Both the position numbers and the translations under genes were made by a program. 64,000 nt of DNA, taken from Hydrolagus affinis. Taxonomy: Eukaryota. Positions 1-64,000 of this stretch are shown here, in pieces; the stretch's first letter is position 1; each line of letters starts with the position of its first letter. The notes under the pieces were generated by a model that did no database searches, was not told where the DNA came from, and worked only from the letters and a program-made list of their open reading frames with translations. The stretch is from the NCBI GenBank assembly GCA_012026655.1, contig JAAILG010000964.1:1-64000 (forward strand), given 5' to 3'.

Positions 1-138
1 CCCCTTCGTGTTTCACCCCCGCCCAAACACTCCCCTCCCAGCTCGGGTCACACTCCCACTGTGCAGCGCCTTGGGACGTCCTCCCGACGTGAAAGGCGCT
101 CTATAAATGTAATTTGTTGTTGTTGTTGTTGTTGTTGA
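1..138 (+). mobile_element. L2-clade LINE 3' end with (GTT)n tail
   Basis: GCGCCTTGGGACGTCCTCCCGACGTGAAAGGCGCTCTATAAATGTAATTT followed by (GTT)n. The same terminus is joined to RT sequence at 3465-4612. Confidence 0.8.
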
Positions 139-640
139 TACAGTGTGGTTGGGAAATAAAGAATCTATTGCTTCAGATGTATTCGTGAAAGCCACACAGT
201 TGTTTCCAAGAACTGAAAAAAACATTGACAAACCAGAGGAGCTGTGAATGCAACATCATTTGATTTACTATGATCCTTTTTTCTGCTGTATTAACTATTT
301 GTCCTTAAGACGTACAAAAAAAAAGTCAACAACAAAAGGACACTTGCCATGCAACGAGACAGAGTAACTTCCTTTCTTTTTACATGACAATGAATTAGTC
401 AACAGATTCATTTGTTCAGTCTCAATTCCACTGAAGAAATACCCTTCAACAAGAACAACAAAATTATATTTGTATAGCATTTTTGGCTCTAATCATGGAT
501 TGTTTATGTTTTGCTCAAGCCATTTTAAAAATAAACTATTAATGGCAATATTATATTGGTCACATTTAGTTAGTTATTCTGAATCATTTTGCATTTTTAA
601 GCAAGACTTTGGATATATGAATGAAGCAAAAGTTACTTAA

Positions 641-750
641 TAATAATCCTTGCATTTACTATAGCACCTAATCACATCATTCAGACGTATCAAAGCACTT
701 CACAGAATATATTGTAAAGTGAATTGACTGTGTTTTATGGGCAAAACGCT
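641..750 (-). mobile_element. tRNA/Deu-type SINE, 3' fragment
   Basis: TAATAATCCTTGCATTT...CAAAGCACTTCACAGAATAT...GTGAATTGACTG matches the full copy at 18731-19031. Confidence 0.75.
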
Positions 751-2148
751 TATTTAACATAATTTGTTATTGTAATTTTAGAAAACATTGGACAATGTCC
801 TAAAACTGCAATTATGCTTATAAAATTGTTTTGTATAATATATATTGCATTATTCAGCCCTTGGATAAAGTCCAGCCACAAAAATAAACTTCAGATGATC
901 TATTAGTCTTAGCTCAACTAATATTTAGTCCAAAATATAAAATTCTCCTCTAAGAATTGTTAAGCTCAATCTTGGAGGTCAAAAGGATTGATAGTGTGGG
1001 AAACAAAAATGTCACACTGCAACAAGAGAGGATATTCTTTTGTGGTTGGGGTTAAGCATTATTGCTCTGACAGAATTTCCACTCTTCATCTAAGTTACCG
1101 GATAGGATATCTGATCTTGGAATTACTCAATACCAACAATGGGTGCAAAAATATACTGTAAACATTCATTATGTTTCCAATTGCAAACCAGAAAATGTAG
1201 ACTTTGAAAATGTATGCCTCACATTTACATGTATTGGATGTTTCAATATACACCATAAAGAAATCACCAGACAATTTAGGATTGATGCTGCTCCCTGAAA
1301 GGGTATATTTAAGTTGCGCAGGCCTCCATCAGGCAATATAATCACTGTAATTGCCAATCTGCCTGGGGAGGATGAACTGAAACTGGTTCACATATCCAAC
1401 AGGATAACATTAAATTGGATTACTAAATTCTCTGTATCATTTATGCAGTGACAAGTATGTACAGGGCCAACTGTCACTTGAAGTTCAAAAAGAAGAGACA
1501 AATACAAGTTCTTTCCTCTTCAAATCAGCAAAACACATAAAAGAGGAAGCTGAAATCTACAAAGCTGAAATAGATGAATGCTCCCTTTCTCTGTGAAAAT
1601 AAGGTTAATCAAATACCAGAATGTCAAGGAAGGTGTATTATATTGTTACAAGTGTTAATCCCATACTTTGAGCAAAGCAGGAGTTCTGGAATCAGCTCCA
1701 TTTCCACCGTATTATTTTGTTAAATACATACTTAAACTTACTTGGTATAACAAAAGTAGCAGCTTGATTTTGCATGGAGAAATATCTTCGATACAAAGAT
1801 TAAGTATCTATCAGGATTTACATTCACATTATTATTGCAGCAACACTCAATATGAAACTTATGATTTGCCAGCATCAAACTTAATTTAACAAAATAAAGG
1901 AGCACAATCTTCTGTATAGACAAATAACCTATCTTCAAAGGTTTATCCACTTTCCTTGAGATGTATTAAAATTTTAGCTGAATGAGAAATGCAAACAATA
2001 AAGCTTATCTTTAAATAATAAGGAAGTTTCATCAATTTAGTGCAATTAAGCATTGCACCTTCACTGCAACCAAAGAGGGCCCATTTTACCACAATCGCAT
2101 TACATCATGAAAAGCAATCAAGTTTATAGCTTTGTTTCACATTTAAAT

Positions 2149-2232
2149 TATAATAGTTCTTGTATTTGATAGCGCCTTACCACGTCTTCAAGACATCTCA
2201 AAGTGCTTCACAGAATATAGTGTGGAGTGAAT
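2149..2232 (-). mobile_element. tRNA/Deu-type SINE, 3' fragment
   Basis: AGCGCCTTACCACGTCTTCAAGACATCTCAAAGTGCTTCACAGAATAT, the same SINE tail. Confidence 0.7.
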
Positions 2233-3464
2233 ACCAAAGACTGAGGTTTCCCGAAGTTATTGTGCAGGACATGTTTAGAATTTTAATGGCTTTTTAGTAC
2301 ATCCTCAGGACTGCTATGACTTTCCATGTAAGGCAGCGGAGCACTGGATATAGAAGCTTGCTTCCCGCATCCCATGATGCTGCTCCCGTCTGTCAGATTT
2401 GCCTGTCAACTTTGATGCTTTTTTAGAGAAGCAGAACAAGCTTAAATTACTATGACTGCAAACCATAAATGAGAGCCCAGTGCTTTGAAACCATCAGATC
2501 AATCAGAAGATCATTTACTTGGAAGGGTTATTTGGTAAAGTGAGAGATGTACATCAACCACCCGCACCTGAAGGCTGAGGCAGCAAAACGACAACAACAA
2601 ATTGTCATTGGCATTCCATTTATGAACCTTCAGACGGCATCAGAGTTCTGTTCTATGGGAAACCAGATAAGGTCAGACTTGCACCTGAATATTTCTTAAC
2701 AAGCTACCATCAAAAGAAGTTATGATTTGAATAAAAAGGCTATCATGCCTTGATTTCAATATCAAAGGGATCAACTGTGAACTCTCAGTGCAGGAAAATC
2801 TCCCCAAGCTGCATCAGGCAGGTGTTTAATAATCTATTATTTAGGATTTATTTTAGGTTCGTATATAAAAAATAGCTGTGTTTCCCAGAAACCACAAACG
2901 GGATAGCACAAAGGAAAGAATGTTATTAACATACTATTAACAGTTCAAAAGAATGATATGACACACCAATCAAACTTGTTAATTGACTGTCAATGATCTG
3001 TCCTTAAAAATGCAACATGAGTGCATAATGCAGCTCTAAATCTGACAGGAAGACAGTTACATTTGCATTAGTCTCATAAACTAATCAACAATCAGAATAT
3101 AATGTACATTTTTAATGCATTAGGCAATTGTTTGAATATGCATTCTTTTTCCACTGGGCAATGGGAGATTAAATGAAGAATTCTTCTGAACTATTATTGA
3201 CATCAGCATTATCCCTTTTGAAATTCTTGTATTTAAGTAATTTATTAGCATAGATTCCATGGTTTCACTTCTATAAAGTTCACGTTTCCATTACTTTATT
3301 AAAAAAGATAAATCCTGAAAATGGCCATACCTACCCAAAACACAATCAAAAATGTTGATTTAATTTGCATTCATTGTTACTATTCATGTTTTTAAAAGGC
3401 AGATTGTAAGCAAAATTTTAATCTTCTGGAAATTCTTTCTAGGGAAACTAAAATATGATAACTT

Positions 3465-4612
3465 ACAACAAAATTATATTTGTATAGTGCCTTTCACATT
3501 GGGAAAACGTCCCAAGGCGCTGGCCAGTCAGGGTTTCAACCCGAGCTGGGCTCGGAAGGGTGGAGGGAAAGGAGGGGATTTCAGGTGACTGATGGGACTG
3601 TTGAAGAGGAGAGTCTTGAGGTGGGAATTGAAGGAGGCTAGGGAGGGGGCAAGGTGGAGGGACTGCAGGACGGAATTCAAGAGGTTAGGGGCAGAGTGGC
3701 TGAAGGCTCGCCCGCCAATGGTGGGGAGGTGTGGGTTGGGGGACAGGGAGCAGGCCGGAGCCTATTGAGCGGAGGGTGTGGTAGAGGACACGGGCTGCAG
3801 AGTTCTGGATTATCCGCAGCCTGTGGAGGGAGGAATAGGGAAGGCCGACAAGCAGGGTGTTGGTGTAGTCGAGCCTGGATGTGATGAAGGCATGAATGAG
3901 AATTTCAGCGGCCAGAGGGATGAGATAGTGGTGGAGTCGGGCGATATTGCGAAAGTGAGGGAAGGCAGAACGGATCATGGCTTGGATGTTCCTGACTGGC
4001 TTGGTGAGGTGGAGTGTGCAACCATGGAGGTTGATGCTATCAGTGCCTGATGTGTGAAGGCACTGGCACGAACCGATCAAGAGGGCCTCGGTCTTGTTGG
4101 CATTCAGCTTTAGAAAGTTAGTTCTCAAGGACTTGATGTTTGACAGGCTGAATGTCAGGACAGCAATGGTCCTGGATTCTAGGGTAGAGGGAGAAAGATA
4201 GAGTTGGATGTCATCCGCATACATATGGAAGCTTGACCCCCATGTATGGGGGTGTCACCAAGATATGTAGATGTTGAAAAGTACGAGGCCAAGGAGAGAG
4301 CCCTGGGGATGCCACAGGTGACAGTGCAGCGGCTTGAGGAGAAGCCATTGGTGGTGACAAAGTGGAGACGGTGAGAAAGGTAAGAGTCGAACCAGGCGAG
4401 GACAGGTCCATGAAGATTGAGCAGGGAGGAGAGACAGTGTAAGAGGATGGAGAGGTTGACAGTGTCAAAAGTAGTGAGAGGTCAGGAGGCAGAGTCCTGA
4501 TCACAGAAGTTTTAAAATATCGTTTGACCAGGGCTGTCTCCGTGCTATGGGAAGCACAGAAACCAGTTTGTAGGGGTTCAAAGAGGGAATGGTGAGAGAG
4601 AAATGAGCAAAG
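3465..4612 (-). mobile_element. 5'-truncated, frameshifted L2-clade LINE (reverse transcriptase C-terminal part and 3' UTR)
   Basis: ORF 3685..4224 contains YADDIQLYLS, NFLKLNANKTE, LIHAFITSRLDYTNTLLVGLP and LRIIQNSAARVL. The tail ACAACAAAATTATATTTGTATAG starts at about 3465. Confidence 0.93.
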
Positions 4613-7600
4613 CTTACAAGTAATAGAATGTCTTGGGAAGGGAGAGAGGGAGACAACCTTCCAGAAGAGATTTTTTATTGACTTTTAAATTATCTGTGCT
4701 TTGAATGAAATACAATTATTCCAGTAAGTACTGATGCTCTGCAATTTGTACTTAATGTGCATTTCATCCTTGAAGAGTAGTAAAATATTAACAATCTGGA
4801 ATAAAAGCGCATTTCTAATATTACAAGTTTTTTTTAAAACAAAAACACATACTTGTGATTTTAGTTTGTACATTGGTTTACAACTCAGTTATGTCTTTGA
4901 GAGCCTTAGAGGTTAGGATGTGGGATCTTGATATGGTGAGCTCATAATCTCAGCAATAACATTAGGGAGCACAATAAGGGCAGGGAGAAGAAAAGGTCAT
5001 AATGTGAGTTAGGTTGAGCTGCTCTCTGTATGTACAAAACTGGGGCAGTTTGATTACTCCCTTCCATTGGGGAACTGTGTGCAATCGAATGTTCCTAATG
5101 TGTGTAAACAAATTGAAAGTACAATGGCTTTTTAACAAAAAATTCAATAAAGCTTCATATAAAGCTTTTAAGGAAAACAAGAATTATTGCACCGGACTGT
5201 ATTCCGAAGATAAAAGATAAAAATGTAGATACAACTGTATCTTGGGTCCCAACTGAAAATCCCAAATCTGCATAATGTATAAACATTTTAAGCATTGTAC
5301 TGTAACATTCAGATTATGCATAAAAATATCTGATAGTTGTCATTTATTTACAGATTTTATGATTGTTCTGACTAGAATGTTAATGAGTGTTCAGAGTCTG
5401 GCCATATGGAGAAAATGTCATATGGTAGCATAATGAATCCAACTGGGAAATGGTTCTGATGAAAACAAAATCACAAATATGCTAACAGTGAAACATCATT
5501 CTAAAGAAATCAATTATTGCAGTAAACAAAGGATAGTTAGGAGTCAGTCATCAAATTGAATAAACCATAAAGGAAAAGCCTGACTTTGTACAGAAAAGTA
5601 ATAACCAAATTCCTTGCTTTCATCTGATGCACTAAATGAACACATACATAGTGCAGATGGTTTCTCATGTAACAACACATTTGTGGTGTGGAATGTATGT
5701 GTATATGTCATTCTTTACTCAATAACTATTTTTCGACATAGTACCCTACTCACAGTAATAATAAAATATAGAACTTACCAGTCAGCATTCTGGACTGGAT
5801 AAGTGTGATATTAAATTTATTCACAGAACATTTCCTACATAAGCTCGCATTTCTTCCTTTCTAACCTGCGAATATTTTCAACTGTACTGTAAAAAAACCC
5901 TGAATTTTAATTTTTACCAGCATGTCTATATGAATTACTGCTAGACATCAGTCATTGGTTTCTCATAATTTAGGTCAGAGCAGGGGGTGTTCTTATTTAT
6001 TCAACACAGTTATATGCGATTGAAAAGAGAAACCACTGGAGACTTATTAAATAGTTTATTGAAAAAGATTATAATGGTCTTGAAACCTAAATTAAACATG
6101 CAGTGGGCTGGGTTTTTAAGAAACATTATTTAAATCCTCTCTTTTGTAATACTTTTTTGTTCCATATACAGGTATATTAGTTGATAGCCTCTAATGTATT
6201 GAAATGACTATAAAATACAGTGCATACATCAATGACGCTCTCATAATAAACTCAATTAATTCAAATAGGGATTTTAAATCATTTATTACTACATCTGCAT
6301 TCTAATATTATCACATAAAACAAGATTATTTTAATATAGCTGATCTAAGAAGCAGTGAACGTATATCTTACTCTAATTTAACTGACTGGGCAGTATTTTT
6401 GCATCATTTAGATTTTTTAAATGGTATAATTTGCAATTCCAAGGATTTGATTACTTTATACCTGGGGTGCAGAGTAACTGGTGCATCAGGAGCATAGTTT
6501 AAACAGATTGGCAAAAACCGAATTAGAAGAGTAGATTAGAATAGGAATACTTTAGATCCTTGCAAACAAAATTACATTTTGTATCAGAGCTGCCTGACAA
6601 TAGTTTTAGTTTTGGTGGTCGCAAGATTTCTACATGCAAACTTCCATTTTTTTTTGAAACCAGCACACTAATCCTTGCAATGGATGGGACATTACTGTAA
6701 ATAAAGTGGAGAATAAATGGTACATCTACCTTCACACCAAAAGCCCTAGAATTGTTCAGATTGAGATTAAGAAAATATCAAAAACATAGCTTAGACCTCC
6801 AAGAAATGGGCCTGTTAGAAGCAATGACTGCCATAATGCCACTGCAGACTATCAATATAAATGCTTAAATCCATGTTAATACAATTTTCTTAATTTTTCA
6901 AATGCAAGAACCTTGGTTGTACCTCCCACCCTCACCTCACCAATTTATCAGATGTTTGTTTAAGTGAATTTGACTGCTGAATCATATTATTAGTGCTTCT
7001 TTTGCCCCAAATTGGCCTTGCCACAAGCAAGGAAAGTCAATTTAACATGCTAACAAATGGCAACAAAGCATTATAATTGAAAAAGATGTTGTACATCATT
7101 TAAAGCAAAGTTTTGTAAAAGAGAACTCTTCCCTAATTTTAAGACTTCATCATTCATAAGTATCCATGAGGTACCAGACAAAGAAAATAAACACTTGGAG
7201 ATGATTAAATTACAAATAAATTAGACAACACAATGATATTTTACTCCATTATTTTACTTCTACTCTCCTTTATCCTGTAGCAATTATCCAAATAAAACCC
7301 TCAGTTTGCTACAATTGTCCTACGGGGCCTTATTCCCTTTCTGGCACTTTTAATTTTTATGCAGGTTTTGTTGTAGCATTAATTGAATCATATTGAAATT
7401 GATATTCAATGCATGTGTTTGACATGCCTCATTATAAAAATTTGTATATTAATATCAAAAGATGGTTTCCATACAATTCTACAAAAATGTGCAAAAGAGA
7501 TTGCTAAAGAAAGAGAAGTGCCTTTCCTATTAACTGAATACTTTTTGTGGTACAACACCATTTTTTATTTTTCCAATTACATTTAACAGTTAAAAACCCA

Positions 7601-9099
7601 ATTTAAAAAGCACTTCAAGCACTAAATTCTTACCAGTGGGTTATAGGATTTTTTTAAATAGTAATTTCAGGTGATAAACATCAAATGGATCACATTTATA
7701 AGTTGCACAACATCTTAAAGAGATAATACATCAATTAGGTCAATTTTCTCACATTTGTCCGTTTTAAAAAAATAAATGAACTAATGGTAAATCTATCATA
7801 TCAAAAACAATTGAGCAATACTTCACCCTTAAAAAAAATTGCACACGATTGTTATTTCAACACCCAAATTCAGCAATGCAGTCAAGTGTTCAAATCTATG
7901 ATTATTAAGGTTGTATTTCTGGAATCTCAGTTTTGCCCAACACACACGTTGGCTTATATTCTCTATATTACATTTAATCATCTATTCCTTTTACTCCATC
8001 AAACTTCAAACACCAATAAATGTTGCATTTGTGTTTACAAATCGTTCTGTCACTCTAAGCATAGTACTGTACAATATTGTGCTTAAAGAACCAATAATCA
8101 ATGCCATTGAGCTACCTATATAAAGCAAAGTACAGTAATAATTTTTCAGTGCAAAGCAGAAAAACACAAATGCATATTCATATACCTGACTAATATTCTG
8201 TACACTTCAATCGTTCTGTGCAATTGATGTAAATCTTTTTAGAATGTAAATTTTTTTAAGAGGTTTTCAATGATAGTTTTAGCAATTATTTGTTCCCGTA
8301 CAACCTAATACTAACATTTACTCATAACTCAAACTAAGGAATAAATTAATACTATATATCTAACAAATAACAATACAAGGAAAATAGTAAATCTTCAACA
8401 CTTAAATCACTTGTGGTTGCAATATTTCAACATAGTGGATATCGTAAATCTTCTAGTGAGCTGTCAAAAGAAGCTATTATTCATCTTATGCATAACCTTT
8501 GGTAACTTTACACTTCAATAGAAAAACATTTGCTTTAAACAGTGTGGATATTCTTACAATGAGGAACATCTTCTCTTTTTAGAAATGTATAGATAAGTCA
8601 AAATCTGCTCCAAATCCTATTTCAAAAACCACAACTATTGGTCCAAATATCCATATTGATATGGAAATACATAGTGAAATTGTTTCTATCAATGTGGTGT
8701 ACTAATGTATTGTAGAGCAATACTGTAGCAAATAGATAGGGGGAGTGTTGTCTACTCTGGATTGTTATTTCTTTTTTAATATTTATATGTAGTAGGTTTC
8801 AAATTAATTCCTACTTAATCAAGGAGCCAAGCTGCTATTTTTTCTAAACTTATCCGCATGAAATGGAGTACACAGACAATCTAATCATATTGAGATATTG
8901 CAGTCTTTTTATGAGGCTATCAGCACGGCTGGTTGTGAAAGAAAGGAAAAAAAATTGCCAAGCGCACTACATACTGTAATTTAAAACAAAACAAAAAGGA
9001 TTAAAAAGTATTCATTTTATATTTTCAAAGCTCGGCAAAATGTAACAGTTTAATGTTACTGTGCATGTCGACAATATTTTATATTTATTTTAGCACTTC

Positions 9100-10150
9100 T
9101 GAAATCCCCAACCCACGAATGCTCAACTGTCACATATGATCAGCGTTACTTAAGTGCCCTTATAAACCTTGTTATTTCAATGTATGTAATAAGCGAAAAG
9201 GCAGACATCGGTGAATGTCTCGTGAAATATCACCAAATCCTGCTCAATATTTATATGGTAAATCGTGTAACCTATGCGTGCGTACAAGTTTATTGGAGGG
9301 AAAAATCTAAAATACCAAAAGAATGGCATCATCGTCAGTTTGTCCATAAATAGACTGTGGTCATTTCATGACATTGGACCTTTTCTTCTTGCTACGCTAC
9401 TGTAAATAAGCGTGTTCCCTTGCCTGTCTGCTTTCCTCATGCCCATTTCCAGAAATGCCGCAGCAGATAAGTAACACTGTCATGTCCGTTTTGTCAACTA
9501 CATGCTGATTATCCTTTCTATTGGCAGTTTGTGAACATTATCAAGGTCAGAAGCAATCACTCAGAAGACACCTCCTGATGCTGTTATAGTTAATGACGAT
9601 TTCTCTGAGAAGACTTCTTTCAGCAGAGGCAATCTGTTATTATAATAATGGCAAACGGAAATTATAGGACTTCATATTTTTTGTCAGCTGTTTCATTTAC
9701 TTAAAAAGCTTTAAAAGCAAAGAATGCAAAAAAAATAGATTGGTGAATATTAACAGGCACGGATCATGCAAAATTGGCTATATTGTTTGTGTACAGCAAG
9801 ATTACTTGTAATGAATGGTGATATTTGCTGAGTTCAATTCTCCTTGTATTAGGGCAAATGCCCACTGTTTTCAACTGTCTGGACCTCAGCTTTTGACAAA
9901 TTGGTTGTGAGGCATTTACGACTGATGCACATATCGGAAAATCATTTCTGCCAAGTTTCCTTCGTGACCTGCCCGTGGGACATGACATGCTCCAAGACGC
10001 ATCGCTCTATCAAACCACATCTTTCCAGAACAATGCAAATTATGACAAATTCCATCATCCTGCATTATGCGCTTCATGCTAATCTCCCTAATTCGAGAGA
10101 ATCAGGAGGCTCGCTGTTCTGCTGAAGGGCATGTTGTCTGATTGAATGAT
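9100..10150. promoter_or_regulatory. Candidate intronic enhancer / conserved non-coding block
   Basis: No recognisable repeat and no credible ORF, but visibly more CpG than the flanking intron. Contains an octamer ATGCAAAT (10033-10040) and TGACA/TAAT motifs. Function is not shown by the sequence. Confidence 0.35.
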
Positions 10151-13100
10151 AGTGAAAAAACATCCACAATCCCCTTTGCCTCCTAATCCCAGCTGTGCCC
10201 ACCTCTGCCCTCAAAGCACCATTTTTTTGTGTCTTTAACTTTTGCAAAAAAATTAACTTACCAACCACTTAATAGCCTCTTATGTTTAGGTTAGTAGAAA
10301 TTAAGTGTTTTAATTTCTTGCTAAAGTGAATATTATATATTTTAGATGAGAAATGTTAATGTACTCATTTCTACCTCTTCCTGCTGTCTTCCCAGGCCTG
10401 TCAGACTGTCACATTGGGAATGCAACCACACTGAGAAGCTAGGACTTCTCCCACACTGGCTTCTGAACCAATCATTTAGAAGATGGGATTCAGGCAATTC
10501 TGGACCTCAGCGAGTTGACTTTGCGAGGTTGCGCTGCTTGCTTTCAGCAATTGGACAACCTGCAGAAGACACTAAAAAGTCTCCAGGACACACTCTCAAT
10601 TAGGTGATGATGCGTCCCAGTTTCAGAAGGTGGCAGCATTACTGCATGGAACAGGTCAGCAGGCAGCATAACATGGCAAACAAATGCAATATTCTCCAAT
10701 AAATATGCAAATTTTGAACTCAATTAGGATTCTGAGTTATTAAAATTCAGGATTTAGAACTACAGAATCATCTGAACGTTTTAGTTCCATATACAAATAT
10801 CATTTCTTCTGCATATACATTTCTGTACTTATAAAAGTGGCTTGTATTGTAGGTTAATCTTCATTCAAACATTGGTGATTGCAAAACATTGATTATAACA
10901 TTATACAAAAAAGAGTCAGTAATTTATGTTTCTGCATTACTTCAGAACATTGTGCAGGTGAAAAAGAATAAGATTAAGAATGTTTCCATTTCATTTATAC
11001 GGTTTCTAAAGTGTTAACTTATATTTGATAGTTTTTCTTAACCTAAGCTGCTGTGATTTTTTAGATATATTGGGAAAGAATCAGTAGACCAAAAGCTGAA
11101 TGATTGAATGGAATAAATTGTCACATTCTGCTTTCATTAATACAAAATGTTATGCTTTAGTTAGATCTTGAACCACTGACAGAAGAAAAATCTGGACATT
11201 AACTTGTTTGGACAGAAGATATTTTTAGTTAGGCCTGAGCAGATTCACTACTACGTTGCCCCAAGTCCGTCCTTGTATGTCTACATCTGTATCTGAGACT
11301 GATAATGGCTGCAGCCCTATATGGATTAGGTTATGAGAAACCCAAAAGTTTGAATTTAAAAAAATTCTGATCAACAATGTATTCGTATCATTTTTGTTTT
11401 TAAAGAATTTTATTTCATAGGAAATGAAACTGGCAAAAAGGCTTGCTTTAAGTCATCATGAATAACAAAGCCCAAAAGGCCCTCAGAGTGCTAAACGTTC
11501 AGGTATGTATATTGAAGACAGCTGCAATCAGGACAGCAAACATTTTACTAGACTGTAATTTGAGCACAGTAAAATCTCAGTAGTATTTGTCCATGTGAGT
11601 GGTGTTTGCTTATCGGGTTATTACAAAACAAATTTGAGAATACATCAGTCGATGTAAATGTATTGAAAAAAAGGAAAATATATTACATTGAGTCAGTTCA
11701 TAATTATTTTCAAAAGCCAGAATAAAGGCATCAATTTTAATTAACTAGTTATTGTAAAAGAAATGCCCTTTCCAAGTTGTATAAAAAAAATGATACTTGT
11801 GAATGTGAACACTTGACATTAAATACCTAGAACAGCTTTAGGTCAGTGCGCAAGCTTCTATCTGGGGCTGAGCGATGCTCCACTGAATATACTGAACAGC
11901 AGAGGGTGCTGGGAGGGTTAACTTAGGTGCTGACATGTCATGCCTCACTGCTTCCAGGGTACCTGGTGCTCAGAGATAGTGCAAAACTGCCTAATACAAT
12001 CCATACAGAGTATGCTTTACAATACTATTTCATATGAAATAAGTTGACTAATTTGTTTAATACTGCACTGTCTTGTTATTAAGAAAAACTCCCATGATAC
12101 AGCTATTATTGAGGTTCATTATGGAATATTCCTTTAAATGCCAAGTTAGATCAAGAATATCATGAGTTTAACAAAAGGTGATGACCGTCAATCAGCTCAG
12201 CAACAGACCTGGATTGGCGAGCAATGGACCAATTGATTAAAACTCAACTTGCCAACTGGAACAGAAGATGGTAATGTCCAACTTTTCACTTGGCAATGCC
12301 AAGTGAAAGAAAACACACTAAAGTAAAACATGCCATTGTAGTTTTTATAACCAGCCACTAGAAAAAAAATCAGTACAAGAATATGCTCAACAATGGATAT
12401 TTAGCCTAATGTCATTGTTAGATAAATAGAAACAGACATTCAACTGACATCATACAACACAAACTCGGCAAAAGTCCTGACAATGGGGGGTTGGGGTAGC
12501 AGGGAGTATCTTTGCTCACTAATTCATTCAATCTTTTGAGGCTGCAGTAACTCTTTTACCTGCAGACTATTGCAACCCACATAATGTTAACTTTTAAATT
12601 GTATTTTAAATACAGGAAAGTGCTCAAATTGCTCTGCATACAGTAGATAGTGGAAGCTTACAATTACTGTAGTTAGAATAGTTACCTCCTTCATTATTCT
12701 GTCCTTTTGGTGTCTATATTTCAAAAATTCTTATTCTTACCCAGAGTTTAAAGGTGAGTAAGGACATCCAATCCAAGGATATGATTTGAAGGCAACAATG
12801 TTTGTCATTAAAAACAATGAGTAGCCTGGAGTCCAAAGTTTGGAATCATTTTGGTCACGACTCCTCTATCATCCAAAACCCTAATTTATAAAAATGTGGT
12901 CAAAAGATAAAAAATATCATACATTATACGAGTTGTTTTTTCCCTATCACTGCACATAATGTTACTAGGTAACATTTTAAGTAAGTAAAACAGTAATCTG
13001 AATCACCCCTGTCCAATTAATCTATTCATTCCAATCGAGAGTATGTATGACACTGTATGTTTCAGTATACAGTGAAATAAAGCTTAGTCCAGTGCAATTC

Positions 13101-16100
13101 AAGTACGCACATTGTAAAAAAGACAACTAAAATAACCAACTAAATCTAACTCTTTTCTTGTTGTGTTTTGGTAAGTTTAATACCAGCTATTAGAATTTTA
13201 TTGAACATTATTTTACAAATAAACACTTTGAATGAAAAATATATTTCACATATAGATATTTTCCAGTCCTCAAAGGAATAAAGCACATGAAAGATATTCA
13301 TAACTAAGCACTTTAAAACACTCTTCATAATGTTTCCTCCATTCATGTTTTATAGCCTTTATGCAGGCCCACTTTTACAACATTATACAGATGCACATTC
13401 AATATTTATTGCTATGGGATGAAGGGATCTTGGGTTTCTCACTTTGCTTCAAGCAAGTTCAGCACCTTAAGAAGTAAGTGACTATTTTAGTATCATTGCA
13501 GGAAAAGGCACTAGGCACACCCTACACTTGCTATGCCTTGTTGACATGAACCAGGGCAGGCAGAAACCAATAATACATGAAGTGCTGTTCAGAGGCAATT
13601 AGGATCAGTTGTCAAGGCTGGACCATTAATGAAGGAACATGTCAGCAAAGCCACAGACCTCAGCATTTGAGGGCGAGAAGGCGATTTAGTGTGACAGATC
13701 GAGTCCTTCCAATGTCCTCAGCAGTACATGCTAATACCAGCCGTAACAACACAGTGTGGCAGTGTATAATGCAACTAACATGGACTTTGATTCAGCAAAA
13801 TGACTGCTGCCACTGCTAGTCCATCTCACTGCAGCTGCAATAAGGCTGCTCTGCAAATAATTACCAGTTTGCCATACTCTTCCTTCTCTAACCAACTGTG
13901 TCCTCCTTACATGCCTAGTTAATTTATTATTGCTATCAAAGGGGTATGTGTAGAACAAAGATATGTTAAGCAATATTTTATTCACCTAAACAATTTACAA
14001 TCTCCAATTTCTGCTGAGCTTTCTTTAATACTGTAACATGCAAAATTCCAGGCTGAAAGGATGCAAGTGAATAAACACGTCTGAACCAGCGTGAGTTCAT
14101 TGGAAATGCATGGCATTTAAAAAATAAAATCATCTTGTTTAGAACAATGCACAAATCCCAATCAAACTGATGATTTCAAATGAGATCCTAAATGTGATAT
14201 CATTGCTATTGTCAGTGTAGGACACATGGAAAGCACTGGCTTTCTTTTAGTGCCACAGTACATATTATCATTTTTCTTACACTTTTAATTCAGAACTAGT
14301 ACATCACTCATACAAAGACAAGCTCCATCTCGTTGACTTGTATACATATTATTCCTGCTATTATAGCCATTCCAGTAAATCTGCAAGCCAAGCTATATTC
14401 CTGAAATATTATTCTATCTGTTGACAAAACCTGATATGTGTTAATCTGCTCTCTACTTTTTAAATTTCCTTCATTCCCATCAAATGAATGCTGCTGATGC
14501 ATAGACATTTAAACATGAAATGAAGCACAGTGCACAATGTCAATTAGAAATAAACAGAAATAAATAATTACACAGTGCCCCATCATTTCAACACGTCCCT
14601 GATAGCATTTTGAACGTTTAAAGGCGTTTTCTATAGTGACTCTCCCATAACAACAAAATTAAATTAGTAAACATTTACATTACCAGTCTGCTGAAGTTAC
14701 TTAAACTAATTTATCTAAAAGGATTCATAAAGTAAGATTAACGAATTTCAGCAGGGGGAACTTAAAAATTAAAATGAGTCTCCAATTAGATGTCATAAAC
14801 TTGGACTAACTTCATGTAATTGACAGAAACTCCATAGAAATCTTCCTAATCTGCAGCAATGGACTTTATTCACAAGGACAACAGCTTCATCTGGAGTAAA
14901 CTGTAACCAGCATAAATAACTCGCAAAATTGACCTAGTGTTTACTGGGAACATAAAGAAGAACATTACATTTGTATAGTCCCTTTCATGACAGCAGGACG
15001 TCCCAAGGTGTTGAAAAGAAATTGAGTAATTGTACTGGGGTGGCATTGGGCAAATGACAATAAGAACACACAGAGTTCCCAGCAATGACAGTCATAGAGT
15101 TCTATATACAAAAGTCGTGTGTACACTTTGCTGCTTGTATCTTTATGAAGGCTATAGATTCATAAAAAAATGAGAAGTCAATCTGAAACTGCTCCTATTC
15201 CTGACTTGCAGCTTGTGTAGGTCTGAAGCATTTACAGCTCTTGAGCTTACGTTGAAGTTTGCTGCATCAGTTATTGTAGGGTATAATCTGGCTGTTCAGT
15301 AAATATAATGTCTGTGTTGCTGTGGATTGTGCTAAATCCAGGAGTACAAAGTTGATCTTTTCCACTACATGACAAAGGATCCTCAATATTCTTCCCGACG
15401 TGAAAGGTGCTATACAAATATAATGCTGTTTTGAACAGTATTTGGAGAACAATGAAGCTGCCCAGCCCAGGCTTTCTTTTTCACGCATCTTTGTTATTTG
15501 CTTGAGCTGGGCATCCAAACAATTACTATCCTTTTGGGTCTGTCTCAATATTGACATAATTGTAAATTATTTAAATAGCTTTCATGCCCAATTAAGATCA
15601 GAAGCTTTTCAAGGAAAGTTTTAATTTTACTCTGCTGAATGAATTTTATTGATCGCAATTCAACTTTTTAAAATATATAAATAGGATTTTTGGTGCTTGA
15701 GTATCAATTTATGATCACTTCAACAATTCAACTATATTCGTGAAATTCTGCTATTTCTGTTCCGTTTGAAGTGGAGGATTAGTATGTTTGGGCCCTCTAT
15801 TGGATTTAAATATATTTTTTAAAAAAACAGAATTTGAAGCCTGTGTATACAGTTTGGAAGTCATCTTGAAACAATAATCCGAAGAGCCAATCCATACTGG
15901 GTCTTGGTATGGAGATGTTACTGGTTTTGGTTGTCTGATCCTTTCAATCCAAAAAGTGTGTTACAGCACACATTTCATTAAACAAGGGTACAAGCTAAAC
16001 CCATGTTTTAACAATTTGGATAGGATATCATGCTTTGTAGCACTAAACACGATCTGTTGTTCATTTAATCCCAGAAGTCCCAGTATGTCTTTGGTAGTAG

Positions 16101-18730
16101 ATGGGGAGACAGTCTCGGGTAGCAAAGTGCTGCTTGAGACTATTTCAATTTCAGTATTATATTAAAATGAGTGACTCCAGGATTCTACAAAAGAGCTCTT
16201 CAGGGGGAAATCTATAAAACTATGTGCTTGATATTGAAACCTACCATTTGTGGAATATAAACAAGGGGATGTAATTTATCTTGAACTAGTCAAGCTCTAT
16301 ATTATTTTCATGTTTCAGACCAACTTTCTAGTTGCCCAATCTATTATTCCTCACTTAATTTCAATCTATCGGGGTACAACAACTTTGCTGTTGGATTCTG
16401 ATCTGTAATTTTCATTTATAAGCAACGAAACACTATCAGCAGCACATCACGAATGGTGTTCTTGTACAGCATCCATCTGTCAACCCCCCAGATCAACTGA
16501 TGTTCAAGTCACAAATTTTATAATCTTTTGAAAAATGAACAGCTGCATAACTTCTATAATGGTTAGGTGCTGAGTTGACATATTTTGCAGCACGACTTTA
16601 CAGCACTCTTTAAGCAGGGAAGAAAAATTACAGATAGCCACGCATCCACTTTCTGTTGATAGGGCCTGTCAGCACCTTACATGATCTCTCGAGAATTTCA
16701 TCAAATTCCTACTTCATGTGTTCTGCCCTGGATTTCTATTGTAGTGTTGAGTTGGTTGACATCTTTTTTCTTAAAAAAGCAACTTAACAACCTAATTACT
16801 GTTAGAAAGAAACTGGAAAATTCTCAATTGATTTTGAATTAAAAAAAACAACCATATTTCTCCAGAGATTGTTTTCTTGCTTTGGTTTTCTTGCTTTGCA
16901 AGGAATAAGATCCAAGATTTCACTTCAGCATTTGTTGTTTTTACTTAAAATCATTATTCCTTTTGCTAGTTTTATAATTTTTTTTGTCAGCCTAAATTAG
17001 GCATTTTACAGAAATTATAGATTCTTTCTTTTCCTGTTAATTTGATTAATCATCTTTGTCAATAGGCAGTAGGTTATATTCTTGTGCTGTTTTACTTCAC
17101 AAGCCATGTGAAGATGTTAACCACTGTTATTGCCTCCAGTACCTCAAATTATTGGTGTATTATTTCATGCATGTACTGTCCTTTTATCAATTGCTTTTGA
17201 AGTAATGTTAATAGACTAGAAAATTGAGACATTTATGAAGTATAGGCAGTGTTTATAGAAAAAAATCCATAAAATATGACAAAGGCAAGTCTTGATAAAA
17301 GCCGCTTTTTAATAGATTATGGCAAAGTGATCCTGCCAGTAGCTGACAAATGACTCCTCTGAGATCACTCACTTTTATGGGATTAATTTTGTCGTACTAT
17401 AAATGAAGTTAAGCGTCCTAATTGATCTGTACACATAGTACAGTATTTCAGCACAAAACCTTATAACCCTCATACTTTGGTTCTGCTGATCCTCAGCTAA
17501 TTATCTTCTACTGATAACTGAGAAAGACATTTCTGCCGGCAAATTAAACTAATCATTTTCAATACTTAATCAGAAATGTTCTCTGCATGAAACTATCCTT
17601 GATGGCGCATACTAATAACTAGCCTTGGTGTCAATAAGGGTTTATAACCTATCTTGTCAACACCACAAATATGGGGGTGGGAGCTGAGGGAGTAAAAGCA
17701 CTTTTTTTTAAAAATCACAGAAAAGATTTTGACATACATATATTTAAACATGAAACAAAACAGCTAATGATCTATAAATGCTCAGCTTCTGAAATAATTA
17801 TGACTAAGGCTTTAGGCAGAATGTACCCAAGAGATCACTTGAAAAAACAATTGTTCAGAATTTTCATTGTAAAATGTAAAGATTATTTCATGTCTTGGGG
17901 ATTAGACAGTGTATAGTACAAGAGCAGTGCTGTTTCACCTCTGAAATTCGATTTGCAAACTACCCAGTCAAAGAGAACTGAAGGCACCCTAAGATCCCTG
18001 CTTTGCTATCCTAAATGGGATTTGGTTATCTCAACTCAGTTTGCAGTGGACACAAAACAATAGCAGACAAAGAACCTCACATTTAACCACAATTTATATC
18101 GCCTAAATTAAATTATATATATTTAAAGCTTTTGTGGTCCAAATGCGATTTTGACTCAAGGAGAAGTACAAGTCTTGTAAAAAAAGCATTACTTAAAGTG
18201 GGAAATCAGCCAAGTTATGATTTTGACACCTGCCTGGGCTTTATTAACAGAAGTAAAAGATTTTGCCTGCAGGTATCTGAGGTACCTTGCAGCAAATTAC
18301 AACAAAAAAAAGCAGATGACAGTTGTTGGTTGTGTCAATAGTCTGGGAAAAAAATATCTATTGCCATAGGATCATGTGATTTTACATCTAGAAATACAAT
18401 ACTTCAAATCAATGTGCAAGTCTATATGAATTCTCTGTGTTGGTTAAACATTATATATATACTGTGACTAAAATTGTTATTTTGCATCAATGTTTTAAAT
18501 CCCACATTGTAACAACATACAATTTCCTGTTGACATTTCCAACATAGTCAGCAGCAGCTCTCACCTCTCTGCAGGAGCATCATTAGCTGCAGGCAACTGA
18601 AGATGCAAGAGCTGAGGCGTTCTGCTGGTAAAATCTTGTACATTGATTTTGCCTGGACAATATAATAGATTCATTCTAGATAGCAGGTATTCAATATGGT
18701 CAAAAAGAATTATTCTGAAGCAAGTTTCAC

Positions 18731-19031
18731 ATAATAATAATCCTTGCATTTGATACGTCTTCTAGATGTCTCAAAGCGCTTCACAGAATATACTGTAAAG
18801 TGAATTGACTGTATATATGTGGGCAGAATGCAGCAGCCAATTGCACATAGCAGTGTCCCCACAAGCAGTCGTGGATTGAAATGACCAATTTATTATTGGG
18901 GGTTTTTTAGAGGGATTATTATCAGGCGTGTGGAGTAAGGAAACTTGCCCAAGGTTTCACCCTGCCAGGAATTGAACCCAGGTCTCCCGATTCTAAGGCG
19001 AATGCTCTAACCACTGAGCTACAGGACTCCA
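18731..19031 (-). mobile_element. Near full-length tRNA-derived SINE with Deu-like body and L2-like tail
   Basis: Minus-strand head GGAGTCCTGTAGCTCAGTGGTTAGAGC (A box) and GGGTTCAATTCC (B box); body GTGGGGACACTGCTATGTGCAATTGGCTGCTGC; tail AAATGCAAGGATTATTATT. Confidence 0.9.
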
Positions 19032-19096
19032 TGAAGTAAGTGAGTAAAATGAATTGCTTGTGTGAATTAGTGCAAAAATAAACATTGATGTCTTAC

Positions 19097-19271
19097 CTTG
19101 ACTGATTGACTGTAGGGGCCAATATTAGCAGGTGCCCAATGTGAAATGCTCTGAACATGCATCACTTCCTTTTGTTCTTTGAATGAATCCTGTGTGGTTA
19201 ACTCATTTCTATGTACAAGGCAATCAAGCAGGAGTAATACACCATCAGGTAATGAAGCTTCCACACAAACC
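19097..19271 (-). CDS. DPH6: DPH6 exon 12 (175 nt), end of Rid domain 1 and start of Rid domain 2
   Basis: tgtttag|GGTTTG...GTCAAG|gtaaga. Encodes [68 protein letters not shown] is the Rid N-terminal motif. Confidence 0.96.
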
Positions 19272-22200
19272 CTAAACAAACAACAAGAACAATTTCACAT
19301 TTGATATCTGTTAATTTATGGATGATCAAAAGTCCTCTTCAGCTACACACTTTTCATGGATAATACAAAGGGTAGATCTCATGAGCCAAACTAAATGAAT
19401 AATAATAATAATCCTTGCATTTGATAGAGCGCTTTTCATGTCTTCTAGACATCTCAAAGCGCTTCACTGTAAAGTGAATTGACAGTATATTTGTGGGCAA
19501 AACACGGCACCTAATTGCGCACAAGCTATGCCAACTGCTCTCAGTTGGTAGTACACTGACCTGCGGGTGCCATCTTTCAGAAAATACAATAAATCACAGG
19601 CCCTGCTACCTGTTCTGTACATTAAGTTATGGACCTGGCTGTCTGTTCAGGTGGACTTTAAAGATTCCATAATACAGTACTAATTGAAAAGTTAAGTAAG
19701 TTTCTTCTGGTGCTCAGGCTAAATGTCCTCCAGATTAATGTATCACCTCATGATCAATTGTGGGACCTTGACAGTATAAATGGCTGTGTCATCTGCTTAC
19801 AAAGCAGTCACTATTTTTGCTAAAGAACAAGAGTAATTAACTTTGATTACTTTTGAGACATCCCAGCAAAGTTAAAGCTTTGGAGGAAATATTAACTTTA
19901 GAAACGGAAAGTCTAATTGCAAATAATGCCGTCAGAGTGGACCAATTCTTCACAGATAATATTAGAGTATAACCAAGAGACCAAAATGGATTTGTCATTT
20001 TATTAAAAAAAATCTTTCCTGTGCTGGGGTGAAATAGCTTTAAAAAAACTAAAAGTTCCAGATTCAGTCACAAGTCTGACTTCAGCCAGGCTGGGCAGTA
20101 ATTACACCACAAATAGCCTCAGGATCCTTAGGTGATAGTTGCAAATCTGCTAGGGTTCTTGATTCTGATCACTATCAAGCTTTGTCTTCCAGAAAACACA
20201 CATGTGGTCAAGCTTTAGCACAGTTAGCTGTGTTTTATATTACCTTGCGGGCGGATTTAAGTTGAAGTAGGACTGGTAGACTAAGTTTATAGCACCAAAA
20301 TCACTCATGGTTTGCACATAGAGGTGAACCAGAATGATGTCCGATAATGTGTATCCTTTTGCTTCCAATTGAGCTACAAAAGAAAAAAGTACATTATTTA
20401 CAGTCTGCTCCATGTCCCCGACTGGCCCACCGCACCAGTGGTCTGTCCATCAGTCTCTCTACCCCACCCTTTTGGACTCCATCCTAGTCCTTTCGCCTTA
20501 CTCCATCCCGTGCCTCCTTCAAGGCACATCTCAAGAATCTCCTCTTCAACCATACCTTTGGCTACCCTCCTACTTCTATCTTCTCTGCCCGCCACCCCCA
20601 TCCGATCCCAACATCCTACTTGGGTCCCAATCCCTGAATGCCCAGCACCTTTGGACATCCTTCTGATATGAAAGGTGCTCTGCAAATATGATTTGTAGTT
20701 GTTCATTTTAAAGGAAATTCTAAATGTTTCAAGCATGAAAATGGTAGAAGTATAAAATTTATTTATAGTGTTATTCTTTATTTTATAAAACTGCAATGCC
20801 ATGAAAGTCAATTTAGCAACCTTTTAAGAGAAAAGTCGCATTTTTGCCTCATATCCCTCAATGCAATCAGAATGACCTTCATATACAGTGCATTATAAAG
20901 GACGAGTGTTTCATATACTTTGTTCAAGATATTCTATCATGTTTACCATTGTCAAGAAGATTGTTTTGTTAGAAAGGAGCAGAGAACCTTTTTTTTTGTT
21001 GTTTTGCAGATAATGACAATGTTTTCCACATTACCTCATAGCCCTAAGTGCCACAGTATTTTCCAAATCATTCCCTGCACCCTGCTTGTAATGATGCATA
21101 TTACTGAGAGCAAACTGTGTCAAAGGCCTCATGTTATTGAAGTGACAAGTAATTATAACATTTTTTATACTGAGTGGAAGTTATAATCTATTTCCATGGC
21201 GCAGGATAAAAATGCTTCCTAAATAAAGAAGTCTAACAAAATACCCTGCAGTATGAAAAATGCTTCATTTGTCACATTATCAACGTTCTTCCCATCTGTA
21301 GGAGAAAAAGTCCCATGAATGCCACTAATCCATTGGTATCCACTTTTTGACTTCCTAGACCAATGATTTATCTCCTCTGAAAGAGAAAAAGGAAAATAAA
21401 TAACACAATATGAAAACATTAAGAAAGGATCAAGACCATCCTTCGGCCACCACTTCTCTGTCTACCACCCCACTGGCTGGGTCCTAATCCCTGACTGTTC
21501 AGCACCTTGGGATGTCCTCCCAATTTGGAAAGCATTTGTAATTTTGTATTGCATGTAAATTATATTACATAGAGAACAGTACAGTTATTAACAGTCCCAA
21601 GGTGGGGCTTGGACCCAAAACAACAACATGCCCTATATAGTGCCCTTCACGCGGGGTAGTATCCTGGAGTGCTTGAGTCAGGGGTGAGAGTGCTACCAAC
21701 TGGGTTGATATTTTGCGTTACAAACAGATCTTAGTGTTTATGACCAGTCAGAGATAAAGCTTATGAATTAAATTTTAGAATTCCTTTAGAGGAATGGAAT
21801 TAATAATAATAATAATCCTTGCACTTTATGCAGCACTTTCCACATCTTCTAGACATCTCAAATCGCTTCACAGAATATACTGCAAAGTGAATTGACTGTA
21901 TAATTGTGGGCGAAACGCAGCAGTCAATTGCACACAGCAGTGTCCCACAAATAGTTATGGATTGAAATGACCAATTTATTATTCTTTTGAGGGATTATTA
22001 TTAGTAAGGAAACTTGTCCAAGGTTTCTGCCTGCCTGGATTCAAACACAACTCTCACATTTGTAACCACTGAGCTACAGGACTCCAAGAAGAAGTCACAC
22101 TATTTGTAATACAACTTCAAAGAGTATTTTATCCCAGAGTATTTTACGTCCTCTCGACATAAAAGGCACTCTATCAATGTAATTTTGTTGTTGTATCCCC

Positions 22201-25200
22201 AAAATATCCATGACTAATCCACACACAGTGTCATTTGTTCAGTCTCAAACATACCAGGTTCAGATGAACTATGAGAGGTTGGATTCCACAAGACCTGTAG
22301 ATTTGAATGTTCTCCACGAAGTTCAGTCTGTACATTGTTCTCCATGTCACAGCAAAATGAGCAAGAACCCAGTTTACTATGTGATATGCCTACAGTCACC
22401 TGCTATATAGAATATATATTTCAGTTTCAAAAAAGCTCTACCAGTGAACAAATGCAGAATAAACAATAACAAAATTACATTTGTATCGCGCCATTCACGT
22501 TGGGAGGAGTCTCAAGGCACTGGACAATCAGTATTTCTGACCTGAGCTGGGGGTCAGGATGGAGGAGGGTGATCAAAGGAACCGTCAAAGAGGAGGATCT
22601 TGAGATGAGTCTTCAAGGAGGCAAGGGAGGCGGCAAGGTGGAGGGACCCTGAGATGGAGTTTCAAAGGGTGGGGCAAAAGGACTGAAATCTGTCACAGAC
22701 TAAATTTTCTCAGTAAAATGTCTTATATTGTAATTGATTGCAGTATACAGGAAGGTGTAAATGGTGAAATGGAGAACTGATGTACTTCATGCAATCACTC
22801 ATCCTTCTAAATGACATGTTCTATTTTTAAGACTGTATTTTCTCATGATTGTGTTTGTAATTTACACATTTAATCTAATAGGCCATAATAATTAAAATAG
22901 ATTGGGGCATTATTATAAAGTATTAAGCGGGTTATAAGTATACCATATCATTTATAGTACTGTACTACAACTACTTAATAAGGATAGTACAATACTTAAA
23001 AAGACTTTAGAAAAGTATTTTAAAACAAATTACATGCTGTAGTCTGGTTATAAAAAACGCCGTGAAGGTTTGCAAATGAGAACCTTGGAAAAACGAGAAA
23101 CTTGCCTAGAGTCGAAATACATACAAAATACAGTAGAAGGGTTATTGCAGTGAGCAAAAAATATTTTAATTTTGAATGCATAAATGCAGTGACTGAAACT
23201 CCCATGAGAAAAAGTCTGATTTCTTTAGCTGTCGTAAGAACTTTAAAAGAAAAATCTCTAGATTTAAATATTGATACCAAGGAATGTTGTTCTGGTATGT
23301 GAGTGAACATGTTGATAAAATATGCAACTTGAGATTACATTACTTTTTCTGAAGTATCAAATTATTGGTGGAAAACCATAATTGGACAGCGCAGTATTAA
23401 CAGAGCCCTTGCCATAGAATCGCATTTCTCACCTCATCTAATCAGCTTCCAGTTTGGGCTGCATGCTGAGCAACAAAACTGCAAACATTAAAGACTTGCA
23501 TTATTATCCTCTCAGGAGAATCTGCTCATCTGAAGTACTCCATGAACTCTCTATACTGTACCAACATTAATTTTGCATTAAAAAGAATTAGTACAAGAAG
23601 TATGTTGGAGGATAGGGTGCATTTTGCCAAATACAGATTCTGTACTCATGACCAATGTGTAATTGCATTTTTAATGAACACTCGAGTGTATCAAGATGCC
23701 TTTCACTAGACACAAATGCTGTGTTGGTGTCAAAGAGAAATTTTAAACTGATCTTCTGGCAATAAGGCATTATTGCCAGACAGGTGAAACAGTAGCGCAG
23801 AAAGCAGGACGATGGTCTGATGTGCAGTGCTACAAGTTCATAACTCACCATGTTGATTTCCAACATGGTGAGTTATCAATCTTGGTTGGTTGTGCTGATA
23901 CATGGTATCCTCAAGCAGAAAGCAGGCATTTGTCAACCAAGAGGAACAATGAAAAAATGCCATTTCACCCCCAATTAGGGATGCTAAAGAAAAACAGGAC
24001 CCGATAGACTTTCAGACACCTTTCAAATGTTATGATAAAACTATCTCAAGCAAAATCCCACCCATGTGTATATCTAATTAAATGTTCGGGCATGCTGGGC
24101 TACATAGGCACAAGAATTTCCCAAAAGAGATTACACTTCATATCATTGAGAACAATATGTTCATTATGCTAGTCTTTTGCAGATGGTTTTAAAGCATCCA
24201 CCCCCCCAGGTCCTGCTGAGCTCTACCCCGCCCCACCACCCTCTCCCGACTCCAGGTCTTACTGAGCATTTGCTATTCCACCTAATTCAATGGATCAGAT
24301 TTCAGGATACAAAGGAGATGTGATTGAATTATCTCTTCATATTTTGGCTCTTACTGTAGCCAATCACATGAGAACCAGCACACAACTGAACACCAATCCA
24401 AATTAGAATATGAAGTGAATTAAAATGGGGGCATTTTGAATTAATTCAGAAAAAATTAATTTAGACCAATATTAACTACAGTATTTTATATTCTGGTCTG
24501 GCAGGTGTTTCCTAAACAAAGCAACAAAATTGAACAGATAAAACTGAAAACATAGTAAAGATATCACATGATTGACTGAGCTGACGTTGATAAGGGCTTG
24601 ACATTAAACCAGACCTGAGTAAGAAATTTCTAGCTTTGGAATAGAAGCCTGGTTGGGGGTAGCGACATGAACATGTCCCAAGTTACAATTCATGTGTTAC
24701 AGGCAAGGATTACAAATAATTGAGGTAAAGATTTGCTGCTAGAAATAGATGCCGAAGAAACTTCAATTGTTTTCCTTTTTAAACCTTGCAATTTTGTGGT
24801 ATTTTGCTGGGGTTTTGGCTCTCAAGGGGCAAGGGGAGGATGACACCTGGGGAAATTGTGAGAAATATATGGACTTTTAACACATTTGTTGACAGGGGTT
24901 TGTGGGATGATCTCTGAGGCATGCTGCATTTAAGAGGGCCATTTATTCTTTCATGTTTGCACTGGCACACAGTAACACAAAGTAATTGCTACCAGAACCT
25001 TCCACTGTGATCTAATGGTGACCTTGTTCCGTACTCCCATCGGTCCTTCTGCCTGACTTGCAGTTAGTGGTTTATTTTTAATTACGTGCTGAATTGTCAC
25101 AAAGATGAATAGGCAGCAGCAACACAACAGTTGAAGCAAGGAAGGGGCACTGGAAAAGACACCTATTTTCAGAAGAAACGGGAAATACTGAAAACATTAT

Positions 25201-28200
25201 TGAGACGGGCTCTTGAGCACATTTCTGCCACCTCTTCTTTTTGTGGCAGTTTTCATAACAGACTTCCTCCCAATTAATATCGCAGTACTTTGATATACAA
25301 GATGTCAAGGCTCCAGCAACACCTATTCATTATTTTGGATATATTCATGCCAGTCTTTACGCTACTAGATAGTTGTAGGAATTACCCGAAAGGTATGTCA
25401 CAATTCCACTTAGCACAAGGAAGCAAGTTTCTTATTTAAAAATATTCGTTTTAAAATTATTCCAATGGCAACATCTACCATTCTTGAATGTTACTGTTTG
25501 TTCAGCTTCAATCCCAATGTTATCAACAAAAGCATCCGCTAAACTCCACTTAAACCTTACCATGACTGTTACCCATAAAAGAATGATAGCAAATCAAGCG
25601 TACTTTCTTTTCACCACCCACACCCCACCCCCTCTCTATCTGAGACTGTGCTAAGTATGACCATTCCTGATCAAAACATGCACGGTTGGGTAACCTGCTC
25701 TTACGACTCCATCAACACTGCTCGTGACTCCTATTGGGATATGTGCGAAAACAACATGGTATAACTTTCCTTCCACTGTGAAAGTGTCAGGATTACTCCC
25801 AGTGATAGCACAACTAATTTTGGCATCACATCATATTAGTGCAAGGCTATGTGGTAAAGGGTGCTGGAACTATAACACACCATGCTATCCGAAAACACGT
25901 TATTTTTAATTGACAAAGTGTATACTGATAGAATCTTCTTTTTCTTTTCTCTTCCAAATAACTCCACGTGCTCTATCTGCATTCATAACATTTTTCTTTG
26001 TGACAGTTTTCATGTTTTAAACTAAATTGCCTAATTATTTTTGCTCACTTAAAACAGAAAAATAATCCTTGCATTTAATATAGCGCCTTATCATGTCTTC
26101 GAGATGTTTCAAAGTGCTTCACAGAATATACTGTAAAATTAATTGACTGTGTAATTTATGGGCGAAACAGCAGCCAATGGCCCACAGCACAGTCCAACAA
26201 GCGGTCATGACTGAGGTAACAAATTTTTATTATTATTTATTTATTTTGAAGTGATTATTACCCCCCCCAGAAAAGCAATCTGCCAATTGACTAACAACCG
26301 GGTGCCTGCTTTACTGCTAGGGATGTGTGTAGAGTAACAAAACTTGCATAAGGTTTCGCCCTCTTGCCTCTTGCTTGTGAGGTGAGTGCTCTAACCGATG
26401 CTACAAGCTCCACGAAAGAAACAAAAACTGTAAGACATTGATTGACAGCAACATAGCCTACACTAATTTACTGAAAAGCACCATTGTGTTTCCTAAGTAA
26501 TTTATTGAGGATGACTACAAGTGCATTGACCACAACAGGAAAACAGCTTGACCTAGACAAATATTCCCAACAAAGCATAATCAATTTCACTTTTATTATG
26601 TATTCTTGACCTAACATATTATTATTATTAATATGTTATTATTATAATAACATTTGTATGATTCATCACAACTGCAGTACAAAACCTACACATTTTTGGT
26701 AGAAACACATTAATAATAATCCTTGTATTTGAAAGAATACATAGCAATTTTACAACTGAAAGTAAGAGAGTGTGATTTTCTCTAAGGAACAAGGACATTG
26801 TGCACTCAATGAAAGGTTGAAACTGTCTAAAAAAAACAATTCTGGGCACTTCTTGATCTGAGCATTTCTCAAGAGTTCAATAGAAATCTCAAAGTAATGG
26901 ACTTTAGATGAGGGGCAAAGCCTGAATATGTTTTGTTTTAAAAATGGACAACTATTTAATTTTTATAATATGGAATGTAAAATTTAATGAATTGTGCAAC
27001 TTACTGCTTGCAGAAACAATTCAAACAAAAAAGTGGCACTACCCATTGTAAGATTGAGCCATACAAACCACAACGTTTTTAAATTGAAATCCTGGCGTGT
27101 AGTGAGTTAACTGAATTCAGCTGAGGAAGCAGTTGGGCACTACAATTGTGCCTCATTGCCCTGGGGCAAAGGGGAAGAGGGGTTGAAAACAGGTAGGGTT
27201 CCTGCTCCTGAATGGTATTGAGTAATTCCCACATGCATGTGGATGTCGGATAAGTGCAGGATTGGCCTTGGCCCACTCCCAACCTTAAATAGCCTGTTGG
27301 CACTCAACTGTTCAGCCTTACACATCAAGGATAGCCACTTGGGTAAGATAAAAGGCTGCATCAAGAGTCAAAATCAGCATTTCCAGAAGTGACAACAGAT
27401 TAATTAAAAGCAAAATGTGTTAGTGTACCAGACACCAAAGGCTCCTGGAACATCAATTGACTGCTCAGAGACAATATTTTTTCTAAAAGTAGATGTTACA
27501 ACTTTACTTTGGGCAGCATATTTAAAATTATTATAGTTTTTCAAAATATATGATAGACAAATATCTATTTGTGCGCAATAGAAAAATTATAGGCATACAA
27601 ATGTTTTCTCATGAAGTACGATGGTAACAGACAAACGTCCTTCTCCTTTAGAGCTACAGAAGTGATCCAGAGAACAGCTAGTTAGAGAAGCAAGTCCCTA
27701 AGCAAGGATTAGACTAAATGTAAATGCTAAGCCTTCTGTGTATGTAATCTCCAGAGACACAACTGGAGAAGGGTTGCTCTTCTGGAAACCAACAACAACA
27801 ACTCGCATTTATGTAGCTCCCTTTCTAGGTTTCTAAAAGATGTTTCCACTCAAACAGGTCAAACAGGAGGGGGGAGGGGGGGGGTGGTGGGGGGGGAAGA
27901 ACAGAGGGTGCAATTTAAAGCGTAGCATCTTAAAACAGAACTGGGGAAGATCAATACACTATTTGCTTAAAGAAGAATTCTCTAGTGATGTTCCCCACAG
28001 AATGACAGCCTACAGTATATTGTACTTTGATTGAGGAAAACTGCTGGTTGTTTCTGTTCAGAATATAGATACTTTTTTAAGTTAACACAACACATGTAAA
28101 TGCATTGTGGCAGTAAATAATTTTAGATTCCCTTCTTCCTTTATATCCTTAGTTAGGCTTAATGGGGTTTATAATCTGATCAATATGAATCTTAATGATT

Positions 28201-31200
28201 TCTCTTCACTTATCAAGGATGATCTTAGTTATTCAATTGTGATCAAATACATACTCCTCTCAACAACAACAACTTCGATTTATATAGCGCCCTCCATGCC
28301 GGATGGCGTCTCAGAGTGCTTCACATTAACAGATCACGGGCCAGGGGGAGGGGGAAAAGGTTGACCTGAGGCACAGTCGAAAAGAAAGGTCTTCAGCTGA
28401 GTTCTGAAACTTTCCTGAGTCTTCTCTGCCTATTAATGCAATAACATTTTATGTTATTACAGCGAAAGCCTGTTTATCCGGCACCTGATCAGCCGTAACT
28501 TCCGTATAACCGGCACATTAAAAAAAAGTCCGCATTCGATTAACAGGAATTTATCCGGAAAAATGCATTTTTTTTTGCTGTTTTCGGCCGAATATCCAGC
28601 ATGTGCCAGGCATTGGCCAGATCCTGAGGGTGCCAGATAAACAGGCTTTTATTGTACATATTAACATAACACAGCCAATTAGTTTCATATAAACCATGCA
28701 AGTCAAGTATGATGCATTAGACCAAAATAGTTTAAAAGTTTGTTTTTATATAAAGTTCTTCTTTTGAATGTAGACAGGGAAAATCCTTTTTACTTTGGCT
28801 GGGGAATTGGTGACAAGGAGGCATAGTCTCAGGGTTATGAGCTGAAAAATTAGGTGAGAGAGGAGACCAAATTTCTTCACTTGAGGGGTTTGGAATACAT
28901 TATGAAAGGTGGCTGTTGAGCTTGGATCAAGGCAGAATTGTTCAAAGATGGGCAAAATGGGCAACTGAGCACTATATATATATATTAAGGGATATGTGGA
29001 GAGAAATGTTTAATGGAAATAATGAAGGACGAGCAATTTGGAAAGTCTGGTTCAGGTGTTACCAAAGATGTGATATCTGAATGCTCCTCCCCTTTTCTGG
29101 GGAGAAACTTCTCTGTTTCTATGTGTCATTTTTGCCCCCCAAATTATCTACCTTTTAATATTAAAATACCACCCTATACATATTATACAGTAGGTTCAAT
29201 AATCACTGAGATATTCATCCTATATGAAAATCATTACAGGTGGAACGTCAATAATCTGGCACAGTTGAGTCCAAGCATTTCCTGGATACTGGAGTTTGCC
29301 AGTACAGTATTTGGAAACCTAGCCTCACCTAACATTGCATAATTTTACCAATGTTGTTTTATTTACCTGATATAGTTTTATGTGTTACTTAACATGATTT
29401 ATGTATAAGAATCTATACATATATGAAGAAATAATTGCTAGTACTTAAAAATAAATTAATTGTAAATTTAAATGTAATTTTTTTTAAAGTGCCGGTTTTA
29501 GGGAGTTGCCAGCTTTCGGAATGCCTGATTATCAACATTCCACTGTATTTAAGTGTAAAGCAGTGTTGTAAGTACTGTACATGATACATACACATCAACA
29601 ACAAAATTACATTTATAGAGCTCCTTTCATGTCTGGAGGATGTCCCAAGGCGCTGAACAGTCAGGAATCAGGACCCAAGAATGGGGAAGGGGCAGGGTAG
29701 GGGATGGGAGGGAGAGAGGTGGGAGGGTGACAGAAGTCAAAATCGAACACAAAGGTCTTGAGACTGGCCTTGAAGAAGGCAAGGGAGAAAGCGAGGCAAA
29801 GGGACTGTGGGATGGAGTTTCCAGAGTGTGGGGGCAGAGAGGCTGAAAGCCCAGCCACCAATGGTGGGAAACATGGAGCAGACCGGAGCACGCTGAACAG
29901 AGCGGGAAAGCAGGTTGATAGGAAGTCAATTAGTGCACTTCAAATTTACCAAAGAAATGATCAAATAGTAACTCACATTAGGTTTATTCTCCAGATGTAC
30001 ACTCAAAAACCTAAGATACCCAACAGGTGCGAATGCGTCAGCTGAATGGATAACTACTTCCGAGGAATCACTGCAGAAAATAATAAAAGATCATAATTGC
30101 AGAGTTCATCAGTTAGCAGAGTATTCACTTTATCAAAATACCAAAAAGTGCCATCACTTCAGGAAATATTTATCGCTGTAAAACAAGTGAAGGGTCACAC
30201 ACAAAACGTGAACCTATGTTTCTTTTTTATTTCCTGATTTGAGTTATTATGGATTTGAAGCAATTGGTGTTTTTAGTTCAGGTGTTCAGCATTCATTCAC
30301 TTTCTAAAAAGTGGCACTAAATAGAGTCTAGGAGCAGCAATCTTTGCTATTTTTCCCCCCTGCAAAGACTACAGTGAGAAAGACACAGAAGATAGATCAA
30401 AAGCCAAATACACACTTACGATCCTGAACCACCAACATCTCATATTGTTAAATGGGATATTGTTAAACTAGAGGCCTATCATTAAGGTTTGTTTGTGAAG
30501 GATCAATCAACAGAGTCTTTTCTTTTTCCCACATTAATCATTCCTTTACTCTCCCTATTCTCAATTATGTTAACTGATCAAACCAAGCCATCGCAACAGG
30601 TAAAGCACAAGCAGAAGTAATTCAGATAATAAATTCAACTAAACTATGATGGCATGTAGACTTCCATAGTAGTATAAACCAGAATGTAAATGCATATTAA
30701 ACAGTGATGTTTTTATGAATAACAAATAAAGCAATTCAAACAATTTAATGATAAGCAAAGAATTCATTAGTGGAGAAGGTAAAGGATCATCCTGAACACT
30801 GGGTGAAACATATTTCATGGGTAGAGATTTTAGTAGGCCACAAACTGCAGGAGCTGATAGGCAGTGAGTGGAAATGTATTGCCTTGAGTGATAACCAGGA
30901 AAAACTAGCCTGGTGGGAATTCCTTAATTGGAAAGGCATTCCAACCAGGCTGGAAAGTGCATTTGAATAGCAGAGGAGTATTGCAGCACATGGGAAGTTA
31001 TAATCCTTCTCATCTCTTAGGAATGTCAAAGACCTCAAAAACATTTTAATTAAAACACTTCTCAATTAATGAAGACATTTTAAAACAGTCACCGATAGAC
31101 TCTAACTGTCACATATATGTAATACGGTTTTAAGCGATTTTTCAAATGTTTGCTTTTTTGTTATGAAGCAAATCTATGTAAGAAAAGGGATTCTGGTCAA

Positions 31201-34200
31201 AAATATTAAATCTAAGGGGATGGTTGACTATAAGACTGTCATAATGTTAGTTCCCAAGTATGTCAGTCCATCTAAGAAAAAAAATCAAATGAATGTTCAC
31301 AGGGACAAATTTGCCCTGTGGTATCACTTCACTCTTGTTAGAGCTGATCATGTAACCAGAGAGGTACTCTTCTTGCTGGACTGTTTGAAAACACATCAAT
31401 GGCAGCCTTATGTAGAGCAGACTATTAGCAGTATAAAGGGAATGGTTATATCCATACCACCAACCTCCACACAGTACATGTTTGGATTTGATCTAATTGC
31501 AAGAGTCAGGAATTCAATCATCAAAGCAAAGGTGACAGTGGATGTTGCTGGGATGTATGTACCACATTGCAATGGGAAAGAGAATGAATGATACATTGTC
31601 TGCAGTAATTAAGATCCTTTCTCAATCTTGGAACGAAGTTCAGTTTATAAACTCAAACAGCAGAATCCTGCAAAATCGGATGTGGAGATTATTCTTAGGG
31701 TTTGGCCACTTTAAATCTTCGAATCAGCTTTAGTGACTCATAACCTCACTCTTGACTACAGCTTTACTTGTATGTTCATGAGGCAAGTAAAACAGTTCAA
31801 TTTCACAATTCACAAGATTGATTAACTATAACAATGTGAGGCATCACAAAATATATATAGGATATGAGGCACAATGTATTTTTAAAAATTATAAAAGTAG
31901 CACAGCAGAAAGTTTTGTCTGTGTGCACCCTTCATCAATGCCTGCTCTCTATTGCTCCAGCAGCGGCACACATCAATACATTATCTTTGTAGGAAGCAAC
32001 TGGGTAAAGTTTCCCCCAATTCAGCACAAGGAATCTCCACTTTATGGGCCTGTGCCAATATCCTGGATGTTCAGTGTTATGAATATCATTCCCTTTTCAC
32101 AGTGGACCTTCAGCCTTGCCAGAAATAAAGACTGCATTACCTCAATTTCCTCAGACATCCTGTAAGATTGCAGAATCTTGCTTTTTATAGACTATTGCAA
32201 TAAAAGCAAAGAAAAATAACTTTTCAAGACCCAGCCTTGCTAAATTTCAAAAAATCCACTAGTTTCCTTGTGAGGTGGGTGTGTAAACTCACCCAAATGG
32301 TACTTAACCCAAACTCCCACCACCTCAAAAAATACAGCTGCAGCATCACTTAGTTCCAACAAAATATCAATTCATGTCCTCAGGTTTCCACAGTAGTTCA
32401 TGTTGTTCCAACTCCAGATTCTCTGAGCAGACACTTTGTTTTGAACATTTTAATCCTTTGGTTGTGCCCACATCGTCACCTAGCTCTGGGAAGGAGGCCA
32501 ACTTGCCTCAGCACAATAGTGGCCAGACAAAAATGAGTTTCCTGGACTCCTCATTGGAATGGATCTTTTCTGCTAAAGAGATCTACGATGGCATGTGTCC
32601 AACCTTTGAACAGAAATATCCTCTGCCAGGTAGGGGAAGTTTTTGTTAAAAAAAACTACTCTACATTTTTCTTGGGAATGAGCAAGTAATTTGGAGTGAA
32701 GTACTTCCCTCTTATGTTTATTTAGTATGTAACCTTGAAAATACTGTACAACATTCAAAACGCATGTATACATCAAGCTGCACTTTGATTATTGAATGTT
32801 AAAACTCACTGATACTCATAACTGAACAAAGAAAATTTCTCTAACCCTTAAGAAGTGAAGGATTACACCAAAGGATACAGCTTGCCAGCACTTGTTAAAT
32901 AAGCCGTTTAGATCGTAGGTTAAATTGTTTTCTTCAACGTAATTGGAGTTAGGCAATTAATTAAGATTCTAGAATTATGTGGCATTAATAAATAACCATT
33001 GTTTGTCATTGAAAATATTTTCAAAATTATGAGGCATGCTTACAAATTACAACTGGAAGTTTAAACATACAGATTTGTACCACCAAAAATGTTACTGTTA
33101 ATATATTTACATAACAACTGAAAGCATAATTTTTGTGAAAAAAAAAATTTCGGCCAAAACTTCAAACAGACTTGCTAAGCAGGAAGTCAGCCAGCAGTAT
33201 TGTTCCCAATAACAATTTGCCTTTTGTAAAACTGAGCTTAAGGATGGATAATTAAACTGAGGAAACAGCACTCACACAACTATTCTCTTCTTGAACAAAG
33301 GGCAGTCCAGAGTAAACGTTTCATACTCTCCACCTTCTCCACATACATGAACTCCATACTTCTGAGAAATCTGCAAAAACAGATATGTTGTGAATAAAAG
33401 CTTCTAGTATTGTCAACACAGTGCTATGATACTACTGATGCTGGGTTGTGATGTGATGAAACAGTTTCATTTCTGCTGCACTTATTAATACATGTTCAAG
33501 AGCACAACAATCTTATTTTGATGATCAGCATGCTCTGTTTTTATGTTTTATGCCCAGAGTGTTTTCAACATAAGGAGCACAGCATATCAGTTACATCACA
33601 GTAATACATTTTTCACTACATGCAATCTTCAAAAACACGATACTAATTGTGAATATTTTAAAGTATGAGACTACAACATTAAACATTTCTTTGTTATCAA
33701 AATTCTCTATCATCTGGGGTCTACAGGTCTAATCTTACAGACTTTTCTCATACAGTATGACAGCATGGAATGTAGTGCCACTGGGTTATCTTGAACAGAG
33801 GCATGAGCTGCAGCATGTACTCTTACAGTTGGATTTCAATCCAAAAATCAAGCAGACTATTGAAGTAGTCAAGAATCACAGGAATACCACAAACGGCAGG
33901 GGGCTGTTCCAATGCACTTGCCATCAAAGGGCCAACATATTCCATTTACTGTTATAAACAGACCATATGGAAGGTTGCTTTGAAGAAACCTCTCCGAGCA
34001 AATCCTGGGGTTGTAGACTCTCACCAGACTATCAACTGGAAGTAGAACATGTTTGGGTGTCAGAGCCTTTCCCTTTTGCAAGGACGAGAGAACCTTCCTC
34101 AAGAAGGCAACTGGAAATCTTCAATGAGAAAAAACATTCATGAAGCTGTGGGTCCCTGGGAGTTACATTTTTGCTCTGAGTTGCACCGTACTTTGCATAG

Positions 34201-37200
34201 GGAGCTAATGCTGGAATCAGCATAAAATGCTAAAGTGAGAATGAAAAGACCTGCTAGATTTAAAGCTTGTTCACATATTTTGTAGTTTTGTTTAGTTATC
34301 CAGTTACAGTCATGGAGTCTTCATCGTGCTGTGCCATTTTAGCAGCACACGATTAAATAATCTGTACTAGAGAGCTGCCGGCACCCATAACACTGTACCC
34401 AAAAAGAGGATCGTGAGAGGATCACAAGTGAAAACTAGATACAAATCCTATTTATACCTGAAGGAGATATGGCTCCATTTGCTCCAACGTTTTCCCAAGA
34501 TGTTTCTCTGGATCCAGACCTGCAACAATATTGTTATTCTTAATTTTCATTTTCTTTAATCATCCCTATGTGCAAAATCAACTGAAATGAAGTTCGGGAG
34601 ACAGCTTATTTACTTTACACCCCTCCACCAATGGCAACTCTGCCATCATGGAACGCTGAAGTTCATCAAAGGGAATTGAATGAAAATGACCAACATTTCT
34701 TTTGATGCCTTACTCAACTTGTTGTTAGTCAGTTTTAATACCAACAACAACTTGGATTTATATAGTGCCCTCCACGTCATCTCAGTGCACTTCACAAAAC
34801 GGATCCCGGGGCCGAGCCAGGGAAAGAGGAAAAAGGTGACCGAAAGCACGGTCAAAAAGAAAACTCTTTAGGCGTGACCTGAAAATAGGAAAGGAGGGGA
34901 CGAGGCAAAGGAAGTGAGGAAGGGAGCTCCAGAGCCTCGGGTGGTAGTGGCTGAAGGCATGGCCGCCGATGGTGGAACAAAGGATTCGGGGACAAGGAGG
35001 GGGACAAGGAGGCGGCCAGAACCAGTAGAGCAAAGGCAACGGGTACTATTGTGAGGAGAGAGGAGGTCAGACAGGTAGGAGAGTGCAGAAGTGTGGAAGG
35101 ATTTGAATACAAGAGTGAGAATCTTGAAATCAATCCATTCCGTGACAGGGAGCCAGTGAAGTCTGGCAAGTACTGGGGTAATCGGGGAGTGAAGTTTGGT
35201 TTGGATGAGTATGTGGGCTGCGGAATTATGAATAACCTGGATTTTATGAATGGTGGCAGAGGGGAGGCCGGTGATGAGGGCATTGGAATAGTCCAACAGA
35301 GAGGTGACAAAGGCATGGACCAGGGTTTCGGCAGCTTTAGGGGTGAGATATTGGCGGAGACGGGTGATGTGACGGAGACGGAAGAAAGCGGTGCCATGAG
35401 AAAGGTTGGCAATCGCAGCCTATTATAACTTACATAACTTTTCACTGTCTGAAACATTAAGTTCCTTGCTTTCTACATTAGAAATCTATTAAGTTTTTTT
35501 GATTGATCGTAATTTACTTTGAACTGGATGTACACAAAAAAAGTTTATTTATTTTTTCATTAATTGTATTTACAGAGAAAAGTGAATTCTGGTCACGTGT
35601 GGTTACAGTGCTGAGGCTTTGATGTACTTGTCAAGTATCAATCTGTATGATGTTCTCACATGACCTGCTGTTCAGCACCATTTCTCCATCAGAAACAGAA
35701 TCAAGAAGGTTGATATTATTGACCAGTGAGTAGGTAAAAATCTAACCAGGAAAAACTTGTCATTAGAAAGGATAGAATGGGTGCTTCCGCTTTCCTTTAC
35801 AAAGCTGTGCTGCATTCTGTCTGTACTACATTTATAACTCTTTCCTACCAGTAAAAGTTGTTACTTTATTTTCGAGCATTCTTCCATCTCAAAAACAGTT
35901 GCCTAGTACTCGGCTGTGCTTTCCTCAACTGAGTGAGTGTACCAGTTGTGAGACACAAACTTTGATAAAAGTTCACACAAAACAAAAGGAGGTGTTTCAC
36001 CTCAAGGGAATGAAATTATGGCTGACAGAAAATCAGATGAAGAATACAAATGAGTAGTCAATTGAGGTCCTGCAGGAGCTAACCCTGGTTTGATTTGACC
36101 TTTAGATTTGATCCCAAACACATTTTTGCAATACTAACTGTTCTGCATTTACTTGAAGCTGCTATTTTTACCCTCCCATTATAAGTTTACAGCATGGACA
36201 CATCTGAGTGACAGAAAGATGCATCTTAAACCACTTCTGAGCAAGGCATTATATATCAAGATTATAATATGCCATTTAACAAGCCATTGTAAATTGAAGA
36301 AAATAAGGGGACTGAATTTATAGTACTCTATCTGTAACACATTTTAAACTTTTTAAAATATGATGTGGTACATTACATTGCCATATCTAAAAGGCCAATT
36401 TGGAGAAAAGGGTGATGTGCAGAATGCTTTAATCTAATTAAGAGTTCCATGCTCTATGCAGTTGTTGAATGTGTCTAACTGATTTTAATTGAAGACATGA
36501 AAGGCGCTCTACCAATGTAATTTTGTTGTTGTTGTATTGCAAGATTAAATATGCAAAAATCTTCAATATAAACCACACTAAGAATTAAACGTGTTAAAAA
36601 ACTGAACTTCGACATGAAACAGGCTGCCAAGTGTAGGGAGTGGACAAGTTAGTATGGTTTAGGTTATAGAGGTTGTGAGAAGAAGCATGTGGAGGGCTTT
36701 CAAAGTGAGGGGAAGGATTTTAAATTTGATTGTTTGAGACAGGGAACGTTACAAAATGAAGAATGATTTTCAAATATTAGAGAACATTTTGAACAGATGG
36801 CTGGAATAAGAATGGCCCAAAGTATGAGTGATAAGTAAAGATATAACCCATAAAGGTTCATCAGTACTATATATGCTCATTCTAGGACTGACAAAAAGAT
36901 ATGATTTTATTTATTTTTATAAACAATTTATTATTCAACTTCCTCCACCAGCCACCAAATTTACTTAATCTAAATTTAAATTTAAGAAAGGGAGGACATT
37001 TCAAGACTTTGTGACCAGAAACATGTGGAAACAAGACAGTCTAGCATTGGAGCATTGGAGGAGAATTGCGTAAACAAAGGTACCATCCTTCAAATGAGCC
37101 ATGGAACTATGATCCTGCTTTGTTCAGGTGGGAGTTAATAAGCCATGGCACCATTCAAAGAGAAAGGAGTTAATTCAGCCAACAATTAGCCCAGATTTTT

Positions 37201-40200
37201 TTTTGTGGTAAATAGCATAGCTTTTTGTGGAGTTCTGGTACATGTAAAAAGGCTGTCATGATTATCTACAAATAAACAGTCAATACACAACAGTAATTAT
37301 TGTGAAGTGCCTTTTGATATTTTAACATGATAAGATGCTATATCAAACATAAAGATTACTATTATAGTAATATTGAAATCTTGAAATTAAGTAATCTTGA
37401 AGTGAAACAAGCATTCATTGGGATTACAATCTTAGAGAAAACGTCATAGGCACATAAACTGTCTCATAATTCACATTTATTTTTTTCCATGCCCCTGAAA
37501 AGCAAAAATGCATTTGATTCAAACTGATTCTGATGCATACAAGATGAAAAAGAAACAAAAGGAGATTCAAAAAATTCCATGAAAGGTCAAAGTAAATGTT
37601 ATACTACGGGGAAACTTCAAGGTCTAACAAAATTTATATTTAATGCACAGATAACTACTCTCCAATATCAAATTCAGAGCACAAATTCAGCATTATTTCA
37701 TTGCTACGGTAAGATTTCCAATGGAATCAGACTACTAAAATATTTTCATCACCAGAAATACACCGGAACTTTTGGCTGGTATCTAAAAATGAAAATAAAG
37801 ATCTAAATATGAACAAAATTTTAGATCAGTAACCATTTCATATTAGCTCAACATGGCTCAAGAAAGGGCAGTGGAAATATTAATTGGAAGTTTTAGGGCA
37901 CCTGTCCCAATTGTTCATTCATATTGAAGAAAGTAGTAATGCAAATTCAGCTTTCAACATTTTAGAACTGTGTCCACAATTCTCTTTTACTGCATACATT
38001 TATAATTTGAGATATAGAGATGGGCTATTGGCCTCTTTTTGACAATGAAAACTGCCAACAAATGATAGAACATGCAGGGTTTTCAGAGGAGTTTGGGGGA
38101 GAAGTGTCTGGCAACCGTTTTAGCCTTCCATTTTTATTTAAAATTATGCCTCGTTTGTTTTTATTTTCATCAATTAGCAAAAAATATTCGAGGACAAGCC
38201 CAAAATACACTTGAAATGGCTTGTCTAATGATATGCAAGATTACAACATGAAATCGTTAGGCTTTCTAAACTGGACATCTAGATCACTAAATTTAACAAA
38301 ATTACACAATTAAAATTTAATTAAAGAATTCTTGAATGATAATTAAATAGCTGACCTTGAAGTTAATATCCATGCAATTGTGAATTTTTAACAACGATTA
38401 AAAAAAGTTTCCCAATGCATGGTCTACAACATATCAAAAGTTAATTGATAAAAGGAAAAAAAAGAATAAAATACAATGTTTTAACATTTCAACCAGTTTA
38501 CTTTCTAGTTTAGTACCTTATAGTGCCTGATCTGCAAACGTATATCAGTGTTAATAAACTCAGTGTTTTTTTTAAAAAAAAGGCAAATGAATGAGAATTG
38601 GAATAGATTTTGATTGATCAAATGCAGAGCACATCAGCTTGACAAAACTATTCTCATTAAGCTTGAGAATATGTTGTAATATCCATTAAAATATACTCCC
38701 CTCAATGCTTTTATAAGATTCTTACAAGATAGACTCATTTAATTTGTCAATATTTAAGTTTACACCTTTACTTTATTTAGACAATCTTTACATTTTGCCC
38801 AACCCACTAATACAATTTAATTTTTATTAGCATTCAAATGTTAAATTAACATTTATTGCATCCAAATACTGTACAAGCAAAACAATTATTTTCAAGTATT
38901 GACCTAGCTATTCAAAATAAGTGTGATTGCCCCTTCTGTTTATTTTCAAACAGTGAACATACACCAAAACTCTCATCTAAAACTGATCGAGAAGATTTTT
39001 GTGCAGCATAACAAATAAGACTGATTGCTTTGTATGATTCTAAAGACATCATAATAATAATCCTTCTATTTAATATAGCTCATGTGCTCTCAGAATACCT
39101 CAAATCAAAAAATATATATTTTGACCTGTGAATATCTAACAAAACAGCTAATTTGCGCACAACAATGTCCCACAAAAGTGAATGACCAGTTTTATCAGGA
39201 GGATTGCGAGCCAGAATACTGGAAGAAATTCTCTTTCTCTTTGGAATAGTGTGATGAGAATTTTAACATCTATCTGAATAAGCAAAGTCCTTCATTTAAG
39301 TTTAAGATTAGTAGTAACCCTGCATGTTCTACTGTACATAGTTATTAGAATACACAGCAATAATCCTGTGAATACTAAAACTCTGTTTTGTTTTAATCAA
39401 TAAGATGTTGCACTATTAAGTTTCTTAAATTGCAGTTGCTTATGGGTATTGGAAACCAACCATGCAAGATAAACATGGTTACTGCTACCTCAGAGTTGTT
39501 AAGCACCTCCCAAAAGGTGTTTCTCCCCTGCACGTTAAAGGATGTTTCCCAGTGCCTCAAGAGTTGTTTGACTGTTTCAACTGGTTCTGTATAATTCATC
39601 CCAGTGTGAAAGAGGCAAATTTGACAGAACCAGCAGCTCAGGATATTGCAATGTCACCTCTAATTGAAGAAGCTCTACAGGTCGCTTTCAATATAAATGG
39701 AGCATTAAAGGGAAAAGGGCCCCTTTGATTCTACGGTGTTGGCAAGGTGATTACTCAGGATATGTGAAGTGTAACAAATTAAGAGAAAAGTCAATTTTTA
39801 AGTCAAGTTGCTTTTCAAGTTCAGCAACAGTCTAAAGCACCTTTCAGTTTACTCAGATCTTCACAAATCAAGACAAATAAAACCGTTCCCCAGCATGCAC
39901 ATTTTCTGAAACAACACCGTCTGATGAAAGAAGTCATCTCTAAAATTTGATTCAAATGCAATGGAACATTTTAAAGTTGAGGCGACAATTTCATAAGTAT
40001 TGATGGATAGATAAAAGGACAGCTCAGCTCTACAGGATCAGCAGGAAAAGCAAAATGTAAAAGACATTGATGTAATGATGATGCTATTGCTTACGTGCAG
40101 TAGATGAGTATCTTGGTAGAAGGTATATAGCAGGGAAAAGTAAAATAGGCATCTTATTCCACAAATGACAATATTAGAAGAGGATATCCCTCTCTGCATT

Positions 40201-43200
40201 ATGCATTCTGTTTATACAGCTGGAGGATGATTAGTTTTGAATTATTTTAGTTTTGATGAGATTTTTTGGATGGATACGAACCGAGTGCTCTAAATAAAAT
40301 TAGAAAAAAATTGAGGAGATGGATGATCCAAATCCAAAAGCATAATAGATATGGTTTATACTGTAAGAGCAAACAACACGCAAGGCATGAGTCAAAAAAA
40401 AGTCCTGCCTCAAGCAGGGCTAAATATTAGAATACTCAGGCAGTGGATATGTTGGATAGAATCTCAATATCGTTGACTGTTTTGATTAACCACTTCAAAT
40501 AAGTGTTTAAGTACTGTATCTGTTTGAGAACAATATTGTTAGAATTAGGAATGATGATCATACTGCTACAACAATGGCTTAATATTCTGCAGTTTGTGCT
40601 TGATATCTTTTATCTTGAAGGAGTACCTAAATATTTCCCTGCAGCAGAAAATATGGGTGGGGTAAATAAAGTCAGTGATAAGAATAATCATTGTCTGCCT
40701 CTGGGGAAAAAAATTAGTTTGATAGGCCACACACCTTTCCTTGTTGCATGCTTTCAAATGTTGCTGTCAGACAATCAATAAAACCATTTTATACATTCAA
40801 TTCCATACAGCTGACAGTTAAGTAAATCTGGAGGCCAACTGGCAATGAGCATTTTCCAAACACTTTTTAAATTCCATTTGTAAAGTGAGTTTCAAATATA
40901 TTTCTGATTTGCATCTTGAAGTTTAACATTCATCTTAGGTTATTCCTTTGTTCAACAACCCTTGACGTCCATTGTCCGTTGGAATAATTATGACTAAGCA
41001 AATTTGGACCTGTGCTCTGATGCATTAAATTACAATAATTTAAGCTATGTACTTCCAATTCTCTCTCCAGACTAATGGAAAAAGCATCTCTACAAATCAG
41101 TTGTCAAAACATCACTCAAATTACACCTACATATTTAGATTTTTAACACAAATACTTTTACAATATTCCAAATTGACTCCCAAAAGCCCTAATCTCTTAT
41201 CCAAAAATGCATTCACTGCTATGCTATTCAGCCTTTAAGCCTATATAATATACAGGTAGACCCTGCTTACCGAACACCCGGTCAACGAAAGTTCACTATA
41301 ACGAAGGTTTTCTATTTGTACCACTTACCTGCTTAACGAAGGCTGCGTTCGCTATAACGAATGTTTACACACACTTTAAATCTCGCAGGTTTCTCGTGGG
41401 CAGCATTTTCTGGTTGGCCAGCATTCTGCTGCTTAAGCTCCTCCATATTGTACGGGCTACACTACTTTGTGGCTTCAATAGTAAGTCAAGGCTGTCTGTA
41501 TTTTATTGTTTATTGTTGTATTTACTAACATTTTAATAAATCATTGTTGGATTTAAAGTTGTGTAGCCTGCAATAGCAGTTATATCTACCATAGGCCTTC
41601 GTTAGTACAGGGACTGAGGCCGAGCGGGTTTTCGTGTTTCTGATGTCCGAGATCTGGAAATGCTCAAGCCCAGGTTTGTGTATTTCTGGACTTCAGAATG
41701 CCAGAAAAGCGCATCACGAGTCTGGAAATGCCTGGGCACAGGTTGCGATATTTCAGTGTGGTGACTGTGAAGACCTGGCCTGGAACAGGTAGGATTGGCA
41801 TTTTTATTCGTGCAATTTTTGTGACATTCCATATTCCGAAACTCCAGATTTTGGACGCTCAACCTGTACACCGAAAATGTTAGCGCTAGGAACCAAACTG
41901 ATTTTAGCGGGGAGGCTCGGGTCGGGGCGGTGTTTTGGCTGCGGTCAAATACAGTAATAATTAAACTCTCGCTTAACAAAATTTTCGCTTGACGAAGGGT
42001 TTTGAAGTGCCTAACCCCTTCTTTAAACAGGGTCTACATGTATTCACAATGGAATTCAATATATTTTAGCCCAATTCCACCAAAATTTTATCTGGTTGAT
42101 AAACGGCAGCCTTCAATTCCTAAACTTGCTTAAAAATTTAAATGATTGTCTTGCACAATGCAGCATAGCACAGGTCCAAGTTTGCTTAGACATAATTATC
42201 CCAGCTCCAGACAGGTGAGAAACCAAACGAGATAAGATCTTATCATTTGCCTAAAGCCAAAAAGTAGTAGTGATTTTCCATCTAATTACTATCCACAACT
42301 ATTTAGGCTCTTTGGCTCAAAGTGACTATTCAACAGAGTAGTCTTTGTCTGCGATGAATTCAGTCTGGTATTTTACATTACGAGTCAGTCAGAGACAACA
42401 GGTTTGTCTAGCCAAAAGGATTGCTCAGGTCACCACCAATGTCATTCCAGCCAGCTCTTTTTACATCAATAACATTTTTACTTTTGAAACTGGTACTTTA
42501 AAATTAAATGCTGCACCAAGCAAAAACTTACAAGGATTTTCAAAAACGTCCAGCATTGGAAACACAGTGTAAAATAAAATAGTCATGAATGAGTTACAAA
42601 GCACCACAGCAATTGAAGGAGTTCTGGTGATATCAGATGAATAATTAAAATTGGCTAAAGTATTTCAACATGTCATTTGAACCAATGATTTGTGTTACTG
42701 TGGTGATCTCATTGAATGCCATCTACAAACTTGTCTGTTTTCTCGCCCTGCTTATAATTGTAACTCAGTGTATAAGGTTCTGCAGTGGATCGGCACTAAA
42801 TTGGCACTCTTTGCACTATCAGCGTAAAAACAGCAGAAGTGAACAGGCAGCACAGTGGGACAGGATGATTAAATGCTGTGCCACTGAGTAGCTGGATTCA
42901 GATCACATCCGATATTCTCTATAGTTAGGTCCTAATCTCAGCTGTCTGGGGAAGTGCAAAGCAGATCAAGTGTGGGAATATCAGGAGTTGACTTACATCA
43001 TTCATTAAGACAGTTCCCCCAGTAGCTTCAATGTAAAACAGTTTTCAGTATAAATATGAACAACTAATGTTAAATGAGTGCTGTGTATTTATTAAATACA
43101 GCATAATCATATTTTTCTTTAAAGGCTCATTCATCTGTGCAGAAGACATATCGATTTCAAGCTACTTTCTGTTTACTATTCTTACAGGAATGCAGACTAA

Positions 43201-45064
43201 TAAAATTCCTCTCCTTCTGCTTCTTATACTGTCTAATAACATGTGATATTGACAGGTTTGATTAAAGGCATTTAAAAGTAATTACCTACCTCTGGCAGTC
43301 ATTTTCCAACATCCTGCCTTTTCCTTATCTGTTCAAATTGTTTTGTGTTCGAATGTGTTTGCCTCTGGCAGATCTCTTTACAGTTTTATAAAAAAAAGTG
43401 ATTGATGATTTTAACTTTTTCTCCAATATTTGACAGCTGCTCATTTGGAGGTTGTGGTTATACAAAGGAGTGGGATTATGTTGTGTTAATAGACTGCTCC
43501 CATGCGGCCTGGATACCTACCAAAAGCTGCTACTTTGATTATCACGGCGTGAACATTAGACGATATAATTTCTCTCAGCAAATCTTCCTGGTTTCGACGC
43601 CAGAGGTAAGCTAAGGACTGGAGATTAAGTCGCCTGCACCTGTGCAGGAAAATTAAGAGATGTTCAAGCTGGATACATTTCAAAAATACTGATGCTCTTT
43701 AAAAAGGTGAATCTTTTAAACCACTATCATAGCAACAGACCAAGAGCATTAACATGGTCCACATTCCAGAAGACAACAGCACAAGACAGGCCTTAGGGTC
43801 TTAAAGAAACAAAATACAAGAAGCTAGCTCAGGAACTCGTTCACTTATTTAAATTAAAGTAGTTTTATTTCTACAAACATACTAAAAAAAATAGTGGGGA
43901 TAGCATAGTCTGTTAACATAACACACCCAAACTGCCAAAACGTATTGTGGCATTGCACTGCTTAATGTTAGGATGCTGCCTTACAATCACAATTCACCAC
44001 ACAGTGAACTCTCAGTTTTGCCCAATTTGTCTGGGGTAGAAAGCTAGAGATGGGAGTACAGAGTGACAGGTACCATAACCCTCTAATTCACAACTCCAGG
44101 GCAGCATCAACAAGTTCATGCTTGCTCTCAAGCTGTAAATGTGGAATAATAAAGGGAGGGAATGGGGAGAGGGGGGTCCGTGTGAAGCCCCTTTAAAAAT
44201 GTGATAGAAAAACCATAGTGACTCATTTTTTGAAGAATAATTGGAAAGATTAGAAAACTGTCAGTAAAATCAAGACAGGAACATTGTAGAGCTCCTAACT
44301 ATATTGCAGCATTTGGGTTTAATGGGTATTACAGATAGTACTTGCTTGTGATGTCTGACCATCATAATTTCAATAGGTAGACAAGTGAAAACATCTTCTA
44401 GTTAATATAAAATATTTAACACAGGGCCTCAGTGATCTATTCTTATATTTATATTATAATATCCACAACAACAAAACCTATTATCAAGTCAGTAAGGGCA
44501 TTTTAACTTTTCATAGCACACAGAATGCCTTAGGATACCTGTACGGTTGGAATCTAGTATTTTCTGGATACATCCAAATGCTGCCCTAAGGTAATATTTG
44601 GTATAGAGATAGAGTTAAAGCAAGAAACAAAAGGTAAAATTACATTCATAGACTATTTCAAACTATTGTAATGGTTCAGAGCATCAGCATTATCTCATCG
44701 TAACAATATTGCTCAGTCTATAACTTCAGTGTCATTACCTAATTCCCCTTCACACAAACAGCAATGTTCCAGATAAGATCAATATACCCACATGTACCAC
44801 TAGCATAAAACATCTCAATTAAATGTACAATTTTTTTCTACCAAGATCACAAACATTCACTAATGCACAAAAATGAAGAAGATGCCTGTAAGATTTGCCA
44901 TCCTATCTTTTCATGTACAAGTCAATGCATTAAACAAATTAAATGTAAAAGTTTATAAAATAAGAAAGAGAAAATGAACAGATTGCTTACACATGTTCTA
45001 CTCTGACACGTTGGTAGTCAGAAAGAATGGCACCGACTGAAACTCCTTTGACTCCCTCCTTCTC
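19097..45064 (-). CDS. DPH6: DPH6 diphthine--ammonia ligase, long form with C-terminal Rid domains (partial gene, 9 exons in window)
   Basis: Exon lengths 74+119+62+95+94+145+132+130+175 = 1026 nt. All junctions are GT-AG with matching phases and the frame stays open: [50 protein letters not shown]...[22 protein letters not shown]...[14 protein letters not shown]...NPPARVCVE...[21 protein letters not shown]. Confidence 0.97.
19398..19527 (-). mobile_element. tRNA/Deu-type SINE, 3' half
   Basis: (AAT)n-CCTTGCATTTGATAGAGCGC...AATTGCGCACA, same family as 18731-19031. Confidence 0.8.
19560..19870 (+). mobile_element. Old DeuSINE (AmnSINE1/SacSINE1-like Deu domain)
   Basis: GGTGCCATCTTTCAGA...TCAGGTGGACTTTAAAGATTCCAT...TTGTGGGACCTTG...AATGGCTG are collinear with the Deu domain as recalled. 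Confidence 0.6.
20244..20373 (-). CDS. DPH6: DPH6 exon 11 (130 nt), core of Rid domain 1
   Basis: ttttgtag|CTCAA...GCAAG|gtaata. Encodes [43 protein letters not shown](R), with the Rid pattern DF..N..Y..F...PAR. Confidence 0.95.
20401..20703 (+). mobile_element. L2-clade LINE 3' fragment
   Basis: CTCCTTCAAGGCACATCTCAAGA...GCACCTTTGGACATCCTTCTGATATGAAAGGTGCTCTGCAAATATGATTTGTAGTTGTT. Reverse-complement homologue of 29596-29925. Confidence 0.85.
21245..21376 (-). CDS. DPH6: DPH6 exon 10 (132 nt), start of Rid domain 1
   Basis: ctctttcag|AGGAG...CTGCAGG|gtattt. Encodes (E)[43 protein letters not shown], with the GYQWI.GI motif recalled from long-form DPH6. Confidence 0.9.
21425..21550 (+). mobile_element. 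Degenerate L2 3' fragment
   Basis: GGGTCCTAATCCCTGACTGTTCAGCACCTTGGGATGTCCTCC matches the L2 3' UTR. Confidence 0.65.
21798..22086 (-). mobile_element. tRNA/Deu-type SINE, near full length
   Basis: Head GGAGTCCTGTAGCTCAGTGGTTAC; body and (ATT)n tail as in 18731-19031. Confidence 0.88.
22146..22194 (+). mobile_element. Isolated L2 3' tail
   Basis: ACGTCCTCTCGACATAAAAGGCACTCTATCAATGTAATTTTGTTGTTGT. Confidence 0.7.
22255..22399 (-). CDS. DPH6: DPH6 linker exon (exon 9, 145 nt)
   Basis: tagcag|GTGACT...AACCTG|gtatgt. Encodes [48 protein letters not shown](E). It supplies the phase 0-to-1 change needed between its neighbours. The peptide is poorly conserved, so the call rests on splice sites and phase. 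Confidence 0.78.
22463..22690 (-). mobile_element. L2-clade LINE 3' fragment
   Basis: ACAATAACAAAATTACATTTGTATCGCGCC...TCTTGAGATGAGTCTTCAAGGAGGCAAGGGAGG, homologous to 3465-3710. Confidence 0.85.
26060..26413 (-). mobile_element. tRNA/Deu-type SINE, near full length
   Basis: Tail AATAATCCTTGCATTTAATATAGCGCC and degenerate head GTGGAGCTTGTAGCATCGGTTAGAGCACTCACC. Confidence 0.82.
27050..27300 (+). mobile_element. Old SINE-like repeat of a second family
   Basis: GAGTTAACTGAATTCAGCTG...GGCACTACAATTG...AGGGTTCCTGCTCCTGA. Related degenerate copies occur at about 20055-20180 and 55965-56060 (CAGCCAGG...CTCCTGATGACTATCCAGTG). Confidence 0.5.
28261..28415 (-). mobile_element. L2-clade 3' end, second subfamily
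   Basis: (CAA)n-CTTCGATTTATATAGCGCCCTCCA...TCTCAGAGTGCTTCACA, shared with the RT-bearing copy at 34742-35420. Confidence 0.75.
28460..28654. mobile_element. ~195-bp Tigger/pogo-type MITE with TA target duplication
   Basis: TA|CAGCGAAAGCCTGTTTATCCGGCACC ... GGTGCCAGATAAACAGGCTTTTATTG|TA. A second copy lies in the opposite orientation at 59893-60091. Confidence 0.9.
29237..29545. mobile_element. ~310-bp Tigger-type MITE with TA target duplication
   Basis: TA|CAGGTGGAACGTCAATAATCTGGCA ... TGCCTGATTATCAACATTCCACTG|TA, imperfect terminal inverted repeats. Confidence 0.75.
29596..29925 (-). mobile_element. L2-clade LINE 3' fragment
   Basis: (CAA)n-AATTACATTTATAGAGCTCCTTTCATGTCTGGAGGATGTCCCAAGGCGCTG. 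Minus-strand peptide [14 protein letters not shown] resembles the end of L2 ORF2. Confidence 0.88.
29977..30070 (-). CDS. DPH6: DPH6 exon, equivalent to exon 8 (94 nt), end of the synthetase domain
   Basis: ttttctgcag|TGATTCC...CCTAAT|gtgagt. Encodes [31 protein letters not shown]. Confidence 0.96.
33276..33370 (-). CDS. DPH6: DPH6 exon, equivalent to exon 7 (95 nt)
   Basis: ttttgcag|ATTTCT...GTTGT|gtgagt. Encodes [31 protein letters not shown](V), containing the GEGGEYET family signature. Confidence 0.97.
33930..34160 (+). mobile_element. Possible highly degenerate RTE-clade LINE fragment
   Basis: Translation [32 protein letters not shown] resembles the RTE ORF C-terminal pattern LPKQILY.EL..G.R..G....R.KD. 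Stop codons are present. Confidence 0.35.
34458..34519 (-). CDS. DPH6: DPH6 exon, equivalent to exon 6 (62 nt)
   Basis: ttgcag|GTCTGGAT...CTTCAG|gtataa. Encodes (G)[20 protein letters not shown]. Confidence 0.96.
34742..35420 (-). mobile_element. 5'-truncated L2-clade LINE
   Basis: ORF 34868..35296: [29 protein letters not shown]...[28 protein letters not shown]. (CAA)n tail at about 34742. Confidence 0.93.
36615..36745 (-). mobile_element. Degenerate L2 ORF2 fragment
   Basis: GTGGAGGGCTTTCAAAGTGAGGGGAAGGATTTTAAATTTGAT is homologous to 35091-35135 (FKIL.L.FK.LH region). Confidence 0.55.
37075..37362 (+). mobile_element. Old DeuSINE
   Basis: GGTACCATCCTTCAAATGAG...TCAGGTGGGAGTTAATAAGCCATGGCACCATT...TGTGAAGTGCC...GATGCTATATCAAA. 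Confidence 0.6.
39052..39285 (-). mobile_element. Old DeuSINE
   Basis: (ATA)n-ATCCTT tail, AATTTGCGCACAACAATGTCCCACAAA and GAATAGTG...TTTTAACATCTATCTGA. Confidence 0.6.
41253..42040. mobile_element. Non-autonomous Tigger-like DNA transposon (~790 bp) with TA target duplication
   Basis: TA|CAGGTAGACCCTGCTTA ... TAAACAGGGTCTACATG|TA. Repeated subterminal (T/A)AACGAA motifs and a CpG-rich interior. Confidence 0.85.
41640..41866. mobile_element. MER46/Tigger4-like MITE fragment nested in the 41253-42040 element
   Basis: The right end CCGAAACTCCAGATTTTGGACGCTCAACCTG|TA reads CAGGTTGAGCGTCC on the other strand, a Tigger4-type terminal repeat. The left end is unresolved. Confidence 0.55.
43521..43639 (-). 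CDS. DPH6: DPH6 exon, equivalent to exon 5 (119 nt)
   Basis: cacag|GTGCAGG...TTTG|gtaggt. Encodes [39 protein letters not shown](G). Overlaps ORF 43486..43683. Confidence 0.97.
44991..45064 (-). CDS. DPH6: DPH6 exon, equivalent to human exon 4 (74 nt)
   Basis: ttttgcag|GAGAAG...CATGT|gtaagc. Encodes [25 protein letters not shown], containing the GAILSDYQR motif. Confidence 0.97.
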
Positions 45065-45325
45065 CTGCAAAATAATGTATTGAGTGGTCAACTCTAGACA
45101 AATCATCTAGCCAGCTTCAGGCCATCACAATGCAAGGTCAACGATTGAAATAGCAATTCCTCAAAATATTAAACAGCTAGAGGGTTTAATATAATTGATA
45201 TTTGTCAGTTCTAAAGCAGCTTAGATGCTGAACAATGAGACCAGTAAACTAGAGCTTCCAGAGCTCACCTTACCAATTGCCCTCTTTCAAAAATTTGAAG
45301 ATCCTAATAAAGAAATTTCTACTGA

Positions 45326-45472
45326 AGAAAATTTCATCTTGGGATGCTTATAGGAATTACTTGGGGGGAAAATCTCACCTTGAAATGCTTATAGGAATTA
45401 CCATAGAGAAAATCTCACTTTGGGGGTAGTTATAGGAATTAGTGTAGGGACAATCTCATTTTGTGATGCTTA
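45326..45472. repeat. Minisatellite, ~40-bp unit, about 3.6 copies
   Basis: Core (A/G)GAAAATCTCA(C/T)(C/T)TTG...TGCTTATAGGAATTA, with units starting near 45326, 45367, 45407 and 45448. Confidence 0.9.
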
Positions 45473-48400
45473 AGCATGCATCTTCAAGACTGGCAGTGAA
45501 CCTCCTCTACTCTATTGTGTACAAGATTTTGGGGTGATTGTCTGCAGGTCAATGAATTTATGGCTTTTAGCAGGCAAAAACATCTTATTCTCTGGGGAAA
45601 GCTTAACATGAACCAAAGAATTTAGGCCTCTAAGGTAAAGTAAATACTTCACTGTGAACATAATATAGTTTATAGGGTCTCCCTAGGGGCATGTTGTTGC
45701 GTTTTTCCATGGGAGGGAAAACACAGGTCACTCCCTACCACTTTCCATCAAGGGTATGTGTTTATAAACTGTTACCTCTGTGGCCTTTCGTTCTGATTTA
45801 TTGCTAACTTTGTGGGCCGAGTAGGCTTTTCAATTGTTGAAATCACTAATAGAACAATTTGATACTTGCTTCTTTATGGAGCACAGAAACCACATCACTT
45901 TCTCTAGTTAAAAACAAGTTGCAGGAATTCTGGTGCCCACTCACATATTTGCCATTTCGGAAACAGTCACATGAGTGGGAGTTTTCATTATAATTCTTTT
46001 CCCGAAAAATCTGCTATCTTCTGCCACAGCATTTCTACCCAATACTATGATTCTACTTTCATCTGGTGCCCAAATAACATCGTCCGATTTCATTGGCAGT
46101 AAAATACAGGCTAGTGATAGGTTTACACTTATCCCACTGAAACATTTTAGGTTTTAAGATATAAACACGCCTTAATACACAAGAGCACTTTGTTGCACAA
46201 TGAGTAGGAATTGAAAATCCAACTAAATATAAATGTTATACACAAAACAACCATATTTGGCACTGGATCTCAACCAAATTATGAGCTGTTTCACTTCTAA
46301 AAAAATATGAACTACAAAAGGGTTAAGGGAAATAAATGACTGGAAAGTCAACGCATCAAAGAGTTTTGAAATTAAATCTCACTGGACTGAGGAATGAAAT
46401 CTTTTACTCTCTCGCTAAATCTGTTACTGTCTAAACAGTTTTAAACTTTTCAAACCATGACTAGATACTACTTACTGCAACTGACCCAAAGCTTCAGTGA
46501 CTTATTTTAATAACTGAGAAATATTCATTTTAAACAACAGTTTAATCACATCATATTATTATTATGTTTAATCAGCAAAATTTCTTGAAAGCTTTAAATC
46601 CACTGTCGGATTTTATTAAAATAGAATTAATCCATTTGCTTATGCAAATGTTCTCTATCGCATTTCTGAAATCCCAGTTTTAATTCTCCTTTTACAGTGC
46701 CTACAAGAAGCGTTTAAATCAGCTTCATGACAACACTGCATTAATTCAAAAATCCTTCCTCTCCCCCATCTTTTTAGGTCCAATTGAATTTCAATGCAAT
46801 TTCACTCAATCCATTTTTAAAACCTTCGATGACTCTGAAGTAAAACAATACCTTCTCAGAGACTAACTTCATTTTACTTGCTTTGATTTGTTAACATTTG
46901 TCTCGGATTCAACTTAACATGCAAAAATAAATCTATTTAAATTCCTTAAATTCTAAATCTTCCTCTGGCTCAATTGCATCATTTAGTTTGTCCAAGATAA
47001 TCAAACAGAAAACAGAACATATAGTAACTGGTTAACAGCTTGCATTGATTTCAAAGGGCCAAAGAGTTTGATAACACTAAGCTCTTTATCAATTATGGAG
47101 GAAAGCACTATTAATGTGACAATGATTCAACCTGTACCATTTATGGTTCTGCCATTTCAAACAGAAAGAGAATCTTATGTTCGGGAGCTTATTTCCAAAG
47201 TTGACAAAATTAAATCTTTTTTAAAAAAGTTGCTGAGGATTAAGCAAATAGGACACTTTCCAGTAAGTTCCAAGCACTTAAGTTAGTTGCTTTGAAAGTC
47301 CGGTGAGATTCCAGAAAGGATTTCCAAGTTATACAGATAATTTTCTGCAGCATATGCAGATAGATAGACAGATAGATAAAATTGTGGATTTATCTTTGAA
47401 CATCTGGTGAGATAACAAGTCTGTAGATTTTGGTGCTTATAGTTTTGTTCTTTTTAACCAAATGAGTGCATGTGGTATGTCTCAATGTGAATATTCAATT
47501 TCATACCCTTTTTAAATATAGCAGTACAAGTAAGCCAACTTTAAAGGGATTCCACAGTGTAAAAGGATAAGGTACAGAATTATTTCTGGTTATGATAAAT
47601 ACATTTTTGGATAACTAAACCCCAATCCATACTTACTTTGAAGTTGAAATTTCCTTTTAAATTCCTTGAATGCATACTGACATCAGCTAGGCAGAAGAGT
47701 ATTGTAAAATAAGATTATACTGCTTACTGCCAGTAATAACATATGTAAAATTGCCTGCCTGAATATGTAAAATGTTTTAAACAAAAATAGCAAACCTGGT
47801 CCAAAGCATAGCAAAAAATACCTTCATAGCTGTAGAAGCTGTCGTCAGTAGCAAGCTAACCTTAAGGGCAGCAATTGGGATCTGCAGTCCTGAGATAAAC
47901 GAGTATTTGTTCACAAAAAAAGTACTGTAAGTTACTGAATAAAATCATTACATTTTCTGTATGACTCTTCCAATCAAAGAAGCAGAAAAAAGAAAAGTCA
48001 TAATTCCACTTAGTGATATTATCTGCATTCTCTCACTTAATCATTTCAGTACTGTCTTAAAACTAGCTGAAATATTATTTCAATTACCACATAATCAGCA
48101 ACAAATGAAACCAATAATTTTCAGACATAATTTTTTTTTGTCTTGACAGCATTCTTCATGCTGATTAACCCACAAAGCTCACCATGTCTAGTATAACGAG
48201 AGACTAATGACTCTTCATTTAAAATCAAAGGAACCTAATCTAACAGTATTAATGAGCGCATAGTCATTTATGTTACAACTATTCAGTGAAATGAATGACC
48301 GCCAAGAGAGAAGCCAGGTCTCATTTAATAAGGTGAGGACCAACTCACAATTAATGCTTTAAATAAGCAAAATTCGTCAGCTTCCCACAACTTTACCTAT

Positions 48401-51342
48401 TGTAATAACTATATAAATTTCTCTGCTGTAGTTATATTCTATTTCAGTATTTAAGATAAAATTACATGAAATGTGGTTTTGTTCATTTTTGTCACTTATT
48501 CTAATTTAAAAATTCCAATATACTGTACTAGAATTCCTGCATGGTGAAAAAAGTAAATGTCCAATTTCAATTACGTCTGTAATAATGGCAATGCTATCCA
48601 TCCATTTACAATAAAATAATAGCACCAAGCTTATCATATAACTTTTCCTTATGAAGAACAGAATGTACTTCCATCATAAACCACTCTTAGGAACCCCTAA
48701 TACGACAGTATCAAACCAACATCAGAAAAATTATACTATGTTCAAATTTAGTTTATAACTATTCCTTGGACAATTTCACTGCCTTCCATTTACAACAATC
48801 AGTCATATAATGCGGGCATTGTACAAAGATAGAAGTCTTTTGAAAGGTTAAAGGTCTTTATTGATGGTCTCAGCTCTTTGTGACTTTAACTACTCATTCC
48901 ACCTGTTAAATGTATTACTTACAATTCAACTACTGGTAACTGGGACTCTTCACAAACGTTGAAAATATTGTAGAATCGGTACAGCTTAGTGTTCTACTAA
49001 TACTACCTCAGGCTCATAACCTGAAGCTGCATAGAACACCACAAGTTCAACTACAGTTCAGGAAACCAATTCAGAATTCAAAGCTTTCTGTAAATGTATG
49101 TCAAGCCAGAACTACACAGAACCAGATTAAGCTCCACAACTTCCTGCTTTCTCCATTTCATTAAACTGTCAGTCAGCTGGGCCCCAGAACGATGACATTC
49201 CTGACCCTGATATTTTGTCATGGCAATCAACATTAGGAAAGGGTTCCCCTGTAGTATTGAAATGAAAACTTTTAATACATAGTCTGCTGTGCATTTGAAC
49301 TAAACATACTTTTCTGGAGATAAAAAAGGTTTGAATTTTAACAAACATGTTTTTCAAATTTTGATCTCATGTTAATTGTTACCAATGTAGAACAAGCAAT
49401 AACTCAACAGTTCATCATAAACCACATCTTAAATAGCTCTCAACAAAGTAGGCATGGTCTGTTATCTGCTTTTGCTAGAACACACAGCAACAGTTGAAGT
49501 GATTAGTTAATATGATTAGAAATACAAGAAGCAGAAACACTGTTTCCAATGTAATTAAAGTGGGTTAAAGTAATTGGGAAACAATATCATTTTGACTAAA
49601 ATTGCTATCACTCAACAGCAAACTATGGTTGTTTGTTTGATCTGGATAAACAAATGCAACTAATCACACTGTATAATAACTATTTACCATATTGTAATAA
49701 TCATTAATTTAATACAATGATTTTAATCTATCAAGATTGCAATGATTCAAAGTGCTTCCAAAGATAATTGCTGCCAAATTATGTGACTGTATTTGTAGAC
49801 AATGGTTGTTATTAAATTAACAAACCATCAATAACTGATTTGTGTTCTCAATAGGACCTATATTTGTGACTTGGTTGACATCCATCACAGGAGTTTCTTG
49901 AAAACAAAATTTCCTTAAACATTTATTTTCATATTTAAAAAGTCAGCATTCTCAGCTCATCTCGTTCTACAAACAGGTTACCTGAGGTGCACCAAAACAT
50001 ACATAACTTGAGACTATAAAGATTTAATAATAATACAAATTTCACGTCAAAATACAGTGACCACACATTCGAGGTAATTCATGTAAGACATCCTCCTGAT
50101 ATGAAAGGCAATACATCAAATGCAAGTAATTATTATTGTTATTACATTATTTAGATTGCTCCTCCCCCAAAACAAAAATCAAAAGGCATACTTATTCATT
50201 AGATTAGCAGAGAAAGTACCATTCGAAATATTATATATATATATATCTATATATCTCTATATGCGCCCTGTAAACATGTAGACAAGCATAATGCATATCT
50301 AAGACATTTTGTCCCTCTACATAAAAATATTTCAGCAGATAAGATTAAAAGAGGTAACTCAAAATGATCTGAGATGTACTTCAGGATACGATTTGTTTAG
50401 ATACTCAAACAAATCATTTTGTGCAAAATAAGCTTTTTAAAGTATTTATAACTCAATTGCAAAAACCTTGTTAAAGTGTTGCAGCATTTCATCAAAGAAT
50501 TTAAAACTTCACGCAAAGCATGAAGTACAGCAAACCTCTAGTCTCAGTGCAGTACAGTTGAACACTGCTGGCTATAGATTTTTGAAGCATAAAAGGTAGT
50601 TTTGAGAAAAACAGAAGCATGGCATAGGGAAAACTGTGAAATTAAAGGCAAGGATTATGGTACCAAGGATGAGATCATCTTTAAATGGATGTCTTTCATG
50701 CAAATCAAAGGTGCGTTTAAAACTTTCACGGCTAAAATGTTGATTTGTTTCAGTTCCAAGCTGTTTATTCACTGCCAAATTCACTGGTTGCTAGGGTTAT
50801 ACTGTGCAAAGAATAGAGTTGAAGAGCCAAGAAAGTGTGGATTTTGTTTCAGATACCCCCTTGGAGATGAGACCTGGCATCAAGCCAAATTACTCAGTTC
50901 TAATTTTCTTAATAAATGTAATTAGTATCAGAGCACAAGGAGAAAAGAGAGCTAGAATGATGTCATGCATGTGGCTATTATGGAGACCCAGATGTACTAT
51001 AATCTAGGACTTATTATATTTGTGGTTTTTTTTTATAGAAAGCAAGGTCACAAACTAGATATCAGCTACAGCACACATTCCTACTTTTGAATGTTTTCAG
51101 GTTTAAGCTGCAGACTTCTGCAATCATAGGTTGAGTGGCTGTACCTTATTGTACGGTTGGGCTACAGATGATGGAAGTTCAAATAAGTTTTTTTTTAATC
51201 TTTCTGCAGTAATCACTGACACGCAACTAAATCTTGTTACACAATTGCACATAAGAGTGTTTGTTGGACATAATTTGTAAAATGTCTGCAAATAAAAGTG
51301 TAGAAAAGAAAGATATGGATGAAAATCCCAACATATATTCAG

Positions 51343-51497
51343 ACAAAAACGCAAAATACTGCAGTTGCTGGAAATCTGAAACAAAAACAGTAGTTGCTGG
51401 GAAAACTCAGCAGGTCAGGCAGCATCTATGGAGAAAGGAAAAGTGAGTCAATGTTTCAGGTCCATGAGCCTTCGTCAGCAGTTCTGAAGAATGGCAC
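51343..51497 (-). mobile_element. Penelope-like terminal-repeat-derived element containing a hammerhead-like core
   Basis: GCTGGAAATCTGAAACAAAAACAG...GCTGGGAAAACTCAGCAGGTCAGGCAGCATCTATGGAG, recalled as a common shark repeat. The minus strand at 51453-51478 reads CTGACGA-AGGCTCATGGACCT-GAAAC. Confidence 0.6.
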
Positions 51498-51498
51498 A

Positions 51499-51790
51499 AT
51501 TACGCCATTCTCCTGCTTGTCGGCCTTCTCAATTCCTCCCTCCACAGGTTGCAGATAATCCAAAACTTTGCGGCCTGTGTCCTCCACTGCTCCAAGCTTT
51601 GTGACCCCCATCTCTCCCATCCTCGCCCAACTCCATTGGCATCACCTGGAGGATCCAATTCAAGATCCTGTTCCTCACATTCAAAGTCCTCCACAGCCTC
51701 GCCCCATCCTACCTCTGCGACCCCCTAACCCTGTACAACTCAGGCTCCGGCCTGCTTCATGTCCCCCAACCGACCCACCCCACCTTCTTA
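51499..51790 (+). mobile_element. L2 ORF2 fragment
   Basis: Translates, with frameshifts, to YAILLLVGLLNSSLHRLQIIQNFAA...P.SPILAQLHW...IQFKILFLTFKVLH. Confidence 0.85.
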
Positions 51791-53119
51791 CACTGCTGTC
51801 GAGAAAAATTACAAGAGTTTTTTTCCAGGAACTGCTGACATTTTTCAGTATCTCTACAATCCACCTAAAACCTTCTTCCCTCCATTTATCAACTCATAAT
51901 TTTATATTTGTATATTGTTCTTCCCATATACAAGGCAATTCAGATAGGTTTGTGCTTTAATTAAATTCCATACTCTGCCTGGGGCCAAGACTCATTTCAA
52001 CTAAACCCATCAGCCAAGCCAGCTGAAAAGCTATTATCTATCTGTTCTTCCATGGAACTTGCTTCTCATCAGCACTAGCGAAAAGCAATGAGCTATTACA
52101 GCCTTTTTAAGCAAAATATAAGTGTACAAATCCTGCAATGTCCACCTAAAGTTATCCGTTAATTTGGCAATGGCTACTTAGAGATTGCAGGACATATGGT
52201 CCTGGGAGTTCTTAGCGACATGCTGGAGGGTTTCTGCGGACTGAATGTGTAATAAACGAGCTACTGAGATTGCATTCATGCAACACATCATGGAAGGACA
52301 AAGAAAATGCATTTTGTACAAGTGCAGTTTCACAATAAAACCTCAACTTACTCTTCACAGTCAGAAAGTCTAAAATCTCTGCTGGTAGATTAAAAGTTCA
52401 ACACAGACATTTCTTTCACAGAGTGCTCATTTACAAATTGTTTCCTCCTGATTATTCTGAACAAAACCAAGCTTAGCATTACTGATACACTCAAACGCAG
52501 GACAAAATGGCAAAGTATTTCAAACAAGTTTTAATGAAGCCAAATTATTTGCAAATAATGGAAATGGCATTCAATTTTTTCTTTGTAATTTGAATAGCAG
52601 ACATGTTTATTTCAAATCGGTTTCCTTCAAGAACTCCAGATTCCTCAATTTCAAATGTCACTCAGAATTTCCCTTGCAGTTTTTTTGTTCTATAAGTCCG
52701 TAATTGCCTAAAATGACTTATTTTCCCCTCCCCCGTGAGAGCTCATTCAATACAGAAAACACAGCACATTTCTCCAATGAGCACCAATCCCACTCTAATC
52801 ACCTAACAGCATGTCCAGCAAGAACAGGACTAGACAATGTCAATCTTCCTGCCCGTGTGCATCCTCCCCAACATGTCAAAAAAAAACTTCAGATTGACAT
52901 TGACAACTAACTAGAATTGGTGAAAATTGATTTTGATCGGTATTGTCACATAATGTTGACTTTTTAAAAAAAATTCAACTATATATTTTCAATGCCAATT
53001 TTTGCGCTTAGATGCTAAATAGAGACAAGTCGACAACTGTAATAACTTATTCCACATTTACTGACTGTATAAAAGTGTTCATTCTGGATATTTTGGGTGA
53101 GTCATTCTCATTATGAATG

Positions 53120-53225
53120 TAGAAATACAGAAACAGGAGTAGGCAAATTCAGCCGCTCAAGCCTGTCCTTACCCTTATCGCTTAATACCCCAACCTACTA
53201 AACAGCTATCCACCTCAGTCTTGAT
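53120..53225 (-). mobile_element. CR1 LINE 3' end fragment
   Basis: TAGAAATACAGAAACAGGAGTAGGCAAATTCAGCCGCTCAAGCCTG is the reverse complement of a typical CR1 3' UTR. Confidence 0.55.
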
Positions 53226-54703
53226 CCACGCTTTTAGACTCCCACTTTGCTTATTTTTGACTCCACCACCCTTTTTCTGAAGCTCTGGAATTCAAATCTA
53301 TCTACTGTGATTACCAAGTCATTACAGTGCCCACAAAAATTTATATTTTCCTAAATGGAATAAAAAAACTACAGTAAAACCAGAGGCGTACTGTTAAAAT
53401 GTGATACAACATAACACAGGTGATATAACCATCAGAAATAGTTTCCGTTTACATAAGAAAGATTCTCTCACTTGCTGTATAGAATATATGAGCAAATATT
53501 TGCTGTTAGATCTTTTTAAGAGCGATTGAACACGAGGGAGAAGACATGAGCTTCTGACATAGCTCACTTGTTTTAACACCTTCTCATCACCACTAAATAT
53601 TAGAGGTGAACATGACACATATGTCCATTACAGATGTGCAGTAACCTAATCCTAAAACCAAAGTCAAAAGCAATCTCAGTTTCTTGTCCAGTTTGAAACA
53701 CCCATAGATTCCAGCTGGATTCATCTTCACCTTGTGTTCAATAAATGGAAACAGGATTTTGGTCATTAGATCAGCTAGGCAAGTCATCGCTGTTTATGGT
53801 GGTCATCAGAGGGAAGGTTGAAATCTCCAAGCTTACTCTTTGCTGGCAGTGGACAAGGCCAAAATCACTACCACTGGTGGGACTTGAGGCCTGTCATTAG
53901 AAATATAGGATGGAGAGTCTAGCCAGCACCACACAAGGGTTTCATTGTATAAATTAGAACTGTGACAAGAATAGTGAGTTCATCAATTTTAATAATTAAA
54001 AACATGTAACATTACTCTAACAGTACAATAATCCAAATAAATGTACATTGTTCTCGAAGCACGTTTTAATATTTGAGATGTATTCACATGAACTGAATGA
54101 AAAGGAGAATGAAAATAAACAAACAATTTTTCACCTTTGGAGTTTACCCATCAAAAGAATGAAAATCATAACAAATAAAAATGCCTTCATTGCTTGCTTC
54201 TGATTTGTGATCTATTAAACCGTATTTATTATTTCAAACAAGAAATTCTCAACTAGCTGCACACAAACATTTCCTTTCATACGAGTTGCCTTATCAAATC
54301 ATGACTGTGCAAGATACTGGTTAACCCCAGTTAATGAATCTGCTAGTTGACTGACAGTGCCCTGGGCATGACATTGTCGACTGACAGTGGCTCCCTATAC
54401 ACGATCTGTCTTGGATAACAGCCTTCCTTAGTATAAGAGATGAAAAAACAGTGCAGGAAGAAATTTCAAATGGATCAATTTCTCTTTCACGAAGCACCAC
54501 TACCACAGTAATCAATAGCTTTAACAATTTAACAATACAAATATATTTTTAAAACAAATAATACAGCAAATGTACATAGCTTTGGGCAAAACAAATTCTA
54601 AACCGTTTTCAATGTCGTAAAATGGGTGTTATAATTGTTATACAAAAATACATCCTGTGAAGAGCTTTGAGACATGCTTTGTTCCAAAGTCTACAATCAA
54701 ATA

Positions 54704-55911
54704 CAGGTAAGCCTCTATTTAGGACACTTCTATTTAGGACATTTCAATTGAAGGAACATAATTTTTTTAAAACCTTTTGATCGACATAGGTCACTTGGAT
54801 TCGTTTTAACGAACAAATTTTTTGTTGTGCATGCTCAGTACATGTTTTGAATATTGCGGTCGCATTTTGCGCGTCCTTTTTGTCCATACGCACAGTCCAT
54901 AGTGTATTCGCAGGTAAATCGCGCCCGCGCCTGATATAGTGTATCCAAGAGTTTGAACTGGCGAATAGCATGTCGCAATGTAATCGTTTAAAAGCCAGCT
55001 GATTTTGAAGCAACACCATGCCACATCAGTATTACAGTAACTTCCGAACATTCCCGAGCAACTTTACAGCGATTTACAGCCTCTACCGCGTTTCTACCAT
55101 GTCAGGAAGAGACAGCAGTAAGTGAAATGAGCAACGGTAATACCACTAGCGGCAAGAGACCTCGCAAAGTCATCACTTTAAATCCTGAATTAGAGGTGAT
55201 AAAGTGCATTGAGTCTGGCAAAAAAGGTACGGACGGGAGGACTTTCGGGCTAGCTAGATTGACAGTGGCTACTATAAAACAGAATAAGGACAATATACTG
55301 GCAAGTTCAAGATGTGTTACAACTACAGGTGCAAGCAAATTAGCAAAACATAGGAGTGATGTGATAGAAAACATGGAAAGAATGCTGAGTGTCTGGATTG
55401 AGGAACAGAACCAGTGTAATACAACACCCAACTCAACACCCTGGTTATCCAAGAGAAGGCAAAATCATTGTTTTGGGAGTTAAATGATCAGGAAGGAGAA
55501 GGCTCAATGACATCATCTTTCAGTGCTAGCAGAGGGTGGTTTAAAAGGTTTAAAAGACGCTATGGGCTCCACAACATCAAGATGAGTGGGGAAGCTGCAA
55601 GTGCCACTGCCACTGTCATACTGCCAGTATTAAAGTTTGCCAGTAGTGTACAGTATTAAAGTTTGCCAGTATTAAAGTACAATACCGTACAGTTACCCCA
55701 AGTACCCCTTCTTGCCTATGTGTGTTAATTTGTGTGTTTTGTGTGGTTGTGTGTGTTATTTAGTGGGTTTAAGGTCCGAAAATTTCGTGAAAAGAACGCA
55801 TCTCTGGTTATATAATGGGACCGCATGGGAAATCGTGTTTCGATTTAGGACGTTTCGATCTAGATACAGTTTTTCAGGAACGCAACCCTGTCCGAAATAG
55901 AGGTTTACCTG
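54704..55911 (+). mobile_element. Internally deleted Tigger/pogo DNA transposon (1208 bp) with TA target duplication
   Basis: TA|CAGGTAAGCCTCTATTTAGGACA ... TGTCCGAAATAGAGGTTTACCTG|TA: 23-bp terminal inverted repeats with 2 mismatches, enclosing a transposase remnant. Confidence 0.95.
55127..55612 (+). pseudogene. Tigger transposase N-terminal remnant (CENP-B-type HTH_psq and HTH_Tnp_Tc5), frameshifted, no DDE domain
   Basis: KRPRKVITLNPELEVIK...TVATIKQNKDNI...MERMLSVWIEEQ, then a frameshift to FSASRGWFKRFKRRYGLHNIKMSGEAASA. Confidence 0.92.
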
Positions 55912-56099
55912 TACAAGGATTATTGTTATTCTCTATGTGTGGTTAAATAGACCCAACTATGGTAGCAATGGGGGGGATAAAATCTAGTAACTGGGTCAGG
56001 AAGAGAAGGTAGATTGAAATCAGCCAGGCTTTCAGCTCCTGATGACTATCCAGTGATCTCAAATTGAAATTATGTGATGAAAAATTGGAGAGATCCAAC

Positions 56100-56600
56100 T
56101 TGTTTGCAATGTTCCTCCACCCCACAGTCAAATAACTTTTCAATGCTCACTGATGGATTCACACGCAAGGAACTGGATGCGTAAACCTAGTGCAAGGTAT
56201 TGAAATTTTCAGATGACACTAGCTTGATAGGAAATGGGAAATCAGAAGAAGTTGCAAAGGTCTTACAAAGAAAGCTTGAAAGGCTGTGTACATGGGCTGA
56301 CGACAAGTAAACCTTGAATAATACAGTACTTCATAATACACATACTTCCTAAGTTAGATGAAGAAGATAACATAAATGTAGAATGGCAAAAAGCAATTTC
56401 AGGACAGACACTAGGAAGTTCTTTCTTTGGCAGAAGGCAGTTAACACCTGGAACAGGTTTTCACGAAGGGCAGTTGATGTCAAGACACTGAGTCATTTAA
56501 AAATATAACTTAATATGATGATCAGAAGCCTTATGGGCATTTTGGAAGGATAAGATCAAGTGGGCCGAAGGACCTTCTTCATCCAAACCAATCTTCATTC
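56100..56600 (+). mobile_element. Degenerate CR1 LINE (RT and 3' end fragments)
   Basis: AAATTTTCAGATGACACT encodes KFSDDT (CR1 KFADDT), followed by GCAGTTAACACCTGGAAC (VNTWN) and GGGCCGAAGGACCT of the 3' UTR. Confidence 0.7.
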
Positions 56601-57659
56601 AAGCCCATATTGAATGCAATACCAGAAAGCAGTCATTACCTGTGGAACTGTACTTCAGGATGAGTGAGCAATTTCCCTTGCTGTGGGGGTAAATTAAACC
56701 TGGAAAGAAATTAGTTTTACAAAAATTATCACCTTAAAAATCTTTTGAGTATAGGTAATGCAAGGAGAAAACTATGGTAGCCATACTTACCAATGGAAGA
56801 TGAAAGAAAAATTCATTTACAGTATCTTGATTTTGAAACATTTATATTGTTGGTAAATCTTAAATACTTAATTATCAAATCAAGCTTTTTTTTAAAAAAA
56901 ACTCCACTGAGCATGAAATACATATGTTGCTTTTCAGAACCTAAAGCTTTCAGTATAGTTTACACACACTGACCTCTTGTAAGAGTCTCTATAAAACAAA
57001 AAAATTCAAGCATACTGAAAATAGTCCCAATCTTTTTTTTAATGAATCCAAACGTAGATGCCACCCCTGCCCTAAAATAATCAAACTGACATTTCCCTCC
57101 TTCATCAATGGCAAGGTGAATGGCTGGCTCAGTGTCAACTTCAATTTCCTCATGTGTTATGAATGAACATAAACAAATAAATAAAATCAATCAAAACCTC
57201 TTAAAGCCTAAAGCAAGGAAACAATTTTCTATTTCGAGAGGGATTGAGAAATGAACAGGAGGAGGTCTGATGAGTACTGCATTCTGGCAAATTCATTTGG
57301 TTCCCAAATTATAATTTGCAAGTTTGAAGAAAACATTTGCTAGGAGCAGGAGCAACCATTAAAATCCGATATAATCAGCCACTTGTTTTGGAAACTCACC
57401 TAGGAACTAACTGTAAATGTTTGCCAGTCATGGTTTGCAGTGATTTCATCAACTGTATCAAAAAATATTTAGATTAATTTGCATAGTATTTACCAGGATA
57501 TCAATACTATAGTAGTTCACTAGGTTTTTGTGTAACAAAGATTCTGCACATTTTATCATTCTAAAATGTTTAAGAATGTATAAATAAGCAACCAACTGGT
57601 ATGTTAACATTCTCAATGGTCTTCTATTTTGCTAAAGCATACAATTTATGGTATAAATG

Positions 57660-57845
57660 ATGTAAATTAAGGCAGAATGCCTCAATATAGCTATAAGGAA
57701 TTTGATGCATATATGTAAGAGAAATGAATAGAGGGGTATTGGAGAGGGGAATAAGAAAAGTGAGGTTGATGTGGACAATAAACACTGATATGGGTTAGTT
57801 AGGCCAAATGGTCTGTTTCATACAGTAATGTGCTATATAATTATG
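57660..57845 (+). mobile_element. CR1 LINE 3' end fragment
   Basis: AAGGAATTTGATGCATATATG...ATAAACACTG...GTTAGGCCAAATGGTCTGTTTC. Confidence 0.55.
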
Positions 57846-58642
57846 CTCCCTCTATGGTTCAGAGAAAAGATGAGTAAATTTAGAAAATACATTGTTGAAG
57901 GACATAGTTAATGAGTCATAGTAGAGTACACCACCTATATTAAAATAACACCACAGAAAACAAAACAGAGGCAAGACCAGTTGTAGGTGTCATCCAGCTT
58001 GGATTTTAAAAATCTACAGATTGCAAGAAATAAAGAGTTCTTGGGAAGTAATAAGTTTGTGTAGAGTTTTGATTATAACATTGAAGAAGAAATAAGAAAC
58101 TGTAGAATGGCATATTCTGAGTTTTAGAGGAAGAAGATAGGAAACTTTGGATGAACATAATAATATTGATAAAATAATGTTGGAAAATCTGAGGATAGAG
58201 AAAAAGTAAAGGAAGGATCGCCTACCAGATCACTAATTTATTTTTATTATGTCCAGAAGTGCAAGAGAGGTATTGGAAAATAATTTAAGAAAGTAAAATG
58301 GGACAGCAGAACACTCAATTGTTTTGAGTAGCAAAGACGCAGACACACAAACGTATCTACAATGGGTATCAAAATATACAGTACCAAGGAATCTGGATTT
58401 TAAGGCAAAAACCAAGATAAATGAAACATACTTGTCATTGATTTTTAAACATTTTATCTTAAAGGGGCTATGTAAATTCAAGTTGTTATAAACAGATTTT
58501 TAAAAAAATAGAATTTGTACATAAAAAGATTTGAAGCTACACTTCAGCAGAAGAAATAGATCTCCCATGTACAGTACTTTCCTTCTAAAATAAATCCTTC
58601 CACTTGACCTACAAATTTGCCTACAGTTTTCAACTGCACAAA

Positions 58643-58722
58643 TAACAACAACAAAATTACATTTGTATAGCGCCTTTCACGTCGGGGGGGCGTCCTAAAG
58701 CGCTGGACAATCAACATTTCAA
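58643..58722 (-). mobile_element. L2 3' tail
   Basis: (AAC)n-AAAATTACATTTGTATAGCGCCTTTCACGTCGGGGGGGCGTCCTAAAGCGCTG. Confidence 0.8.
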
Positions 58723-59834
58723 ACCCACTTACCCCAATTGGTCTGCTTTGAGAAAGAATTCTGCTCTAAGTCCAATACACCTAACCCAAGTATCTATTGT
58801 TAAATTGTAAATACTAATTTCCCAAGAATACCGTCACAGAAAAATTTAAATAAATGTATGCAAAAATTATCTATAGCTGCAGAACATATACAGAATTCGA
58901 ACATGTACAAATGCAATTTTGCTGTATGTTAGCTATGTTAATTATGTAAAATATATACAATTGTTTGTGCTACACAGCAGCTTGGAGGATAGGTTGAAAG
59001 ACTGATGGATGTGACCTTCAGGTCTCATCCTTCAATCATCCTGGCTATTCTCAATTTGGGAGGACATTACACACATCCATTATTGCTTAATTCATGAATA
59101 GCAGTTCACATTATAAACAGTGAAGGGCTTCCGGACAACCCATGCATGTGCAGAAACCTGAGTTACATCTAGAAAATGTTTATTCCTTTAGACAAATGAC
59201 CATGAATTTCATGCATTAGTAGGTTTGGGGCATTTCCTGATCAGCGCCACACTTAGGATTGTGGTTAAAAAATGTTTAAAACAAGCATCATATCTATTTG
59301 TACTCTGTAATTTTTTTTAAATGTGGGGTCAAGTTGTGAATTGCAGACATAAAAGCTTTATGATAGTGTTTCATTTATGTGTGCACAACATTCTCGAAAG
59401 TCTATATCAAGTCCTATTTTTTTGGAAACTATCATTTTAAATTTCAAAGCCCAAATCTCCTTCTCGTCCAGCCTGCTTGATATTTGGAGTAATAAAATGC
59501 AGTCATTTTCTTGCAACTGCACTCTAATAACAACAAAATGTAACATTTTATTGAAATAGAGATGAACCTTGCTGTTTGAACATAGATAACATTTGGCTCC
59601 CTCCTCTTTTTCTTAGTTGTTTCCCCACATAGACACCATTGTCATGGTGACAGACATCATATATTTGGAATACTGTACACCAAAAAGGATAAATGTTTTG
59701 AAAAATGTAATCGAATTTTAATGGAAAGGTTTAATCCTCAACTTGTATTGAGATATAAGTACATTAATGGTTATTCCTATTACAGCATATGCCAACATAT
59801 TTTAAAGAATTGATCACTCAATCTACACAACCAT

Positions 59835-60170
59835 CAATGTTGTGTGCAATTGGCTGCCCTCACGAGGTATATAGCCAATTAATTTTACAGTACAGTAAAA
59901 GCCCGTTTATCCGGCACCATCGAGACTTGGCCAATGCCGGTTAAAGTGCCTGCTGGATATTCGCCCGAAAACGGAAAAAAATGCATTTTTTCCAGATAAA
60001 TTCCAGTTAATCAAATGCGAACCTTTTTTTTGTAATGCCGGTTATACAGAAGTTACGGTTGATCGGGTGCCGGATAAATTGACTTTTACTGTATATTCTG
60101 TGAAGCGCTTTGAGATGGCTTAATGACATCATAAGGTGCAATGTCAAATGCAAGGATGAAGATTATTATT
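59835..60170 (+). mobile_element. tRNA/Deu-type SINE 3' half interrupted by a MITE
   Basis: GTGTGCAATTGGCTGCC...TTTTACAGTA[MITE]TATATTCTGTGAAGCGCTTTGAG...AAATGCAAGGA. Confidence 0.85.
59893..60091. mobile_element. 199-bp Tigger/pogo-type MITE with TA target duplication
   Basis: TA|CAGTAAAAGCCCGTTTATCCGGCACC ... GGTGCCGGATAAATTGACTTTTACTG|TA: 26-bp terminal inverted repeats with 3 mismatches. Confidence 0.92.
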
Positions 60171-60685
60171 TTAACATGGTGCTTCAAACCAAAATCGGAA
60201 GACACTGTTCTGTGGTGGGTTCCCCAAAGAAATGATGGTCAGCCATTCTCTTGGTCATCAAGTTGCTGCTTAGTTCACCTATGACATCTGATTTATTTTC
60301 TCTACACGTGCACACAACTTGCAGGAAGTTCGCCAATCAACCGTGATCACTCTCATGAACATTTTTAAGCACAAGAAATACTCATGAGAGCTCATCAATT
60401 ACACCAAATTGATAGATGAATGATTGGTATCTTGCACCCCAACGCATGTGCAGGAAGCCGGCCAAGCCTGCACCAACAACCAAAGGTAAACCATGTTTCC
60501 ACTATCTGTGTATTTTGCTGGAATCAGCACTTTCTTTGTTTGTCTTTTACCATACGTTCTCCCAAATCTATTCCTTTTTAGATACACTTTGAATCAGTCA
60601 TTTGGTCAGAACATTTTACATGACACAAAGTACATCAAAGTATTGCTTCTTTGCTTAACCTCACTCATTGTGTGAAGGTGATTAG

Positions 60686-60755
60686 TAATAATAATAATCC
60701 TTGCATTTGATATCGCGCTTTTCATGGCTTCTAGATGTCTCAAAGCAATTCACAG
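60686..60755 (-). mobile_element. tRNA/Deu-type SINE, 3' tail
   Basis: (TAA)n-TCCTTGCATTTGATATCGCGCTTTTCATGGCTTCTAGATGTCTCAAAGCAATTCACAG. Confidence 0.75.
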
Positions 60756-63221
60756 GTGTCTTACATTACTTGAATATTGGTTACAAATACAATGCTAAGT
60801 TTATGCAATGTTAGCTTTTATGATATGCTTAGTTTTGCTTAATATGCTCAGTATTGGTAATGTTTTGTTATGGCGCTTGAATATCCACTAAATAAACTGA
60901 ATTTCAGAATGTTGAATTAAATGGAAATGTCATTTATATAGCCAAGGAGCATAGACTTTTAAAAAACTCCAAAATGTTATGAAATCATACATGTATTGGA
61001 AACTACAGCAATATTCATTGTTCTGGAAAGAAAGATAGCATTAAAATTAACATACCAAGAGAATTCTAAATAAAGGTAAATAAACTCAGGTCACAACGAT
61101 CATTTAAGATGGAGAAATATACAAGTTCATTCATCCCATTTTAAAAATCACAAAATAAATTTATATCTGAAGCTTCCGCTAGATGTTTTTAAGCTAGTGA
61201 ATTTGTATGTTAGTGTTCTTAGGTATAGGCATGGCTCCAAGCATTCTCAATATTTGCAAAGCAACCCAGGTTTTGATGAGAAGTAATTTGCTAAATTTGC
61301 TCAATATTTTATAGGTACAGTACTTCCAAGCCAACATAGCACTGCAAGTTATTTGGTCAGAAGGCCATCAATTCCATCTGTTTGAAGCCTGTAAGAACAT
61401 TTTGTCTTAAATTTTAATACCACATTGCAGAAAATTCTCAAATTGAGTCTTTTAATTTGAAAGTTAGTTTACCCAGTTTTCGCAAGTAACTGGCTTCCAA
61501 ATTAAGACGGATTTGAGAGTTCAAATAGTTACCACGTAACATTCGTTTACCTTCCCTTGCCACTTTTCATTAGTACAAATAAAGCAAATAAAAATAAAAG
61601 TTTTGCTCACAAGTATAGAAAATGTACATACCGGTACATGAAAGGTTATCATCAATCTCCCCATTCAATATGAAGCAGGCTTTCCCAGGCAACACACTTT
61701 AAAGAACTTTTAAAGTCTATAATATAAAATGTGCATCCAACAAGTAACATTTTACAATGATTACCTTCTGCATATGCAAAGCAAGAAACACAGCAGGTTT
61801 GAGTACCAAAGGTTCATGTAACATCAGGTTATATGAGATTTATGTTCAAAATAAATTCAACTAAAGGGCGACACTGTCCACAAATGGCAGTGTTATGGAG
61901 CGTTGTGGAGAAAACGATGATAAAATGACATGGTAAAACTTTTATTAGCTGAATCTATTATAGGAACTTCACATTTCTGTCCATAGGTTCCAGTTAAATT
62001 CTCATTAATATATACTGTACAGAGTTTGAGAAAAAGCTGGCAACAATTATTACAAATGCTGTTTGTTTTAACTACACAAAAAAAAGTATTTTAAGAATCA
62101 CCATCCGTTGATCATGTGTTCAACAAAACTCCAGAGCTAATCTGAGCAAAAATGTAGCTTCTTCTCCAACAAAAAATTACACTTTCCAATAATATGTTGA
62201 TATATTCAGAATTTAACTAAATTTAAAACGAAGTGCAAATACAGCAGGAGAGTGAAGCCAAGATATCCGCTAAATGGAAAATAATAAACAGCCTGTGGCA
62301 TATCTACTTGCAGCAAGCCACAATAAGCTATCTTTTGTCATTATCATTCAACATGATTGAGCAGAAACCATATTAAGCAGAAAAATACAAACAAATTACA
62401 GCTGTGGTCAGAGGTCTGTGGAACTGCTGCAGTTACAATACATTTTCAAGTTTAATCTGGCTGTTAATGTTGGAAGCAAATGTAGCAACAGTCAAAGAAA
62501 AATCCACAACATTTTGCAACTGCATTAAATTAGACTGTTGAAATCAGACCCTGCCTTACTGTGGAAAACATTGAACATATAGAAAAGTGGCAGGATTAGC
62601 ACAGTAAGTGTATTAATTAACAATGCTGCATGTTTCATATAACTATAAATTAGCCAATGTCTCTTGCTTGGCTCCAACATACATTATTAACATCTGCGAT
62701 CTGCACTCCTGTGCCCTGACCTGCTGAAGCAAGCCTCATTTAAGAATAACCCAGTACAAACCAACTTTAAGAGCTTTCACTCATCTCTCTTTCCCCAAAA
62801 AAACAACCCGTTATTTTGAAGGCTGAGTTCAAAGTGGAGCTTCATTAGCTGAATGCATGATTTGGATAGATTCTGTCATTCTCAAATTACCCTGATGAAA
62901 GTCAGATAAAAGTCCACTTTAACAACTGAGTACTGATAAACGTGAGTTACTAACCCAAGTAAGGACTCAAAATGGGCTTTTGTTTCCTTTGTTGGCTGAG
63001 AGGCCCCATTGAAACTGAAAATACTTCTCAACCAAAAAACATCTCTTTAGAACTAATGAGTTAAGGAGGGAATGCCTTCACTATACTGATTTAAAGTCTA
63101 GTTTAGCTTTCTATAAACTCTCAAATATAATTCCAGTTATTCAGGAATGGGCCATAGAGGGCACTAGTGTAACATAAATACACAACTGAGAGAAAAGATG
63201 CCTCATAATCCCTTAAAAAAA

Positions 63222-63394
63222 TAATTTGGTCACTCAATCCATGACTGTTTGTGGAACACTGCTGTGCACAATTGGCTGCTGCATTTCACCCATAAAATAT
63301 ACAGTCAATTCACTTTGCAGTATATTCTGTGAAATGATTTGAGGCATCTGGAAGACGTGATAAGGAGTTATATCAAATGCAAGGATTATTATTA
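63222..63394 (+). mobile_element. tRNA/Deu-type SINE, 3' half
   Basis: TTGGTCACTCAATCCATGACTGTTTGTGGAACACTGCTGTGCACAATTGGCTGCTGC...AAATGCAAGGATTATTATT. Confidence 0.85.
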
Positions 63395-64000
63395 TGAACA
63401 CCACTTATTAATAAAATGGTCACATGTAGATACAGTTCAGACACTCTCATGGAGAATAAAGGAATTTAGAGACTGAGATCAAGTCATATTCCAAATATTC
63501 CTGAATGTGAACAATTTTATGATGCAGCTCTAGCCTTCATCTGTAAATTCTCAATGCCCTCAATTCCCCAATAAAAAAAACAGTAAAACACATCCTTTAT
63601 CAGGTATCCACAAGTTCTATTACACATTTTTACCAAATACTTTTGTCCAATAACATATGTCCTATACAGTATTGTAATTTCTTTAACAGCCTTCAATCTC
63701 AAAAATTCTACATCCACAAAATCTAGTAACTGGTCTTGTCAGTGTTGTATGGTATAAATATACCATATAAATATACCATACAAATGTATTGATCCAATTT
63801 CAAACAAGGGCTATGTGCTTCATCAGTAAAGTCTTTTCTTAATACTGTATCTTTCTTATATAATACTGACCTTTATAACACATTTTACTTGCTCTTTATG
63901 GAGTGGAAGTTCTAAGCAATACTCTCTCTACACATAGCTCAAAACTAGTGTATTAAATTAGGTTAGCTATGAAAGGCAATTGGAGATTACATACAGAACA

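Follow-up and report, generated by a model that had tools for sequence, protein, structure and literature searches.

Dph6 of yeast (Ylr143w) is the closest described counterpart of the gene analysed here and has an orthologous architecture, i.e., a ligase fused to YjgF-YER057c-UK114 (Rid) domains, which correspond to CDD eu_AANH_C1/C2 (PMC3585130, PMC3709272, PMC3541065). The ATP-dependent amidation of diphthine on eEF2 has been established for the yeast and human DPH6 orthologues (PMC3585130, PMC5354562). An ammonia supply by the Rid domains of Dph6 was already proposed in 2012 and 2013 (PMC3541065, PMC3585130, PMC3709272), and the role of these domains has been named as an unanswered question ever since. 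Yeast Dph6 needs these domains; deletions are reported to be non-functional (PMC3585130), as is a mutant with seven exchanges (F373A N377A R396A Y449F S450A G467A Q468A; PMC3709272). In another subset of the Dph6 family, the fusion partner is a glutamine amidotransferase (PMC3541065). In the available text of these papers, the yeast protein is described with two Rid domains and a possible homotrimerization, in contrast to the complementary half-sites, the third domain and the single pocket proposed below.

Rid-fold trimers made of a single chain are also in print. RidA, TdcF and UK114 (PF01042, TIGR00004) consist of three identical chains with three pockets. The chorismatases FkbO/Hyg5 (4bps, 5a3k and 5ag3, the latter two of which we take to be Hyg5) are single-chain pseudo-trimers with one site, for which the Arg is provided by the preceding domain. 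In TdcF, the pocket is located between the subunits, where Asn88 orients Arg105 and Glu120 bonds residue 107 across the interface (PMC1884159), and Arg105 has been reported to mark the imine-hydrolysing Rid subfamilies (PMC4433059, PMC5619798). The 3x-RidA fusions, e.g., EF_0115, have three Rid domains per chain and are presumed covalent trimers; as far as they are described in the accessible text, they are stand-alone proteins whose domains are all recognizable as RidA, unlike those of DPH6 (PMC4433059). The FIST domain of FBXO22 is pseudo-three-fold with a chorismatase-like fold, possibly derived from YjgF monomers (PMC11185555).

The window analysed in the current study, i.e., the whole stretch of 64,000 nucleotides from Hydrolagus affinis (contig JAAILG010000964.1), carries a long-form DPH6 gene on the minus strand, which is most closely related, among named proteins, to P0002 of Callorhinchus milii. 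Nine DPH6 exons are located inside the window, and tblastn and a splice model placed two more upstream on the same contig. The same two methods identified the exons of the ligase (PP-loop) domain at 44991..45064, 43521..43639, 34458..34519, 33276..33370, with the conserved ligase motif GEGGEYE, and 29977..30070, where the domain ends. Its assignment is based on PF01902, for which P0002 scores 158.9 bits against a cut-off of 23.2, and on the motifs SGGKDS and GEGGEYE; the ligase domain of the predicted model matches the fold of 3rk1 with a Z score of 30. PF28410, which is found on most matches, was considered as a third domain and rejected, since it represents Diphthami_syn_2_C, by name a part of the ligase. 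The linker between the ligase and the Rid module (22255..22402; splice model and stranded RNA depth) is poorly conserved, with a mean of 0.10 among 137 relatives drawn from the best-scoring 150 of 7965 matches.

The Rid module begins with three minus-strand exons flanked by AG/GT, namely 21245..21376 with the start of domain 1, which is devoid of the Tyr17 loop (splice model, profile alignment and stranded RNA depth), 20244..20373 with the core of domain 1 (splice model, profile alignment and an RNA junction to the next exon), and 19097..19271 with the end of domain 1 and the start of domain 2 (splice model and RNA). An earlier, sequence-only reading of this DNA had assigned the region 19097..21376 to tandem Rid domains of DPH6. 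Its coordinates are exact: on the minus strand, one exon starts at base 21376 and another ends at base 19097, and the peptides that it quoted are present in exons 21376-21245, 20373-20244 and 19271-19097. The minus-strand codons equivalent to Asn88 (20285-20287, exon 20244..20373), Cys107 (19265-19267) and Tyr17 of domain 2 (19112-19114) as well as the Leu at the Glu120 position of domain 1 (19229-19231), the last three all in exon 19097..19271, could be pinpointed. An intron interrupts the codon for the invariant equivalent of Arg105, with bases 1-2 at 20244-20245 and base 3 at 19271.

The remainder of domain 2 and the entire domain 3 are encoded outside the window by three 3' exons on a second contig, G000:C2450 (49431-49189, 33282-32889 and 21662-21544), whose recovery had been suggested by the sequence-only reading and which specify Gly31, Pro114 and Glu120 of domain 2 as well as a Leu at its Arg105 position. 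Joined at AG/GT, the DPH6 exons result in a single open frame, in which 629 of 687 aligned positions are identical to P0002; the first coding exon, of about 8 codons, is missing from this reconstruction. In three RNA runs from one sample, the reads over exon 19097-19271 are confined to a single strand, and their overhanging ends agree with the upstream exon in 9, 8 and 5 reads, respectively. The contig gap is bridged by 13 reads of one run, which continue into the next exon on G000:C2450 with an agreement of 0.99. Two of the 175 bases of exon 19097-19271 differ between the reads and the window, so that the RNA stems from a different individual or a closely related animal. The phase-0 exon of 243 bases at G000:C2450:49189-49431 (L001:1690-1932), which comprises the core of domain 2 with Gly31, is retained in 13/13 junction reads here. 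According to a motif test, 53 of 198 vertebrate protein records seemingly lack it through in-frame skipping, with aligned examples from sharks, a turtle, lizards, birds and a marsupial, and judging from the sequence, the resulting isoform would be devoid of the pocket.

Besides this gene, some further features of the window and the genome were recorded. The segments 18741-19031, 19398-19580 and 21800-22100 belong to a very high-copy repeat family with a read depth of thousands to millions, and a tRNA-like segment (18957-19028; Rfam RF00005, 49.5 bits) forms the end of one copy, as expected for a tRNA-derived SINE. The long open frames 3688-4684, 34855-35472 and 54992-55480 look by eye like decayed pieces of LINE reverse transcriptases and a transposase-like piece. 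Elsewhere in the assembly, G000:C28462:2617-2742 (L008) is an exon that probably belongs to a stand-alone RIDA gene.

For the comparison of Rid residues, E. coli RidA and TdcF (sequences from NC_000913.3) were aligned to the domain profiles, and positions are numbered according to P0002. A representative search yielded 7965 matches, of which the best-scoring 150 were taken; 13 without both domains were left out, and all counts based on the remaining 137 relatives lean towards conserved residues, because only top-scoring matches were sampled. The 13 dropped rows have no differing residue at four checked positions, showing only gaps apart from two misaligned short tails. Named members of the set include a tunicate, a moth, a teleost, chytrids, a basidiomycete, Dictyostelium and a green alga.

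Domains 1 and 2 correspond to two PF01042 stretches in Pfam with profile E values of about 1e-21 each versus RidA, and they match the Rid fold with Z scores of 16.6 and 19.7, respectively (domain 2 with individual RidA/TdcF/UK114 structures: Z 18-20, rmsd 1.4-2.1 A). Among the 137 best-scoring relatives, domain 1 always contains N372 (Asn88) and R386 (Arg105), and domain 2 always contains Y439 (Tyr17) and G453 (Gly31), accompanied by P548 (Pro114) in 133/137 and E554 (Glu120) in 131/137. The mirror positions are vacant: Glu is found at position 400 of domain 1 in a single relative, Asn at position 512 of domain 2 in three, and Arg at position 539 in none of the 137. An alignment-free recount anchored on Pro114 likewise retrieved no Arg in domain 2 (0/133); an apparent Arg near this site in 31/137 had to be rejected, because insertion columns were included. 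The complete residue set is thus spread across both domains in 131/137 relatives, with five gapped and one substituted exception, and none of the DPH6 Rid domains unites Arg105, Tyr17 and Glu120. Tyr17, Gly31, Asn88, Arg105, Pro114 and Glu120 are the pocket residues shared with RidA, TdcF and UK114, in which they recur in three identical chains, whereas DPH6 has three unlike domains in one chain with one complete set.

The profile alignment to E. coli RidA supports the earlier assignment of Asn88, Arg105, Cys107 and a Leu at the Glu120 position to domain 1. It also bears out that the Tyr17 motif is present in domain 2 and missing from domain 1, which aligns from RidA residue 25 onward and hence lacks the Tyr17 loop, in contrast to RidA, TdcF and UK114. 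Domain 2 has Glu120 and no Arg105 of its own, so that nothing at the sequence level contradicts the complementary half-sites postulated by the sequence-only reading. This part of the proposal holds across the 137 best-scoring relatives, in which the pattern is near-invariant and hence not a matter of chance; the assumption of two fused domains does not, since three Rid-fold domains appear. Less constrained in the same set are the equivalents of Cys107 (111/137) and Ser30, which is mostly replaced by Ala (112/137), and the position of Asn56, with His in 71/137 and Asn in 43/137; the other canonical RidA pocket residues are kept. Mutants of Tyr17 and Glu120 in Salmonella RidA have been reported to show little effect, and the invariance observed here is therefore no proof of the same chemistry. 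H424, Q426, S429, W431 and Q441 (P0002 424-441) are at least 90% conserved in the 137 relatives, and the first four precede or depart from the aligned RidA motif; all five are candidates for residues that contact the ligase, line a tunnel or determine the substrate specificity.

The tail of long-form DPH6 appears in structure prediction to be a third, degenerate Rid-fold domain (P0002 residues 568-695). It is weakly conserved (0.17; covered in 105/137 of the best-scoring relatives), and Pfam and NCBIfam recognise only two Rid stretches, with no Pfam match for domain 3. Its profile matches that of domain 1 with a probability of 78.8 (E 1.6e-5, versus 0.49 for the ligase control) and RidA only weakly (probability 7). 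The AlphaFold2 model of P0002 (92% identical; pLDDT 91.8, pTM 0.91) has the strand and helix order of Rid in domain 3, and a whale-shark fragment with part of domain 2 and domain 3, which was modelled separately, reached a pLDDT of 93.8. In this second model, the best structural matches of domain 3 alone are Rid chains, i.e., 9bk9 (Z 8.8, 111 aligned) and 3i3f (Z 8.7, 112 aligned), both at an rmsd of 3.5 A; the margin is small, with a third Rid match at Z 7.6 and unrelated folds reaching 7.4. The pocket residues conserved in domains 1 and 2 are not retained in domain 3; an anchored recount found Arg105 in 2/90 and Glu120 in 0/90 of the third domains. All scores of a feature search with domain 3 remained <0.8. 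Shorter, split or stand-alone relatives of domains 2-3 were also sought: among 25 matches, the strong ones were partial or split gene models, and none represented a true stand-alone module.

The predicted presence of three rather than two Rid-fold domains is indicative of a pseudo-trimer. Domains 1 and 2 of the model are placed like two chorismatase lobes (Z ~21, rmsd 2.3 A, 217 residues, 13% identity), and domains 2 and 3 also superpose on chorismatase (195 residues, 3.8 A). All three domains span the FIST domain of FBXO22 (8ua3; Z 16.7, rmsd 3.3 A, 254 aligned) and barbiturase (5hwe; Z 9.1, rmsd 5.5 A, 261 residues), which share the pseudo-three-fold arrangement of the DPH6 model at an identity of 5-9%. 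Chorismatase was absent from the matches listed (60 of 63) in the sequence-profile search. Given the superposition on single-chain pseudo-trimers, the Rid module as modelled is likely to form a trimer within a single chain, with one pocket intact. By analogy with TdcF and chorismatase geometry, this pocket would be located at the interface of domains 1 and 2, the sole one of three that is able to hold all these residues. The chorismatase alignment ends at model residue 560 and chain residue 340, so that E554 coincides with residue 334 if the last strand is ungapped; in Hyg5, the essential acid is Glu334 (PMC7170507). Unlike DPH6, the chorismatases act on a different substrate and have no ligase, and their degenerate lobe is seemingly the first and not the last. 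With a pTM of 0.91 across 696 residues, the model also points to a fixed packing of the ligase.

With respect to mammals, the available text of the earlier Dph6 papers describes the fusion as largely absent (PMC3585130, PMC3709272, PMC3541065), whereas marsupials and the platypus have long forms in our comparison. When the short DPH6 of gorilla was used as a query, the best 120 of 3852 long matches among annotated proteins included marsupials (five genera), reptiles, birds and fish; none was from a placental mammal. Five full-length marsupial proteins have kept the full residue set. The platypus protein P0390 is a long form of 716 residues from a low-quality record, in which Arg105, Tyr17 and Glu120 are present and an Asp occupies the Asn88 position, possibly due to relaxation or a sequence error. 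Judging from annotated proteins, the module was probably lost on the placental stem. In two short placental ligases, only one of 72 conserved ligase positions differs (V-to-I) and there is accordingly no signature of a lost interface.

Overall, the tail of long-form DPH6, in which domains 1 and 2 bear complementary pocket halves next to a predicted degenerate domain 3, would fold into a single-chain pseudo-trimer whose one intact pocket would provide the neighbouring ligase with ammonia by hydrolysis of a small imine or enamine acid. Because Arg105 marks the active Rid subfamilies, the pocket is likely to be a hydrolase by analogy, and an ammonia supply may be its biological role, with the chances slightly short of even. 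The seven residues mutated in yeast (F373, N377, R396, Y449, S450, G467 and Q468) fit the DPH6 motifs described here and span both halves, as judged by motif spacing and not by sequence alignment. The ammonia supply is challenged by several points: the yeast mutant could be misfolded, free ammonium suffices for Dph6 in vitro (PMC5354562), the short human DPH6 rescues yeast (PMC3585130), free 2-aminoacrylate is reported to last for only ~1.5 s, the Hydrolagus genome contains a separate RidA-like exon, and the placental ligases compared bear no trace of a lost interface. The comprehensive scenario, in which a single-chain Rid pseudo-trimer in DPH6 of many eukaryotes makes ammonia from a carboxylate-bearing donor, passes it to the ligase and was lost in the placental ancestor, is tentative and doubtful as a whole.

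Some of these objections would suit a pocket that merely binds a carboxylate ligand, as a sensor or as a hold for a substrate or partner, and regulates the ligase without catalysis. The ligase runs on free ammonium (PMC5354562), truncated yeast Dph6 is dead and short human DPH6 works (PMC3585130), TdcF binds serine, 2-ketobutyrate and propionate via the same Arg (PMC1884159), FIST exemplifies the use of the fold without catalysis (PMC11185555), and the invariant H424, Q426, S429 and W431 are found in the extension before Tyr17 or replace RidA residues. We nevertheless consider such a binding-only module rather unlikely, given that the non-hydrolytic Rid4-7 subfamilies are described as lacking the Arg, which is invariant in the 137 best-scoring DPH6 relatives, and that FIST, according to the accessible text, binds proteins and has no obvious pocket (PMC11185555). 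The short lifetime of 2-aminoacrylate makes it a poor donor and would be circumvented by an ammonia-supplying hydrolase for a stable donor, i.e., an amide-bearing amino acid, carbamate or similar, that diverged in the manner of chorismatase. The latter represents new chemistry on this scaffold, its essential Glu334 (PMC7170507) would match the domain 2 Glu if the last strand is ungapped, and the Tyr17 loop of DPH6 is family-specific and invariant. A stable donor is still unlikely in view of the use of ammonium for amidation in vitro, the absence of a Rid amidase from the literature searched and the lack of an invariant nucleophile, Cys107 being present in 111/137 of the best-scoring relatives.

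An imine deaminase for ordinary damage control, fused for co-location and uncoupled from amidation, would account for the conservation of all canonical RidA pocket residues save Asn56 and for placental mammals, which appear to manage without the module. This explanation is quite improbable, since point mutations in the yeast module abolish the diphthamide-dependent sordarin sensitivity (PMC3709272) and a separate RidA-like locus exists in the Hydrolagus genome. The suggestion of the 2013 paper that the pocket is formed between chains of a DPH6 homo-oligomer, combined with a tail that is not a Rid domain, agrees with the usual homotrimers of Rid proteins, the two stretches recognised by Pfam and NCBIfam and the weak conservation of domain 3. 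It is hardly to be expected given two confident single-chain models that superpose on single-chain pseudo-trimers, and we favour the intramolecular pocket of domains 1 and 2.

The fusion of DPH6 and Rid domains and the ammonia hypothesis are thus already in print. No account of the half-site split, the third domain or a placental-specific loss was found in the literature searched, although part of it may have been anticipated elsewhere. The current study narrows the question of the Rid-domain role to one pocket with a small number of invariant residues, and a monomer is predicted. Mutations of Asn and Arg in domain 1 and of Tyr, Gly and Glu in domain 2 are expected to matter, and those of the mirror positions are not. 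The apparent placental loss offers a natural comparison with the marsupial, bird and fish enzymes, and fungi keep a pocket that is absent in humans, a difference of relevance to sordarin biology. If the pocket feeds ammonia to the ligase, it would represent a different way of powering an amidoligase, and DPH6 would be an amidotransferase with a Rid module in place of a glutaminase.
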